A DNA stretch of 64,000 nucleotides from an uncultured delta proteobacterium (GCA_963745035.1 CAVUVW010000027.1:224001-288000); one strand, 5' to 3'; counted from the first letter of the stretch, positions 1-64,000 are shown. Notes: generated from the letters alone by a model not told the origin. Translations and numbers: made by a program.

Positions 1-1080
1 CATCCACTCGGGGCGATTGATCATGATGTACTCTTTATCCTTTCTTCGTCTTGCAAGAGGCGGCACCAGTTCGGGCGGCAGGTCCTCTCTGAGCGAGCCG
101 ACCCTGAGCTCATCGGTGTTCGCCTGCAGGAAAGCGGTCTGTCCTTCCGGCGAGAGATACCAATTGATGAAAACGCGCGCCGCGTAAGGGTGTGGGTGTT
201 GGTTCAGCAGCACCATGGCGCCGGAGCCGGAACCGATCCCCGGTTGCTCCTCGATCTGGTACGGGTCGAGCTCGGTGACGGGAAGCTTCTGCAGCGCCGC
301 GCGGTCGATCCTCCGGCACAAGAAACACAGCGGGTATTTTCCTTGCGCCAGCCAGTCGGTTCCCTGACGGAGGTCGCGGAACATCGTCGGTTCCATATCG
401 CGCAGCACGCGCTCGATAAATTTCGGTCCGAGCCGGGGATGGTGATACACGTAAGTCAACGCGCTCGAGCCCTGGCCCGGACGGATTTGCAGCGCCGCCC
501 ACTTGCCCTTCCACTTGGGCTGAACCAGATCCCAGGCCGATTTGATTTCTTTCTCGTTGACCATGCTGGTGTTGAACGAGATCGGCGCACCGTAAAGCGC
601 GCCTTCGTACATGAAGATGTACTGGCCTTCCGGGTCGATGTAATGGTGCTTTCCCTGCCACCATTTCGACACGTCGCTCACGCTCGGGTGAGTCAGTATT
701 GGAGCGAGCGGTTCGATGATTTTGGCCTTGTAGAGATTGAGATAGATGGCGGAGGGAGCGCCGAGGAAAACATCGGCGAGAAATTTCCCGGCCCTGCGCT
801 CACCGAAGAGCTTGGGAAAAAGATCGCTGCCTCTTCCCATGGTCGTGCCGGCAAATTTGATTTTCGGGTAGCGCTTCTGAAAAGCGGCCCAGATCACCTG
901 CGCGTTGCCGATCGAGTCGGTCGCGTAGACGGCGACCTGTCCCTCCTCCTCCGCTCGTTTCACCGTCGCTTCCCAGTCCTGAACCGCGACAGGCCGTTCG
1001 GCCGCGGGCGCGACGCCGGTCAGGACAAACGCAAGCAGGTAAACTGAAATTACATATCGCTTCGCCAACTCGAGAATCAT
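1..1080 (-). CDS. Extracellular solute-binding protein (AfuA/TbpA-like SBP), 3' end runs off the window
   Basis: Read manually on the minus strand: GGAGG RBS, ATG at 1080, signal peptide, then WEATVKRAEEEGQVAVY, ERRAGKFLADVF, SKWWQGKHHYIDPE, WDLVQPKWKGK. No stop before position 1, so it is absent from the ORF track. Confidence 0.85.
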   Translation of the reverse strand, partial: MILELAKRYVISVYLLAFVLTGVAPAAERPVAVQDWEATVKRAEEEGQVAVYATDSIGNAQVIWAAFQKRYPKIKFAGTTMGRGSDLFPKLFGERRAGKFLADVFLGAPSAIYLNLYKAKIIEPLAPILTHPSVSDVSKWWQGKHHYIDPEGQYIFMYEGALYGAPISFNTSMVNEKEIKSAWDLVQPKWKGKWAALQIRPGQGSSALTYVYHHPRLGPKFIERVLRDMEPTMFRDLRQGTDWLAQGKYPLCFLCRRIDRAALQKLPVTELDPYQIEEQPGIGSGSGAMVLLNQHPHPYAARVFINWYLSPEGQTAFLQANTDELRVGSLREDLPPELVPPLARRRKDKEYIMINRPEWM

Positions 1081-1307
1081 AACCGTTCCTCCGTTACCCG
1101 TGTCCGTCGGCGTCCCGGTGCGGCGTCGTGAAAATAAAGAAGGCGTTTTCGAGCGGAGGTTATCCGATCGCAGCCGGCGCGGTCAACTAGGTCGGCATCG
1201 ACTTTATTTTCGGTTGAAAAGAAAACCCGGCTTCGATACGTTTCCCAGCAGGATTTGAGGCCTTTTAAGAAATGCCGGAGCCTGCGCTCTTGGCGGGGAG
1301 AACAGAG

Positions 1308-2117
1308 ATGGCGCTCGTCGATGGCTTCAGCCACCTTGTGGTTCAGGTAACCGATCTCGACCGGTCGGAAAAGTTTTACCAGGAAGTCCTGGGACTGGAC
1401 GTGGTCGGAAGGAATCTCGTGAACGAGGACGGGCCCAACGCGCTTCTCAAGACGAATACCGGCCAGATGGTTCTCCTGATCCAAGTCGCCGAAGTCGAGC
1501 CGTTCCGTCCCAATAGCAACAGCATCCATCATGCCTGGCTCTTGACGGTCGAACAGTACAGGCTCGCGCAGGAAAGATTGCAGGCCTTCGGTTATAGCAT
1601 CGAGGACAGCCGCGAAGAGTTCCGGGCGATGGGCGAAAGAAGCATGGATATCTACGATCCGGACGGTCACCGTTATCAGATCCAGGCCCACGGTCCCGAA
1701 GCGACCAAGATCATCCGGCCGAGCGCCGGCAAGGTGAACTGCGGCAAGATGGACGACTTCGACGCGGGCTCCGTTACGCCGTTCAGCAAGGAAATGTTTT
1801 TCCTGGTGCGCCTCAATGAAGGTTTCTTGGCGCTTTCGAGTTGGTGCACGCACCGAAACGGCAAGATCAAGTGGGAAAAGGAGCATTGGCGTTTCTACTG
1901 CCCGTTTCATAGCGCCACGTACAATCGCAGGGGCGAGTTCACCGGTCACCTGGAAAATGTCGGTCCGCTCAGACTGCACCCCGTCACGATCGCAGAAGAC
2001 GGGAGCGTGATCGTTGACACCGCCGAAGTTCTCGTGCGCAAAGATCATAGTCCGGATCAAGTTGTCAACGCCGCTTGCGGCGCGCGGTTCTGTGCCGCTG
2101 ACGTGGAGCGAGTTTAG
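1308..2117 (+). CDS. VOC (glyoxalase-like) domain fused to C-terminal Rieske [2Fe-2S] domain
   Basis: N-terminal FSHLVVQVTDLDRSEKFYQEVLG...YDPDGHRYQI; C-terminal CTH...CPFH Rieske ligands. GGAG RBS before ATG 1308. Confidence 0.9.
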   Translation: MALVDGFSHLVVQVTDLDRSEKFYQEVLGLDVVGRNLVNEDGPNALLKTNTGQMVLLIQVAEVEPFRPNSNSIHHAWLLTVEQYRLAQERLQAFGYSIEDSREEFRAMGERSMDIYDPDGHRYQIQAHGPEATKIIRPSAGKVNCGKMDDFDAGSVTPFSKEMFFLVRLNEGFLALSSWCTHRNGKIKWEKEHWRFYCPFHSATYNRRGEFTGHLENVGPLRLHPVTIAEDGSVIVDTAEVLVRKDHSPDQVVNAACGARFCAADVERV

Positions 2118-2153
2118 CGAGAAGTTTCAGGCCGAGTGAACAAGGAGGAGATC

Positions 2154-2621
2154 ATGGCCGATATCGAGGGCCTCAGCCACAGCGCCATTTGCGTTCATGA
2201 CCTCCGCGAAGCGGAAGACTTCTACTGCAATGTCCTTGGCGCCCGCCTCGGAACCCGCGTCAACTTCAAGACCGACGACGCCGTCCGAGGTAGATCGGTG
2301 CATGGCTCGGTCATCCTGGAAGACTACCTTCTGGCCTTGATGGTGCCGCGCGACTTTATGCCGATGCCTCCGGCGGAACAACACCGCGGCGCGCACGGCT
2401 TTCGCCACGCCTTTCGCGTGACGCGCGCTCGCTTCGACGAAATCACCGGCGAGCTCAAGCGGCGTCAGATTCTGTTCGAAGGCCCGGTGGAGCACCCCGA
2501 GCAAAGTCCTTTTGGCGAGTCGATCTACTTCAAAGACCCGAGCGGAAACTTTCTCGAAATCCTCTGGCGGCGGGACGAGCACGTGAGCTACGACAAACCC
2601 TACGTTACCGGTGTCGGATAA
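2154..2621 (+). CDS. VOC family protein
   Basis: LSHSAICVHDLREAEDFY, RHAF, SIYFKDPSGNFLEI; AGGAGG RBS. Confidence 0.9.
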   Translation: MADIEGLSHSAICVHDLREAEDFYCNVLGARLGTRVNFKTDDAVRGRSVHGSVILEDYLLALMVPRDFMPMPPAEQHRGAHGFRHAFRVTRARFDEITGELKRRQILFEGPVEHPEQSPFGESIYFKDPSGNFLEILWRRDEHVSYDKPYVTGVG

Positions 2622-2644
2622 GCAGCGAACGTACTTTTTCACGC

Positions 2645-3544
2645 ATGCTCATGGACGGCATCAATCACATTGTCATCGAAGTCGCCGATCTCGAGCGAGC
2701 CAAGGATTTTTATCGCCTGCTCGGCTTCGAATTCGCCGGCGACGATTGCATGCCGGAGTGCGGTCGCAACGCGTTGTTCCGAGCCGCTTCGGGTCAAGTC
2801 GTTATCCTCTCGGAAACTCCGCAGCCTCGTTCGCTTCCCGAAACCGGCGTGCATGAGGCCTATCGGATCAGCCCATCGAACCGCGACGCCGTCGCTAAGC
2901 AATTGGCGGATTACGACGTGCCCGTGCACAACTATGAGGAAGACCGGCCGAGCGAAAAGGGTGACAATTTTTATTTTTACGATCCGGACGGCAATCGCAT
3001 TCAGTTGATCGCGGCGGCGACTGCCGACGCACCCCGCAAGATTCTCGGCATCGACCACGCGGCGATCGAGTGTCACGACCTCGAATGGGCGGAAGATTTC
3101 TACGTAAAGCGGCTTGGCTTGACCGTGGATCATCGAGTCGGCTGGCGCACCGACGACTATGTGCGCGCCAAGCTCTGGGGCGAAGGCAAAGAGAACATGG
3201 CGCCCGGCACGCGCCGTTGGGACCAACGCTACACGGTCATGGAGCAGAAGCGGCGGCTGCCGCGTCCCAACACGCATTTTTTTGTGCGCGTCGGCGATCA
3301 GGTGCTGGGCATCTATCTCGCCACCCAACATCGCCAAGAGCCGCCCGAGGAACAAATCGTCGGCACGCCGAGAGTCGCTTTTCGCGCCAGCCGCCGAGTC
3401 CTGGATCAAACGGCGCAGCTGCTCGCGACGACGCGGACGCCGATCCAGGGGCCGGTGGAACATGCCGAGCCGGCGCCGATCGCGGCTTCCCTCTACGTCA
3501 GAGACCCGGGCGGAAATTTTCTGGAGATCTGCGTCCCGCGGTGA
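2645..3544 (+). CDS. Two-domain VOC family protein
   Basis: Two VOC repeats: INHIVIEVADLERAKDFY...DPDGNRIQL and IDHAAIECHDLEWAEDFY...DPGGNFLEI. Confidence 0.9.
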   Translation: MLMDGINHIVIEVADLERAKDFYRLLGFEFAGDDCMPECGRNALFRAASGQVVILSETPQPRSLPETGVHEAYRISPSNRDAVAKQLADYDVPVHNYEEDRPSEKGDNFYFYDPDGNRIQLIAAATADAPRKILGIDHAAIECHDLEWAEDFYVKRLGLTVDHRVGWRTDDYVRAKLWGEGKENMAPGTRRWDQRYTVMEQKRRLPRPNTHFFVRVGDQVLGIYLATQHRQEPPEEQIVGTPRVAFRASRRVLDQTAQLLATTRTPIQGPVEHAEPAPIAASLYVRDPGGNFLEICVPR

Positions 3545-3606
3545 AACGAGTCGCGGTAGCGGAACCGGTCGAGGATGGAAGATCGCAAAATCATTTAAAT
3601 TGCACG

Positions 3607-3646
3607 TTGAACCTCTGGAACCTTTGGAACCGTTGGAACTTTGGAC
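3607..3646. repeat. Degenerate 9-bp tandem repeat (GAAC core)
   Basis: ttgaacctc tggaacctt tggaaccgt tggaacttt; same family at 5074, 14387 and 58618. Confidence 0.65.
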
Positions 3647-3751
3647 AATTGAATTGAAATCCGCTAAGTCAAAAATGGCACTCGTGCTTCTCCAACATTC
3701 TGCCGTCGATCTCATCGATCCTCGATCCTCAAACTTCTCGTCGGAGGTACC

Positions 3752-4966
3752 ATGGCTGAACTCTACCCCTACCCGCGCTTTTCCCTGACCGAAAGAGACC
3801 GCCGCTGGAAGGCCGTGCGAGACCTGATGCGTCAGCACCGGCTCGATGTCATCGTTACGCCGAACAACACCGGCCACTCGATGGACTTTCAGTCGAACAC
3901 TCGCTACCTCACTCATTGCGGCGGCGGCGGCGATGCCGATATCGCGGCGGTTTTTCCGTTGGAAGGAGAGGTGACCGCCATCGCGACCAGCGCGGAGCCG
4001 CGCTGGCCGCCGGTTCAGGACTGGACCCAGGATGTGCGCGAGGCCCGGCGCAACTATGGGCGGGTGATCGTCGAGCGGCTGAAGGAACTAAAGGTCGAGC
4101 GCGGGCGCATCGGCATCACCGGTCTCGGTGAGGTCGAGGGAACGCGCACGCCTGAAGGAACCATCCTTTACGGCACCTGGAAGCAGATTCGCGAGTCGTT
4201 TCCCCAAGCCGAGCTGGTCGATGCGACCGAGGTTCTGGCCGAAGTGCGCTATGTGAAAAGCGTCGAGGAAATCGCGGCGCTGACAAAGTCCATGGAGATC
4301 ATCGAGCTCGCTTATGAGGCGGAGATCAACGCGGCCAAACCCGGGGTGAAGGACTGGGACGTGTGGGCGGAAACGCAATGCGCCCTCATGCGCAACGGCT
4401 CGGAGATGCCGGTGCATTGCAACTGGGTCTCGGGGAAAAAACCCGAGCGCACTCTCACCCGTCCGAGCATGCGCATTCTCGAGCGCGGCGATCTGATCAT
4501 CAACGAAGTCGAGTCCTCCTGGATCGGCTACCGCTCCCAAGGGGTTCAGCCGGTCTTCGTCGGAGTGGCCGACCCGGTGTTCCTGGAGCTGATCAAAGTC
4601 CAAAGAGAAATCTTCAATCGCATGATGGAAAATCTCAAACCCGGAGTGACGGTGAAGGAATTAGCCGAGCTGGCGGCAACCTGCGCGGAACGAGCGGCGC
4701 CGACGTCCGGTCCGGCGGCTGGAGCTACCGCGCAGCTCACCATGCACGGACGCGGCGCGGGCGACGATGGGCCGATTATCACCTCCCACGCTCGCAGCCC
4801 GCGCCAGCTCTCGGTCGCTTTACGCGAGAACATGGTCTTTATTTTCAAGCCTTCCGCGAAAGCGAGGGACGGCTCGCTTTGCACATGGGGCGACACCGTG
4901 TTGATCACCGCTAAAGGCGGCCAAAGATTGGGAAAGCGGCCGCACGATCTCGCGGTGTCGACGTGA
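3752..4966 (+). CDS. M24 (pita-bread fold) peptidase/creatinase-like protein with non-canonical active site
   Basis: PRFSLTERDRRW N-terminus, RYVKSVEEI, HGRG, WGDTVLIT; GGAGG RBS. Confidence 0.8.
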   Translation: MAELYPYPRFSLTERDRRWKAVRDLMRQHRLDVIVTPNNTGHSMDFQSNTRYLTHCGGGGDADIAAVFPLEGEVTAIATSAEPRWPPVQDWTQDVREARRNYGRVIVERLKELKVERGRIGITGLGEVEGTRTPEGTILYGTWKQIRESFPQAELVDATEVLAEVRYVKSVEEIAALTKSMEIIELAYEAEINAAKPGVKDWDVWAETQCALMRNGSEMPVHCNWVSGKKPERTLTRPSMRILERGDLIINEVESSWIGYRSQGVQPVFVGVADPVFLELIKVQREIFNRMMENLKPGVTVKELAELAATCAERAAPTSGPAAGATAQLTMHGRGAGDDGPIITSHARSPRQLSVALRENMVFIFKPSAKARDGSLCTWGDTVLITAKGGQRLGKRPHDLAVST

Positions 4967-5073
4967 AGTTCCTCAAACGCGAACGTGAGGGCAGTGTCCG
5001 ATCAGTCCAGCTGCGCTGCGCTGTCTTTTCGTCCCAAATTTAAGCAATCGATCTTGCTAAATTTATTCTTGAC

Positions 5074-5119
5074 GTTTTGAACGGAGCGCAGCGGTTGAAC
5101 TGCTTGAACGTTTTGAACG
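5074..5119. repeat. GAAC-family intergenic repeat
   Basis: ttttgaacggagcgcagcggttgaactgcttgaacg; reverse complement resembles 14387-14429. Confidence 0.65.
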
Positions 5120-5126
5120 CCGTTCT

Positions 5127-6266
5127 CTATTTAGTGAACCCGTAAAAGCGCGCGGTGTTATCGACGAGCAGCTTCGCTTGCTCGCCTCGCCGATATCACT
5201 TCGCTTGAGGAAGACATCGACCGCGCCGTAGAGCCGGTCACCGTGCGGGATGTCCGAGCCGTAAACCCAGCACTCGTCGCCGAACTCTTCGATGGCGAAC
5301 GGCAGCAGTTTCTCGTCGACCTCGAAGCCGAAGTAAATCTGTCCGCGCTCGATGTATTCCTTGGGCGGATGCTTGCCCGTGTAGCCTCTGTGAAAATCCA
5401 CTCCCGCGCGCGCGCCGGGAAAGCCGCTGTATTCTTCGATTCGCTCCACCAACGCGGGCACCCAGGAGCAGCCGGCTTCGAGAAACGCAATTTTCAAGTT
5501 CGGATAGCGATCGGCGATGCCTTTCGAGATTACGCGGTGAAAGGCGAATTGCACGGTGAGCCAAAACGATATCGCCGTCTTGTCGTGGTGCGTGTCGTTC
5601 ACTTGGCCAAGCGCGCGAAAGCTGTGTCCGGTATGCACAGCCACGGGAAGCCCGGTTTCGTTGGCCGCAGCCCAGATCGGTTCCATGGGCGGGTCGTCGA
5701 TTCTCACGTCGCCGGTGACGCCGAGCAACATCACGGCCACCGCTCCTCTCTCCTTGCCCCGCTCGATTTCCCGAACCGACGCCTGCGGATCGACGGGATC
5801 GATGATCGTGACCCACTTTAAGCGATCGGGATATTGACTGGTAAGGTCGGCGACCCAACTGTTGTACGCGCGCATCATCGCCACTGCCAACGCCCGATCG
5901 TAAGTGATCGGATAGGAGAGAAACATAGTCGGATAGATCACTTGAACTTCTGTATTCTCGCGGTCCAACTGTTCGATCCGAGCTTTGACCGAGCGCATCT
6001 CCGCGCTTTCGACGGGGTCGTGAGGACTGATGCCCGGCGTGACTTTCGCCGGCACGCTCGTTTTTGCTGAGAGGAAAACCGGCTTGCTGATAAGGCCCGC
6101 TCCGCACGGGAAAAGAGCGGGTATCGATCATCCAGTAGAGCGGCCCGTCCGGACCGGTCTCGATGATACTCGGCTTGCGCTCTTTTAATTTCGGATCCCA
6201 GTATTTGTCCGAAAACGTCACTTCGGATTCCGATACATGCCCGTCGGCGTCCCACGCCTTGATCAT
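5127..6266 (-). CDS. Amidohydrolase_2 (TIM-barrel) family protein, split by two frameshifts (near 6060 and near 5175)
   Basis: DADGH N-terminus in ORF 5238..6284; VIYPT, AVHTG, FLEAG, GSDIPHGD in ORF 5063..6055; shifted C-terminus KLLVDNTARFYGFTK ending at TAG 5127-5129. Confidence 0.85.
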
Positions 6267-6431
6267 GCGCACCTCTACGTCCAAACACCTTGGTTGTTGA
6301 TATCGGTAGATTTATCACAGCATATGGCCGAATGTTAACTTTGGGTGCGTGGGAGCGCGATGCATTTCACAATACTCAACTCCGGCTGAGAACCTTGCGC
6401 GTTCCGGCGCTTTCATTCTACTCTGAAAAAA

Positions 6432-7640
6432 ATGATTACTTTCGTCGACGTCGAAGAGGCGCGGGAGCGGATCAAGGATCAGATTTATCTGTCGCCCTTT
6501 CCTCACTCGGCAACCATCAGCCGGATGACCGGAAACAAAGTGTTCTTCAAACTGGAGAATTTGCAGCTCACGGGCTCGTTCAAGGAACGCGGCGCGCTCA
6601 ACCGGCTGCTGACGCTCACGTCGCAGGATGCACAGCGCGGCGTGATTGCCGCGAGCGCCGGCAACCACGGCATGGCCGTGGCTTATCACAGCCGGCGTCT
6701 GGGTATCGCTTCGACCATCGTCATGCCGCGATCGGCGCCGCTCATCAAAGTCACCCGCGTGCGCCAGTATGGCGCCCAGTGCCTGCTCCACGGCAGCGAT
6801 TACGACGGCGCCTACGCCGAAGCGAAGCGCCTCAGCGCGGAACAGGGTCTCACTTTCATCTCGGCCTTCGATGATCCGTGGATCGTCGCCGGCCAGGGCA
6901 CCATCGGCCTCGAGCTCTACGAACAGAATCCCGAGCTCGACGCGGCGGTCGTGCCGGTGGGCGGCGGCGGCTTGATTGCCGGCGTCGCGCTCGCGTTAAA
7001 AACCTTGATACCCAAGTTGCGCATCATCGGCGTGCAAAGCGAAGCGGTGCCGTCGATGAAAGCAGCGCTGGAAAAAGGCGCGCCGGCAAAGCTGCCGGCG
7101 GCAACGACCATCGCCGACGGCATCGCCGTGCGCGCCGTCGGAGCAACGCCCCTCGAGTTGGTGAAACACTACGTCGACGATATCGTCACGGTGAGCGAGG
7201 GCCAGATCGCCAACGCGGTGCTAACTTTGCTCGAGGTGGAAAAGACGGTCGCCGAGGGTGCCGCTGCCGTGCCGCTGGCGGCATTGCTCAACAAGAAAAC
7301 TTCGCTGGCGGGAAAGAACGTCGGGATTGTTGTCACGGGCGGCAACATCGATATGAACCTGATTTCGCGCATTATCGAGAGCGGATTGATCCAGGACGGA
7401 CGCCTCGGCAGATTCGCCGTGGTGATCTCCGACCGGCCGGGCAGCCTGGCGCGGTTGTCGCAGCGGGTCGCGGACTTGGGCGCCAATATTTTACAGATCA
7501 GCCATAGCCGCGGCTTCGGAAAGATGGCGATCGGCGAGACCGAAGTCGAGCTGATCCTGGAAACCGCCGGCGCCGAGCATATCCAGCGGATCTACGACAC
7601 CCTCAGCGCCGACAAATTCAAGATCAAAAACGAACCCTAG
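6432..7640 (+). CDS. ilvA: Threonine ammonia-lyase (medium form with C-terminal ACT domain)
   Basis: KLENLQLTGSFKERG PLP lysine motif, SAGNH, PVGGGGLIAG, C-terminal DRPGSL ACT domain. Confidence 0.92.
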   Translation: MITFVDVEEARERIKDQIYLSPFPHSATISRMTGNKVFFKLENLQLTGSFKERGALNRLLTLTSQDAQRGVIAASAGNHGMAVAYHSRRLGIASTIVMPRSAPLIKVTRVRQYGAQCLLHGSDYDGAYAEAKRLSAEQGLTFISAFDDPWIVAGQGTIGLELYEQNPELDAAVVPVGGGGLIAGVALALKTLIPKLRIIGVQSEAVPSMKAALEKGAPAKLPAATTIADGIAVRAVGATPLELVKHYVDDIVTVSEGQIANAVLTLLEVEKTVAEGAAAVPLAALLNKKTSLAGKNVGIVVTGGNIDMNLISRIIESGLIQDGRLGRFAVVISDRPGSLARLSQRVADLGANILQISHSRGFGKMAIGETEVELILETAGAEHIQRIYDTLSADKFKIKNEP

Positions 7641-7694
7641 AGCGAGCCTGCACAACGCGGCAGCAACGGTTGTCCTCCATCCGCGACTCTCTCA

Positions 7695-8486
7695 TCATCG
7701 GCGCGCATCTTTCGCTCTATCGATCGGCCGGTTTTCGGCGCCGGACTCCACTGCCGCCACCAAACTATCGGCAAGCAGGCGGGCGATACAGTTATAGCTC
7801 ACGTCGTTCATATGGAGGCCGTCGCTCGAAATGATGTCCTCCGTCTTGTATTGGCCGCTCGATATCCAGTGCCGCATCACCGCAAAGCGGTGGAACACGG
7901 CCACGTTGGTGTCGTTGGCTACCGCAGCGATGGAATCCACGACCGGCAGGTGCATGCGTCGCGCGAGCACGCGCGGCGCGAACTGCGGGTCCATCAACAC
8001 GACGTCCGCCGCTGCCGCCTTGAGACGGCTGATCCCCTGGCGGATTGTTTCGCCATAGCCCTCGATGTTCTCGCTTAGCAGCAACTGATTGCTGCCCGTC
8101 TGCCAGACGACGAGCTGCGGATGGTAGGGAAGCACGTCGCGCTCAAAACGAGCCAGCATCTGCGACGCTAGCTCGCCGGCGACGCCTTTGTTGATCACGG
8201 TCACCGCGAGCTGCGGCCAACGATGGCGCAATTCTTCGGCGAGCACAGCGGGATAGGCGCGCGCCGGGTCGGAGGCGCCTATCCCGGCCGTCGAGGAAGA
8301 ACCGATGGCGACAATGGCGAGGGGTTGGCGCGAGCGCACCGCGCGGGCGGTGTTGGGCAGCTTCACTTTGAAGCGCGTCATCTCCTGGGGCGCGCTGCAA
8401 GCCAATGCCTTGTGCGCGGCTCCGGCGGAGGCCGCGAGAAGCAGGAGCGAGACGAGCGAGGACGTCGTCCATAGAAGCCTACTCAT
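7695..8486 (-). CDS. Exported SGNH/GDSL hydrolase
   Basis: Signal peptide, AIGSSST, NKGVAG, QTGSN, DGLH. Confidence 0.88.
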   Translation of the reverse strand: MSRLLWTTSSLVSLLLLAASAGAAHKALACSAPQEMTRFKVKLPNTARAVRSRQPLAIVAIGSSSTAGIGASDPARAYPAVLAEELRHRWPQLAVTVINKGVAGELASQMLARFERDVLPYHPQLVVWQTGSNQLLLSENIEGYGETIRQGISRLKAAAADVVLMDPQFAPRVLARRMHLPVVDSIAAVANDTNVAVFHRFAVMRHWISSGQYKTEDIISSDGLHMNDVSYNCIARLLADSLVAAVESGAENRPIDRAKDARR

Positions 8487-9248
8487 CGCTCGGCGCCGGG
8501 GATGGATGGGCGTTTCGCGGCGGGGATACCACGCGTCACGAAGTCGGCCGTCGCTCGGCCGATGCAGTCATACAGCTTGGCAGCAACCTCGCGGCTTTTC
8601 TCACCCTCCCCAGCCCGCAGATCCAGCGCACCGCTCTCGGCCCAATGACGCATGATGCCATGGCGGCGGAACAGCGGCACGTCGTTGACATCCGCTAGCT
8701 CTCGCAGCGTGGCGCGATAGGGCTCGAAGTGGATCACTGCGTCGGTCGCGCGCGAAAACTGCATGCTCATCAATACTATTTCGGCCCCGGCGGCGCGAAC
8801 TTTGTCGATTCCGGTCTGCACCGTTTCCCGGAACTCGTCAATGTCGGTCCCGCGAACGGCTTCCATCGTGCCGGTCTCCCAGATCACAAGCGTCGGCTTC
8901 AAGGGTAGTACGTCACGATCCAGGCGCTCGGCTCCCTGCTTCGCCGTCTGCCGCCCTACTGCGAGGTTGATCACCTTGATCCGCTTAGACGGAAAATTTT
9001 CGGAGAGCGCCGCGGCCATACGCGCGGGCCATGCGAGTTCGGGCCCGCCTGCCGCGACTCCCATGGTAGAGGCTCCGCCGAGCGCGACGATGACGACTTC
9101 TCGGCGGCCGGCGAGCGCTTTGGCTGTCTTTGCCAAGGGCGGCGCAAACGCGTAGAAGCGCTCGGGCACAGGGCACTCCCGCTCCTGGGCGAGATGCGCC
9201 TGCGACCGTGCATAGAAGCCCAACGGCCATAGCCGCTATCGGGACCAT
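8483..9248 (-). CDS. Second exported SGNH/GDSL-like protein (degenerate motifs; frameshift after signal peptide)
   Basis: ALGGAST, WETGT, LFRRHGIMRHW similar to the neighbouring SGNH gene; signal peptide MVPIAAMAVGLLC lies in another frame. Confidence 0.7.
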
Positions 9249-10461
9249 GCGAGTTGCGGGGAAAGACAGGGATCATCCTCGTGCTCCTTTGCTCGCCGTC
9301 GGCGCCCCAAGGGCGCCGCCGCTGCGGCGTGCCCTGTGCGGCGACAAACCACTCCAGCAGCGCGGCGACGGCGATCATGATGACGACGCCTGCCGCATCG
9401 ATACGGCAAACTGCATGGCAAGACCGCCGAAGAATTCATTGAGCACCAGGTGGCCCAAGACCGAGAGCAGGATGCCGAGGCAGAAGATATAGAGGGAGTT
9501 GCGCCCGCAGACGAGGAAAGGCCATGCGGCCGAGCTGGTCAAAAACCGCGCCTGCTGGCGGATCAGGCTCGCGGCGAGCAGCGCGACCGCGAGCACGTTC
9601 ACTAGGCGAAGAAGTCCCAGATCCGTTTTGCTCAAGAACGACCATAACGGTTTGCGCTGACCAAGACTGGAAGCGGATCATAGAAGCCGTGCAGTGTCCA
9701 GTTGAACCGAATCACGAACCCCGCCAGTGAGAGCGCTGCGGCCAGCCAGAACAGCCAGCGACTGCCGAGCCAGGAAACCCCACCACGAAGGTTGCGCCAG
9801 CCAAACCATGCGCCCAGCATGAAAGAGCGCCTGCCAGGCGAACGGATTTAAGAACCATACCCGATCCGGGCCGGGATACGCCGACAGCGCGATTCGATTG
9901 TCGAACTGCACCGCCAGCCACAGCGCGAACGAGACCAAGCATATCACCGCCGGCCAGGATCGGAACCCGACTCAGCACGACGGGGAGAACCGCCAGCAGC
10001 ACAATGTAGAGCGGCAGGATGTCCATGAAGGCGGGTTGGAACTGCAGTATCAACGCCTGGACCAGCGCCAAGCCGGGCTCGTTCAGAAAATTGGTGGCGC
10101 CAAACTCCTCGCTATAAAGCGATTTGTTGAGGGTACCCTCGGTGTAGGCCACCACCGCCAGGAATACCATGAACAGAAATATGTGGGCGACGTAGAGCTG
10201 CCAAACCCGGTGGTATACGCGAACGCCGGCGGCAAGGAAACCCTGACGCTCCAGGGCGCGACCGTACACCATGCCGGCGGTATAGCCGGAGATCAGGATG
10301 AAGACCTCGGCAGCATCGGCGAACATCACCGATTGAAGTGTAAACGCCGCCAGGATGTTGTTCGGGAGATGATCGAGAAAGATGCAGAAGAGGGCGAGAC
10401 CGCGGAAGAAATCAAGCCGGAGGTCGCGCTCCATAGCCAAAGGATGACTCGCGACAGCCAT
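9236..10461 (-). CDS. opgC: OpgC-domain membrane acyl(succinyl)transferase, multiple frameshifts; 3' end approximate
   Basis: RDLRLDFFRGLAL, DAAEVFILISG, DILPLY, WFLNPFAWQ, SKTDLGLLRL, GRNSLYIF spread over successive frames. Confidence 0.85.
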
Positions 10462-10638
10462 CAGATCAACTCCGCGTCAAAAACACAGCGTATGAAAAGC
10501 AGCCTCGACAAACGCTCTACCGGAATATTCCTATCGGATATCGGCGCCAATTTAAACCCGATCGGTGCCATCGATAGGGTATCGATTTCGGATCGCGGAC
10601 TTGCCGAAGACAGGAGGGACGATTGCCGCGTCACCCAC

Positions 10639-10686
10639 GAGTTCATGAAGGGCTCGCTCTATCACGTGACGGCGCGTGGCAACGAT
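10639..10686 (+). pseudogene. Short remnant of a REP-associated tyrosine (Y1/RAYT-like) transposase N-terminus
   Basis: Translates to EFMKGSLYHVTARGND, resembling the RAYT N-terminal motif EF.GA.YHVT.RGN; stops shortly afterwards. Confidence 0.5.
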
Positions 10687-10827
10687 TCAACATGCAAGTG
10701 CTGATCCAATGCTTTAAATGTGTTCAGCGCGCCGCGCGCACATGAACTACGCCGACTCCTTGCAAGCATATCGTTTCTTCACCGAGGCGCCGCTATCTCG
10801 TCAGGCAGCGGGATAGCGGCGGATGCC

Positions 10828-11582
10828 TCAGAGGATGGCGGCCAGTTTGCCGATCGCCTGCGACGCCCCTTGTCGATGGGATCGCCGTGGCCGAAAACGG
10901 CGCGCTGGAACGTGAGCTTCGCGAGCTTCTTCACACTCTGGTGCGCCTGGGCCATGTCGGCGGTGTACTGGGGATTAGGACCGGCGAGTTTGTTGCCGGT
11001 GTTGTTCATGGCGTCGCCCAGGATGAGCAGCGACCCCGCCGGATCGAACACACATACGTGACCCAGTGTATGGCCGGGCGTCGCGATCACGCGTAGGCCG
11101 AACACTTCGTCGTTGTCAGCGACAGCCTTGAGCGGGCGCGGCGACTTGATTTGCGGGATGTCCGCAGCGCCGGCGTATGCCGTCGCCTTGGCGGCCGCGC
11201 CTAGCACTTCTCCTACGCTGCCAATGTGATCGGGATGATAGTGAGTCAGGATGACGTGGTGAACCGCGTCCCAACTCAGGCCCGCGGTGCGAACGACGTC
11301 CGCGATCTTCGACGCGTTGCCGGCCGTGCCCGTGTCGACGACCGCCGCCTCCTTCCCGCGTACAAGAACGTAGGCGTTAACGAAACCCAGGTTGACCTGA
11401 AGGGCTTGGGCTGGTCCCAGATTCTGCGCGTGGGCGATCCCGGTTGCGAGATTGCGGTCGCCGATGGCGATACTCCATCCGCTGCGCCCGAAACCGAAAT
11501 TGAGCTCGTTCCATACGGCGAAACTGCCGACGGCGACCTGTGCCAACCACGTTCGGCGACTGATTTGTTGAGCTTTCTCCAT
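10828..11582 (-). CDS. MBL-fold metallo-hydrolase with twin-arginine-like leader (probable C-terminal frameshift)
   Basis: SRRTWL, VVDTG, THYHPDHIG, TPGHT, GD, FGHG; shifted tail SQAIGKLAAIL ends at TGA 10828-10830. Confidence 0.85.
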
Positions 11583-11699
11583 TGAGTACCTCCAGACTTC
11601 AAGACAAGCCCTTCTTATGCACGCGTATCGGAAAACATTCAGGACTGTCTCGTCTCATCCTTCGAAAGTCAATTCTGTGGACGAGCAAACTAGATATGT

Positions 11700-12748
11700 A
11701 ATGCTTATACGGTTGTTTCAGCAAGCCCCAATAGGTTGTGTGTTTATCCATGATTGAAAGTTTTGGCCAAATCCTGAGCGCCTCGAATGCGGCCGTAAGC
11801 TGTAGGCCGCTGTTGAGTTCCCAGACCGAGCAAGGTCTGGAAAGCGGCCATGGGTTGGTGACGCCGATTGTGGCGAAAAACAAACTCATCGAGGTAAACC
11901 TGGAGTTGCCCGCGGCTGACACCGTGGTAGGTGCCGATCAACCATTGCTGGAGGTTGCCCATAGCGCGGTCAGCCAAGGGCACCACCGATTTGGCTCCCT
12001 TGCGCAATTCGTTTGTCTTCGGTTGCACCCGCGCGATGTGCCGATACCCGCTTTGGTCCAAACCCGTGAAACTCTTCAGAGCATCGGTGTAGAGGGTCGA
12101 GCCAGGAGCAATGTGCTTGTGGATAAATCCACTAAGCGTGGTTGCTTTAAAGTCTGGGATCACACCCATTCGCACTCGCCCCGACGCCTTGCCGCGTTTC
12201 TCAACGGCCACCAGGACAAGAGCGGCTCGACGCCCTTTAAGTTGACGACTACCACGCAATCCCACCTGGGGACCGCCGATCCAAGCTTCATCAATCTCTA
12301 CCTCTCCATGCAGAGGCTCGCGGGCCAAGTTGACCATCGCTCGGCGCAGCTTGTGAAGCATCATCCAGGCCGTTTCGTAACGCTTCAGTTCCAGTTGACG
12401 CTGGAGCAAAAGCGCAGAAATCCCACGCTTATCAGTCGTCATCAGGTACGTCGCCCAAAACCACAAGACCAACGATATTTTGGTGTTGTGGAGAATAGTC
12501 CCCGAGGTCAGAGACACCTGATGTCGACACGCGGCACACTGCCAGAGTCGCCTCAGGACATACGCGCGCTGGTTCCCGCACCGTGGACACTTAAATCCGT
12601 CTGGCCAACGGCACATAGCCAGATACTCCTGACAGGCCTCTTCGCTAGCGAACTGCCGCTGGAATTCTCGCACACTACGGGGAAACGCGGGCCGTGCCAT
12701 GCCCGCACACTATATGTTGGGTTTTGCTGAAACAACCGTATAAGCATT
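11700..12748. mobile_element. Complete IS1595-family insertion sequence (1049 bp)
   Basis: Perfect 25-bp TIRs AATGCTTATACGGTTGTTTCAGCAA (11700-11724 / 12724-12748); 8-bp TSD AGATATGT (11692-11699 and 12749-12756). Confidence 0.95.
11744..12700 (-). CDS. IS1595 family DDE transposase
   Basis: Zn ribbon CPRC...CAAC, HTH region AWMMLHKLR, VEIDE, YTD, YLDEFVFRHNRR. Confidence 0.95.
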   Translation of the reverse strand: MARPAFPRSVREFQRQFASEEACQEYLAMCRWPDGFKCPRCGNQRAYVLRRLWQCAACRHQVSLTSGTILHNTKISLVLWFWATYLMTTDKRGISALLLQRQLELKRYETAWMMLHKLRRAMVNLAREPLHGEVEIDEAWIGGPQVGLRGSRQLKGRRAALVLVAVEKRGKASGRVRMGVIPDFKATTLSGFIHKHIAPGSTLYTDALKSFTGLDQSGYRHIARVQPKTNELRKGAKSVVPLADRAMGNLQQWLIGTYHGVSRGQLQVYLDEFVFRHNRRHQPMAAFQTLLGLGTQQRPTAYGRIRGAQDLAKTFNHG

Positions 12749-13229
12749 AGATATGTAGCGCCTGTCTAACCTGCTGGACCAACACTGCGGGCGGCAATGA
12801 AGCGTCCAGACTGAGCGCGCTTTGTGGTGTTTCTAGTGTGGCAAGCTGATTTTCGAGCAGTGACGGGTTCATGAAATGACCCTTGCGGTGTTCCAGCCGG
12901 CGCCGTATCACGTCTGGCGTTGCCGCTAACTGAACAAAGACGACGTCCTCGTTCACACGCAAGCGCGCGCGATAGTGCCGCTTTAAAGCAGAACAAGCCA
13001 GAATGCCGTTCTCATTATTCTCCAAAGCCGCCTGAATAACAGCGCGCAATGCGTCAAGCCATGATCGCCGATCCGTATCCGTCAATGGCTGGCCTCGACG
13101 CATCTTTTCAATATTGCCTGCAGGATGGAATTCATCCCCTTCGTAGAACCGCCAGCCGAGCTCTTGTGCCAGAAGCTTGCCGACCGTGGTTTTTCCCACG
13201 CCGGCTACGCCCATGAAAATGATAAACAT
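12747..13229 (-). CDS. gntK: Gluconokinase
   Basis: GVAGVGKTT Walker A, EGDEFHP, PLTDTDR, ACSALKRHYR, GHFM. Confidence 0.9.
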   Translation of the reverse strand: MFIIFMGVAGVGKTTVGKLLAQELGWRFYEGDEFHPAGNIEKMRRGQPLTDTDRRSWLDALRAVIQAALENNENGILACSALKRHYRARLRVNEDVVFVQLAATPDVIRRRLEHRKGHFMNPSLLENQLATLETPQSALSLDASLPPAVLVQQVRQALHI

Positions 13230-13445
13230 GGTGCTTGCGTGGTAGCATGCCATGGAATGGCGAGTGACTCTACGGCGGGTCGCGGAAAAGCACTGACCAA
13301 GTCTTTTGCAATGATATTTGCAGTGGACTCGACCCGCTACGACTGCTCACCAATGAACCGACCACGCTATCCGCAAGGGCGTTTGACAGAAGTCAGAATG
13401 TTAGCCATTTTATAGGGGATAACTTACGCCCCGGGAGAGGAAGCT

Positions 13446-14351
13446 ATGAAGACACTGCGATTGGAAACCACTGCGCCGTTCCAAGGCTTGGCTGAGCTTG
13501 TGGCCTATGACGAGGGCCTGTTCGAGAAGGAAGGCATCCAGATCGAGTGGATGGACCGCGAGAAGGGCGTCGACAAGAGCCCGCAGCTGAACATCACGGA
13601 TCACAAGGAAGCCTCGCGCTACACGAGCCACGGCAAAATGATGGAGCAGGGCCAGGCCGACCTCTACAACGCTTGCGAATGGGGCAATTTCTCGCGCGTT
13701 GAAACCACCGACGTCGGCAGTCGGCAGATGGGCCGTCGCTCCATGGTGAATTTCGCTGGGATCGTGGTCCGAGCAGATTCGCCGGTGCAGGTGCCTCAGC
13801 AATTCGCCAACGTGCAGATCGGCGTTCCTTTTTACAGCGGCACACACTATCTGTGTTTGCAGATGCTGGAAGGCTTCGTGCCGCGCGAGCTGATCAAGAT
13901 CGGCCGCGTGCCGAATGGCTCCAATTATCGCTTCAAGATGCTCATGGATAAGACGATCGAAGCGACGACTCTGACCGAACCGTATATTTCGTTAGCCGAG
14001 AAAATGGGTTGTCGCGTCGTCATCTCGGCTTTCCATCACGGCACCGACGTGGCTTCGGCCCGTGTCGATGCCGAAACTTACGCCGCCTTCAACCGCGCGA
14101 TCCGCGAAGCCGTGCGGCGCATCATGGCGAACAAGCGCGCCTATCTGCACTACTTCATCGACTATTACCGCGATCGCGATCCGCAGATCAGTCAGCTCAC
14201 CATCGACGATCTGCGCGAGAGCCGCCTCTATCTGGTCGACCCGGCACCGATACCGGCCGATGAGCTGCAACGCACCTACGACTGGATGAAGAGTTGGGAT
14301 TTTCTCGAGACCGCGCCCTGCGCGGCGAATCTCGTCAATATGAACGCGTAG
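13446..14351 (+). CDS. NMT1/TauA-like PBP-fold protein lacking a signal peptide
   Basis: VAYDEGLFEKEGIQIEW, DLYNACEWG, GTHY, TLTEPY; no hydrophobic leader. Confidence 0.75.
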   Translation: MKTLRLETTAPFQGLAELVAYDEGLFEKEGIQIEWMDREKGVDKSPQLNITDHKEASRYTSHGKMMEQGQADLYNACEWGNFSRVETTDVGSRQMGRRSMVNFAGIVVRADSPVQVPQQFANVQIGVPFYSGTHYLCLQMLEGFVPRELIKIGRVPNGSNYRFKMLMDKTIEATTLTEPYISLAEKMGCRVVISAFHHGTDVASARVDAETYAAFNRAIREAVRRIMANKRAYLHYFIDYYRDRDPQISQLTIDDLRESRLYLVDPAPIPADELQRTYDWMKSWDFLETAPCAANLVNMNA

Positions 14352-14386
14352 AAGCCGGCGCGAGCGGGCTGGCTGGGCTGGTCAGC

Positions 14387-14429
14387 CGTTCCGCCGTTCA
14401 TCCGCTGCGCTCGGTTAAAACCGTTCAAG
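14387..14429. repeat. GTTC/GAAC-family intergenic repeat
   Basis: cgttccgccgttcatccgctgcgctcggttaaaaccgttcaag between convergent genes; inverse homolog of 5074-5119. Confidence 0.6.
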
Positions 14430-14510
14430 AAATAGGCGCGGAGTTTCAGAGACCAGCGCTGGTTCTATGGTCTCGATGTGGGCGGAACCGAGGACACAAT
14501 CTTCTGCGGC

Positions 14511-15734
14511 CTAGCGCCACAGTTCTCGGCTCGCTAATTTTGCTCCCTCGCTCAAAGCGTAAAGTTTGGCAAGGGCCAGATTCGCATCGGGAAAGTGGCG
14601 CAAGCCGCAATCGGTGCAGGCGATGACGTTTTCTTTGCCGATGAGTTTGGCAAAGCGGACGATGCGTTCGGCCACCAGCTCCGGATGTTCGATAAAATAG
14701 GTTGTGTCGTCGATCACTCCGGGAAAGAGAATTTTTCCCTCCGGCAGTTTTCGTGCCTCCCAGATCTTCCACTCGTGAGCATGGCGCGGATTGGCCGACT
14801 CGATGGTGATGCCCGTGGCTTGGGCCTTAAGCACGATGTCGATGATGTCGCTCAGCGCGATGTCCCGGTGGTGCGGTCCTTCGTAGTTGCCCCAGCAAAT
14901 ATGGATGCGTACTTGCTCGGGTGGAATCGTCTTGAGCGCGTAATTGAGACATTCGACATGCTGCTCGATGACCTTGCGAAATTGTTTGACGTTTAGGTCG
15001 GCGTAGTCCGTGTTGGCGCCGGAAGCGAGGTCCGGGCAATCGAGTTGCAAGACGAAACCCGCCGCGACGATCGCTTGATATTCCCGGCGCATGACATCAG
15101 CGACTGCCTGCAAATAAGTTTCTTCATCGGCATAGTATTCGTTCCTGAAAAAACGCGCGAAACAACCGGGTGACAAGGCCGACATGAAAACGTCGTGCGG
15201 ATGCGCCGTCGCAGCCGCCGCCGCGAGCCGGGCGATGTCGATTTCCACGGCGGCGAAGTCGCACCAGTTCAGCGGGCCGGCGCAGACGTAAGCCACGCCG
15301 CTGTTGTCGTGAGCGTCGCTCTGGCTGCGGGCAAGGTCATGAAACTCGGCGATGTCGGTCCGGAAGTGCCGTGGCGCGCCTTCGATATCGCTCCTCGCTA
15401 ACCCGGTTTCGCGCGGACGAACGATTCCTCGATCGACGCTCCAGGGCGCGGCGCCGTGTGCCCGGGAGCGAGCTATCTTTTCGAGACCGCCAACGCGGTG
15501 CACGACATAGTCATTCCACGAAGTTTTACTGAGCTCGCCGTCGTCGACAATATCGACGCCGACTTCAATTTGCTGCCGCACTACTGCGTCGATGCCGCTC
15601 GTCAGTGCCGCGTCATGCGCTGCCTGATCATAGGTTTCACCGCGGCGCTTTGCCGCAAGACCGCGGCGAACCAACTCCGGCAACGGCAGGCTGCCGGTGT
15701 GGGTGGTGAGAATGCGCTCGGTACTGCGCTTCAA
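14511..15734 (-). CDS. Cobalamin-independent methionine synthase II family protein (Zn thiol-alkylation fold)
   Basis: TTG start after GAGGAG; ILTTHTGSLP, DGE, LQLDCP, HICWGN, ESANPRH, PGVI, DCG. Confidence 0.88.
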   Translation of the reverse strand: MKRSTERILTTHTGSLPLPELVRRGLAAKRRGETYDQAAHDAALTSGIDAVVRQQIEVGVDIVDDGELSKTSWNDYVVHRVGGLEKIARSRAHGAAPWSVDRGIVRPRETGLARSDIEGAPRHFRTDIAEFHDLARSQSDAHDNSGVAYVCAGPLNWCDFAAVEIDIARLAAAAATAHPHDVFMSALSPGCFARFFRNEYYADEETYLQAVADVMRREYQAIVAAGFVLQLDCPDLASGANTDYADLNVKQFRKVIEQHVECLNYALKTIPPEQVRIHICWGNYEGPHHRDIALSDIIDIVLKAQATGITIESANPRHAHEWKIWEARKLPEGKILFPGVIDDTTYFIEHPELVAERIVRFAKLIGKENVIACTDCGLRHFPDANLALAKLYALSEGAKLASRELWR

Positions 15735-15765
15735 TGTAAATTTCTCCTCGGCGGTCTCTCCCTGA

Positions 15766-16953
15766 TCAACGCCACAGCTCGCGGGTCGCCAATCGGGCGC
15801 CTTCCGCCAAGGCGGCGAACTTGAGGTAAGCCACGCTCGGATGAGTGTCGTTGAACCGCAGGGCGGAAGCGGCAAAGCCGCAGTCGGCGCCGGCGATGAC
15901 GTTCTCGCGGCCGACGAGCTTGGCGAAGCGCACGATACGTTCGGCGATCAATTCCGGATGTTCTACCAGGTTGGTGGTGTGGCTGATGACGCCCGGTATG
16001 AGGATTTTACCGTCGGGGAGCTTCACGCGTTCGAAGACATGGTATTCGTGTTCGTGGCGCGGGTTCGCCGCTTCGAACGAGTAGGCGCCGGCGTTGATCT
16101 TCAGCATGATATCGATGATGTCCTTGAGATCCATTTCGTGGATGCGCGGGCCGACGTCGATGCTGTAGCAGGTATGGAAGCGGACTTTTTCGGGCGGGAT
16201 GCCGCGGAGCGAATCATTGATCGCCTCGACGCGCTCGGACGCCCACTTTCTGCAGTCTGCGACGCTGAGCTCCGGGTGCATCATGTAATAGGTGACCAGG
16301 CGCGGATCATCGATCTGGAGAATAAATCCGGCTTCGACAATCGCCTTGTACTCTTCGCGCATCGCGTCGGATACGGCTTGCTCGTACTCTTCGTGGGTGC
16401 GGTAGTATTCGTTGGCAAACGTGGCGGCGACATAGGAAGACGCGATCGCAGGCATGAAGACGTCTTCGTGGGCGCGACCCTTTACTGCCGCCTTCAGATT
16501 GGCAATGTCCGTCTGCACGGCCTCGTGGCCTCGATAGCTGACCGGCCCCGTGCACGTGTCAACACTGTTTGCGCGCCCGCCGCTGCGGCCGCCAAACGGC
16601 TCGGCGATGCGCTCTGACCAAGCGTAATAGTCGGGAAAAGAGAGATATTCCCGGCCGGCCGCTCGCGGTCGCACTGTCCCAGGAGCGATAGGCTTGCGCT
16701 CGAAGCCGGTGAAGCGCTCGATAATGTAACTGAAAAAGCCCGATTTGCCCTGCTCGCCGTCGGTGACGATATCGATGCCCGCTTCGACTTGTTTCCGGAC
16801 AACCTGCTCAACGGACTCGCGCACAACCCTTGCGAGTTCGTCGCGGTCGTGGGGCTTCCCTTCCTCGCGCAGGCGAAGAAGCGCCGTCAAGGAATCGGAC
16901 CGGGCCAAGCTGCCCACATGAGTGGTGAGAATTCTCTCCGTGCTCTGCTTCAT
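15766..16953 (-). CDS. Cobalamin-independent methionine synthase II family protein (paralog)
   Basis: ILTTHVGSL, DGEQGK, LQIDDP, HTCYS, EAANPRHEHE, DCGF. Confidence 0.88.
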   Translation of the reverse strand: MKQSTERILTTHVGSLARSDSLTALLRLREEGKPHDRDELARVVRESVEQVVRKQVEAGIDIVTDGEQGKSGFFSYIIERFTGFERKPIAPGTVRPRAAGREYLSFPDYYAWSERIAEPFGGRSGGRANSVDTCTGPVSYRGHEAVQTDIANLKAAVKGRAHEDVFMPAIASSYVAATFANEYYRTHEEYEQAVSDAMREEYKAIVEAGFILQIDDPRLVTYYMMHPELSVADCRKWASERVEAINDSLRGIPPEKVRFHTCYSIDVGPRIHEMDLKDIIDIMLKINAGAYSFEAANPRHEHEYHVFERVKLPDGKILIPGVISHTTNLVEHPELIAERIVRFAKLVGRENVIAGADCGFAASALRFNDTHPSVAYLKFAALAEGARLATRELWR

Positions 16954-17017
16954 GTGATTTCTTTTCAATTCGCTGTTGATGTAATTGCTGCTGGATACCA
17001 AGAAAAGGCAACAAACC

Positions 17018-17440
17018 TTATTCTTGAGGCTTGAAGCGCTCTGTGGGAACTACTGCCATGACTTCGAGTTCCACCATCAGATCGGGGTGCGCTAAACGGA
17101 CGACACCGATGAGTGCGCTGGTCGGAAGATCCGACTTGAAAAACTTAGCGCGTTCGTCGCTCACCCGATGATACTCTTCTACATCGGTCGTAAACGTTGT
17201 CGTCTTGACCACGTCGGCGTAGTCGCCGCCAACTGCGCGTAGGGCACGGCCAATATTCTCGCAGCACTGTCTCAGTTGCGCTCGCATATCGCCGCGATGA
17301 ACCGGCTGGGCATCTACTTCGCTGCGGGAGGTCATGCCGGCAATAAACACCAACGTGCCTCCTGTGACAGCGACGACTTGCGAATGGGATTTTCGAACGG
17401 GCAGGTCTTTCGGTTGAACGATTCTTTTTGAATTGGCCAT
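17018..17440 (-). CDS. Rid (YjgF/YER057c/UK114) family protein
   Basis: VFIAG, DVVKTTTF, PTSALIGVVRLAHPDLMVELE. Confidence 0.88.
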   Translation of the reverse strand: MANSKRIVQPKDLPVRKSHSQVVAVTGGTLVFIAGMTSRSEVDAQPVHRGDMRAQLRQCCENIGRALRAVGGDYADVVKTTTFTTDVEEYHRVSDERAKFFKSDLPTSALIGVVRLAHPDLMVELEVMAVVPTERFKPQE

Positions 17441-17459
17441 ACGCTTTTCCCCGGCATTC

Positions 17460-18482
17460 TTACGGATTGAAACCCAATATTTTGTTGACCTCGATGACGG
17501 CTCTGTTGACCAGATCAACGTCGTTTTGACTGAGATAAATCACGTCTTTCCCTTGCACGTAGTCATACATTTTCGTTCCCGGGACGAAAGCTGAACTCTG
17601 ACCGTTGTGGCGCTCCCATATCGATTGAGCGTCGGGTGTAAGCAGAAAAGATGCGAAGAGATGCGCCGCATTCGTCCGGCGCGAGCCTTTAAGTACGCCT
17701 ACGTGATAGGCGGGCGCGACCACGGGTTGGACCTGGGCGTGTTCCAAAGGAGCGCCTTCTTTCTGCGCGCGAATGATGAAGCTGTTCGTCAAGGTTGTGG
17801 TCAACGCAATTTCACCGATCTGCAGCCGGGTATAGAGCTCACCCAATTTTCCCGGCACCGGATTTTGCTTCGCTAATGCCCGCCCGAAGTCGAGAAACTT
17901 TTTCTCGCCCCATCGAATCGCGAGATAGTCGATGTGTCCCACGCCCGTGACCATGCCGAGCTTTCCCTTCCACTTGGGATCGAGGAGATCCTCCCATCGT
18001 TTCGGAATGTCTTTCGGATCCATGTTCTTCGAGTTGTAGGCCGGCAAAACGACCTGATTCGCGAAAGAAACCGTGCCGTTGTTGTAGTGAATCGCCTTTT
18101 CGCTCACTCCCAGGCGTCTGTAATCGAATGGGACGTGAAGTTTGCGCTTCCAAATCGATCCGTGAAGCGCGTCAATGAGAACCATAACATCCCACTGCGG
18201 AGGGTTCCCCGCGGCGGCTTCGCTGATGTATTTACTGACATCCGCCGTCATACTGCCCGATGGGGAATAGTTGACTCTGATATCGGTGCTGAACCTTTTG
18301 TTGAACGCCTCCTCGAGCTGCTTTGTCCCTTGCGCGGTCAACGTGCCGGGCGCGTAGAATTCGAGCGGGCCTTCCTTTTTGGCTGCGGCAATGACCTGTT
18401 CTACGGTCGCTGCGTTCAATTTCAAGCTGGGAAAGAAAAGAGGTGAAACAAACAGAAGCGAAAAAAATGCCAACGTTCTCAT
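17460..18482 (-). CDS. Extracellular solute-binding protein (AfuA-like)
   Basis: Signal peptide, AAKKEGPLEFY, AYN, WEDLLDPKWKGK, NAAHLF. Confidence 0.88.
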   Translation of the reverse strand: MRTLAFFSLLFVSPLFFPSLKLNAATVEQVIAAAKKEGPLEFYAPGTLTAQGTKQLEEAFNKRFSTDIRVNYSPSGSMTADVSKYISEAAAGNPPQWDVMVLIDALHGSIWKRKLHVPFDYRRLGVSEKAIHYNNGTVSFANQVVLPAYNSKNMDPKDIPKRWEDLLDPKWKGKLGMVTGVGHIDYLAIRWGEKKFLDFGRALAKQNPVPGKLGELYTRLQIGEIALTTTLTNSFIIRAQKEGAPLEHAQVQPVVAPAYHVGVLKGSRRTNAAHLFASFLLTPDAQSIWERHNGQSSAFVPGTKMYDYVQGKDVIYLSQNDVDLVNRAVIEVNKILGFNP

Positions 18483-18680
18483 CTTCAAATTCTCCTCGCA
18501 ATGGCTCTGCAACGGACCCAATAATTTGGTGTGAAGAACGTGGCTACTGACTTATGCCATGCCCGACTGCCTGTCAATCGAGATCGATGGTTGCGCGCTT
18601 TGCTTGAGTTAACGAAAGATGTTTGGCTTTTTATTTCGCTTTATATAGCGTAACGGGAGTTCAAGAGGGGAGAGGGAGAT

Positions 18681-19106
18681 ATGGCTAACGCCAACAAGAA
18701 AATAGTTCAACCAAAAGACCTACCCAAGCGGGCGACGCATTCTCAAGTCGTAACCGTGACCGGCGGAGTGCTCGTTTTCATCGCCGGCATGACTTCGAGA
18801 AGCGAAAAAGACGCGGCGCCCGTCCACGCCGGCGACATGCGCGCACAGGTTCGTCAAATTTGCGAGAACCTCGCCCGGGCTTTGCGGTCGGTTGGCGGCG
18901 AATTCTCCGACATCGTAAAGACGACGATTTTCACTACCGACGTTGATGAGTTCCGCAATGCGAATGAGGTCCGTTACGAATACTTTCAATCAGACTACCC
19001 GACCGGCTCGCTCATTGGTGTGAAGCGTCTCGCTCATCCCGACCTCATGGTCGAAATCGAAGCGATGGCGGTCATCCCGCCTGATCGGTTCAAGCCTGTA
19101 GAGTAG
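18681..19106 (+). CDS. Rid family protein (close paralog of 17018-17440)
   Basis: IVQPKDLP, VFIAGMTSRSE, RLAHPDLMVEIE. Confidence 0.88.
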   Translation: MANANKKIVQPKDLPKRATHSQVVTVTGGVLVFIAGMTSRSEKDAAPVHAGDMRAQVRQICENLARALRSVGGEFSDIVKTTIFTTDVDEFRNANEVRYEYFQSDYPTGSLIGVKRLAHPDLMVEIEAMAVIPPDRFKPVE

Positions 19107-19155
19107 GGTGGTTCTTGAATCGGTTTGGGGTTTTGGCCGATTATCTCTTGTCGCA

Positions 19156-20190
19156 TTACTTCATTCCCAGAATCTTCGTGTACTCGCGTGTCAGGCGGTC
19201 GATCATCTCCGATTGGTTTTGCGCCATGTAGAGCACCTTTTTGCCCTGAACGTACTTGTTCGCGCGGGTGCCGGAAATGAAGGCTGAAGTGTGGCCGACG
19301 AACTCTTCCCAAATTTTCTGCGCCTCGGATGTCGTTAGAAACGCCGCAAAGAGATGGGCCGCCATTGGGTGGCGCGCGCCCTTGAGCACGCCGACGTGAT
19401 AGGCGGGCGAAACCACGGGCTGGATGTCGGCGAAGACGATGGGCGCTCCGGTTTTCTCGGCCGTGAAGATAAAGCTGTTCGTCAACGTGACCGCCAACGA
19501 TAATTCTCCCAGTAAAAGCCTGCTGTAAGTTTCTCCGAGCCGGCCGATGGCCGGAGCCTGCTGGGAAAGTGCCTTGATGTATTTGGTGGTCTCCTCTTCA
19601 CCCCACGCTGCGGCGAGCATGGCGAGGTGCGCCGGAGTCGCGTTCGTCACGCCCAGTTTTCCGCCTTTCCATTTCGGGTCGAGCAGGTCGTGCCAGCTCC
19701 GTGGCACATCGGCCGCCGGCAGAAGCTTCTTGTTGTAGGCCGGAAGCGTGAACTGGTTGGCGAAGGAAACGGTGCCGCTGTCGAAATTGATCACCTTGGG
19801 ATCAACGCCCAGAATGCGATAGTCGAAAGGCACGTGAACCTTTCTCAGCCACAACGTCGCATGATAGGTGTCCGGAAAGACGGCGACGTCGAAGTCAGTG
19901 GCTCCGCCGGTGGCCATCTGCGTGATGATACCGGCGAGATCTTTGTCCATGTTGGCCGAAGGCGAGAATTTGAATGTCACTGAAATACCGTGTTTGCGAT
20001 TGAATGCGGCATTGAGCCGTCGCGCGCCGCGTTCTTCCACCTGGGTGGGCGCATAGAATTCCAGCACGCCTTCCTTGTTGGCGGCGGCAATAACGTCTTT
20101 GACATCGGACTCGACGGCGGCAGAGCTTGCTTCCGGCAGGAGGCTTAGCAACAGAAATACGGTCAGAGCAATGGACTTCAACGAGTTCAT
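19156..20190 (-). CDS. Extracellular solute-binding protein (paralog of 17460-18482)
   Basis: AANKEGVLEFYAP, GTVSFANQ, DLLDPKWKG, QPVVSPAYHVGVLKG shared with the paralog. Confidence 0.88.
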   Translation of the reverse strand: MNSLKSIALTVFLLLSLLPEASSAAVESDVKDVIAAANKEGVLEFYAPTQVEERGARRLNAAFNRKHGISVTFKFSPSANMDKDLAGIITQMATGGATDFDVAVFPDTYHATLWLRKVHVPFDYRILGVDPKVINFDSGTVSFANQFTLPAYNKKLLPAADVPRSWHDLLDPKWKGGKLGVTNATPAHLAMLAAAWGEEETTKYIKALSQQAPAIGRLGETYSRLLLGELSLAVTLTNSFIFTAEKTGAPIVFADIQPVVSPAYHVGVLKGARHPMAAHLFAAFLTTSEAQKIWEEFVGHTSAFISGTRANKYVQGKKVLYMAQNQSEMIDRLTREYTKILGMK

Positions 20191-20347
20191 TTTGACTCCA
20201 CGTAAAAAAATAGAGTTCATTGATAGCCGCTGGGTTTGGCGCAGTCAAACGAACCGCAGCTTACGCGCCACCGACTTCGGCGGCTGAATTGAAAAACCGC
20301 CACCCCACGACTATAACCGAATCGAACGGTGCGGATTGGAGGCGTAC

Positions 20348-21537
20348 ATGTTTTCACCGATAAAATCGTCGCAGCTCTTTTCCGAAGAAGGTCTGTTTGC
20401 TTCTGGCGCTGCTGCCGGGGAGTTTGCTTTCCTGGCTCAAGACGGCCGGTCCGCAAACGGAAAATTGATCGATTCGAGCGCGGAAGCGCAGGCACGCCAG
20501 ACACTGGTCAATCTCGATGCAGGCTTAAAGTCAGGCGGGCTGGATCTGGGTGCTACCGTGAGCTTGATGGTGTATTTGCCGCACTACGAAGGTGCCAGTG
20601 AAATCGCCAACGTGCTTGCTGCTGCTTTTGGTGGGGATGCCAACAATCTTCCCGCAATCACGCTGGTCGGCGTAGCCGGCCTCGACGGTGGGTGCGCGGT
20701 CCGCATGGATGCGATTGCCACTTCCAGCCGAGATCGTGAGTCTTTCCGCTTGCGCGAACTAGCACTCGCGCAGGGCAGCCTGTGCCATGGCGTTCGAGTC
20801 GGGAATTTTGTGTTCTTGTCCGGCATCGATGCGGCGGATGGGCAGGGAAGCGTTGCCTCGCCTGTGACGATTCAATCCCAGACCACCGAAATACTTGCGA
20901 GGATCGACAAGCTGTTGAACAGCCAAAATCTTTCCCTTGGCGATCTCTGCCGCACGTTCATGTTCATGCCCGGCACGATTCACCGGCCGGGGTACGGAGA
21001 AGCGCGCAAGAAGGTTTACCACGGAATTTTTTCAGAAGATGAGTTTCCGCCCAATTCCGGCATTTACATTCCGAGCTTGGGCCGAGATATTTTGCTACGG
21101 TCTGTCGGCATTGCCTATCGCGGTGAAAAGAAAATTATCGCCAGTCCGAAAGTAAGAAAGGCTCCCGGCTCCTTCTCCCAATCGATGCGGACGGGTGACT
21201 GGCTTTGGATTGCCGGGCAAGATGCGGTGGGATTCAGCCGCGAAGTGGAGAACGAGAACAGCTTTGAAGGCCAGATCGAGGCGACCCTGCGCCATTTGAA
21301 AGACATCGTCGAAGAAGCCGGCGGCAGCCTGGACGACGTGGTGAAAACCACGGTTTATCTCATCGCCGGTCAGGACCGCTCGCGGTTTGCTCAATGCCTA
21401 TCGAGAGTTTCTTCGCTCGCTATCTGCGTTCTTCCACGATGCCAGCGGGACTGACGATGGAAGTGCAGGAGCTTTCGCCGCGCTGCCTAGTTGAGATCGA
21501 TGCGCTGGCTCTGTTGCCGGAGTCGTCGTCGCGCTGA
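20348..21537 (+). CDS. Triple Rid-domain fusion protein (frameshift near 21400)
   Basis: Three YjgF-like repeats (FAFLAQ, FVFLSG, WLWIAGQ...DVVKTTVY); tail MPAGLTMEVQELSPRCLVEIDALA continues in another frame to TGA 21535-21537. Confidence 0.8.
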
Positions 21538-21572
21538 TTTGCAGCTCGGAGAAGGACGATTTGGAAGAGGAC

Positions 21573-21660
21573 TCACCGCAGAGGCGCGGAGTGCGCCGAG
21601 ATAAAGAATTTGTTGTTGAGAAGTATTCCGAACTCTGCGAACTCTGAGCCTCTGCGGTGA
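21573..21660. repeat. Palindromic intergenic element CACCGCAGAG...CTCTGCGGTG
   Basis: Terminal inverted arms; inverted homolog at 24042-24129. Confidence 0.8.
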
Positions 21661-21733
21661 AATATTGTTTCATCCGTGGAGGAGCTGTCGCGGTGGCGCT
21701 ATGACGCAGCAAAAAGGCACAGGGGAAGAAAAG

Positions 21734-22880
21734 ATGGGCACTGACCAGTCGATAGACCTCTATCGCACCGAGCCCGGCACTCTCGCTGGGCGCTATCTGC
21801 GATCATTTTGGCAGCCGGTTTGCCGCGCCAAGGATTTGCCTGTGGGCGAAGCCGTGCCGCTGCGGATCATGAGCGAGGACTTTACGCTTTACCGCGGAGA
21901 AACCGGCACGCCGCACGTCGTCGCGTTTCGCTGCGCGCATCGCGGCACCCAACTCTCGGCCGGCTGGGTGGAAGGTGATTGTATTCGCTGTTTTTATCAC
22001 GGCTGGAAATATGACGCGGCGGGTCAATGTGTCGAGCAACCGGGCGAGGACGCGTCGTTCAAGGCGAAGATCAAGATTCGCAGCTACCCCACCAAAGAGT
22101 ACCTCGGGCTCATCTTTGTATTCCTGGGCGAAGGCGTCGCGCCGCCGTTCCCGCGTTACTCCGACCTGGACGGCGGCATCGTCGACGTGCTGCTCAGCGA
22201 AGAGTGGCCGTGCAATTATTTCAATCGGCTCGACAACCTGGGCGATCCGGTCCATGTGCCGTTTACCCATAGAGAATCGCGCAGCAGGATCGGCATCGAC
22301 GTGGTGGTGCCCGACGCGCTGATCGCAGAGGAAAACGACGTCGGCATCAAATTGACCCGGAAGTTGGGCGGCGGGAAGACCGAGGCGCGCTACATCCTCA
22401 TGCCGAATATGAATCATCTGAGACATCCGCTGCGCATCAAAGGACCGATGGCAAAAGAACTCGGCGAAGGATCGGTGGACCGATTCTTGTGGCGCGTGCC
22501 CATCGAGAACGACCGCTGTCTTGGGGCTGGGCGTCGATGTCGTGCATCTCAAAAGCGAGGAAGCGAGAAAAAAGTTTCTACAGTTTTCCGCCGAATCGGA
22601 AGGGGAGGGTCCAAGCCATGTGGAGTTAGGGGAAAAGGTTCTGCAAGGCAAGGCCAAGATCAGGAATATGAATGGCGCCGACAATTACGAGCTGACCCGG
22701 ATCGAAGACTACGTCGCTCAGGTAGGGCAGGGCGCGATGGCGGATGCCAGCAATTTCCACCTGGGCCGCAACGACGCCGTCGTGATACTTTTCCGAAAAA
22801 TTTGGGAGCGCGAGCTGCGGGCGCTTGCGGAGTCGCAGCCGACGAAGCAGTGGAAGACGCTGTCGAAGCGCGGATTTTGA
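21734..22880 (+). CDS. Rieske non-heme iron oxygenase alpha subunit (phthalate 4,5-dioxygenase/VanA-like alpha3 type), frameshift near 22520
   Basis: GRYLRSFWQP, CAH...CFYH Rieske ligands, DPVHVPFTH, then EDYVAQVGQG and HLGRND in ORF 22521..22880. Confidence 0.9.
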
Positions 22881-22896
22881 AACAGCGTAAAAAGAA

Positions 22897-23042
22897 GAAA
22901 ATCCGAAATTCGAATTTCGAAATCCGAAACAAATTCGAATTTTCAAACAATGCAAAGATTAGGGGCAAATGGAGTTTTGAGCTTTCGGATTTGTGATTTG
23001 GCTTCGTTTGTTTCGGATTTCGAGCTTCGGATTTCGAAATTT
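22897..23042. repeat. Inverted arrays of 7-bp repeats (AAATCCG/TTCGAAA...TTTCGGA)
   Basis: aaatccgaaattcgaatttcgaaatccgaaac at left; ttgtttcggatttcgagcttcggatttcg at right. Confidence 0.8.
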
Positions 23043-23063
23043 GGTTCGCTTGTCAAGGTGAGT

Positions 23064-24032
23064 ATGAAAGCATCTTTTATTAATTTTGCGCTGTCTTTCA
23101 TTTTGTTCTGCGCTGGTCTCCTGTCGGTTGCACGCGCCGCCGACATTGCGAAGGTGCACCGAACCGGCATCGGTAGTCCCAATGCGTTCATGTTCGTCGC
23201 GGGAATCGACAAGGGATTCTACAAGGACCAGGGTCTCGAGACCCTGACGATCATGGCGCAGCCGCAGGTGGGCGTGCAGGGACTCATCGGCGGGAGCTTC
23301 GACTTCAGTCAGATCCTGGGCGCGAGCACGACCGCGATCATGCGCGGCGTCGGCCTCAAGATCGTGATGGTGTTCGACAGCAAGCCGCAGTTTTGGCTTT
23401 ACGGCGCGCCGGAGATCAAGACCTTGCAAGACGTTCGGGGAAAGACCGTGGCGATTCAAACCATCGGCGGCGCCAGCGGACAGATGACTCGCGAGCTGCT
23501 CAGCAAGAGCGGCATCGATCCGCAGCGCGACGTGACGATTCAGGTCATACCTTTGGAAGGCCGGCTGGCCGCCTTGGGCAGCGGCGGGGTTGCCGCCACG
23601 GTGGTCAACGCGCCGGAGCGCACGCGAGCAAACAGGATGGGATTCAACGAGCTGGCATCCTATGGCGACCATTTCGAGTATTCGAGCGGCGGCGTTGCCC
23701 TCACGGACAAAATGCTCGCGGAGCGGCCGGACTTCGTGCGGCGGTTTTTGGCCGCCACGCTGCAAACCTTGCAATGGTACAGAAGGAACGAGAAAGAGGC
23801 GGTGAAGATGTTCGCGCGCTTTAGCAAAGTGCCGGAAGAGGATGCTCTGGCCGTGTATCGTGCATCGGTGAAGGCGTACACCGAAGACGGCACGCTATCG
23901 CCGGCCGTGCAGGAGCGCATTATCAATTTTCACAAGAACGAAGTGAAGATCGACAAGGATGTTCCGGCGCAGCGGGTTTTTAGTTTCAATCTATTGCACT
24001 CGATTTTGAGCGAGCGGGGTAAAGTGAAATAA
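23064..24032 (+). CDS. NMT1/TauA-type ABC substrate-binding protein
   Basis: Signal peptide, KGFYKDQGLE, LQDVRGKTVA, GIDPQRDV, RPDFVRRF. Confidence 0.88.
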   Translation: MKASFINFALSFILFCAGLLSVARAADIAKVHRTGIGSPNAFMFVAGIDKGFYKDQGLETLTIMAQPQVGVQGLIGGSFDFSQILGASTTAIMRGVGLKIVMVFDSKPQFWLYGAPEIKTLQDVRGKTVAIQTIGGASGQMTRELLSKSGIDPQRDVTIQVIPLEGRLAALGSGGVAATVVNAPERTRANRMGFNELASYGDHFEYSSGGVALTDKMLAERPDFVRRFLAATLQTLQWYRRNEKEAVKMFARFSKVPEEDALAVYRASVKAYTEDGTLSPAVQERIINFHKNEVKIDKDVPAQRVFSFNLLHSILSERGKVK

Positions 24033-24041
24033 GGAAATTTT

Positions 24042-24129
24042 TTACCGCAGAGACACGGAGATCGCAGAGTTCGGAATATTTGTTAATGATGAACTCTTAC
24101 CTCGGCGTACTCTGCGTCTCTGCGGTGAA
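24042..24129. repeat. Palindromic intergenic element (same family as 21573-21660) between convergent genes
   Basis: ACCGCAGAGAC...GTCTCTGCGGT; internal segment is the reverse complement of the first copy. Confidence 0.8.
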
Positions 24130-24144
24130 GACTCTGTTATTGAA

Positions 24145-25194
24145 CTAGAAGCCATATCTCTCAAGCACGGCCATCGCAGCGTTGAACGCCGGCTTGAGCT
24201 CGGCCCGCGTGCTGACGTCTTCGTATGCGGCGCGCACGGCGTCGTCTTTGAAAACGTCGCTGACGGGAATCGGCCGCTCCAGCCTGCCTCTCTTGACCAT
24301 CTCCTGAATGATGCGTTCGAGCGCGTGAGGCTCGATACCGCCGTCCATCGGCAACGCCCAGCTATCGACGCGATCCGGCGCCGAAGCTATGAACAGGCGC
24401 TGTTCGTCTTCATTGTGAGTAAGCTTTCGTAGCCGCTTTTCGAGGTCATAAAGGTACTGAAAATTATTCACATCGCGCATGAACCAGAAGGTGCGCGTGA
24501 TGGCGCGAAAATACGCCTTCAGTTCTTCGCCGCGATGTTCGATGGTTGCGCGCGGCGCCACCGTGACCTTGCCGGGGCGGCGCGGAAAAACTTTGTTGGG
24601 ATCGAGGATGACCGGGTAGCCTTCTTTTTCCAATTCATCGGAGAAGGGCGGCGACGAGGTGATCGCGTTGACCTTGCCGGAGCGGAGCATGTCGATATGC
24701 GCCGGGTTGTTGCGGTAGCCGAACACCGGATCGTGGACCAGCTCGACCTCGGTTTGCGGATCGACGCCCGCGTCTCTCAAGGCTTCTTCAATGAAGAATT
24801 CGACGAGACCGCCGCCGTCCGCCGAATTTTCCCGCACGCCGATCTTGCCGCCGCGGAGCTTGCTTATGTCGGTGATGTGCTTGGAGCCGTACCATTTTAG
24901 AAACGGGGTGTAACGCCAGCCGCCGACGATGTAGACATCGGCGCCTTGCACCCGCTGGACGATCGCCGATTCAGTGTCCACCGCGGTGGCGATGTCCACG
25001 CCGTGTTCCTTGATCGCGAGTCCGAGAGTGTGACTCTCGGAAGGGCCGGGCAAAAGCCCGCTGCGCTCATATTCGTAACGGGTGAGACCCTCCTGTTTGA
25101 AAAAACCCCGTTCTTCGGCGACATACATCGCCACCCAGTGGCCGACATGATAGTTGACGTTGGCGATCAGAATAGGTTGGTCCAGCGTGCTCAT
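24145..25194 (-). CDS. NMT1-like PBP-fold protein without signal peptide (NYHVGH type), copy 1
   Basis: MSTLDQPILIANVNYHVGH, VAEERGFFKQEGL, LRGGKIG; AGGAG RBS. Confidence 0.8.
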   Translation of the reverse strand: MSTLDQPILIANVNYHVGHWVAMYVAEERGFFKQEGLTRYEYERSGLLPGPSESHTLGLAIKEHGVDIATAVDTESAIVQRVQGADVYIVGGWRYTPFLKWYGSKHITDISKLRGGKIGVRENSADGGGLVEFFIEEALRDAGVDPQTEVELVHDPVFGYRNNPAHIDMLRSGKVNAITSSPPFSDELEKEGYPVILDPNKVFPRRPGKVTVAPRATIEHRGEELKAYFRAITRTFWFMRDVNNFQYLYDLEKRLRKLTHNEDEQRLFIASAPDRVDSWALPMDGGIEPHALERIIQEMVKRGRLERPIPVSDVFKDDAVRAAYEDVSTRAELKPAFNAAMAVLERYGF

Positions 25195-25379
25195 GAAAGT
25201 TCTCCTTAATTGCTGTTTTGACGGCCAGAGCTTCTGAAGTATGGCTCCGTCGTAAAATGATCATCCAGCTCACAGCGAGAGTAATGTTTCATTTAACGCG
25301 TGGTTCTGCCGCGGTCAAATCCTTCCTTACAGCTGCTCCCACTTGCGACGACCGCGCGATTGCTTGACGGCAAACCTAT

Positions 25380-26393
25380 GTGCGGATAAAGGAGGCGAAG
25401 CACAGCACGACGGGGGTTCCTATGGCAGTTTTTGGACTCATCGCATTTCTTGTCTTCGCGAGTGCATCGCACGGCTTTTCAGCCGAGAGTCAAAAGGCGG
25501 ATCGAGTGCGCATCGGCTACTCGTCGATTTCCAGCAGCCGCATCGCTCTTTGGGTGGCAAACGACATGGGCTTTTTCAGGAAGAACGGCCTGACCGCCGA
25601 AGTCATCGTGACGCCGGGCGTGCAGGGAACGCAGGCGCTCATCGCCGGCGAGCTGCAGTTTTATCTCGGCGGCGTGGACTCGGCGGCGCTGGCGGCAGCG
25701 CGCGGATCCGATCTCGTCGCCTTGGCTACCGCAGAGCCCATCGAGTACAAGCTTATCACTCAGCCCAACGTCAAGACGGTTAAAGAACTACGGGGAAAGA
25801 AGATCGTCGTCGATCGCGTCGGCGGCACAAGCTACTATATCTCGCTGCAGATCCTCGAAAAGGTGGGCTTGAAAACCGGTGAGGTCGAGCTGGTGCAGGT
25901 CGGCGGCGGGGGAAATCAGCGGGTCGCGGCGTTCAAGTCCGGGTTGGTCGCTGGTGTGGTGACCTCTCCGGATCGGTTCGAGCAATTGAAAATCCCCTAC
26001 TTTGTTTTGGCGGATGCCGCGGAGATGGGCATCAAAGTGATGGGCAACTCTTATCTCACGACGCGAAGCTTTCGCGATCAAAACAAAGACGTGGTGCTGC
26101 GCACCGTGAGGGCGTTGGTGCAAGGGCGGCGTTGGGCCAAGGAGCCGAAGAATCGGCAAGAGGTGCTAAGGATCTACAATCGTTATCTGCCCAGCCCGGA
26201 TTCGGCATTTATGGACCACCTGTACCGCAAGAACGTGGAGGCGATGCCACTTCATCCTTACACCAACATCGATGATCTGAGAGTTTTTCTCTCGTATCTG
26301 TCGGATGCCAATCCGACTCTGCGCAATTTGAAGCTGGCGGAGTTTGTCGACAACAGCTATCTCAAGCGGGTGGAGCAAGAGGGAGCCAGCTAA
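25380..26393 (+). CDS. NMT1/TauA-type ABC substrate-binding protein
   Basis: Signal peptide, VRIGYSS, GFFRKNGL, QALIAGEL, FVDNSYL. Confidence 0.88.
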   Translation: MRIKEAKHSTTGVPMAVFGLIAFLVFASASHGFSAESQKADRVRIGYSSISSSRIALWVANDMGFFRKNGLTAEVIVTPGVQGTQALIAGELQFYLGGVDSAALAAARGSDLVALATAEPIEYKLITQPNVKTVKELRGKKIVVDRVGGTSYYISLQILEKVGLKTGEVELVQVGGGGNQRVAAFKSGLVAGVVTSPDRFEQLKIPYFVLADAAEMGIKVMGNSYLTTRSFRDQNKDVVLRTVRALVQGRRWAKEPKNRQEVLRIYNRYLPSPDSAFMDHLYRKNVEAMPLHPYTNIDDLRVFLSYLSDANPTLRNLKLAEFVDNSYLKRVEQEGAS

Positions 26394-26445
26394 TGTGCGC
26401 TTTTCGGTGGCTCGTAGAAGGCGTCGTGCCGTCGGTCCGCGCGGA

Positions 26446-26526
26446 AATCTCCCGTCGCCCCTCTTTGTCAAAGAGGGAAATCGCTTCGGGCAAGAATCTG
26501 GATGCTGGTTTTCACCGCATGACGGG
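26446..26526. repeat. REP-like hairpins between convergent genes
   Basis: CCCTCTTTgtcAAAGAGGG stem-loop plus a degenerate CTGGAT...ATGAC element. Confidence 0.5.
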
Positions 26527-26528
26527 AA

Positions 26529-27359
26529 TTAAATGGGTTGCCAGGCTGCCAGTGTTGCGGCGGTGGACCAGTCTTTGCCGGCTATATAGTCGGTGAACGA
26601 GGGTTTGGCATTGCCGAGCACACCCTGGAGTGTGATCCAGATCAGGATCTCGTTGGCCACTCCTGCGCGATCCAAAATTTCCGGCGTCGCTTTGTCGACC
26701 ATGTCCTGTCCCTTACCGGCCTTCACCAAAGCAAGAAATTCCAAATCCAGCGCGGTATCGATGGAGCCCATCTTGGGGCCGCCGATATCTCCGGAAAAGC
26801 TGCCGCTGGCGAGCACCGCCACTTTGCCGTTGTAGTGATTGCGAATGTAATCTCCTATCTGCTGTCCGAGCCGAAAGCAGCGCGCCGCGGTGGGCCGCGG
26901 TGGCAGCATACCGTTAATGTGCAGCGGCACGATCGGCAAATCCATGTGCGGCGTCAGCAGGCTCAACGGCACCATGAAAGCGTGATCCAGGATCATTTCC
27001 TGCGAGTAGCTGAAGTCGATGCCGCTTTCGATGCCATAATTCAGCAGTCCCTTGGCCATCGCCGTGTCGACTTTCAACGTCGCGCGCGGAATGCGTAGCT
27101 CCGCCATTTCCTTCGGCGCCGGACCCGTGCAGGTGTCCGAGACACCGAGGCAAAACATTGGCGCGTTGTTGTAGAAAAAGTTGGTCACATGGTCGCTGGT
27201 CAAAATCATAAGACAGTCGGGAGAAGCTGCCGAAAGGTCTTTTTTCAATCGACCGAAAGCGGAATCGAGCTTGGCCTGCACCTCAGGCGAGATCCGGTCC
27301 GGCCGGGACGTGATATTGGGATTGTGCGGCGCGGCGAGGCCCAGAGCGATCTTGCCCAT
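26529..27359 (-). CDS. ligB: Class III extradiol ring-cleavage dioxygenase large subunit (LigB-like, divergent)
   Basis: APHNP, SDHVTNFF, LDHAFMVP, RCFRLG, NEILIW. Confidence 0.82.
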   Translation of the reverse strand: MGKIALGLAAPHNPNITSRPDRISPEVQAKLDSAFGRLKKDLSAASPDCLMILTSDHVTNFFYNNAPMFCLGVSDTCTGPAPKEMAELRIPRATLKVDTAMAKGLLNYGIESGIDFSYSQEMILDHAFMVPLSLLTPHMDLPIVPLHINGMLPPRPTAARCFRLGQQIGDYIRNHYNGKVAVLASGSFSGDIGGPKMGSIDTALDLEFLALVKAGKGQDMVDKATPEILDRAGVANEILIWITLQGVLGNAKPSFTDYIAGKDWSTAATLAAWQPI

Positions 27360-27362
27360 AAA

Positions 27363-27614
27363 CTATTCTCCCCTGACTTGTTTGAAGTAAATAGCGGGTT
27401 TCAGATCCATCAGCCGGGCGAACTGCCAGAGAAGAAAACTATGCGCGCCCATGCGGTAAAGCGCGCCGGCATCGACTTCGCGGATCGCCTTGAGCTCGGC
27501 TTCTTGCAAGTCATAGCGTTTGAGCACGGCATCGGCGCTCTGCTTATACTTTTCTTGCAGTTCCAGATCGTTAAACAAAGCGAAGAGCAGTTTGTCCACT
27601 TGATAGAGGCTCAT
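27363..27614 (-). CDS. ligA: LigA-like small subunit
   Basis: 83 aa, MSLYQVDKLLF...YDL...D..ALYRMGAH; directly upstream of the LigB-like gene. Confidence 0.8.
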   Translation of the reverse strand: MSLYQVDKLLFALFNDLELQEKYKQSADAVLKRYDLQEAELKAIREVDAGALYRMGAHSFLLWQFARLMDLKPAIYFKQVRGE

Positions 27615-28609
27615 TTGCTTTTCCTCATCTCTTCGTTGAGCGAGCGCACGATCGACAGGTCATAGACGTTCTCGGGCGAGACTTCGCGCTCGACCTTGAG
27701 CGATTTCCGCTGAAACGCGATCATCTTTTCCTGCAGGCTGCGCGGAATCGTGCCGTCGGCCGACATGACCCGCACCCAGGCTCTGTAAATGTCGATCGCT
27801 TCAGCGTCGGAAATCTTCATGATCGGCAGCATGCGCGCGACCACTTCTTTCTCGTTGCTCTTGAGCCAATGGAATCCCTTGAGGGTTCCGCGCAGAAACT
27901 TGCGCACCAAGTCCGGCCGTTGCGCCAGGAGTCTTTCGGTGGTGACCGCGCCGGCGGTGACGAATTCCAAATCATCGCCGTAAAAGAGCAGCTCGTTGAA
28001 GCCGTTTTTCTTGGCGATGATGCGGTCCATTTGGTTGACCACGGCCGCATCGACCGCTCCCGTCATCAGCGCCGCCAAGCGGTTGGGAGTAGGCTCGATG
28101 GCGCGCAGCACTACGTCCCTGTGCGGATCGATACCGCGCTTGGGCAAAAGATCGCGCGTCATTTGATCCAGCGCGGCGCCGAAGCTCGACACGGCGACCT
28201 GTTTGCCGCCCTTGAGATCCTGCAGCGATTTGATTTCTTTGCGGGCGAAGAGCCAGTTCAGCGGTTGGGTATCGAAAACCATGACGATCTTGAGCGGCAC
28301 GCCTCTTAGAATCGCGCCGGCGCCCTGGCCGAGAATCTGGCTGAAGTGAAAACTGCCGCCGACCAGTCCCTGAATGCCCGGCAACATGCCGGCCTGGATC
28401 GGGCGAACGTCGAGTCCTTCCTCCCGATAGAAGCCTTTCTCGTTGGCAAACCTATAAAGCAGCGCATTGCCGCTCACGCCGGCCGAGATATGCAGATTGA
28501 CTTCGTCGAGCGCGAAGGAAGGAACAGCCGGCACGAGGCTCAGGGTCAACAAGAAAGCCAGTAACAATTGGTTTGCCGCCCGATGGCACAATAACATTGT
28601 CGATTTCAT
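27611..28609 (-). CDS. NMT1/TauA-type ABC substrate-binding protein
   Basis: Signal peptide, KGFYREEGLD, QGLVGGSFHFSQILG; paralog of 23064-24032. Confidence 0.88.
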   Translation of the reverse strand: MKSTMLLCHRAANQLLLAFLLTLSLVPAVPSFALDEVNLHISAGVSGNALLYRFANEKGFYREEGLDVRPIQAGMLPGIQGLVGGSFHFSQILGQGAGAILRGVPLKIVMVFDTQPLNWLFARKEIKSLQDLKGGKQVAVSSFGAALDQMTRDLLPKRGIDPHRDVVLRAIEPTPNRLAALMTGAVDAAVVNQMDRIIAKKNGFNELLFYGDDLEFVTAGAVTTERLLAQRPDLVRKFLRGTLKGFHWLKSNEKEVVARMLPIMKISDAEAIDIYRAWVRVMSADGTIPRSLQEKMIAFQRKSLKVEREVSPENVYDLSIVRSLNEEMRKSK

Positions 28610-28624
28610 AATCTTTTGTTTCCT

Positions 28625-29668
28625 CTAGAATCCATACTTCTCTTGCGCGCCTAAGGCGATGCTCAACGGATTTTTCAACTCGGGGCGGCGGCTTACTTCC
28701 TGGTAGGCGGTTTTCACCGCGTCATCCCGAACGATATCCTTGACTGACATCGCTCGGGAAAGCTTGCCGGACTTGACCATCTCGTCAGCGATTCTTTGCA
28801 CTGCTTCGGTGGTAATGCCGCCATCGATCGGTATGGCCCAGCTCTCGACACGATCGGGCCCAGTCACGATCGCCACGACGCCGCGCTCGTCCTCGTTGTG
28901 CGTGTTGGTCTTTCTTAGCTTCCTTTCGAGATCGCGCAGGTACTCGAAGTTTTTCACGTCGCGCATGAACCAGAAGGCACGAATGATCGCGCGAAAGTAG
29001 GCGCGCAGCTCGTCCGCGCGCTTCTCGATCGTCTGTCCCGTCGCGACGGTGAGCTTGCCCGGCCGGCGCGGAAAGACTTTATTGGGATCGAGAATCATCG
29101 GATAGCCTTCTTTCTCGAGCTGGTCGGAAAACGGCGGCTGTGAGGTAATCGCATCGACTTTGCCGGTGCGCAGCATCTCCATGTGCGCGGGGTTGTTGCG
29201 GTAGCCGAAGACCGGGTCGTAAATCCACTGGACTTCGTTTTCCGGATCGACGCCGGCGTCGCGGAGAGCATCGGTGATGAACACCTGAACCAATCCCTCC
29301 TTCTCCCGCATGCCGATGCGCCCGCCGCGAAGCTTGCTCATGTCGCTGAGGTGCTTGGCACCATACCAGCGCAGGAAGGGCGTATAGCGCCAGCCGCCGA
29401 CGATGTAAATATCGGCGTCGAGGGAGCGCTGGTAGATCGCCGCTTCGACATCGACCGCGGTGGCGATGTCCACACCGTGATTGGTGATCGCCATGGCGAG
29501 CCCGTCGCGCTCGAGCGGACCGGGAATCAAACCGCGCGCGTCGTATTCGTATTCCTTGAGACCTTCTTCACGGAAAAAGCCCTGCTCCTCGGCGACGAAG
29601 ATGGCGACCTGGTGGCCGACGTGATAGTTGCTGTTGGCGATCAACAGCGGTTGATCGAGTGTGCTCAT
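28625..29668 (-). CDS. NMT1-like PBP-fold protein without signal peptide (NYHVGH type), copy 2
   Basis: MSTLDQPLLIANSNYHVGH; long identical blocks with 24145-25194. Confidence 0.8.
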   Translation of the reverse strand: MSTLDQPLLIANSNYHVGHQVAIFVAEEQGFFREEGLKEYEYDARGLIPGPLERDGLAMAITNHGVDIATAVDVEAAIYQRSLDADIYIVGGWRYTPFLRWYGAKHLSDMSKLRGGRIGMREKEGLVQVFITDALRDAGVDPENEVQWIYDPVFGYRNNPAHMEMLRTGKVDAITSQPPFSDQLEKEGYPMILDPNKVFPRRPGKLTVATGQTIEKRADELRAYFRAIIRAFWFMRDVKNFEYLRDLERKLRKTNTHNEDERGVVAIVTGPDRVESWAIPIDGGITTEAVQRIADEMVKSGKLSRAMSVKDIVRDDAVKTAYQEVSRRPELKNPLSIALGAQEKYGF

Positions 29669-29682
29669 GAATGTCCTCTCGC

Positions 29683-29757
29683 TGGAGTTGTTGGAGTGAT
29701 GGAGTAATGGAGCGCTGCTCGCGTCAATATTTCAGTACTCCAATACTCCATTCCTCT
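29683..29757. repeat. Inverted 8-bp repeat arrays (GGAGTrnT / ACTCCAnT)
   Basis: ggagtgatggagtaatggag...tactccaatactccatt; same family at 58677-58765. Confidence 0.75.
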
Positions 29758-29764
29758 AGCAGTG

Positions 29765-30715
29765 TCATGTGCCAGGCGTGAAAAGTTCGTCGATCTCGAG
29801 ACGGCGCTCGGTGAGTCGTTGCTCGAAGGCGTAATCGAGGAGCGTTTCCAGAGCTGTGCGATTTCCTTCCATCGTATACGGCCAGGGATCGGCTCCCAGC
29901 AAAGCTCGTTCTTCTTCCTGCTCGGCGCCGAACCATGCCAGCGATGACCGGCGGTGATCGGCCCAGTATCTATAGGCTTGCTGTTTGGAATCTTCGAAAA
30001 CTTGTACCAGGCGCGCTCCGATCTGGCTGTCGCGCCGAAGCACTTCATCCTTGACGACGACGAGATGGCGAATCGGAAAAATTCCCGTGCGGCGATAGTA
30101 GTCGACCTCCACTTCGCGGTAGTTGGGCCAGAGCCGGCGCACGACTTTGTTGATCGCGGCGACGTCGGTTCCGCTATCCGATAAGATCTGCGCGTCCAGT
30201 TCGCCTTGCTTCAGCAGGTCTTGCATTTTCCGACCCGCGGGCGTGCGCTCGATGCGCAGCCATGCGGGCGGCGACCAGCCGACAATTTCTTCAGCCCCGT
30301 CCGCAACCCAGTAGATCTCACTCGGCGGCAAATCGAATTCATGCTGCAGCAGGCCGCGAATCCAGAGCGCGATGGGATTGAAATGCCCATGAATGCCGAC
30401 GCGCCGGCCGCGCAGATCCTGTGGGCGAGAAATATCGGAGTCGAGCCGAACCATCACACAGCTATGATTGAAACGGCGATGAGGAAACACGGGGATCGCC
30501 GTGATCGGCGCGCCGCGGCTTTTCAGCCCGAGATACTGAGCCACCTGCAGCTCGCAAACATCGAATTCCCAATTTCGCACGAAGCGACTATGGCGTTCGG
30601 CGGAGGGTAGCGGAATGATCTTCAGCTCCAGACCAGGCGACGACACCGCACCGTCGATGAGCGGGCGCGTGCGGTCGTAGTCGCCGCAAGACAAGGTGAG
30701 TTTGAGCTCAGGCAT
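29765..30715 (-). CDS. 4,5-dihydroxyphthalate decarboxylase-like PBP-fold enzyme (PhtD/OphC family)
   Basis: CGDYDRTRPLIDG, AIPVFPHRRF, YYRRTGIFPIRH, DPWPY. Confidence 0.85.
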   Translation of the reverse strand: MPELKLTLSCGDYDRTRPLIDGAVSSPGLELKIIPLPSAERHSRFVRNWEFDVCELQVAQYLGLKSRGAPITAIPVFPHRRFNHSCVMVRLDSDISRPQDLRGRRVGIHGHFNPIALWIRGLLQHEFDLPPSEIYWVADGAEEIVGWSPPAWLRIERTPAGRKMQDLLKQGELDAQILSDSGTDVAAINKVVRRLWPNYREVEVDYYRRTGIFPIRHLVVVKDEVLRRDSQIGARLVQVFEDSKQQAYRYWADHRRSSLAWFGAEQEEERALLGADPWPYTMEGNRTALETLLDYAFEQRLTERRLEIDELFTPGT

Positions 30716-30833
30716 CAGATCGATGAGATTGTTCCTGCTTCGAGAGTTTCCGGTTACCTACATTGAAGTTGCTAAAATCGGCCGATATCTCCGAGGCAAG
30801 CACGATGATCTGCGTCAGCGCATCTTATTATGA

Positions 30834-31408
30834 CTACGCTCGCTTCAGCACCCCGGACGCCTTCGCGGCGTGGGTCGCGATCGCGTCCATCAACGCGGGA
30901 GACAAGCAGTCGTACGGCTCCAGCTTGAGTTCCTTCAGCCGCGCTCGGACCGCGCCCATGTCGGCGGGGTCGGCACCGGACTCGATAATCGAGGAGACGA
31001 AGGCGGCGAATTCCGGCGGGGCCCAGCCTTCCTGCGGCGATAGTTCGGTGTGGATAAAGTCGAATCCAAAGAATGGATGTTTTTCGTTCTCGATGCGGCC
31101 GTACATGTGCACGCCGCAACTTTGCAGGCATGACGTTTGATCACTGCGTTCGCATCCACGACGGAGAGCTTATCCCCGTTGGCAGTCACGCGGAGCTTAT
31201 CGCGCGGCACCACGGCGACTTGAGAGAAGAGGGCGTCCGCCGGCTTCCAGCACTTGGTGCAACCGCAGACGTGGTTGTGCGCGCACTGGCTGTCAATCGC
31301 GATCGAGACCTTCCTGTCGGCGCAGCGGCACTGCAGCGTGCCGCCGGCGAAATTCGCCGCCGCTGGTTTGACGCCGCCGTCGACCTTCGGATGAATCGAA
31401 ATAGCCAT
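30834..31408 (-). CDS. gfa: S-(hydroxymethyl)glutathione synthase (glutathione-dependent formaldehyde-activating enzyme), frameshift near 31120
   Basis: [47 protein letters not shown]. Confidence 0.92.
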
Positions 31409-31552
31409 GGTTTATTCCTCCTTCTGCGTACTGGTTAGGAGAAGCAGTACGCGATTGAACATCCTATATGCGATTCTACTAGTCAATAACGAATTGCGCT
31501 TCATATTGACGAAAACAACAGGCGGGTAGTAGAAGAATGCTAGGAGAGCGGA

Positions 31553-32599
31553 ATGAAGCGATCTTTTCCTGTGATCGATGCCGACGGCCATGTGCTCGAG
31601 CGCGATCGCGAGCTGCGGCAATTTATGCCGCCGCAATTTCGCGCCGTGGAGGGGAAACGCGAATATCCGCTCTTTTCGTGGGATGGTTGGGCGCGCGGAG
31701 CCTTGTCGCCGAAGCAGCGGGAGCACCCCAGCGTCGAGCTTTGGCTGCGCTTTCTCGACGCTACCGAGATCGCCATGACCGTGCTTTATCCCAACGAAGG
31801 ATTGAACATCGGTCTGCAGCGCGACGGTGACTGGGGCGTCGCTTTGGCGCGCGCGTACAACGACTGGCTGCATCACGATTTCCTGCGCGCAAGCCCGCGC
31901 TTCAAAGGCGTCGCGTTGCTCGCGCCGCAGGAGCCGAACGAGGCAGCGAAGGAATTGGAGCGCGCTGTTCGTGAACTAGGCATGGTCGCGGGCATGTTGC
32001 CGGCAGTGATGAGCCCGATGCGCGGCCTCGGCTTGCCGGAGTTCGATCCGATCTATCAAACGGCCGAGCGGCTTGGAGTTCCCATCGCCGTGCACAGCGG
32101 GCCGGCAGTGGAGTTGGGGTTGGATCACATAAAATCTTTCGCGGGCGTCTATCCGCTGAGCCATCCCTTCGCTCAGATGCAGCAGCTCACGAGTATGATG
32201 ATTCACGGCGTGTTTGAACGGTTCCCCCGGCTGCGCGTAGCGTATCTCGAAGCGGGCTGCGGTTGGGTGCCGTATCTGGCGGACCGTTTGGATGAGAGCT
32301 GGGAGCACCGGATCAAGCGCTGGCCGCACCCGACGAAGAAGTCCCCGAGCGAAATCATGCGTGGCGGGAAGCTCTATTACTCGTGCGAGCGCGAAGAAAA
32401 AACATTGGCGACGGTGGCCGAATTGATCGGAGCGGAGCAAATCCTATGGGCATCCGATTTTCCCCACGAGCGGCCGTGGGAGGAGTTCAGCGGCGACATC
32501 GATACTTTGATCAACCGCAAGGACTTGCCGGAATTGCTCAGCCGGAAAATCTTGTGCGAGAACCCACAAAGGCTTTACAACCTAAAGATGAACCTTTGA
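31553..32599 (+). CDS. Amidohydrolase_2 family protein
   Basis: DADGH, VLYP, AYNDW, AVH, YLEAGCGW, ASDFPHE. Confidence 0.88.
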   Translation: MKRSFPVIDADGHVLERDRELRQFMPPQFRAVEGKREYPLFSWDGWARGALSPKQREHPSVELWLRFLDATEIAMTVLYPNEGLNIGLQRDGDWGVALARAYNDWLHHDFLRASPRFKGVALLAPQEPNEAAKELERAVRELGMVAGMLPAVMSPMRGLGLPEFDPIYQTAERLGVPIAVHSGPAVELGLDHIKSFAGVYPLSHPFAQMQQLTSMMIHGVFERFPRLRVAYLEAGCGWVPYLADRLDESWEHRIKRWPHPTKKSPSEIMRGGKLYYSCEREEKTLATVAELIGAEQILWASDFPHERPWEEFSGDIDTLINRKDLPELLSRKILCENPQRLYNLKMNL

Positions 32600-32616
32600 A
32601 CGGATAGTGACTCAGG

Positions 32617-33535
32617 ATGCGTATTTTGATCACCGGTGCCGGCTTGATCGGCACGCACACGGCCAAAGAATTAACGGAGCGCGGCGATGAAGTCACGTTT
32701 TTCGATTTCGCGCCCAAACCGGATTACATTCGCCGCGTGACGGGCCGGGACTTGAGTGCGATTCGCGCGCGACATTCGCGATCTGGCCGCGCTTGTGGAC
32801 GCATTTCATCGCGTCCGTCCCGAGTGCGTGATTCACCTGGCGGCTTCCGTGGGCGAAGCCAATATCGACAACGTTTATACCGGCTTTCAAGTCAACCTGG
32901 TGGCGACGATCAATGTCGCCGAGGCCGCGCGGCTTGCGGGCGTGCGCCGCATCGTTCACGCCAGCACCCAGGCGCTTTACCGCGGCGAGGATCCGAATGA
33001 GCTTCTCCATGAAGATTCGCCGCTCGATAGCAGGGGACGGGTCTACAACGCCGCCAAGCTTGGCTGCGAGCATGTGCTAAGAACCTATGCCGCGAGACAC
33101 GGGGTTGAGTTGGCGCTACTGCGGTTCGCCGGAGTGTACGGATATCATTCCGTTGCCGGCGGGCCGGGTGTTGCGGTCCAACAAGCCGTCTGGGCGGCGA
33201 TGGCGGGCAAGCCGGTGGAGCTCAACGTTTACGAAAGCGTTGATTTCGTTTACGCCAAGGATCTTGCCAACGGCATTGCCCTTGCCGCGCATGCAACGCC
33301 GCTCAAGCATCAGGTTTACAATCTCGGCAGCGGCATGCTCACGACGGTCGGCAACGTCGAGGCGGCACTGAGGAGAATCTTTCCGGACGCGAAAATGACC
33401 CGAGGAAAACTCACTCCCGCCCGGCCGCGCATGGACATCACGCGCGCGCGGGCGGAGTTGGGATACAACCCGGAGTACAAACTAGAAGCCGGCTTGCGCG
33501 ACTACATCGCGGAGTTGCAGAAGCAACCGCTCTAA
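32617..33535 (+). CDS. NAD-dependent epimerase/dehydratase (extended SDR), frameshift near 32770
   Basis: [29 protein letters not shown]. Confidence 0.88.
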
Positions 33536-33624
33536 AAGGATGTAGCGCATTATGGGTCTAGCGAATGGAACGCAACCGGCTTGCGTAGCCGGGCACAGTC
33601 AATTCGTTGAATGTACTGAGACGA

Positions 33625-34552
33625 TCATTTCTGAGTCCGCCGCTGGCGATACAGTTCCACGAGCTTTCGCCTAACCAGTTCTTCGCCTCCCGGAAGCAGA
33701 TCAAATTTCGTGATGTTGTCGGTTTTTCGTAGGATTTCCTTCCCTTCTTTGTCTTGATCCATGCGGAGAAGAACGTCTTTGAGCCGCTTTACCGTGGATT
33801 CGGGCAAGTCCTTGCGCACGGATACAAGATGGCGCGGCACCGGTTCGCTTTCACCGAGAGTAGAAATCTCCGCTCTATTCTTATCCTCGAGCGCACTATA
33901 ATCGTCGGTGCTAAAAGCTCCCGCCGCCACTTTTTGTTGCGTAACGAGATTGAAAATGTCTTTGGCGCTCTTGGCAAAGATGTAGCCGATTTCGTTCTTC
34001 GGGACCTTGCTTCCGAGGTCTGCCTTTTGCTCGACGGAAAAGCCCTTCTTGAGCAGAAAGAGCTTGGGCAGAAAATAGCCGGAGGTTGAACCGGGGTCTT
34101 CAAAGGCAATGATTTTGCCCTGCAGATCTTTGAACTCCGTGATGCCGCTCTCTTTCTTCGTAAATAGGAGACTTCGGTAGTCCGCCATTCCGCCTTTCCA
34201 GGATCTTAGCAGGAGCTTCGCGGCGCCCAGCCGATTGATCAGATAGGTGGGATAGGGACTCTCCATGTAGAAATCCACGTGCTTCTCTTCGAGCAGTTTG
34301 ATCATCTGCCCGGCGCTCGGCGCGACGACTACCGCTCCTTTGGTTTGATGCGTTGCAGAGAGTTCACGGGCTGCATATTCCACCAGTGGGCGAAAGTGTT
34401 GCTCCAGCGGTTCGCGCGGCCCCTGAAAGACAACGCCCAATGCGAGACGTTTGACTACCTGGCGGTTGCGCTTGCGCATGGCAGTCAACAAATAGGACAA
34501 AGACCGAGGCGGAAACTAGCGCCACAACAAGGTCGTGCGACCATTTTTTCAT
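33625..34552 (-). CDS. PhnD-like phosphate/phosphite/phosphonate-binding protein (frameshift after signal peptide)
   Basis: AFEDPGSTSGYFLP; signal peptide MKKWSHDLVVALVSASVFVLF in ORF 34364..34552. Confidence 0.82.
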
Positions 34553-34618
34553 CCTTTCACCTCAAACTTTCCGCCTTTGCGAGGCAGAGATCTCACTAGG
34601 GAGCAAGCCACGAGGCTG

Positions 34619-34648
34619 AGCTTAGACAACATGAACTTCCGCTGTCAA
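34619..34648 (-). promoter_or_regulatory. Putative sigma70 promoter of the PhnD-like gene
   Basis: Minus-strand TTGACA-N18-TAAGCT. Confidence 0.4.
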
Positions 34649-34843
34649 ACTACAGTCCCAGTGCGCGCACCTCAATCATCAGCTGCGTGCCATGGTGCAT
34701 CTCTGATGAGTCTGTCAAACTGGAAAGTCCAACTCCGGAGTCGGTGGAAGCGGCCATGTTGACGAACCCAACAGGCGAATAGTAGTAAGGACGAAAACCA
34801 TCGTCATGTTCGGCACATTTATTTAAACGACCGAGGAACGCTT

Positions 34844-35813
34844 ATGAAGATCGCAGTAATTGACGATTATCAAGATGCTTTTAAGACGTTGAGGTGTTTT
34901 CCCAAATTGAGCGGCCACGAGGTCGTGGTTTACACCGACACGGAAACGGATGTCGGCAAGCTCGCCGAGCGGCTGAAAGACGCCGACGCCGTGGTTCTCA
35001 CCCAGCAACGATCGAATTTCCCGCGCGCGCTCATCGAAAAGCTGCCGAAGCTGAAGCTCATCGGGCAAACCGGACGGGCTGCGACTCATGTCGATCTGGC
35101 AGCTTGCACGGAGAGGGGCATCGTCGTATCGGCCGGCGGCGCGGGCAGCCCGAATCCGACCGCGGAGCTGACCTGGGGATTGATTCTCAGCGCGCTCAGA
35201 AATCTGCCCTACGAGGTCAGGCAATTGCAGCAGGGTCGGTGGCAATCGACCTTGGGCACGAGCGTAAAGGGCAAGACTCTGGGCATTTATGCATTCGGCA
35301 AGATTGGCAGCATCGTTGCCGGCGTCGGCAAGGCGTTCGGCGCGCGGGTAGTGTGCTGGGGACGGGAGGGTTCCACGGGCCGCGCCAAGGCGGCCGGCTT
35401 TGAAGTAGCGAAGAGCCGGGAGGAATTTTTCGCCGAAGCCGATATTCTGAGCCTCCACCTGCCGCTCAACAAGGAAACGCGCGGGATCGTCACGCGCGAG
35501 GATCTGGCGCGCATGAAACCGACGGCGCTGATCGTCAACGCGAGCCGCGCAGGCTTGATCGCCGACGGCGCGTTGGTCGACGCGCTCAAAGCCGGACGGC
35601 CGGGCGGCGCGGCAGTGGACGTCTATGAGAAGGAGCCTCGTCGCCGATCATCCGTTGCTCAAGATGGACAACGTGACCTGCACGCCGCATCTGGGATACG
35701 TCACGCGGGAAACCTACGAGGACTATTACGCCGTGGTAGTGGACGATATCGTCAGCTTCGCCGCCGGCAAGCCGAGCAACGTGCTGAATTCGGAAGCACT
35801 CGGCAAGAAATAA
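34844..35813 (+). CDS. D-2-hydroxyacid dehydrogenase (frameshift near 35638)
   Basis: IAVIDDYQ, TAELTWGLI, AFGKIG, VNASRA, AVDVYEKEP; tail TPHLGYVT ends at TAA 35813. Confidence 0.9.
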
Positions 35814-35830
35814 AAACTGCAGCGGCGACC

Positions 35831-36505
35831 ATGCGTATTCTCGTCGTAGAGGACGACAAAAAGATTGCTTCCTTCGTTGCCAACGGGTTGAGGGAAGCAG
35901 GATTTGTCGTCGATCACAGCGACAACGGCTTCGCCGGCCTCCAACACGCCCTGCGCCAGCCTTATGACGCCGCGGTGGTCGACGTGATGCTGCCCAAGCT
36001 CGACGGTCTGAGCTTGATCGAGCGATTGCGCGACGAGAAAATTCTCACGCCGGTATTGATCTTGAGCGCGAAGCGTTCCGTCGACGACCGGGTACGGGGG
36101 CTTCAGACGGGCGGCGATGATTACTTGACGAAACCCTTCTCATTCAGTGAACTCCTGGCACGGGTGCAGGCGCTAATTCGCAGAGCAGGCCGCGAACCGG
36201 AGCCCACTTGGTTGGAGGTCGGCGACCTTACCATGAACCTATTGACGCGTGAAGTTAGGCGCGCCGGAAAAAAGCTCAATCTGCAACCCCGCGAGTTCGC
36301 CCTGTTGCAGTATCTGTTGCGCAATCCCAACCAGGTAGTTTCCAAGACCATGATCATCGAGCATGTGTGGGGCTACGATTTCGATCCTTTAACCAACATC
36401 GTCGATGTGCTGGTCTCCCGGCTACGCAATAAAGTGGACCGAGATTTCGAAGGGAAGTTGATCCGTACGCACCGCGGAGTAGGTTATGCGCTTCAAATAT
36501 CTTGA
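35831..36505 (+). CDS. OmpR-family response regulator (CusR/CzcR-like)
   Basis: MRILVVEDD, DVMLP, DDYLTKPF, LRNKVD, RGVGY. Confidence 0.93.
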   Translation: MRILVVEDDKKIASFVANGLREAGFVVDHSDNGFAGLQHALRQPYDAAVVDVMLPKLDGLSLIERLRDEKILTPVLILSAKRSVDDRVRGLQTGGDDYLTKPFSFSELLARVQALIRRAGREPEPTWLEVGDLTMNLLTREVRRAGKKLNLQPREFALLQYLLRNPNQVVSKTMIIEHVWGYDFDPLTNIVDVLVSRLRNKVDRDFEGKLIRTHRGVGYALQIS

Positions 36506-37886
36506 GCGCTTTCAAAAAACCCTCGCCTTCCGGCTCACGTTTTGGTACTCGGCGATCTTTATTCTCGGCTTTTTGTTCCTTGCGGTAGTTTCTTACTTGT
36601 TCGTGTTCGCCTCGCTCCGCGACAACCGGCCGGCGATCCGAGCGGCTCTTGCTCAATACACCACGTTGGCGGAACGGGGTGGCGTCCAGGCCATCGAAAA
36701 CGCTGTGCGTGAGCAGGCAAAGCCGAGCCGCCGAACCTCATTTTTCGTGCGCGTCGTAGACGCCGACAACAAAACGATATTCTTGAGTAATCCGCGTTTA
36801 TGGGCGAGTTTCGATCTAACCCGACCGCAGGATCAACTGGTCGAAGGTCAATGGCATTACTACACGTCCAGACGCGACGGTGATTTGTTGGAAGTGGTGT
36901 CGGCGCGCCTGCGAGACCGAAGTTTGTTGCAGGTTGGTAAAGGCATTCGGGAGCGAAACGATGTTCTCGAGCATTTTCGCGATGCTCTGCTCGCCACGAC
37001 GATACCAATGGTTCTCATCGGCTTCAGCGGAGGAGCGTTTTTGGCGTTTCGCGCCCTCAGGCCGATTCGCAACATCAGCGTTGCCGCGAGATCGATCGTC
37101 AATACCGCGCGCTTCGACACGCGCGTCCCCGAGACGCACGGCAGCGACGAGTTGAACGAGCTGGTGCGGCTTTTCAACCAGATGCTGGCGAAAATCGAAA
37201 TGTTAATTCACGGCATGGCGCAGTCGCTAGATAACGTTGCCCATGACTTGCGCACGCCGGTCACGCGCTTCAGAGGAATGGCGGAACAGGCGCTGCGGTC
37301 CGGCGCCAGCCCCGAAGCTTTGCGCGAGGCCTTGGCCGATTGCCTGGAAGAGTCCGAGCGGGTTATGTCGATGCTCAACACGCTCATGGACGTTTCCGAG
37401 GCCGAAACTGGCACGATGAGGCTGTCGCCGGAGGATATCGATGTAACGACGCTGGTTGCCGAAGTCGCCGAGCTCTATCACGACACCGCCGAAGACAAGG
37501 GAATCGAGATTTCAACCCATACACCGGAGAAGATCGATTTGCGCGCCGATCGTTCAAGACTGCGCCAAGTGCTTGCGAACCTTGTCGACAACGCCGTCAA
37601 ATACACTTCGCCGGGCGGGCGCGTCGAGATCGAGACATTCCAAGATGGCCAATCCGTCGTTCTGCTCGTCAAAGACAATGGCAGCGGCATACCCCCTGAA
37701 GAAATTCCTCAGATCTGGGATCGCCTTTACCGCGGCGACAGGAGCCGTTCGCAGCGGGGGCTCGGCCTGGGACTAAGTGTGGTAAAGGCCGTAGTCGAGG
37801 CACATCGCGGCCGCGTTGAAGCTTCGAGCGATCCCCGCGGCGGTTCCGTCTTCTCAGTCTACCTGCCATCCTCGCAGGCCGGCTAA
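36486..37886 (+). CDS. HAMP-domain sensor histidine kinase
   Basis: Two TM segments, HAMP, AHDLRTP, NLVDNAVKY, DNGSG, GLGLGL. Confidence 0.93.
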   Translation: MRFKYLERFQKTLAFRLTFWYSAIFILGFLFLAVVSYLFVFASLRDNRPAIRAALAQYTTLAERGGVQAIENAVREQAKPSRRTSFFVRVVDADNKTIFLSNPRLWASFDLTRPQDQLVEGQWHYYTSRRDGDLLEVVSARLRDRSLLQVGKGIRERNDVLEHFRDALLATTIPMVLIGFSGGAFLAFRALRPIRNISVAARSIVNTARFDTRVPETHGSDELNELVRLFNQMLAKIEMLIHGMAQSLDNVAHDLRTPVTRFRGMAEQALRSGASPEALREALADCLEESERVMSMLNTLMDVSEAETGTMRLSPEDIDVTTLVAEVAELYHDTAEDKGIEISTHTPEKIDLRADRSRLRQVLANLVDNAVKYTSPGGRVEIETFQDGQSVVLLVKDNGSGIPPEEIPQIWDRLYRGDRSRSQRGLGLGLSVVKAVVEAHRGRVEASSDPRGGSVFSVYLPSSQAG

Positions 37887-37903
37887 TCAATACCTTTCAA
37901 AAC

Positions 37904-37931
37904 TGTAATCGCCCGGCAACTCCCCGGCAAT
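37904..37931 (+). promoter_or_regulatory. Putative OmpR-type direct-repeat binding site
   Basis: GTAAT (37905), GCAAC (37916), GCAAT (37927) at exact 11-bp spacing upstream of GT9. Confidence 0.4.
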
Positions 37932-37976
37932 GTTTCCTCGTTACTTCGCGACCCCCACGATGTAACACTGTTTCAT

Positions 37977-39164
37977 GTGCTTTTTTGCCCCGAGCTTCCG
38001 CCCGTGAGCAGGCGCGACCGGAAGACGGCTCTTCGCTATCGCTTAGATCGAGCCGTGCGCAATTTCGTTATGGCGCTGATGACGCGGCTTACACCCGACC
38101 TCCGCGACGAGAGGTTCGAACTCCAACCGCAAAAAATCCAGAAAATTCTCATCGTGCGCAGTGTGTTTCGCATGGGAGATGCCATCCTGGCGACACCGGC
38201 CATTTGGTTGTTCCGCAACAATTTCCCCGCAGCGCAAATCGATTTCGTCGGCCCACCAATATCCAGACGTCTCTTCGAAAATCTACCGATCGATAGTCAC
38301 TACGCGATCTGTAAAACCTTCCCACGCGCTGGCTGGTCTTACATCGCGCTTCTGAAGCAGCTTCGCGCCACAAGCTACGATCTGGCTTTTGACGCCAGCG
38401 GATCGAGCGCTGCGTTGGGCGCGTTCATCATCGGTTTTTCCGGCGCGCGGCTGCGCGTCGGATTGAGCGGAAGGTGGGACCGCTGGTTCAACGTTCGCCT
38501 CCAGCGGCCAGCGACATTGAACAAGTATTACACTGTTCCCGAACTGATCGGTTCCTTGGGATTGGAAAGCCGGAGAATATACCCGAAGCTGCTCTTGGCC
38601 CCAGCGGAGATCAAGGAGGGCAGAAGCCGAATTCAGAGTCTTGTGCGGCGCGCCGAGGCGCCGATCGTCGGCGTTTTCGTCGGGGGAAGAAAAGCGCGGG
38701 GAAAGCGCTGGCGCAAAGAAAATTTCGCCGAACTCGCCCGCCGGCTCGGTGGCGCGGGGACGCAACCGCTTATTTTCATCGGACCGGAAGAGCGAGACTG
38801 GCTTGCCTATTTTCAGAGAGAATCGGCTGGCGTTACGCCGACGATCTTCGAACCGGACGTGCGAAAATTCGCGTCGCTCGTCGCCAACTGCAATCTCTTC
38901 GTGGCCTGCGACGGCGGTCCGGTGCATCTCGCTTGCGCGCTTCGCGTTCGAACCGTAGCCATTTTTTTCGCATCGGATGCCAATCGGTGGGGGCCGCCTG
39001 CTCAGCTCGGACGCATCGTCAGCGGCGAGGATGCATCCGTGGACGCCGTTCTCGAGGCTTGCCGCGAGGAATTGCGCGAGTTTTCACAAAAGATCCGCTC
39101 GTTGGGCAGTCTTCCCGCGTGCTCCGACGATCCAAAAGACAAGCTGCGCCGAAGTTCATCATGA
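37977..39164 (+). CDS. Glycosyltransferase family 9 (LPS heptosyltransferase-like); start uncertain
   Basis: KILIVR, MGDAILATP, YDLAFD, KRW, DGGPVHLA. Confidence 0.85.
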   Translation: MLFCPELPPVSRRDRKTALRYRLDRAVRNFVMALMTRLTPDLRDERFELQPQKIQKILIVRSVFRMGDAILATPAIWLFRNNFPAAQIDFVGPPISRRLFENLPIDSHYAICKTFPRAGWSYIALLKQLRATSYDLAFDASGSSAALGAFIIGFSGARLRVGLSGRWDRWFNVRLQRPATLNKYYTVPELIGSLGLESRRIYPKLLLAPAEIKEGRSRIQSLVRRAEAPIVGVFVGGRKARGKRWRKENFAELARRLGGAGTQPLIFIGPEERDWLAYFQRESAGVTPTIFEPDVRKFASLVANCNLFVACDGGPVHLACALRVRTVAIFFASDANRWGPPAQLGRIVSGEDASVDAVLEACREELREFSQKIRSLGSLPACSDDPKDKLRRSSS

Positions 39165-39661
39165 CAGCCGTGAGCGCATATCCGCCATCATTAGTCAGAT
39201 CCAAGACGCTCGGAGCGTTTTGAGGCGTGGTTTTGATTTCTTTCTGCGCTGAGGTTTTGTGTTTTCTAACCGGACAAAGGGAGAAATGCAAAAATTGCGG
39301 GAAAAATATTGCTGCTCGAAAATTGGGTGACGACGCATCCCGACTTCGTGCCGCAACTCGACAAGCCGATCTATTTTTCGATCTTGTCGCTCTTCCTATC
39401 GGCTCTTCGGGTTCTCCGAGCGGTCGCTGTGGCTGCCATCCGAAGGAAGTTTTCCCCACCGTAAACTTGACAACGGCTAAGCCATCAGGAAATCTTTACC
39501 GTTAACACGGGAGCGCGACTCAGACCTATTATCCGACACTAAATCGACAATGTTTCGCTCGTTGCGGGCGCTCGCGGTGGGCTACTGTCTTATTGGAGAG
39601 TCCCGCGACAGAGCCGATAAGCGGCCTGCGCATCCAACCACCAGCATCGATGTCATCGTCC

Positions 39662-41365
39662 ATGCGCAATCTGCTCTTTCGATCCAGCAACCCGGAAAAC
39701 AATCCGCTTTTACACATGCTGCTGCTCGGCGCGCTCTGCGGCGCGCTTTATTTTCCCTATCTCGGCTCCATTCCCTTTTTTGACAAAGGCGAAGTGCGCG
39801 AAGCGCTCGCCGTGCAGGACATCGTCCAACGGGGCGAATGGCTCGTGCCGCTGAAGCGCGCCACCATTCCATCCAAGCCGCCGTTGTTTCACTGGTCCGC
39901 CGCTTTGGTTACGCAGCTTACCGGGGCAATGACCGAGGCGACGATCCGCTTCCCGTCTGCCTTGTACGCGACTCTTGGTCTCTTGCTGGTCTACTGGCTC
40001 GGCCGCAAGATCTACGACGCGAGAACCGGGCTCCTCGGCGCGGCGATCCTGGCGACGATGATGACCTATCAGGACCAGGCGCTCAGCGCGCGCGTCGACA
40101 TGACGCTCTGTTTTTTCGTCACGTTGAGCCTGGCGCTTTTTTATTCTCTCTACCGCGGCCATCTGAAAAATCCGCTGTGGTTCTATGTATTCTACGCCGT
40201 GGTGGGCATCGGCACCTTGGCGAAAGGACCGTTGAGCGTCATCCTTACCGGTTTGGTCGCCGGGACGTTCGCGCTCGTCGAACGACGGTGGGGTCTGATC
40301 CGCAAATTCAGCTTTCATCCCGGGGTCATTATGATGATCGTATTGGCGAGCGCCTGGTACGTGATCGCTGTCACGCGCGGCGGCGAAGGATTTTTCGACC
40401 GCCAGATCCTGGAGGAAAATCTCAGTCGGTTCGTCGGCGGCTCCGGGCACAGTCGTCCGGTTTATTATTACGTTCCTTATTTATTCGCGAAGACTTTGCC
40501 GTGGGGGTTTTTCCTGCCGCTCCTGCTCTGGGACCTGTTCCGCAAGGGCTTTCATGAAGGCGGCGACGCGCTTTTTTTGAAGCTCTGGTTGCTGGCGATG
40601 TTCGTGTTTTTTTCGGTCTCGGTCGGAAAACGTCCGGTCTATTTGCTGCCGCTCTATCCCGCGGTGGCTTTGCTGCTGGCCGCGTGGTTCTATGCGCCGT
40701 CAAACCCGGGCAGGGGCCGGCTTGCGATCTATCGGTGTTTCGGCGCCTTTGCCGCGCTGACGGGCGGCCTTCTGCTGGTCATTACATTAGGAGCGCTCTG
40801 GAGCCACGATCCCGGATGGTTCTTCGCGCCCATTGAAGGGTTCCTCAGGCCCAAGGACCGCGCCAACGTCATGGCGGTGAGAAACCATCTGGATAATTTC
40901 GGTTGGATATTCACCCTGCTGTCGCTGTGCGCGGCGGCGCTGTGGCTCTCCATGGTCCGATTTCTCTGGCACGGACGGATGCGCGCCGTCGCGCATCATC
41001 TTGTGGCGATCACGCTCATTCACGTCACGATCGGCTTCTCCCTGGTCATGCCCGTCATCGCGCAAGGAAAAAGTTATCGGGACTTCATGAGCGAAGTAAA
41101 TCGGCGGGTCAAGCCCGAAGAGAAGCTTTATATCCACGGCGATTTCAACGACGACACAGTGGTGTTTTATCGCGGCGGCGCGATTGAAAGGTTAGCCGAG
41201 CCCCTTGAGGCCTTGGCGCCGAAGCTGGGCAGAGGCGACGCGTTCATTATCATGCCCGCGCGCCCAACTGCCGCCGGGCTTTTGCCTCCGCCAGTACTGA
41301 AGAGTGAAGGTTCCGGTCCTGAACGCGACGCCCCGCTTGTGTTGATGCAGGCGGACCTTCCGTAG
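39662..41365 (+). CDS. ArnT/GT39-like integral membrane glycosyltransferase
   Basis: EVRE, KPPLFHW, RVDMTL, LAKGP, KRPVYLLPLYP; many TM helices. Confidence 0.88.
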   Translation: MRNLLFRSSNPENNPLLHMLLLGALCGALYFPYLGSIPFFDKGEVREALAVQDIVQRGEWLVPLKRATIPSKPPLFHWSAALVTQLTGAMTEATIRFPSALYATLGLLLVYWLGRKIYDARTGLLGAAILATMMTYQDQALSARVDMTLCFFVTLSLALFYSLYRGHLKNPLWFYVFYAVVGIGTLAKGPLSVILTGLVAGTFALVERRWGLIRKFSFHPGVIMMIVLASAWYVIAVTRGGEGFFDRQILEENLSRFVGGSGHSRPVYYYVPYLFAKTLPWGFFLPLLLWDLFRKGFHEGGDALFLKLWLLAMFVFFSVSVGKRPVYLLPLYPAVALLLAAWFYAPSNPGRGRLAIYRCFGAFAALTGGLLLVITLGALWSHDPGWFFAPIEGFLRPKDRANVMAVRNHLDNFGWIFTLLSLCAAALWLSMVRFLWHGRMRAVAHHLVAITLIHVTIGFSLVMPVIAQGKSYRDFMSEVNRRVKPEEKLYIHGDFNDDTVVFYRGGAIERLAEPLEALAPKLGRGDAFIIMPARPTAAGLLPPPVLKSEGSGPERDAPLVLMQADLP

Positions 41366-41472
41366 CAGCCTGTTGGCTGGGTGTGGCCCCGGCACTGCTG
41401 CAGAAATTGTGATCGGTTAAATGGGATCACGTTTTAGGACCAGCGACAAAGCGGCTATCTGAAGCCAATTTT

Positions 41473-41820
41473 CTAACGGGGCGGAAGCGGTGCCGCTCCG
41501 ACTATGACTTTCATCAGCTCGACAACCTCCGGATCGCGCGGAAGTTCGCCGATGGCCCTTTCCTGCATTTCGCCTGTCAAAGGAGCCGCCTCATTACCGA
41601 CAAGTTTTTTGTGAGTTACGTGAAACTCGGGATCGTCGAACGTCTTATTAAACGCTTCGCACAGAATTTTTACCCTCTCAACGGGAGTTCCTGGAGGAAG
41701 AAAAAACGGCGCTCCCAAGGCGAAATGCGCGATGCATGGCCATCAGCTTTCGCTCCTTGTCCGATTTCGCGATATTTTCAAGATCCGGATGGTGCATGAA
41801 TTGCGGATGCTTGGACCGAT
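41473..41820 (-). pseudogene. C-terminal remnant of a TctC/Bug-like tripartite tricarboxylate transporter binding protein
   Basis: HPQF..PDLE..KSDKERKL (upstream frame) then PFFLPPGTPVERVKIL.EAF.KTF.DPEF; no N-terminal two-thirds. Confidence 0.65.
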
Positions 41821-42070
41821 AGCCATCAGATCTCTTCGCTTCGCGCAAAGTTTACTTGTTGGTGTCTTTAAATTCCTCAGTATTATGATGGATGTTTGTT
41901 ATGTCGCAACGAAGCGAGCGTTATTCCACAGGCAGGGCGGTTGCCAATAGATGTGCAAAGGAGCGGGAACCTCAATAGGCCGCATTACGTTGACTCGAAC
42001 AATGCGCGCGGTGTCTGAGCGGAAGTTTGAATGCGCGGCAAGTCGCTGTAGGTGGCTGCGGGCTACCTAT

Positions 42071-42970
42071 TTATTCCCGAAGTTTGTCGACTATCAATCT
42101 CTTTACGAGTTCGACGTTCGCTCTCGGCGTCGCGCGCGAGCGTTCGACGAGCATGATGTGGGCTTTCGACAATTGGAGATTCTTGAGGCTAAGTTTTTTA
42201 AGGCTGCCAGTTCTTATATCGCCGTGAACGACGAATTGCGGCAGGACAGCGACGCCGAGCCCCGCCTTAGCGGCTTCGGTGCGGCCTTGAAGCGTGCTGA
42301 TTTGCAGGGTTGTGGCCGGCTCCGGCAGCCCGCTTTGGCCGCTCAACTGGTCGAGCATTTCGGAGTTGCCATTGTCGCGTATGCCGACAATGAAACGAGA
42401 CGTCTCGAGTTGTCGCACTGAGATCCTCCTCTGTTTCGCCAGCGCGTGCCTGGACGATACGACTAAACACAAAGGTTCCGGCCTGAGCGGCGTCACCTTA
42501 AAACCTTTTGGGGGCAGATCCGAGAGCACGACGGCGAAATCTAGAGAGCCCTGCTGCAAGAGTTGATAAATCAGCGCCCGAGGATGCGTGATCAGGAGAA
42601 TTTTCAGTTTTGATAAATCACTGAGGATGCTTTGAACAACTTTCGGCAGTAAGAATGTCCCTACCGCCCGCGTGGCGCCAATCTTCACCTCGCCGAGATT
42701 GCCGCTGCTGAGATCTCTGAGCGAGTGGGATAGGGCATCAACCCTGGTGATGATCTCGTTCGCATAGGTAAAGAATATCTCGCCCGCTTCTGTGAGCTTA
42801 AGGGGACGCTGGGATCGATCGATTAACTTGATGCCGGCTTGTTCCTCGATCTTGGCGATCTGGGTGCTGGTGGCCGATTGCGACCGATGCAGCTTGCCGC
42901 TCGCGATGCTGAAGCTTCTGCACGTCGCGAGAGTGACAAAAGCGCGCAAACTATCGGTCGAAAGGTCCAT
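42071..42970 (-). CDS. LysR-type transcriptional regulator
   Basis: SFSIASGKLHRSQSATSTQI HTH, LTEAG, GLGVAVLP. Confidence 0.93.
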   Translation of the reverse strand: MDLSTDSLRAFVTLATCRSFSIASGKLHRSQSATSTQIAKIEEQAGIKLIDRSQRPLKLTEAGEIFFTYANEIITRVDALSHSLRDLSSGNLGEVKIGATRAVGTFLLPKVVQSILSDLSKLKILLITHPRALIYQLLQQGSLDFAVVLSDLPPKGFKVTPLRPEPLCLVVSSRHALAKQRRISVRQLETSRFIVGIRDNGNSEMLDQLSGQSGLPEPATTLQISTLQGRTEAAKAGLGVAVLPQFVVHGDIRTGSLKKLSLKNLQLSKAHIMLVERSRATPRANVELVKRLIVDKLRE

Positions 42971-43010
42971 CGATTAAATCGATACTAATATCAAAAAAAC
43001 GTGATTGACA
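42969..43010. promoter_or_regulatory. LysR-type operator (ATC-N9-GAT) plus second site and -35 box of the divergent operon
   Basis: ATCGAT-TAA-ATCGAT palindrome 42969-42983 overlapping the lysR ATG; ATC-N10-GAT 42990-43005; TTGACA 43005-43010. Confidence 0.6.
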
Positions 43011-43090
43011 AGCTAGCGTTCGAGCGAAATACTTCGCGCACAATTGGCCATCCGAGGCCATCGACACAACGGCGTGGAAGGACTCGTATT

Positions 43091-44086
43091 ATGATCGGAC
43101 CATTGGGCGCGGCAGTTTTTCTTTTCGTAGCTATCTTTGCGGCGACAGCCGAGGCGCAGGAGCGGCTGCAGCGAATCAACTTTTCATATCCTTCATTGAC
43201 GAAGACCCGCGTTGCCTTGTGGATCGGCAAAGACGCAAAGATTTTCGAGAAGTACGGGCTCGACGTTAATTTGGTCGTCATTCGCTCGGGCAACACCGCG
43301 GTGAGCGCTCTTGTCACCGGAGACATCGACGTTCTCGGCGGTCCCGCTTCGACCTCCATGCTCGCGACCGAAGCGGGCCTGCCGGTGGTCATTATCGGGA
43401 CGTTCGGGCCGGCGTCGCGCAAACTGGTGGTGCCGCCGCGGATTCAGTCGGCCGAAGACCTGCGCGGCAAGACGATCGGCGTCAGCAATTTGGGAACCAT
43501 CATCGATTATTCCGTGCGTCGCGCGCTGCCGAAGCTCGGCTTGACCGTGAAGGACGTGAACATCATTCCCACCGGATTGAGCCAGCCGGTGCAGCGCATG
43601 CTGCTCATGTTTCAAGGAAAAATCGACGCGACTTTGGCTAGCGATGATGAGATCTATGCCATTGAAGCGATGGGTCATAAGGTGAGAGTGCTGGCGGAAT
43701 TGCGCGATCTCGGTGTGCAGAGCAGCTACAGCGATCTTTCGATCATGCGGGATTTTCTCAAAAATCGCCGCGCTGCGGTAAAGTCATTCATGATGGGTTT
43801 CAGCGAAGCGATCGGACTGGCAAAGAAAAACAAGGAAGTCGCGCTGCGCGCCTATCGCAAGTATCTGAAGGCGGAAGATCCGAAACTGCTCGATTTGATG
43901 TACAAGGAATACGTCGCCGAGGCGGCGCCGCTGGTTCCGTATCCGCTTACCGAGGCGATTAAGACCGATATCGAGATCCTTTCCGCGACGCGACCCGGCT
44001 TCAAGAACAAAAGTCCCGGCGATTTCATCGACATCTCGCTGATCAAAGAGCTCGAAAGCGAAGGGTTCTACGCCAAGCTGCGGTAA
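43091..44086 (+). CDS. NMT1/TauA-type ABC substrate-binding protein
   Basis: Signal peptide, IFEKYGLDV, DLRGKTIGVS, ELESEGF. Confidence 0.88.
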   Translation: MIGPLGAAVFLFVAIFAATAEAQERLQRINFSYPSLTKTRVALWIGKDAKIFEKYGLDVNLVVIRSGNTAVSALVTGDIDVLGGPASTSMLATEAGLPVVIIGTFGPASRKLVVPPRIQSAEDLRGKTIGVSNLGTIIDYSVRRALPKLGLTVKDVNIIPTGLSQPVQRMLLMFQGKIDATLASDDEIYAIEAMGHKVRVLAELRDLGVQSSYSDLSIMRDFLKNRRAAVKSFMMGFSEAIGLAKKNKEVALRAYRKYLKAEDPKLLDLMYKEYVAEAAPLVPYPLTEAIKTDIEILSATRPGFKNKSPGDFIDISLIKELESEGFYAKLR

Positions 44087-44106
44087 CCGAGCAAGGATTA
44101 CTGACG

Positions 44107-45120
44107 ATGGCTAAACTTCGTTTAAGCTTCGCCGTCGAGCGAAGCGAGAGAACCCAGCCCCTGATCGACGGCACGATCCAGCCGGAGGGCATCGAGCTCG
44201 TGCCCATCGTCGGCGATCCCTCGGAAATTTTCTGGCGCCAGCTGAAGTTCAATGAATTCGATATTTCGGCGCTGTCTTTTTCGTCCTACATGATCGCCAA
44301 GTCGCAGGGCGCCTCGATGATCGCCATCCCGGTCTTTCCCGCGCGCCGTTTCATGCACACCCAACTCTTCGTGCACGCCGATTCCGGAGTCAAAGAACCC
44401 GGCGATCTGATCGGCAAGAAAATCGGCGTCGGCGAATATCAGCAGACGGCGTGGCTTTGGACCCGGCGGGTTCTGGAGCACGACTTCGGCGTGTCTCAGT
44501 ACAAAGTCCACTGGTACATGGAGCGCTCGGAAGAGTTGAGCCACGGCGGCGCCACGGGTTTCACGCCGCCGAAAGGGATTTCCTTCCAACGCATCCCGCC
44601 CGACAAGAGTCTGGCTTCCATGCTGCTCAGCCACGAGCTCGATGCCGCGCCAGTGCACCGCGCCTTGCAGAAAGGCACGAACATCATCGATCGCTCCACC
44701 CACAACCGCGCCAGCGGCGGCGATTGGAGCAAGATCAAGCCCTTGTTTCCGGACATCTTCGCCGAGGGCGCAAGGTTCGTGAAGCGGCACGGCTACGTGC
44801 CGGCTAGCCATACATACATTCTACGCGGCGACGTTCATGAAAAGTATCCGTGGGTCGCCTTCAGTCTCCTCAAAGCCTTCGTGGAGGCGAAAGAGCACGC
44901 CCGGCAAACACTTGCAGAAAACATTCCTTCAGGATTGTTTTTCGGCCCGCAGTTTCTGGCGAAAAGCCGCGAGATCGTGGGCAACGATCCGTTTGTCTAC
45001 GGTGTGGCGGGCAATCGGAGCATGATCGAGGCGATGATCGATGCGTCCTACGAACAGGGACTCACGGCGCGAAAGTTGAGGATCGACGAGTTGTTTGCCG
45101 GGAGTACATTGGAGCTGTGA
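44107..45120 (+). CDS. 4,5-dihydroxyphthalate decarboxylase-like PBP-fold enzyme (second copy)
   Basis: RTQPLIDG, EIFWRQL, AIPVFPARRF, GVGEYQQTA, DPFVYG. Confidence 0.85.
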   Translation: MAKLRLSFAVERSERTQPLIDGTIQPEGIELVPIVGDPSEIFWRQLKFNEFDISALSFSSYMIAKSQGASMIAIPVFPARRFMHTQLFVHADSGVKEPGDLIGKKIGVGEYQQTAWLWTRRVLEHDFGVSQYKVHWYMERSEELSHGGATGFTPPKGISFQRIPPDKSLASMLLSHELDAAPVHRALQKGTNIIDRSTHNRASGGDWSKIKPLFPDIFAEGARFVKRHGYVPASHTYILRGDVHEKYPWVAFSLLKAFVEAKEHARQTLAENIPSGLFFGPQFLAKSREIVGNDPFVYGVAGNRSMIEAMIDASYEQGLTARKLRIDELFAGSTLEL

Positions 45121-45140
45121 TGGGATTCGGCGCCGGAGAA

Positions 45141-45172
45141 AAGCAGATCCTTCGGCTTTGCCTCAGGATGAC
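45141..45172. repeat. REP-like element GATCCTTCG...CTCAGGATGAC
   Basis: Homolog at 47291-47321. Confidence 0.65.
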
Positions 45173-45233
45173 CTTCTTCTGCGGCGAAGCGCTGGAACAC
45201 AGAATCTGAATTGGACGATGAAGTGAGGATGGA

Positions 45234-46220
45234 ATGAAGGCACGCTGGTTCTTCGCTTTTCTCGGTTGGCTGCTGCTTTCGGCGAACGTGATTCCTGCCT
45301 TGAGCGCAACCAAGCTAACCAATCTGCGGGTTGGGTTGCCGGGGCGGTTGTCGTCCAATTGGCCTCTTTACGTCGCCGCGGAGCGTGGCTTTTTTGCCCA
45401 AGAAGGTTTGAGCGTCGAGCTCATCGCCATGCGCAACGCGACTATTCAGGTGCAGGCGCTGATCGCCGGCGATCTCCAGTTCAATCATAGCTCGGTGGAT
45501 TCCACGGCGCGTGCGTTCACGGCGGGCGCGCCCTTGAGGTTTGTCGGCTCGGCGCAGCAAAAGCCGACCTTTCGCCTGCTCGTCGGCAAAGAGATCAAGG
45601 ATTGGAACGGTTTGCGCGGCAAATTCGTCGCCGCCGGGGCGCCCGGCGGGCTGACCCACGCGCTAGCCGCGGCGATGTTGGATGCGCACGGTCTAAAAAA
45701 GGGAGACTACGATATCTTGAGCATGGGTCTCGACAGCGACCGTTCCAATGCGCTCAAGGCCGGCCGGGTGCAAGCGACTCTTTTGATTCAGCCGGCGGAT
45801 TTCGGCTTGCTCGAGGAAGGTTTTCGTTCCATGGGATTCGTCGGTGATTTTTTGAAAGACTGTGAATACAACGGCTACGTCACGAATGACAAATGGGCAA
45901 AGGAGAACAGCGGCACGGCCGTCGCGTTCATGCGCGCGGTTTTGCGCTCACTCAATTGGCTGCACAATCCCGCCAATCGGGATGAAGCACTGAAGATTCA
46001 CGCGCGCTACATCCCCTTCAAGACCGAGTGGCTGGAAAAGATCCACGATATGCTGATTCGTGAAAAGATGCTCAGCACTGACGGCAGGCCTAATCCCAAG
46101 GGCATCGAGAACCTGCTGCAGATTTCGGTCAAATTCGGCAGCGGCATGAGCGCCGTGCCGCCCTTGGACAAGTGGGTGGATTTGACTTACCTGGATCGCG
46201 CTGCTGCATCGCTCAAATAG
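45234..46220 (+). CDS. NMT1/TauA-type ABC substrate-binding protein
   Basis: Signal peptide, YVAAERGFFAQEGL, QALIAGDL, VDLTYL. Confidence 0.88.
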   Translation: MKARWFFAFLGWLLLSANVIPALSATKLTNLRVGLPGRLSSNWPLYVAAERGFFAQEGLSVELIAMRNATIQVQALIAGDLQFNHSSVDSTARAFTAGAPLRFVGSAQQKPTFRLLVGKEIKDWNGLRGKFVAAGAPGGLTHALAAAMLDAHGLKKGDYDILSMGLDSDRSNALKAGRVQATLLIQPADFGLLEEGFRSMGFVGDFLKDCEYNGYVTNDKWAKENSGTAVAFMRAVLRSLNWLHNPANRDEALKIHARYIPFKTEWLEKIHDMLIREKMLSTDGRPNPKGIENLLQISVKFGSGMSAVPPLDKWVDLTYLDRAAASLK

Positions 46221-46273
46221 AGACGGTCGGGACGACGGGTGATTCGCGGGGCGCGTCACCAAGATTACGCAAA

Positions 46274-47212
46274 ATGCGGGAAGCAGTACAATTCGGCATC
46301 GCTATTCCTCAGGCATTCGGCAAAGAGCCGGTGGAGACGGGGCTTATCGAGAAGTTCGTCAAGCAGGCCGATACCCTTTGCTATCATAGTCTTTGGGTGC
46401 AAGAGGTCATCGATGCCGCGTTGCTCGAACCCATAAGCCTGCTCACCTATGCGGCGGCGCTGACTCAGCGCATCCGCTTGGGCAGCGCGATCCTGCTGAC
46501 GACTTTGCGTAGTCCGCTGCAAACGGCCAAGACGCTCTCTAGCCTCGATCAGTTGAGTCGCGGCCGGTTGATCATCGGCGTTGGTCTCGGGAGCAACACA
46601 AGCGTTTATCCCGGCTACGGCATCTCGACCGACAAACGGCTGCGGCGCTTCGTCGAAGGAATCGAGTTGATGAAGTTGCTTTGGACCGAAGAACGGGTGC
46701 GCCGTGAGAACGAGTTTTGGAAGCTTAACGACGAACGCGTGGAGCCGAAGCCTGTGCAAAAACCTCATCCACCGCTGTGGTTCGGCGGCAGTCACCCAAA
46801 CGCTTTGCGCCGGGCAGTGAGGCTCGGTGACGGCTGGTTGGGCGGACGCACATCCACCGACAAATTCCGCGCCCAGGTGGCGGGCGTGCGGCAGGCTCTC
46901 GAAGAATTCAAGCGGGATCCGGCGACCTTCATGATCGGCAAACGCGTTTACATCGCGGTCGATAAGGACACGGCGCGGGCGGAGCGAAAGCTGAATGAAT
47001 GGTTCAATCAAGTCTATGGAGTAGGCGATATCGCGAGCTCTGCGGCGATCTACGGCGGCGAGCAGGAATGCGTCGACAAACTCGGGGAGCTCGTTGCGGC
47101 GGGGGCAAAATTGCTGATTCTCAATCCGGTGTCAGAGCATTTGGAGCATTTGCAATGCTTGGAGAGCGATGTTTTGCCGAAGGTCCGTTCGGGCTCGGGC
47201 CAGCTTGCCTGA
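46274..47212 (+). CDS. Luciferase-like (LLM) flavin/F420-dependent oxidoreductase
   Basis: SLWVQE, TQRIRLGS, LDQLSRGRLIIGVG, PKPVQKPHPPLWFGG, GDGW. Confidence 0.9.
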   Translation: MREAVQFGIAIPQAFGKEPVETGLIEKFVKQADTLCYHSLWVQEVIDAALLEPISLLTYAAALTQRIRLGSAILLTTLRSPLQTAKTLSSLDQLSRGRLIIGVGLGSNTSVYPGYGISTDKRLRRFVEGIELMKLLWTEERVRRENEFWKLNDERVEPKPVQKPHPPLWFGGSHPNALRRAVRLGDGWLGGRTSTDKFRAQVAGVRQALEEFKRDPATFMIGKRVYIAVDKDTARAERKLNEWFNQVYGVGDIASSAAIYGGEQECVDKLGELVAAGAKLLILNPVSEHLEHLQCLESDVLPKVRSGSGQLA

Positions 47213-47241
47213 GGACTATCTTGCGATGTGCGAAAACCAGG

Positions 47242-47321
47242 TGTCATGCGGAGCGAAAGCGAAGCATCTGCTTTTTCTGTGACCGGTGGAAAGCAGATTC
47301 TTCGCCTCGCCTCAGAATAAC
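47242..47321. repeat. Paired inverted REP-like elements (GTCAT..GAGCG..GCGAAG / ATTCTTCG..CTCAGAAT)
   Basis: Head-to-head copies of the 45141 family. Confidence 0.65.
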
Positions 47322-47349
47322 GTCCTGCTAGTCTTTAACGGAGGGGCAA

Positions 47350-48390
47350 ATGGCGGCAACAATTCTCTACGTTTCCGGTGATGAGGGCGTTGCGGCGTTC
47401 AGGAAGAATGGCGGCGACTGGAAACTCGAAGCTCAAGGCTTGAAGGATTGGTCCGTGCCCAAGGTCGGCGTTACACCGTCGATGCCGGGGCGCATCTTCG
47501 CGGGCACGCGCGGCGATGGTGTTTGGCTGAGTGAAGATTTCGGTAAGAAGTGGACCAAGCCTTCTTATGGTAGACGCGGTCCGGGCAAGGTTCGCTGCGT
47601 CGCCGTTCATCCGCGCGATCCGAACACAGTCTACGCGGGCTGCGAGCCGATCGATATTTACATGAGCGTCGATGGGGCGAAGAACTGGACGACGCTCGAG
47701 TCGGCGCGAGCTACTCCGGGCGTCGCGGAGTTCGGTTATCCCTTGGCCAACGTCGAGCCGCACGTGCGCGACATTGTTTTCGATCCGGAAAATTCGGACA
47801 TTCTCTACGCCGCGCTGCAAGTCGGATTCATGATCAAGAGCGCGGACGGCGGCAAGACGTGGAAGCTGCTCGACAAGGGACTCGATGCCGATGTTCACGC
47901 CATCGTGATCGATCCGCGTAACCCCAAGCGGATTTTTATCGCCAGCGGCGGCGATTCCTACCGGGCCGGCCAAGCGCCCGGCAGATCGCTCTACGTAAGT
48001 GAGGACGGCGGCGAGTCCTGGTCGCCGACCGCGATGAACTTCCAGGAAGAATACTCCGTGCCGTTAGTCATGAACCCGAAAAATCCAAAAGTTCTATACA
48101 CGGCGCTGGCGCACGGCAGCCCGGGATCCTGGCGCCGTCCGAGCGGCGCGGAGGCGTGCCTGCTCAAGAGCGAAGACGAGGGCACAAGCTGGCGAAAGCT
48201 CAGCCACGGACCGAACGACGGCGGCAAGAGTTTCACCGAAGTGTTGGCGATCGACGAGGAATCTCCGGATCATATGTATGCGGGCACGCGCGGCGGCGAC
48301 ATCTATGCGAGCGAGGATGCCGGCGAGAGCTGGCGCAAACTCGAAATCAAAGTGCCATCGATTTCAGATATGAAGTGCGTTCACGACTGA
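47350..48390 (+). CDS. BNR/Asp-box beta-propeller protein (cytoplasmic)
   Basis: Repeated S-x-D-x-G-x-T/S-W motifs (SEDFGKKW, SADGGKTW, SEDGGESW, SEDAGESW). Confidence 0.88.
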   Translation: MAATILYVSGDEGVAAFRKNGGDWKLEAQGLKDWSVPKVGVTPSMPGRIFAGTRGDGVWLSEDFGKKWTKPSYGRRGPGKVRCVAVHPRDPNTVYAGCEPIDIYMSVDGAKNWTTLESARATPGVAEFGYPLANVEPHVRDIVFDPENSDILYAALQVGFMIKSADGGKTWKLLDKGLDADVHAIVIDPRNPKRIFIASGGDSYRAGQAPGRSLYVSEDGGESWSPTAMNFQEEYSVPLVMNPKNPKVLYTALAHGSPGSWRRPSGAEACLLKSEDEGTSWRKLSHGPNDGGKSFTEVLAIDEESPDHMYAGTRGGDIYASEDAGESWRKLEIKVPSISDMKCVHD

Positions 48391-48435
48391 TGCAGCGATA
48401 ACACCTCGATTGTTTTTGTTTCTCAAAGGACGCGC

Positions 48436-49729
48436 ATGGAAAATAGTCACAGGCTGTCAGGAAAATACGCGATCGCCGGATTGGGTATGGTCATCGGCGT
48501 TCCGGATAAAGAGCTCGAGCAGCGCAGAGCCGCGCTGCCGCACCATCCCATGCTCGCAAACGCGGTGGGGTCGCCGCTCGGCGATCTAGTTGCCAAGGAC
48601 CTCGAAGCGGAGGCGGCGCGGCGTGCCATCGAAGACGCGGGTTTGACGGTTCAGGATATCGACGGCGCGGTGCACGTGCACGGCGGGCCGCGAAGCGGCG
48701 GCGGCACGACGACTCACCTCGATGCGTTTCCGCGCATGCTCGGCTGTCCGGTGAATTTTTATTATCTGGTCGGCCGGGGCGGTGCCTGGGGCACGATGGG
48801 GATCGTCAGCGCGCTGTCGTTTCTCGAACTCGGCTTGGCGAAATACGTGGTGATCGCCGGGTCTACCGAGGACTGGACGCGCAGCCACAGCTAATGAGTT
48901 TCGTGGCCAGGGCAATCGCGGCCATATTCAGCCGTCGACCGTGAGCAGCATGTGGAGCCTGCCCTTCGGCCGCACGGCGGCGGCGCACGAGCACAGCATG
49001 TTCGCTTCGCGCCATCGCCACGAGTACGGCACTACTGAAAGACAATTTGGCTCTGCCGCAATTCAGGTACGCGAATGGGCATGCAAGAATCCGCTAGCGC
49101 GCATGTACGGCCGGCCGGCGACGATCGAGGATTATCTGACTTCGCCGAGCTACATCTGGCCGTATCACGTGATGGACATGGCGGTCTCTTCCGACGGCGC
49201 CATTGCGTTCGTCCTGACCTCGCTGGAACGCGCGCGCGACTGCGCGAAAAAACCTGTCGGGGTAATGGGCATCGGCTTCGGCGACTCGCAGGGCGGGCAA
49301 TGGTGGGAAGGCGCGACGCACTATACGAAGCTCCCGGTAGCGAAAGCCAAAGAAGCCGCCTTCGGCCAGGCCGGTATTCAGCTCGCCGACGTGGACGTCG
49401 CGGAGCTTTATGACTGCTTTACCGCCGAGTTGATTATGCAGATGGAAGACTACGGCTGGTGCGCGAAAGGCGAGGGCGGAGCGTTTGTCGAGGCGGGCCA
49501 TATCGGCCCTGGTGGTGGGACGCCGGTCAACACCAGCGGCGGGCTTTTGTCCGCCTATCATCTAGCCGATCTCACCGGCATCTCGGAATCGGTTTTCCAG
49601 TTGCGCGGCGAAGCCCTGGAACGCCAAGTCGAGGGCGCGCGCGTGGCGCTGGTGAGCGGCCACGGCGGCGAAGTGATTTCTCCCGGCATGTGTTCGCTTC
49701 ATTCGAGCCTGGTTTTGGGCGTGTACTAA
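48436..49729 (+). CDS. SCP2-type/Ltp2-like thiolase-fold protein (frameshift near 48888)
   Basis: AIAGLG, AIEDAGL, SDGA, ELYDCFT, PVNTSGGLLS, QLRGEA. Confidence 0.85.
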
Positions 49730-49738
49730 GGAGTCAAC

Positions 49739-50188
49739 ATGGCGTGGAAGAAGCCGGCACCGTATACAAGAGGAACGCTGCGGCCCTTTTGGGATGGCCT
49801 GAAGGAGCGGCGGTTTCTTTTGCCCAGGTGTAACACCTGCGGCACCTGGTATTTTCCGCCGGCGTTTTGCAAGAACCACAAGAATGAGCCGTTCTTCGGC
49901 AGCCTGTCATGGACGGCGGCGAGCGGCCGCGGCAAAATCGTCGCATTCAATATTACCAAGACGGCTTTGCGCTCGGCGTTCAAAGACGACGTGCCTTACG
50001 TTTACGCGTTGATTCGCCTGGAAGAAGGGCCGATCATTTCCAGCAACATCATCAATTGCGAAGCCGGCTCGGTTTACATCGATATGCCGGTGAGCATTGT
50101 GTTTTGGAACATCGACGACTTGGACTGCACGATTCCTTACTTCGAGCCGGATCTTACGGCGGTCCAGGGCATTCCTGCACAGCCATGA
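49739..50188 (+). CDS. DUF35 Zn-ribbon/OB-fold protein (ChsH2-like)
   Basis: PFWDGL, CNTC, ASGRG, PYVYALIRLEEGP. Confidence 0.9.
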   Translation: MAWKKPAPYTRGTLRPFWDGLKERRFLLPRCNTCGTWYFPPAFCKNHKNEPFFGSLSWTAASGRGKIVAFNITKTALRSAFKDDVPYVYALIRLEEGPIISSNIINCEAGSVYIDMPVSIVFWNIDDLDCTIPYFEPDLTAVQGIPAQP

Positions 50189-52326
50189 GCGATTTCGATT
50201 GGAAGTCCGATCTCGCTCCGCTTCTCAATCCCCAATCCATCGCCCTAATCGGCGCCTCGGAAAATTCCGCATGGTCGAGCGCGCTCGTGCAAAATCTGCG
50301 CGAGCTCGGCTACGGCGGCAAACTCTATCCGATCAACCCAAAGCGCCAGGAGGTTTTCGGTCTCCCATGCTACCCGTCGGTCATCGACATTCCGGGGCCG
50401 GTGGATGCTTTTGTCATCGCGATTTCGCGGGATTTAATCCTGCCGGTGCTGCAAGAATGCGCGCGCAAGGAAATTCGCTCCGGCGTGATCATCTCGGCGG
50501 GCTTCGCCGAAGCTTCGGACGAAGGCAAGGCGATTCAACAGAAGATCGTCGATATCGCCATCGAGTCGAAGATGCGCGTCTGCGGCCCCAATAGTTTTGG
50601 CGTTGCCAATCTGCACGCACGCGTTTCGCTGATTGCCAGCTCCGAGGTCCGCTATCTGAAGTCCGGCGGCATTTCGCTGGTTTTTCAGAGCGGCGGTTTG
50701 CTCAACGCGGCGTTGCTTGCGGCTTGGGACCGGAGCTGGGGCGTAAACTGCACGGTTTCGTGCGGCAACGAAGCGGTGCTCAATATTGCCGATTATGCCG
50801 ATTACCTGATTCGTGACGAAAACACTCGCGTGCTTGGTATCCTCACCGAAGGCTTTAGGGATCCGGAGAAATTTCTGCGCGTGGCTAAGCTGGCAGCCGA
50901 GCTGCGCAAGCCGATGGTTGTCCTGAAACTCGGCAAGTCGGCGAAGGGCAAGCACGCGGCCCAGGCGCACACCGGAACCTTGGTTGGCTCGGACGCGGTT
51001 TATACCGCGGTCTGCAAGCAGCACGCGCTCACGCGCGTGGTCGATTTGGATGAATTTATCGAGACGGTCGAGTTGTTCTCCAAGTCGAAGAGATTGCGCG
51101 GTCATCGCGCCGCCGTGATCGTGCCCTCGGGAGCCGAATGCGGTTTGGTCGCCGATACAGCGGAAGACGCCGGGGTGGAGCTGCCGGAGTTGTCCGCGGC
51201 GACTGTAGAAAAGCTTTCGACGACCAAGTCGGATTACCTTTCCATTCGCAACCCGCTCAACGCGCCGGAGCGCTACGTCCGGCGCGGAGACGTCTTCAAG
51301 CAATGGATCCAGGCTCTAGTCGACGATGAAAACCTGGACATCGTCGGATTGAGGCTGCCTTTACCGAGGCGGCGCGAGGATGAAGATGTCATCGCTCGCT
51401 TTCGGGACTTGGCCGAGATTGCGCGTCGGACGGAAAAATTGATCGTGTTGTTTTCCCGCGCATCGATCAGCCTGCCGGAATATTGGCGCAGGCTTTTGGC
51501 CGAACATGAAATTCCATTTCTGCTGGAATACCGGCGCGGCTTCAGAGCGCTCAGGTCGCTGATCGACTATGAGCGGTTCTTGAACCGTGCGTGTGAGACG
51601 GCCAGTGAGATCGGCGGCGGTATCGATCGAGAAAAATGTGCACGTCTTCTTTCCGGCGGCGGAAAGTTGACTGAGCGACAAGGGAAGGAGTTTTTAGCTG
51701 CGTCCGGCATACCTGTCACACGCGAAGCGCTGGCGGGAAGCGAGGAAGAGGCCGCCGTCTTGGGCAAAAACATTGGCTACCCGGTGGTGCTCAAGATCGA
51801 ATCCACCGATATTGCACACAAGACCGAAGCCGGAGGGGTGAAAATTGGTATTCAAGACGAAGCCGCGCTACGCCTCGGGTATCAGGAGATTCTGCGCAAC
51901 GCTCAGTCTCATCAGCCGAACGCCATCATAGCTGGAGTGGTGGTCCAGGAAATGATCCGCGGCGGCAAAGAAATGATCGTCGGGATGAGCCGCGATCCAC
52001 AGTTTGGTCCGGTGATCGTGGTCGGTATCGGCGGTATCTTTGTCGAGGCGCTGCAAGACGTGGCGATGAGAGTTGCGCCTTTGACAAAAGGCGATGCGCT
52101 CGACATGCTCGGCGAGCTCAAGGGATACCGGCTGCTCCAGGGAATGCGCGGCGAGCCGGCAAGCGACATCGATGCGCTCGCCGAGGCGCTCTGCAGGTTC
52201 TCGCGGCTTGCGATGGGTGCGCCGGATGAGATCGCCGAAATCGATGTTAATCCGCTGGTGGTTCTCGAAGAGGGCAGGGGAGTTGTTGCGCTGGACTGTC
52301 TTATGACACGCAGGAGATCGGCGTGA
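50185..52326 (+). CDS. ADP-forming acyl-CoA synthetase (fused alpha/beta)
   Basis: SIALIGAS, GPNSFG, QSGG, AHTG phospho-His, YPVVLKI, HKTEAGGV, EIDVNPL. Confidence 0.9.
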   Translation: MSDFDWKSDLAPLLNPQSIALIGASENSAWSSALVQNLRELGYGGKLYPINPKRQEVFGLPCYPSVIDIPGPVDAFVIAISRDLILPVLQECARKEIRSGVIISAGFAEASDEGKAIQQKIVDIAIESKMRVCGPNSFGVANLHARVSLIASSEVRYLKSGGISLVFQSGGLLNAALLAAWDRSWGVNCTVSCGNEAVLNIADYADYLIRDENTRVLGILTEGFRDPEKFLRVAKLAAELRKPMVVLKLGKSAKGKHAAQAHTGTLVGSDAVYTAVCKQHALTRVVDLDEFIETVELFSKSKRLRGHRAAVIVPSGAECGLVADTAEDAGVELPELSAATVEKLSTTKSDYLSIRNPLNAPERYVRRGDVFKQWIQALVDDENLDIVGLRLPLPRRREDEDVIARFRDLAEIARRTEKLIVLFSRASISLPEYWRRLLAEHEIPFLLEYRRGFRALRSLIDYERFLNRACETASEIGGGIDREKCARLLSGGGKLTERQGKEFLAASGIPVTREALAGSEEEAAVLGKNIGYPVVLKIESTDIAHKTEAGGVKIGIQDEAALRLGYQEILRNAQSHQPNAIIAGVVVQEMIRGGKEMIVGMSRDPQFGPVIVVGIGGIFVEALQDVAMRVAPLTKGDALDMLGELKGYRLLQGMRGEPASDIDALAEALCRFSRLAMGAPDEIAEIDVNPLVVLEEGRGVVALDCLMTRRRSA

Positions 52327-53396
52327 AGATTGAAAAACTGACCTTTACTCCGCACCGTCTGAAACGACGCGGCCGCTGGCAGACCGCAAGTTATACGGCG
52401 GATTACGTCAACGTATTCTACGTCGAGATTCACACCGACCAGGGTGTCACCGGCCTGGGTGCCGGCTCGGTGATCCCCAACCTGCGTGGCGATCCGTTTC
52501 TGGACGGACTCGAGGCGGTCAAGGCCGCGACCAACGAGCTTTTCATCGGCAAGGATCCGCGGGAGATCGCTCCGCTATTCGCTTCGCTCCAGCGAGCTGT
52601 GCCTGGGTTCACGCGCCACAAGGCAGGGATCGAGCTTGGGCTGTTCGATTTGCTGGGCAAGCTATACGGCGTTTCGTTATCGACTTTGCTCGGCGGCGGC
52701 GCGCACGCGGCGATTCCCGCGCTCAAAATGCTCAGCATGGGCAGCGCCGCCGAAATGGCCGAGACGGCCGCCGCGTACGTTCAGCAGGGCTATCGCAATC
52801 TAAAACTGAAGCTCGGCACCGGCGCAGCCGGTGACCTGGAGCGTTTTCGGGCGGTGCGCAGCACGGTCGGCTCGGAGGTGACGCTGACGGTGGACTTCAA
52901 CGGCGCGTACGATGCCGCGGCGGCCACAGCCGTAATCAAGTCGTTGGAGCCGCTGGGAATGTTGCTGGTCGAACAGCCGGTCAAGGGCACGGATCTCGAC
53001 GGAATGGCGCAGGTCACGCGGGCGGTGGAAACCCCCGTTCTTGCCGATCAAGAAGTGCAGACGGCCGCCGAGGTTTATCAAATCGCGCGGGACCGGATTG
53101 CCGACGCGGTGAGCATCAAGCTGCTCAAGTTCGGCGGATTGCAGGAGAGCATCGCCGCCGCGCGCGTCTGCGCGGCGGCGGGGCTGCGCTGCCACGTCGG
53201 CGGCACGGCGTCATCGAGTGTGGTCGACGCCGCTCAGGTCCATTTCGTCAGCGCGACGGGTAATGTAGTGCTGCCCGCAGAAGTCGCGGAGTTTACCGCC
53301 TTGGATGGTGATCTGGTCGAAGGTTTGGAAGTGATCGACGGCGCCGTCCGTGTCCCCACCGGTCCTGGCCTCGGCGTCCGCTTGACAATTCAGTGA
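52323..53396 (+). CDS. Enolase superfamily enzyme (muconate cycloisomerase/Ala-Glu epimerase subgroup)
   Basis: KLK, DFN, EQP, DQE, IKLLKFGG, PTGPGLG. Confidence 0.88.
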   Translation: MKIEKLTFTPHRLKRRGRWQTASYTADYVNVFYVEIHTDQGVTGLGAGSVIPNLRGDPFLDGLEAVKAATNELFIGKDPREIAPLFASLQRAVPGFTRHKAGIELGLFDLLGKLYGVSLSTLLGGGAHAAIPALKMLSMGSAAEMAETAAAYVQQGYRNLKLKLGTGAAGDLERFRAVRSTVGSEVTLTVDFNGAYDAAAATAVIKSLEPLGMLLVEQPVKGTDLDGMAQVTRAVETPVLADQEVQTAAEVYQIARDRIADAVSIKLLKFGGLQESIAAARVCAAAGLRCHVGGTASSSVVDAAQVHFVSATGNVVLPAEVAEFTALDGDLVEGLEVIDGAVRVPTGPGLGVRLTIQ

Positions 53397-53418
53397 CAGG
53401 CAGAATTTGCGAAATAGA

Positions 53419-54426
53419 ATGTTCGCCCGTTCTTTTGTAACCATTCGTTTTTTCGCATCGGTTTGGTTGTTTTGTGCCAATGCGGCGTGGGGCGCCACCT
53501 CGGAGTTGATCGAAGGCGCTAAGCGCGAGCGCGAATTGGTGCTGTACGCTTCGCTGACCATCGAAGAAGCCAATGTCCTCCTGCCAAAATTCGAGGCGAA
53601 ATATCCCTTCCTGAAAGTTCAGTTCGTGCGCTCCGGCAGCGAAAGATTGTTGACGCGCGTGCTCGCCGAAGCGCGCGCGAAGAAGAGCTTCGCCGACGTG
53701 ATTCAGACCGTCGAGTTCAGCATGCACACGTTGAAGGTCAAAGGGATCCTGGGCCGCTATCAACCGGCCGAGGCCGGGGTTTACCCGAAGGATTTCAAGG
53801 AAGAAGATTTCTGGACGACGTTCTACTACCATCCGTACGTCGTCGCCTACAACAAAAAGCTTCTGCCGCAAGCGAATGTGCCAAAAACCTACCAGGATCT
53901 TTTACTGCCTGTGTGGAAAAACAAAATGATGATGGAGGGGACCAAGGTCGATTGGTTCGCCGGCATGCTGCAAATCATGGGCAGGGAAAGCGGCACGCAG
54001 TTCATGCGCGCGCTGGCGAAGCAAGATATCCTGCAGCGCACCGGCCATAGTCTGATCGCACAGCTGGTCGCGGCCGGAGAGGCCGTCTTCGATATCAATA
54101 TTCCGGTGGCGTCGGTCAATCGATTACGCGACGCCGGGGCGCCGATCGATTGGGTTGCGCTTGGTCCGGTGCCGGCGATCATGGTCGGAGCGGGAATCAC
54201 CGCGCAGCCGCTCCATCCGAATACCGCGCGCCTCTATATCGATTTCATCTTGTCCAAGGAAGGCCAGGCGATCATGCGCGGATTTCATCGGCTTTCGGCG
54301 CGCACGGACCTAGCGCACGAGCAAGCCGCGCTGCGAAAGGATTTGAGCATCGTGCCGGTGAATCCCAATCTCGCCGATCATATCGAGGAATACACCAAGC
54401 TGTTGCGCGAGACGTTTTCGAAGTAG
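53419..54426 (+). CDS. Extracellular solute-binding protein (AfuA-like)
   Basis: EGAKRERELVLY, FEAKYP, AYN, DLLLPVWK, ARLYIDFILSKEGQ. Confidence 0.88.
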   Translation: MFARSFVTIRFFASVWLFCANAAWGATSELIEGAKRERELVLYASLTIEEANVLLPKFEAKYPFLKVQFVRSGSERLLTRVLAEARAKKSFADVIQTVEFSMHTLKVKGILGRYQPAEAGVYPKDFKEEDFWTTFYYHPYVVAYNKKLLPQANVPKTYQDLLLPVWKNKMMMEGTKVDWFAGMLQIMGRESGTQFMRALAKQDILQRTGHSLIAQLVAAGEAVFDINIPVASVNRLRDAGAPIDWVALGPVPAIMVGAGITAQPLHPNTARLYIDFILSKEGQAIMRGFHRLSARTDLAHEQAALRKDLSIVPVNPNLADHIEEYTKLLRETFSK

Positions 54427-54471
54427 GAATGACGACGGATAGTTGACTACGAAGGGCACGAAGGCTCGATA

Positions 54472-54498
54472 TAGAGGCGGGTTGAAACCCGCCCCTAC
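54472..54498. repeat. GTAG-type REP hairpin
   Basis: Minus strand GTAGGGGCGGGTTTCAACCCGCCTCTA. Confidence 0.7.
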
Positions 54499-54551
54499 GA
54501 AGTGCGGTGTATCGCCGCCGGGATTTAGATTTTCCATTCAGGGAGATATTC

Positions 54552-55271
54552 ATGAAAACTGATTTGTCTTTGGCGCGCAAAGTGGCGTTGTCCTGCCGTA
54601 TTCTCGCCAAGCTCGGCATGTTCAAAGAGACCACCGGCCATGTGAGCGCGCGTCTTGGAAACGCCCACATGCTCATCCGCGGCCGCGGACCGAAGGAGAC
54701 TGGGCTGCTTTTCACAAAGTCGAGCGACGTCCTAGTCGCCGATCTCGACGGGCGCAATCAGGACAAAAAAGCCGGGCTCAAGCCGCCCAACGAAGCTGTC
54801 ATCCACGGTGAAATCTACAAAGCGCGACCGCATGCGGCGGCCGTCGTCCACGCTCATCCGCCGTCCGTGGTGCTTTGCAGTATGGCCGGCATCGAGCTCA
54901 GGCCGATTTTTGGCGGCTACGATCCCAACAGCATGCGGCTTGCGCTGAAGGGGATCCCTGTCTATCCGCGCACTCTCACCTTGAATACCGTCGAGCAGGT
55001 TCATGCGATGCAGAAGGTGATGGGGGAGAGCGATATTTGTGTTTTACGCGGTCACGGGTTGATCGTCGCCGGCGCCAGTGTGGAGCACGCGACGTTGACG
55101 GCGATTAAGTTGGACACCTTGGCAAAGATGAATCTCCAGGCAGCGTCGCTGGGAAAAGTTCCATCCATTCCGGACGAAGACATCACTGAATTCAACAATC
55201 GCGACGGAAAGGGCAACAGCTCGGTGGAGGGTTTGTGGAGGTACTATTGCGAGTGGCTGGTGAAAGGCTGA
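54552..55271 (+). CDS. Class II aldolase/adducin family protein (3,4-dihydroxyphthalate decarboxylase PhtC-like)
   Basis: GHVSAR, IRGRGP, EAVIHGEIY, VVHAHP, LRGHG. Confidence 0.82.
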   Translation: MKTDLSLARKVALSCRILAKLGMFKETTGHVSARLGNAHMLIRGRGPKETGLLFTKSSDVLVADLDGRNQDKKAGLKPPNEAVIHGEIYKARPHAAAVVHAHPPSVVLCSMAGIELRPIFGGYDPNSMRLALKGIPVYPRTLTLNTVEQVHAMQKVMGESDICVLRGHGLIVAGASVEHATLTAIKLDTLAKMNLQAASLGKVPSIPDEDITEFNNRDGKGNSSVEGLWRYYCEWLVKG

Positions 55272-55332
55272 TCCTTGCAACCGTATTCGGCAGATGGTTA
55301 GGTGATCGAAATCTTTGCGCCCGGGGAGCCTC

Positions 55333-56259
55333 ATGAACGTTCACCGTCGAACTGTAATTAAGGCTGGACTCACGTTAGGCGCCGGCATGATGCTGCGGCC
55401 TGACGCAATTTTTGCTCAATCCCAATCTCTGCTCCAGAAGAAAATCCCCTCATCGGGCGAAAGCATCCCGATCATCGGCATCGGCACGGCGCGCCGCTAC
55501 GAAGATGTCAAAAACGATGCGGAGAAAGGTCCGCTGCGGGAAACGATCCGGCAGTTCCAAGCGCTTGGCGGCAAGGTGATTGACAGCTCGCCGTCCTACG
55601 GCACGGCGGAAGCAGTGGTGGGCGAGCTGGCGGACGGACTCAAAGTGGGCGACTCGCTTTTTCTCGCGACCAAAGTCAGCCTGCGTAACGTCGGTCGCGA
55701 AGAAGGGATCAAACAGATTGAAGAGTCGTTCAAAAAACTACGCACGAGCAAGATCGATCTAATCGCGGTACACAATCTGCGCGATACCGACACCCAACTG
55801 CGCACTTTGCGCGAGATGAAGAAAGCCGGGCGCATCCGCTACGTCGGCGTGACCACTTCGTTCGACAATCAGTACGGGGAATTCGAGCAGGTGATGAAGA
55901 AAGAAACCCTCGACTTCATCCAGGTCGACTATGCGCTCGACAATCGGGATGCCGGCGAGCGCATCATTCCGCTCGCCGGCGACCGCGGCATGGCGGTGAT
56001 GATCAATCTGCCGTTCGGGCGCGGGCGCTTATTCAAGGCGGTCCAGGGCAAGAAGCTGCCCGAATGGGCGAGCGAGTTCGATTGTCAGTCGTGGCCGCAA
56101 TTTTTTCTCAAGTACATCGTGTCTCACTCGGCGATCACCTGCGCGGTTCCCGGCATGGCGCGCCCAGAGTACGTCGTCGACAACCTGGGTGCAGCGCGCG
56201 GCCGTCTGCCCGACGGCGCCATGCGGCGCAAGATGGAGCAGTTCATCGACGGTGTTTGA
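55333..56259 (+). CDS. Aldo/keto reductase with Tat signal peptide
   Basis: HRRTVIK leader; IGIGT, DSSPSYG, FLATKV, VHNL, RYVGVT. Confidence 0.9.
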   Translation: MNVHRRTVIKAGLTLGAGMMLRPDAIFAQSQSLLQKKIPSSGESIPIIGIGTARRYEDVKNDAEKGPLRETIRQFQALGGKVIDSSPSYGTAEAVVGELADGLKVGDSLFLATKVSLRNVGREEGIKQIEESFKKLRTSKIDLIAVHNLRDTDTQLRTLREMKKAGRIRYVGVTTSFDNQYGEFEQVMKKETLDFIQVDYALDNRDAGERIIPLAGDRGMAVMINLPFGRGRLFKAVQGKKLPEWASEFDCQSWPQFFLKYIVSHSAITCAVPGMARPEYVVDNLGAARGRLPDGAMRRKMEQFIDGV

Positions 56260-56283
56260 AGTACGAAGACGCGCGGGTGAAGA

Positions 56284-57621
56284 GTGAGCGGTGAGCCGGG
56301 GGAGGCGTCCGGCGTTCCTGAGCCCGGCGGCTTAGCGCACCGTTTGCTAAGCCGTTTCATCGAAGTGCGTCCCGCCGAGCTGCGCGCTTTAGGCTGGGCG
56401 TGGCTCTACATATTCTCAGTTCTTTTTTCCTATTACATTCTACGGCCGATCCGCGATGAAATGGGCGTGGCCGGCGGAGTGGAGAATCTCCAGTGGCTCT
56501 TCACCGGCACCTTGCTCGGCATGATCGCGGTCAATCCGCCGTTTGCCGCTCTGGTGTCGCGCTTGTCACGGACGGCCTTTATCTCCATCACCTACCGGTT
56601 TTTCCTTGCCAATCTGCTGCTTTTTGCCGTGCTTCTGCACGTCGCGAGCGCCGAGCAGAATATCTGGATCGGCCGGATGTTTTTCATTTGGGCGTCTATT
56701 TTTAATCTCTTCGTGGTCTCGGTTTTTTGGGCCTTGATGGTCGATGTGTTCAACGCCGAGCAGGGGAAACGGCTATTCGGCTTCATCGCTGCGGGCGCGA
56801 CTCTTGGCGGCATCGTCGGTTCGAGCTTGACCGCGGCCCTCGCCACGCAAGTACCGGCCACCTACCTTCTGTTCGGCTCGGCGCTGCTGCTCGAGGCTGC
56901 GGTATTTTGCGTGCGGCGGCTTTCTCGGTTGTCCGCTGCATTGCAGCGACGGCCGGCGACGCTCGGCGACGGCGCGCCCATCGGCGGCTCGGTGTTCGGC
57001 GGTCTCAAGCATGCGCTCGCCTCCCCGTACTTGATCCAGGTGAGCGTGTACATCGTGCTCTTCGCCGTTACGTCGACCTTTCTCTATTTCCAGCAGGCAG
57101 AGATCGCCAGACAAAGCTTTGCCGATCGCGGCGCGCGCACTGCGTTCTTTGCCAGGGTCGATCTGTGGGTGAATGTTCTCACGCTCGGCGCGCAGATCTT
57201 CCTGACCGCGCGCATGCTGCGCTGGGTGGGGGTCGCGGCGACTCTCGGCGCGCTGCCGCTGATCAGCATGATCGGCTTCGGAACTTTGGCGCTCCTGCCG
57301 ACGATCGCCGTTCTGGTCGCCTATCAGGTGCTCCGGCGCGCCGGCAATTTCGCTTTTGCGCGGCCGACACGCGAAGTTCTGTTCACTGTCGTGCCGCGCG
57401 AAGACAAATACAAAGCCAAGAGCTTCATCGACACGGTGGTCTACCGGCTCGGCGATCAAGTCGGCGCCTGGTCCTACGCCGGATTGGGTCTACTGGGATT
57501 GGCGCTGGCCGGTATCGCCTGGGTTGCGGTGCCGCTGTCGCTGGTTTGGCTGATGAACGCGCTGTGGCTTGGTAGGAGGCAGAATTCACTCCAAGCGAAG
57601 CAGGCCGCGGAATCGAGTTGA
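56284..57621 (+). CDS. MFS transporter, TLC/NTT (AAA family)-like
   Basis: YYILRPIRDEMG, FVVSVFW, KRLFG, KYKAKSFIDT. Confidence 0.88.
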   Translation: MSGEPGEASGVPEPGGLAHRLLSRFIEVRPAELRALGWAWLYIFSVLFSYYILRPIRDEMGVAGGVENLQWLFTGTLLGMIAVNPPFAALVSRLSRTAFISITYRFFLANLLLFAVLLHVASAEQNIWIGRMFFIWASIFNLFVVSVFWALMVDVFNAEQGKRLFGFIAAGATLGGIVGSSLTAALATQVPATYLLFGSALLLEAAVFCVRRLSRLSAALQRRPATLGDGAPIGGSVFGGLKHALASPYLIQVSVYIVLFAVTSTFLYFQQAEIARQSFADRGARTAFFARVDLWVNVLTLGAQIFLTARMLRWVGVAATLGALPLISMIGFGTLALLPTIAVLVAYQVLRRAGNFAFARPTREVLFTVVPREDKYKAKSFIDTVVYRLGDQVGAWSYAGLGLLGLALAGIAWVAVPLSLVWLMNALWLGRRQNSLQAKQAAESS

Positions 57622-57760
57622 TGGCCCGATCGTGCCATCGATCCTGATGGTTCGCACCGCATGCGCCTCCGGCGAACAATCTAGGCTGTTCGCCCGATTC
57701 CTCCTCCGGTTTTGTCTCGATTTGAATAGCGCGCGCGAGAGCTTTAATAGTTTTCAGTGA

Positions 57761-58012
57761 GTGAAGATCATCATTGATATCGGATTGGACATTTACACTC
57801 GGTTGTTGGAAAAACTCGACGTCGCCGGGCAAGAATTCAAGAGCCTCAAGCAAGACTTCGTGGTCATGGGAGGCCAGAAATCGGAAGGCGGCGAACTTCG
57901 TCTTACGGTCGTCGGCGATTTAGAGAAAGCCAAAACTCTGCTCGAGTTCGCGATGCGCAATCTGCCTGAAGCCGCGCCTTCCATTGCCAGCGCGATCAAC
58001 AGGGTGTCGTAA
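57761..58012 (+). CDS. Hypothetical small protein
   Basis: 83-aa ORF with plausible composition filling an intergenic gap. Confidence 0.45.
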   Translation: MKIIIDIGLDIYTRLLEKLDVAGQEFKSLKQDFVVMGGQKSEGGELRLTVVGDLEKAKTLLEFAMRNLPEAAPSIASAINRVS

Positions 58013-58060
58013 ATTCGTCTGGCGGGAAAGAATCGGCGGAGCTGGATTCGGCGGGCCCGA

Positions 58061-58597
58061 CTAGCCTTTGGCGGCGGTGAGCTCGATGTCGATATTTTCT
58101 TCTCGTTGGATTTCGCTAAAGCGCTGGCGCAACTGATTGATGTTGGTGCGCGTCGGCACCGCGAGATTCGCTTCGAGCTGAAAAATCGGCGTGCCGCTCA
58201 CCGGCGCGGAATAGGTCCTGGTTTCCATCGATTCGATGTTCACCCCGGCGCCGCTCAGGACCGCGCTGATCTGGTAGACGATGCCGGGATGATCCATGCA
58301 GGAAGCCGTGAGCCTGTAGGGTAGAAACGACGGCGGCGCGCTGCGGGTGGACGGCGTCTTGATGGAGATCGCAAGGCCGGTCTCGGTCTCGATCTCGCGA
58401 TAGTCGCGGCCGATTTTCACCAGATTGGCGCTCTCGCCGCTGATCAAAACGATCACCGCGAACTCGCCGCAAAACACCGCCATCTTGCTGTCTTCGATGT
58501 TGCAGCCGCGGCGCGAGATGAACTCGGCGATTTTTTGCACCAGCCCGACCTGGTCCGGTCCGACCGCGGTGAGAATCAAATGTTCTTTGTCGGCCAT
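58061..58597 (-). CDS. gcvR: GcvR-like double ACT-domain protein
   Basis: LTAVGPDQVGLV, CNIEDSKM, DHPGIV, NIESM. Confidence 0.8.
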   Translation of the reverse strand: MADKEHLILTAVGPDQVGLVQKIAEFISRRGCNIEDSKMAVFCGEFAVIVLISGESANLVKIGRDYREIETETGLAISIKTPSTRSAPPSFLPYRLTASCMDHPGIVYQISAVLSGAGVNIESMETRTYSAPVSGTPIFQLEANLAVPTRTNINQLRQRFSEIQREENIDIELTAAKG

Positions 58598-58617
58598 GGC
58601 AATAAGAGTAGAAGACT

Positions 58618-58654
58618 CGTTCAAATCGTTCAAGCCGTTCAAATCGTTCAAAAC
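58618..58654. repeat. 9-bp tandem repeat CGTTCAAnn x4
   Basis: cgttcaaat cgttcaagc cgttcaaat cgttcaaaa. Confidence 0.8.
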
Positions 58655-58676
58655 GTCGGACCGACTACGCGGGTTT

Positions 58677-58765
58677 GGAGTGATGGAGAACTGGAGTGTT
58701 GGAGTAGTGGGTCGGAAAACTTCCGAAAACCATCACTCCGTTACTCCAATACTCCATCACTCCAA
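58677..58765. repeat. Inverted 8-bp repeat arrays (GGAGT / ACTCC)
   Basis: ggagtgatggagaactggagtgttggagtagt...catcactccgttactccaatactccatcactcc. Confidence 0.8.
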
Positions 58766-58780
58766 TTCTTCACCAGTGTG

Positions 58781-60077
58781 TCACGCGGCGAAGAATCCGT
58801 TCATGATCGCGTCGCGCCAGAGTTTCGCCACCGGCGGGACGATGCCTTGCGGCAGTTTGTCATCGGTCCAACTCCAGGAGTGGACCCCGGCGCCGAGGGA
58901 AATCGCGCGGACTGTGGGGACCGGGTCGAGCTGGGCAAACAGCGGCAGGGAACGGTGGCATCGCTGTAGGGTAACGGTATCGTCATTGATGCCGTGAATC
59001 GAGAGAAAATTCGGCACCGGCTTGACGCCGGGCCCGGTCATCTCGCGAGTGTAGCCCAAATATTCTTGCACCAGTGCGTCGCTGTCTCGATGGGATAGCT
59101 TTAAGCGTTCGGCCGAGACTCTTGCGGCGGCTTCCAAGGCCTTGGTGGAATTTTTGTGAATGAAATCTTCCGCCTTGAAATTGGGGCGCTTCTTGGCGCT
59201 CTCCCAGCGCTCGAAGGTCAGCTCGATCAGCATCGGCAGTCCGATGCCTTTGTCTTTCATGCCCTCGTACATGTAACGGGCGGTGTCGCGCCAGGTGCGC
59301 AGGCGCAGTTGATGGAACGGAAACTCCCAGTCGTCGCCGCTCACCAGCGGATACATCCGGCCGAAAGGCGAGCTGCCGTAGCCGAGTAGACCGGCGATAT
59401 TAGCCACGCGCTGGGATGCCATCATCGCAAACGGCCCGCCGGTGGAATGGCCGTGCATATAAATCGAGAACTCGTTTTCGGGAAATTGCCGCCGGGCGGT
59501 TTCTTTGACCGCCGCTTCGAAAGCGGCGGGCCACGCGGCCATGCGGTAGAAGAATTCCGTGTCTTCCCTTCGCCGAAAGCGAAACCAAGGTCCCGTACTC
59601 CTCGCGCTTCGATGTGTCCTGGACGATCGTGTACTGATCCTTGGTGATGCGCGTCTCTTTGCTCCAGAGCGGCGTGCGCGCGGTGCCGTCGTCGTATTCC
59701 ACATCGCCGGGCCAGTCCCGGCTCGCATCCAGAAAGTAAAAGCGTCCGGGAAAGGTCATGGTGGCGACTTTGACGGCGAACTTCGACGCCAAAGTTTTGG
59801 CGATGCGCTCGACGGACTTGAAGTCGGACACGCCGCCGTGCAGCAGAAACACGCCGACTTTCTTGTCATCCGGGCCGACGGGTATTTTGTTTTTGTCTTG
59901 CGGCTCATAAATCACTGCGCCGATATCCCATTCCATTGCCAAGACTTGGATGCGGAAAATATCTTCCGTGATGACGATCGGTTGATCCGGCAAAGCGAGG
60001 ACCTGCTCGTTCAGCTCCAAAACTTCCGGCAGCGCAACGGCCGCGGGCGGCTCCCATGTGGATCGATTGGCTATCAC
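58781..60077 (-). CDS. Uncharacterised alpha/beta-hydrolase-fold protein (frameshift near 59570)
   Basis: AAGGAG RBS + GTG 60077; LLHGG, GHSTGG, HGINDD, GVHS. Confidence 0.72.
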
Positions 60078-60105
60078 GACTTCTCCTTTCGTGGCGCTCT
60101 TTCGC

Positions 60106-62025
60106 TCAGCGCCGCTCCGCCAGCGATTCAAACAGCGCGCGGCCGGTGGCATGTTTGGGTTTGGGGACGTTGAGCAGCCCCGCGAGGGTAGGCGCAAAGT
60201 CGATGATGCGCACGTCGCTGAGCTTCTGCCCGGCGCGGATGCCCGGACCGTTGAAAACCATCAACGTTCGCATGGCGGCTTGCTCCGGGTCGGCGCCGTG
60301 ATTGCCGTAGGGCGGAGCCTCGCTGATGAGCGCGCCGGGCGCGATGCGCGGATCGAAGTCGTAGCCGGGCGTGAGCTCGATGTAAACATCGCCGCCCACC
60401 GCGCCGCCGACGCCCAACGCTTCTCCCTCCGCTGCGGCATCGTAAACCGAGCGGACCACCGGGCGCTCGCCATCGCGGAGCGCCAGAAAAATTTCCCGGA
60501 TGCGGCGGACGATCTCGGCGCGCTGCTCGTCCTCGACGATGCCGCCTTTTCGGTCCTTCGAGTTGATCAGCAGGTAGCCGTTGTTGACCGACGGATAGAG
60601 CACCTTGGTTTTTGCCAGGTCCACTCGCCCCTGGCCGTCGAGGACCAACAGGCCTTCTTGCTGCAAGATCTGATTGAGCGCCACCCGTTTGTGGATGCCC
60701 TGGAGCCCATGATCGGAAATTAACGCGAACAGCGCATCCGCCGGGCGCTTGCCGAGCAGCAAGCCCAAGTGCTCGTCCGCGCTTTGATAGACGCGCTCCA
60801 GCAACGGCCGGAAGCGTTCGGCAAGCTCCGGCTGGTAACTAGGAAGACTTGTGTCGAGGTACCCGCGCCAGAGATGCTCGGCTTCATCAGGAAAAGGCGT
60901 GTAGGCGAGGTAGAGATCCCAGGGCAGATTTTCCATCGCCCAGCGGTTGGTTTCCATCAGTTGATGCTGCGCGAAAAGAAGCGTGTCGAGGTAGCGCGCC
61001 TCGGCGCCGCCGCCGCCGCCGTTCGGAATGGTCCGGCCCAGTGCGCCCTGTTGGTAGAGAAGACTCGCGCCGTTGCCGACGAAAGTGCGCACCGTGGGGC
61101 TCGGGACGGCGTCGCCGGGGAGATCGATGGGCAGGTCACGCATCGGCCGGGTGTAGTAAAGAAAAAAATCGCTGCCGTCGGGCTTGAGATCGAAGAGACG
61201 GAAGTAGGCCCTGACCGTTTGATTGCCGACCGTCTTGACCGCAAGCGGCTCGCTCCAGAAAAATTCGCCGCCGGGCCCGGCCGGCAGTGGCTTTGAGCCG
61301 CGCTTTGATCTGGTCGCCGTCGCGTGCGGTCGGCGAGGAACAAGCGTGTCGTAGCCGAGTTGGGCGATCAGCGGGATCGTCGATCAAGCAGGCCGAAGAT
61401 CGGCGATTCGCCGACCGTAAAATGCGATCTCGATCGGCAGGGCATCGCTCGACGGCGCGTTCCGCCAGGGTTCGTCGGCGCTGGTTTGCGAAGAGATTTT
61501 GACGACGATGCCGTCGCGGCCGGCGATCAGAGTATAACCCGAGAAGCGCACAGTTTCTTCGGCGAGCTCGCCGGCAAAGGTCGGAACATGCGCAACGACA
61601 GACTTTTTGCCCGCCCGGCGCGCGGCGGCCCAGATCGTTTCCGCGCTCAGCGGCGCGGAGGAAAACCCGGCAAGGCTTTCGAGAATCGTGAATTGCTCGC
61701 GCGGCGCGCGCGGCACCCGATTGCCGCTGATGCCGCTTACGCGTGGCGGCGCGCCGGTGATTAGCGCGGCAAATCCGGGCGCGGTCTTTGAGGGAAAAAC
61801 CGCTTTAACGTCATCGGCGTAGGCGCCACCTTCGATCAGCTTTGCCAGGTTGGGAAGCTTTCCCTGGCGCGCCATCTCAAGCGCGAAGGCCGGCACCGTG
61901 CCGTCCCATCCGAGCACGATGGCTCGGGTCGGAGACTGGGCGCTGGCGCTGGACGGAACGAACGAAAAAACCAGCGCAAGAACGACGATGAGTGGGCCGG
62001 TTGCGCTTCGAAGGCGTTGGATCAT
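60106..62025 (-). CDS. Exported alkaline phosphatase superfamily / nucleotide pyrophosphatase-phosphodiesterase (several frameshifts)
   Basis: VLGWDG, FPSKT, PDEAEH, SDHG, GNHG, DFAPTL. Confidence 0.82.
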
Positions 62026-62235
62026 GTAGCGCGGGTGCGATTTTCCGTAGATTTGGCGGTCAATTCGAGCGCAATAACGTGGCCGGTGCGAAAACTTGCT
62101 TTTTCACGATTGGAGAGTAGCCGATGAAGAATCGGAGTGTCAACGCAGAGAAGGTTAAACTTCGCGATTCGACACAGCCGCGCGGATCGGATATGAGCGT
62201 AGCGGTTGTCTCGATACTTTGCCGGAGAACGAGAA

Positions 62236-63069
62236 ATGATGGGATTTGGCAAATGGCTCGCCATTGGCGGACTTGTGATCGCGGCGCTCGCGGCGCCGCC
62301 AAGCTCGATCGCCCAGCAGACCGGATCGGGGTCGGCTGACGAGCTGCTCAAGTCGATCGGCCTCGTCAAACCGGCAATGACCAGCGCGCCGGACTTCAAT
62401 CTGCTCGACGTCAACGGCAGTCCGGTGGGCTTGAGCGGTTATCGCGGCAAAATGGTGCTCCTCAACTTTTGGGCAACCTGGTGCGGACCTTGCCGGGAGG
62501 AGATGCCGTCGATGGAGCAGCTCAGCCGCAATTTCGGCGGGCAGGGGCTCGCGGTCGTCGCGATCAACCAGCGGGAAAATGCCGCGCTCGTCAACAAGTT
62601 CATGAGAACCCATGGGCTGAATTTCACGACGCCTTTGGACACCACCGGCCGCGTCGCCGGCTACTATCGCGTGTACGGCATTCCCGTGAGTTATTTGATC
62701 GACGCCAACGGCCAAGCGATCGGAATGAAGTCCGGGTCGATGGACTGGGCTGCACCCGCGGTCATGCGCGTGTTCCGCAGATTAGTCGGCACGGGCAGCG
62801 ACGCCGGCGCCGCTGCCGGCGGATCGATGAATTTGGAACCGGCGAAGCCGCTGCCGGGCGCGCTCCGCGCCAAAACCAACGGCGTGGTGATCCGCGGCCA
62901 GCAGGACACGCTGGCGGAAGCGCTCGGCAAGGTCGGTCGCGGCGAGGAGCTGATACCGCTCGGCAAAGTCTCCGGCGCCGGCGAGTTTTGGTACATGGTG
63001 AAAACCAAAAGCGGGACGGTGGGTTGGGTGAAGGGCGGAGATGTGGAGGAGGCGAGCACCCGAAAGTGA
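62236..63069 (+). CDS. TlpA-like thiol-disulfide reductase fused to C-terminal SH3b domain
   Basis: APDFNL, LNFWATWCGPCREEMP, GIP; WYMVKTKSGTVGWV. Confidence 0.85.
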   Translation: MMGFGKWLAIGGLVIAALAAPPSSIAQQTGSGSADELLKSIGLVKPAMTSAPDFNLLDVNGSPVGLSGYRGKMVLLNFWATWCGPCREEMPSMEQLSRNFGGQGLAVVAINQRENAALVNKFMRTHGLNFTTPLDTTGRVAGYYRVYGIPVSYLIDANGQAIGMKSGSMDWAAPAVMRVFRRLVGTGSDAGAAAGGSMNLEPAKPLPGALRAKTNGVVIRGQQDTLAEALGKVGRGEELIPLGKVSGAGEFWYMVKTKSGTVGWVKGGDVEEASTRK

Positions 63070-63213
63070 TCGCGGGCGGCTCGAGTACGCGCCCACGTTT
63101 CACGAATGCTATCCTGAGCGGAACGCGAAGGATCTGCTTTTGTCCGCGTAGCGCTTCAAGGCCAATTTCACTAAAATTTGCCCTGCCGGCGTTGCGCCGG
63201 CAGGAGAACCCCA

Positions 63214-64000
63214 ATGCCCAAGAAGATCCCGATCAAGCTCGAAAAGCACGGCCACGTGCGTGTCGATGACTACTATTGGCTGCGCGAGCGGGAAAATCCT
63301 GAAGTCATCCGCTACTTGGACGAGGAAAATGAGCGCGCAGCAAGGGAAATGGCGCATACGGGGGATTTCGAAGAAAGACTGTTCGAGGAGATCAAAGGCC
63401 GGTTCAAGCAAACCGATATGTCGGTGCCGTACCGGCGCGACGATTATTATTACTACACGCGCTACGAGCACGGGAAAAGAATATCCGATCTATGCGCGCA
63501 AGCGCGGCTCGTTGGATCGGACCGAAGAGATCATGCTCGATGCCAACGCGCTGGCGGAAGGTCATGAGTTTTTCTCCATCGGCGGCTGGGCGGTGAGCGC
63601 GGGGCAGGATATTCTCGCTTACGCCGTCGACACGCAAGGGCGGCGCATCCATACGGCGTATCTCAAAAACCTCGTTACCGGCGAAGTGCTTCCGGATGTG
63701 CTTTCCAACGTCACGGAAAATCTCGTCTGGGCAAACGACAACAAGACGTTATTCTACGCCAAACAGGACCAAACGACCTTGCGCCAGTATCAAATCTACC
63801 GCCATGTGCTCGGCGCCGATCCGGCGGAGGATCAGCTGGTCTTTCAGGAAGACGACGAGACTTTCGTCGCGTACGTTTTCAAAACCAAATCGAAGAGATT
63901 TTTGATGATCGTTGCGGCGCAGACCAACAGCCAGGAGTATCGTTATCTTGACGCCGACCAACCGTTCGGCGAGTTTCGGGTGTTCCTGGCGCGGCGGCGC
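63214..64000 (+). CDS. ptrB: Oligopeptidase B (S9A), 5' part, frameshift near 63478, truncated by the window
   Basis: HGHVRVDDYYWLR, YLDEEN, LFEEIKGR, SVPY; continues as EIMLDANAL, LAYAVDTQGRR, WANDN. Confidence 0.88.

Follow-up and report, generated by a model that had tools for sequence, protein, structure and literature searches.

A four-gene cassette of soil bacteria with a VOC–Rieske fusion, apparently an iron enzyme complex with a built-in electron-carrying domain

Gene content and conservation of the cassette

The window, a 64,000-nucleotide stretch of DNA from an uncultured delta proteobacterium, carries near its start four plus-strand genes that lie between a divergent solute-binding protein (SBP) gene and a convergent Amidohydro_2 gene (Table 1). 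The preliminary description had placed four VOC domains in three tightly linked genes, the first of them fused to an intact Rieske domain, and both points hold: Pfam finds the four domains (1308–3544, plus strand), with PF00903 above its gathering cut-off in VOC-Rieske, VOC2 and di-VOC, which assigns all three to the VOC superfamily with its paired beta-alpha-beta-beta-beta modules, and the Rieske motif CTH...CPFH is present with an H-to-C spacing of 15 residues.

Table 1. Features at the start of the window
Feature	Coordinates	Strand	Details
SBP gene, periplasmic solute-binding protein	1–1080	minus	Pfam SBP_bac_8/6/1; divergent
VOC-Rieske	1308–2117	plus	269 aa; Glyoxalase PF00903 E 3.6e-13 and Rieske PF00355 E 1.6e-6
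VOC2, single Glyoxalase (VOC) domain	2154–2621	plus	155 aa; Pfam
di-VOC, two Glyoxalase stretches	2645–3544	plus	299 aa; Pfam
di-VOC/M24 intergenic spacer	3545–3751		207 nt
M24-fold protein, Creatinase_N and Peptidase_M24	3752–4966	plus	404 aa; Pfam
Amidohydro_2 gene	6266–5063	minus	PF04909 E 1.4e-20; convergent; frameshifted

The ORF list begins VOC2 at GTG 2136, but the sequence supports ATG 2154 as its probable start, because orthologues begin MADxE and an extra A at 2148 is found in two runs. The spacer between di-VOC and M24 holds four units around TTGGAAC, 9 bp apart, at 3610–3645, three of them exact and the first reading CTGGAAC; the spacer measures 207 nt here but less than ~100 nt at most other loci.

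VOC-Rieske has 292 homologues at E <= 0.001, and among the best 120 of these 292 most are ~269 aa long and contain both domains. Across the 86 loci surveyed (11 genome, 75 metagenome) the fusion is recurrent, with 82 full-length VOC-Rieske genes, duplicates and near-duplicates (L015/L043, L041/L042, L046/L047, L066/L067) being left in the counts. The three VOC genes and the M24 gene are kept together in a fixed order: where the contig leaves room, VOC2 directly follows VOC-Rieske in 63/65 cases, di-VOC comes next after VOC2 in 47/50, and M24 comes next after di-VOC in 31/40. The four-gene cassette recurs in many soil bacteria, the pairwise distance matrices of its four proteins are correlated (r 0.82–0.95 in 30 cassettes), and whole cassettes have been tandem-duplicated, the copies forming two old clades. 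If these were independent genes merely travelling together, a patchy distribution across genomes would be expected and is seen, and M24 is indeed missing or on the opposite strand in 9 of the 40 cases with room. However, the gene order is constant across bins labelled as several phyla, the correlated distances and the duplication of cassettes as a block speak for common inheritance, and natural fusions, described below, join members of the set, so that we give this explanation hardly any credence. The Amidohydro_2 gene, once proposed as a further member, falls outside the set: none of the 11 genome loci that contain a full-length relative (L006–L016) showed a match within 8 kb, distant Amidohydro_2 genes (28–34%) occur in few loci (4/41 of those of at least 6 kb), and the gene in the window occupies two reading frames, with the break near an A5 run at ~6058.

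Putative metal sites and paralogy of the VOC domains

The putative metal triads had been given as H/H/Q, H/H/E, H/H/Q and H/R/E; the first three stand, while the last, that of the di-VOC C-domain, is in fact H/-/E. In VOC-Rieske, the N-terminal VOC domain has H9, H74 and Q124/Q126 and keeps a further Gln (Q53), the linker between the domains contains a conserved cysteine (C145), and the C-terminal Rieske domain (PF00355, 28.3 bits; cut-off 20.3) supplies the [2Fe-2S] ligands C180, H182, C198 and H201, which together with H74 are invariant in 81 VOC-Rieske sequences. An alignment to 9rk4 shows that the protein has no counterpart of the second Cys in CTHLGC or in CPCH, and structure comparison returned no solved chain spanning both of its domains (TMq <= 0.39). 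The di-VOC N-domain has the same kind of site (H8, H70, Q120, with Q51 as the further Gln), and its C-domain retains H138 and E294, carries a conserved insertion of ~45 residues, and has the second His position deleted relative to VOC2, beside R243/V244 in the hhalign alignment.

The H/H/E triad of VOC2 (H9, H85, E135) is invariant in 65 sequences, and H50, H114 and Y125 each reach at least 90% conservation there. The same genome encodes an HsaC-like extradiol dioxygenase that matches PDB 2zi8 (E 1.5e-31), and a weak hhalign alignment of VOC2 to it (probability 31%, E 5e-4) puts six VOC2 residues on the GH/RHHS/QH/GRH/Y/E set of its catalytic domain. There H9, H85 and E135 align with the ligand positions, as would suit a 2-His-1-carboxylate site, and H50, H114 and Y125 lie, by the same weak alignment, opposite RHHS, GRH and Y, second-shell positions whose His, His and Tyr we take to have roles in BphC catalysis. 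Local NCBIfam matches of VOC2 reach the start of the BphC catalytic domain (TIGR03213, positions 136–181, E 1e-6) and HsaC, with scores below the equivalog cut-offs in every case (TIGR03213, 28.4 bits against 366; TIGR03211, 19.9 against 320; the HsaC model, 19.5 against 450). Also against a close link to these enzymes, the motif Y-x2-D-P-x-G-x3-E is common to many VOC proteins, and the VOC2 profile finds its best solved relatives not in extradiol dioxygenases but in small VOC proteins without assigned function, FosA/FosB and ChaP (chains at E 1.5e-4 to 2.8e-3). VOC2 is a candidate catalytic subunit.

Paralogy links VOC2 to the di-VOC C-domain (hhalign 99.8%, E 6e-30) and the VOC domain of VOC-Rieske to the di-VOC N-domain (hhalign 99.7%); the separate pair therefore mirrors a two-domain extradiol dioxygenase, with which di-VOC itself is colinear over its N-domain and the start of its C-domain (hhalign 91.9%). 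Two natural fusions were found, one (P0245, 418 aa) joining a C-type VOC domain, an N-type VOC domain and a Rieske domain in that order, the other (L081:13193–14539, 448 aa) running from a VOC2-like into a di-VOC-like part. Because of this paralogy and these fusions, a VOC hetero-oligomer is plausible. By sequence and fold, the nearest relatives of the N-type VOC domains are the fosfomycin-modifying enzymes FosA, FosB and FosX, which have an H/H/E metal site, whereas the third ligand is Gln in the cassette domains most similar to them. Identity with these enzymes was rejected, the best score being 47.8 bits against 180 (di-VOC N-domain, NF000496), and the likeness is no evidence for a resistance function.

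The M24-fold protein and the genes around the cassette

The fourth protein has Creatinase_N (PF01321) and PF00557 above their cut-offs, which assigns its fold, and Foldseek with its AF2 model (pLDDT 84.2) gives TM values of ~0.7 alike to prolidases, EutD, the DMSP lyase DddP and creatinase, with E 2.9e-22 to prolidase 4fkc. Its ligand positions were read from alignment to prolidases 1wy2 and 1pv9: at 1pv9 positions 209, 220, 284, 313 and 327, which we take to be the prolidase metal ligands, it has E252, Q263, A336, K366 and G380. All five canonical positions (D, D, H, E, E) are thus replaced, which agrees with its earlier designation as a non-canonical M24 protein and led us to reject a metallopeptidase of the prolidase/aminopeptidase P kind. 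In 40 sequences Q263, K366 and G380 never vary, and conservation of E252 and A336 reaches at least 90%; M24 paralogues at 33–39% identity also retain the first three. The E/Q/A/K/G pattern, with the motifs HCGGGGDAD, HCNW and HGRGAGDDGP, marks a subfamily of its own, and the protein is probably metal-free, as creatinase is. Creatinase, EutD/DoeA and DddP share with it Creatinase_N and the pita-bread fold, and theirs are small non-peptide substrates, but it has no family match to any of them: it misses the ectoine hydrolase DoeA/EutD cut-offs (NF038259, 67.5 bits against 575; TIGR02993, 25.3 against 613) and that of the DddP model (37.9 against 600), and creatinase chains match it weakly (7yto, E 8.8e-5).

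Of the four cassette proteins M24 shows the highest conservation (mean pairwise identity 0.70), and it persists with different VOC partners, as would be expected if it were the primary enzyme and the VOC proteins detoxified or rearranged its product. The VOC chemistry would then be non-redox (isomerase, lyase, epoxide/thiol transferase, or mere binding of a reactive M24 product), and the Rieske domain would be a redox or O2 sensor or a structural element. The nearness of the N-type domains to FosA, FosB and FosX suits such a role, as does the precedent of DnrV, which is described as a VOC protein that solely binds its ligand (PMC12979805). We nevertheless find this explanation improbable, as metal catalysis is indicated by three different conserved site types and the intact H/H/E of VOC2, without redox chemistry there would be little reason for an invariant one-electron carrier, and Fos-family scores stay at or below 48 bits against cut-offs of at least 170.

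The SBP gene is cut by the window start; the full gene encodes 376 aa (L020:11950–13080). That a divergent binding-protein gene neighbours the cassette proved correct, and a binding-protein gene lies nearby in 33/41 loci of at least 6 kb, as a homologue of this SBP in 28 and as an SBP_bac_5 protein instead in 5. The nearest solved relatives of the SBP are the ferric-iron binding proteins YfuA, SfuA and HitA, by weak matches (best E 9e-6). This resemblance could suggest that the cassette processes an imported metal chelate, e.g. a ferric catecholate, which the SBP would deliver, the metal being reduced by the Rieske domain, the catechol held or cleaved by the VOC proteins and an amide bond of the ligand split by the M24-like protein. 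The SBP_bac_5 family, members of which adjoin divergent cassettes, includes binders of metal-chelate complexes, and at each of two loci (L009, L010) four SBP paralogues precede the cassette, with other genes between them. Against this, the SBP has weak matches (E ~1e-5), most members of both SBP families bind other ligands, neither a TonB receptor nor a siderophore esterase nor an iron regulator is found repeatedly beside the cassette, and the case is one of family resemblance, so that we judge chelate processing highly improbable. Other neighbours include a bicupin gene (11/41 loci of at least 6 kb), a LigXa-like Rieske oxygenase (8/41) and a VdcC-like UbiD decarboxylase (7/41); by these counts, which include some duplicates and have no background control, aromatic-pathway genes accompany a minority of loci. 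Neither meta-pathway genes (BphD-type hydrolase, semialdehyde dehydrogenase, hydratase/aldolase) nor, in the long loci, a gene for a reductase that could reload the Rieske centre recur beside the cassette.

A possible oxygenase and its supply of electrons

Our preferred reading, put forward tentatively and with somewhat less than even confidence, is that the cassette encodes a heteromeric extradiol-type VOC oxygenase, its iron served by the fused Rieske domain, and a metal-free M24 hydrolase, and that these act on an imported, probably aromatic compound. The four plus-strand genes would form one operon-like catabolic module, which an ABC importer would supply through the binding protein encoded nearby. 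VOC2 would be the catalytic subunit of an O2-dependent extradiol-type enzyme with a 2-His-1-carboxylate site, the metal being probably Fe(II), and would pair with the VOC domain of VOC-Rieske like C- with N-domain in a two-domain extradiol dioxygenase, while di-VOC, a fused and catalytically degenerate copy of the pair, may be a structural or substrate-handling partner. From its place on the non-catalytic VOC domain, the Rieske centre would pass single electrons to the catalytic metal, presumably in order to keep it ferrous or return it to that state, a role modelled on the separate XylT-type ferredoxins that serve catechol 2,3-dioxygenases. The M24-fold protein may carry out a hydrolytic step before or after oxidative cleavage, and the substrate would be polar and imported, the likeliest candidate being a phenolic-acid derivative with a dihydroxylated aromatic or heteroaromatic ring.

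Among known systems, the extradiol dioxygenases BphC, HsaC and XylE resemble the cassette in what appears to be the pairing of a catalytic with a non-catalytic VOC domain, in the 2-His-1-Glu catalytic site, perhaps, by a weak alignment, in His, His and Tyr at second-shell positions, and in a [2Fe-2S] protein genetically tied to the dioxygenase, XylT there and Rieske here. XylT-type ferredoxins are free-standing, plant-type, four-Cys [2Fe-2S] proteins that reactivate catechol 2,3-dioxygenases, whereas the cassette cluster is of Rieske type (2 Cys + 2 His) and fused. The cassette further differs in having its catalytic and non-catalytic domains on separate chains, in adding a second, degenerate two-domain copy (di-VOC), in retaining an H/Q/H/Q set in the 'non-catalytic' domains, in scoring far under the family cut-offs, and in not being followed by meta-pathway genes. 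The Rieske non-heme oxygenases (NdoB, LigXa) likewise have a Rieske domain covalently linked to a carrier or partner of a mononuclear 2-His-1-carboxylate site, but theirs is N-terminal, that of the cassette is C-terminal, and no ferredoxin or reductase genes recur with the cassette. An alpha subunit of this class was rejected for VOC-Rieske, which has no Ring_hydroxyl_A/LigXa_C (START-like) Pfam match and in which the partner fold is VOC.

Not every cassette of this kind contains a Rieske domain. Versions without one, which share the three VOC site types and have a 77% identical M24, are frequent in the same genus, where close M24 orthologues occur in 22/24 genomes versus VOC-Rieske in 1/24; the chemistry therefore needs no Rieske domain as such. 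Among the eight Rieske-less loci fetched (seven from one genus, one from this genome), three (L100, L102, L106) have a Flavin_Reduct gene (PF01613, E 5e-23) at the head of the cassette. This observation bears on a different account, in which the Rieske centre is not a repair device and instead donates electrons at each turnover to a mononuclear VOC iron, the enzyme hydroxylating, demethylating or cleaving a substrate that cannot itself supply electrons, and a flavin reductase substituting in the Rieske-less cassettes. Rieske centres do feed the iron of Rieske non-heme oxygenases, and here the Rieske ligands do not vary, all 82 full-length VOC-Rieske genes counted contain the domain, and the conserved H/Q/H/Q sites beside it could be a second metal site. 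It had been held that VOC enzymes need no external electron carrier; this is contradicted by ChaP, one of the solved relatives of the VOC2 profile, which is described as a VOC dioxygenase that depends on flavin and breaks C-C bonds (PMC12308417). ChaP is a small VOC protein dependent on an outside reductant (PMC12308417), but it uses reduced flavin instead of an iron-sulfur centre, works in a polyketide pathway (chartreusin biosynthesis), is without an M24 or SBP partner, and resembles VOC2 weakly (E ~1e-4). On the other side, the Rieske-reloading reductase expected of such an oxygenase does not recur near the cassette, and a flavin reductase is found in only 3/8 Rieske-less loci and 2/41 long VOC-Rieske loci. 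To our knowledge, moreover, no VOC enzyme is fed by an iron-sulfur centre. The flavin reductase may also belong to a sulfonate-type monooxygenase system, because an SsuA-type NMT1 binding protein adjoins it. We regard an obligatory Rieske donor as unlikely, though a serious competitor.

Besides the faint link of VOC2 to extradiol dioxygenases, the missing pathway partners and the Rieske-less cassettes, several observations fit our preferred reading less well. The top conservation of M24 suits a central better than an accessory role, and its reaction is left undefined; the conserved H/Q/H/Q sites in supposedly non-catalytic domains are unexplained; and, weakly, the nearest solved relatives of the SBP bind ferric iron and not aromatic acids. 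In the literature searched, we found no described pathway with this layout, as the preliminary description had supposed, and the four genes appear to encode a hitherto undescribed iron enzyme complex with a built-in electron-carrying domain.

Genes of the locus and the fused VOC-Rieske protein

The gene content of the locus was taken from the ORF list and Pfam; the window is C27:224001-288000 of its own genome assembly (G000), which comprises 7.4 Mb in 28 contigs and is 92.6% complete with 5.8% contamination.

Cassette genes and adjoining genes in the window
Gene	Coordinates	Strand	Description
SBP	1-1080	-	divergent; cut by window edge; full length 376 aa
VOC-Rieske	1308-2117	+	Glyoxalase + Rieske (Pfam)
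VOC2	2154-2621	+	single Glyoxalase domain (Pfam)
di-VOC	2645-3544	+	two-domain VOC protein
M24	3752-4966	+	Creatinase_N/Peptidase_M24 (Pfam)
Amidohydro_2 gene	6266-5063	-	convergent; in two frames
Threonine ammonia-lyase, ACT domain	6432-7640	+	TIGR01127 467.6 bits vs cut-off 378.75

The four cassette genes are separated by intergenic gaps of 36, 23 and 207 nt. Within the first gap, two runs (X1, DNA, and X17, an RNA library) carry an extra A at 2148, which is consistent with the sequence there being non-coding and with VOC2 starting at ATG 2154, not at GTG 2136. The 207-nt spacer between di-VOC and M24 is unusually long and holds four TTGGAAC-type units 9 bp apart at 3610-3645 (three exact, the first being CTGGAAC), repeats which may be a regulator site. 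Scanning for promoters and terminators gave no signal over shuffled background.

The preliminary description had counted the convergent amidohydrolase-fold gene as part of the system. The gene is present, with PtmU3 as its best solved relative (6omp, E 1.9e-22), but it is not conserved alongside the cassette and was rejected as a member. Its frame breaks near an A5 run at ∼6058, where an X17 RNA-library contig (depth 3.87) has one letter fewer, such that the frame would be continuous; the break may thus stem from an error of assembly or from a difference between strains. The threonine ammonia-lyase was likewise rejected, since it was not found beside the cassette in other loci. Further into the window, 11744-12700 on the minus strand holds a 318-aa ORF with CxxC pairs that is transposase-like in appearance.

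The fusion of a VOC domain to a Rieske domain, on which the preliminary description was built, was confirmed, and it recurs. Among 5.8 billion proteins searched, 292 VOC-Rieske homologues were found at E ≤ 0.001, and most of the best 120 of these are ∼269 aa long and carry both PF00903 and PF00355; their source names are only 'VOC family protein', 'Rieske Fe-S protein' or similar. Full-length relatives collapse into a handful of clusters in a 50%-identity library (representatives P0241, P0242, P0245 and P0247), which indicates that VOC-Rieske is one compact family. No fused form of 472 aa or longer was found at E ≤ 1e-20, which is weak evidence, and among solved chains compared with the AF2 model (pLDDT 76.9) none spans both domains, the best reaching a TMq of 0.39. 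In an alignment of 81 sequences, the Rieske ligands C180, H182, C198 and H201 are invariant, as is H74, while H9, Q53, Q124, Q126 and C145 are at least 90% conserved. Compared with the soluble Rieske protein 9rk4, VOC-Rieske is without the second Cys of CTHLGC and of CPCH, which are the disulfide pair of bc1/b6f-type Rieske proteins.

Aerobic aromatic catabolism has both VOC enzymes and Rieske centres among its textbook components, and to our knowledge the two have always been described as separate proteins. The literature searched, with subscription journals outside the search, held no description of a VOC-Rieske fusion or of a VOC/M24 cassette, in agreement with the earlier impression that no described pathway has this layout.

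Conservation and surroundings of the cassette

Scanning one genome per species gave 14 loci, 11 of them with a full-length VOC-Rieske relative; the bins of these 11 carry the labels Candidatus Binatia, Acidiferrales, Thermoleophilaceae, 'delta proteobacterium' and Alphaproteobacteria. All of the 11 with sufficient flank show the order VOC-Rieske, VOC2, di-VOC, M24, and one of them (L014) shows it twice. A metagenome scan added 75 loci for a total of 86, with 82 VOC-Rieske genes at ≥85% coverage and with duplicates or near-duplicates kept (L015/L043, L041/L042, L046/L047 and L066/L067). Where the contig leaves room, the next gene after VOC-Rieske is VOC2 in 63 of 65 cases (≥700 nt), followed in order by di-VOC in 47 of 50 (≥1700 nt) and by M24 in 31 of 40 (≥3100 nt), so that the three linked VOC genes are conserved together in a fixed order. 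Departures from this order are of several kinds: M24 lies on the opposite strand after an SBP and a permease (L044, L052), M24 is absent (L074, L075, L079 and the first cassette of L081), di-VOC is absent (the second cassettes of L060 and L063), or VOC-Rieske is followed by a single VOC (L086).

For the four proteins, the pairwise distance matrices from 30 complete cassettes are correlated, with r of 0.82–0.95, values that relatedness alone inflates. A second full VOC-Rieske gene is present in L014, L045, L046/L047, L051, L060, L063, L075 (inverted) and L081. Tandem cassette copies on one contig are ∼55% identical and, in the concatenated tree, belong to two distinct old clades, which indicates that whole cassettes were duplicated and retained, and suggests that the copies either differ in substrate specificity or form a mixed complex. 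The near-duplicate loci L066/L067 have only an additional M24, upstream of the cassette.

Neighbouring genes were counted at 41 loci of at least 6 kb from BLAST clusters of their ORFs, with a Pfam scan of one representative per cluster. An SBP_bac_1/8/6 protein is found at 28 of the 41 loci and an SBP_bac_5 protein instead at 5, along with a bicupin (11), a fused double permease (10), a LigXa-like Rieske oxygenase (8), an NMT1-type SBP (8), a VdcC-like UbiD decarboxylase (7) and Amidohydro_2 (4). These neighbours hint at phenolic-acid catabolism, a hint of moderate strength since the counts are raw and genomes of this kind commonly carry these families. The nearest solved relatives of the window's SBP are, weakly (E 9e-6), ferric-iron binding proteins. 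Two loci (L009:1827-7770 and L010:3-7755) carry four SBP paralogues, 40–76% identical to that of the window, upstream of the cassette, with other genes, among them a LigXa-like oxygenase and a cupin, lying between them.

At least half of the words sampled from positions 1100-5000 of the window occur in each of 11 runs, which come from 4 studies and are all labelled as rhizosphere, soil or winery metagenome save one that is unlabelled; the best-matching run may be the source sample itself. Contigs of three RNA libraries, a type of library that can hold DNA, lie on parts of all four cassette genes, and some are near-identical to the window (X17 records 9 and 10, with one differing letter each). 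As a test of co-transcription, none of these contigs has 31 letters on both sides of a cassette gene junction, uncovered stretches being uninformative.

VOC sites and the M24 protein

Profile comparisons identify VOC2 and the di-VOC C-domain as paralogues (99.8%, E 6e-30), and likewise the VOC domain of VOC-Rieske and the di-VOC N-domain (99.7%, E 3e-25). By these relationships the set consists of two pairs, each of an N-type and a C-type domain, one pair fused and the other split with the Rieske domain on its N-type half. Two natural fusions join such domains in other arrangements: P0245 (418 aa) has, in this order, a C-type VOC, an N-type VOC and a Rieske domain, and a 448-aa frame (L081:13193-14539) runs from a VOC2-like domain (52% identity) into a di-VOC-like protein, though on this one metagenome contig the stop could possibly have been lost through error. 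In a complex prediction for VOC-Rieske and di-VOC with VOC2 as partner, the control in which chain 2 was exchanged came to within 0.20 of the score for the complex itself, a result that speaks neither for nor against an assembly.

The di-VOC protein is colinear (91.9%) with a two-domain extradiol dioxygenase from the window's own genome (L096:1477-2388), along the N-domain and the beginning of the C-domain of the latter, which itself matches the HsaC structure 2zi8 at E 1.5e-31. Across 65 VOC2 sequences, the H/H/E site (H9, H85, E135) is invariant and H50, H114 and Y125 are at least 90% conserved. In a weak hhalign alignment (probability 31%, E 5e-4), these six residues fall, within the catalytic domain of the dioxygenase, on GH, RHHS, QH, GRH, Y and E, positions which we take, from work on BphC and HsaC, to be the iron ligands and the catalytic His/His/Tyr. 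VOC2 as an ordinary member of an extradiol family was rejected, as its scores lie below the curated cut-offs. An H/Q/H/Q site is conserved in both N-type domains, and the di-VOC C-domain has an H/-/E site in which the second His is deleted.

M24 is the most conserved cassette protein, with a mean pairwise identity of 0.70 versus 0.51–0.64 for the others. At the five ligand positions of Pyrococcus prolidases it has E252, Q263, A336, K366 and G380, a pattern conserved in 40 orthologues, and Q263, K366 and G380 are kept even in paralogues of 33–39% identity. Its AF2 model (pLDDT 84.2) has low confidence at the highly conserved loops 41-43, 58-62, 81-95 and 130-132, which would fit contacts to a partner or ligand. 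Foldseek matched this model to prolidases, EutD, DddP and creatinase at a similar TM of ∼0.7 with none singled out, and among curated family models no cut-off was approached. At least 1293 relatives bear the database names 'Xaa-Pro aminopeptidase' or 'M24 family metallopeptidase', and the ESM Atlas gave only clusters auto-named 'M24 family metallopeptidase'. A large M24 subfamily labelled as peptidase is without metal ligands and probably misnamed.

Rieske-less relatives and a candidate oxygenase

VOC-Rieske is present in 1 of 24 other genomes of the same genus (E ≤ 1e-30), a count resting on a genome flagged as unpublished (G205), in 2 of 16 other genomes of the order and in none of 200 sampled genomes of the phylum (E ≤ 1e-40). 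M24 orthologues of 75–80% identity occur in 22 of the same 24 genomes, G205 among them. We compared seven same-genus M24 regions and one from the window's own genome (L105), all without the Rieske domain. Their order is (Flavin_Reduct)-(NMT1-type SBP)-(SBP_bac_6/1)-two-domain VOC (302 aa)-M24 paralogue (36%)-single VOC (195 aa)-M24 (77%), which is complete in L100 (1563-8829), L102 and L106 and partial or decayed in L099, L101 and L103. In the region L104, a 75% identical M24 is accompanied only by weak and distant matches to SBP and VOC, and L105:7345-10675, on contig 11, holds a second, distant SBP-VOC-VOC-M24 set whose M24 is 38% identical. The SBP of this last set matches that of the window (46–59%) in two pieces, as if broken.

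The single VOC of these regions belongs to the VOC2 family (97.7%) with an H/H/E site; the two-domain VOC has an H/-/E site in its first domain, and its second domain matches the VOC of VOC-Rieske (98.6%) with an H/Q/H/Q site. The Rieske fusion is accordingly one lineage within a broader SBP-VOC-M24 system. The adjacent M24 paralogues in L100, L102 and L106 suggest a heterodimer.

The best-supported reading, which we put forward tentatively, is that the cassette encodes a heteromeric extradiol-type VOC oxygenase, in which VOC2 would be the catalytic part, the Rieske domain would serve the metal of VOC2, and the metal-free M24 hydrolase would act within the same pathway. Its main rival, a categorically new VOC oxygenase that obligately consumes reductant, is in our judgement rather unlikely. 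No recurrent reductase gene for the Rieske domain was found among cassette neighbours at the 41 loci of at least 6 kb. The Rieske-less sister cassettes can be read either way: they show a chemistry without need for a Rieske centre, and the flavin reductase beside three of them could be an alternative electron donor, or part of a sulfonate-type system.

Beyond the extradiol-type reading, a doubtful but larger claim would be a new class of Fe-S-fed oxygenase, passing electrons from a Rieske [2Fe-2S] centre to a VOC-held mononuclear metal in a heteromer of H/H/E, H/Q/H/Q and H/-/E sites, with a metal-free M24-fold hydrolase family defining a wider, undescribed SBP-VOC-M24 catabolic system of soil bacteria. 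If true, the VOC fold would have its own counterpart of the Rieske non-heme iron oxygenases. A conserved covalent VOC-Rieske fusion would represent a new means of sustaining a non-heme iron site or of supplying its electrons, and it belongs to a fixed set of four genes found repeatedly in metagenomes from soil and rhizosphere. Together with its Rieske-less relatives, the cassette is common in poorly known soil lineages, and identification of the substrate would give a function to thousands of database entries, possibly as a step in the turnover of plant-derived aromatics.
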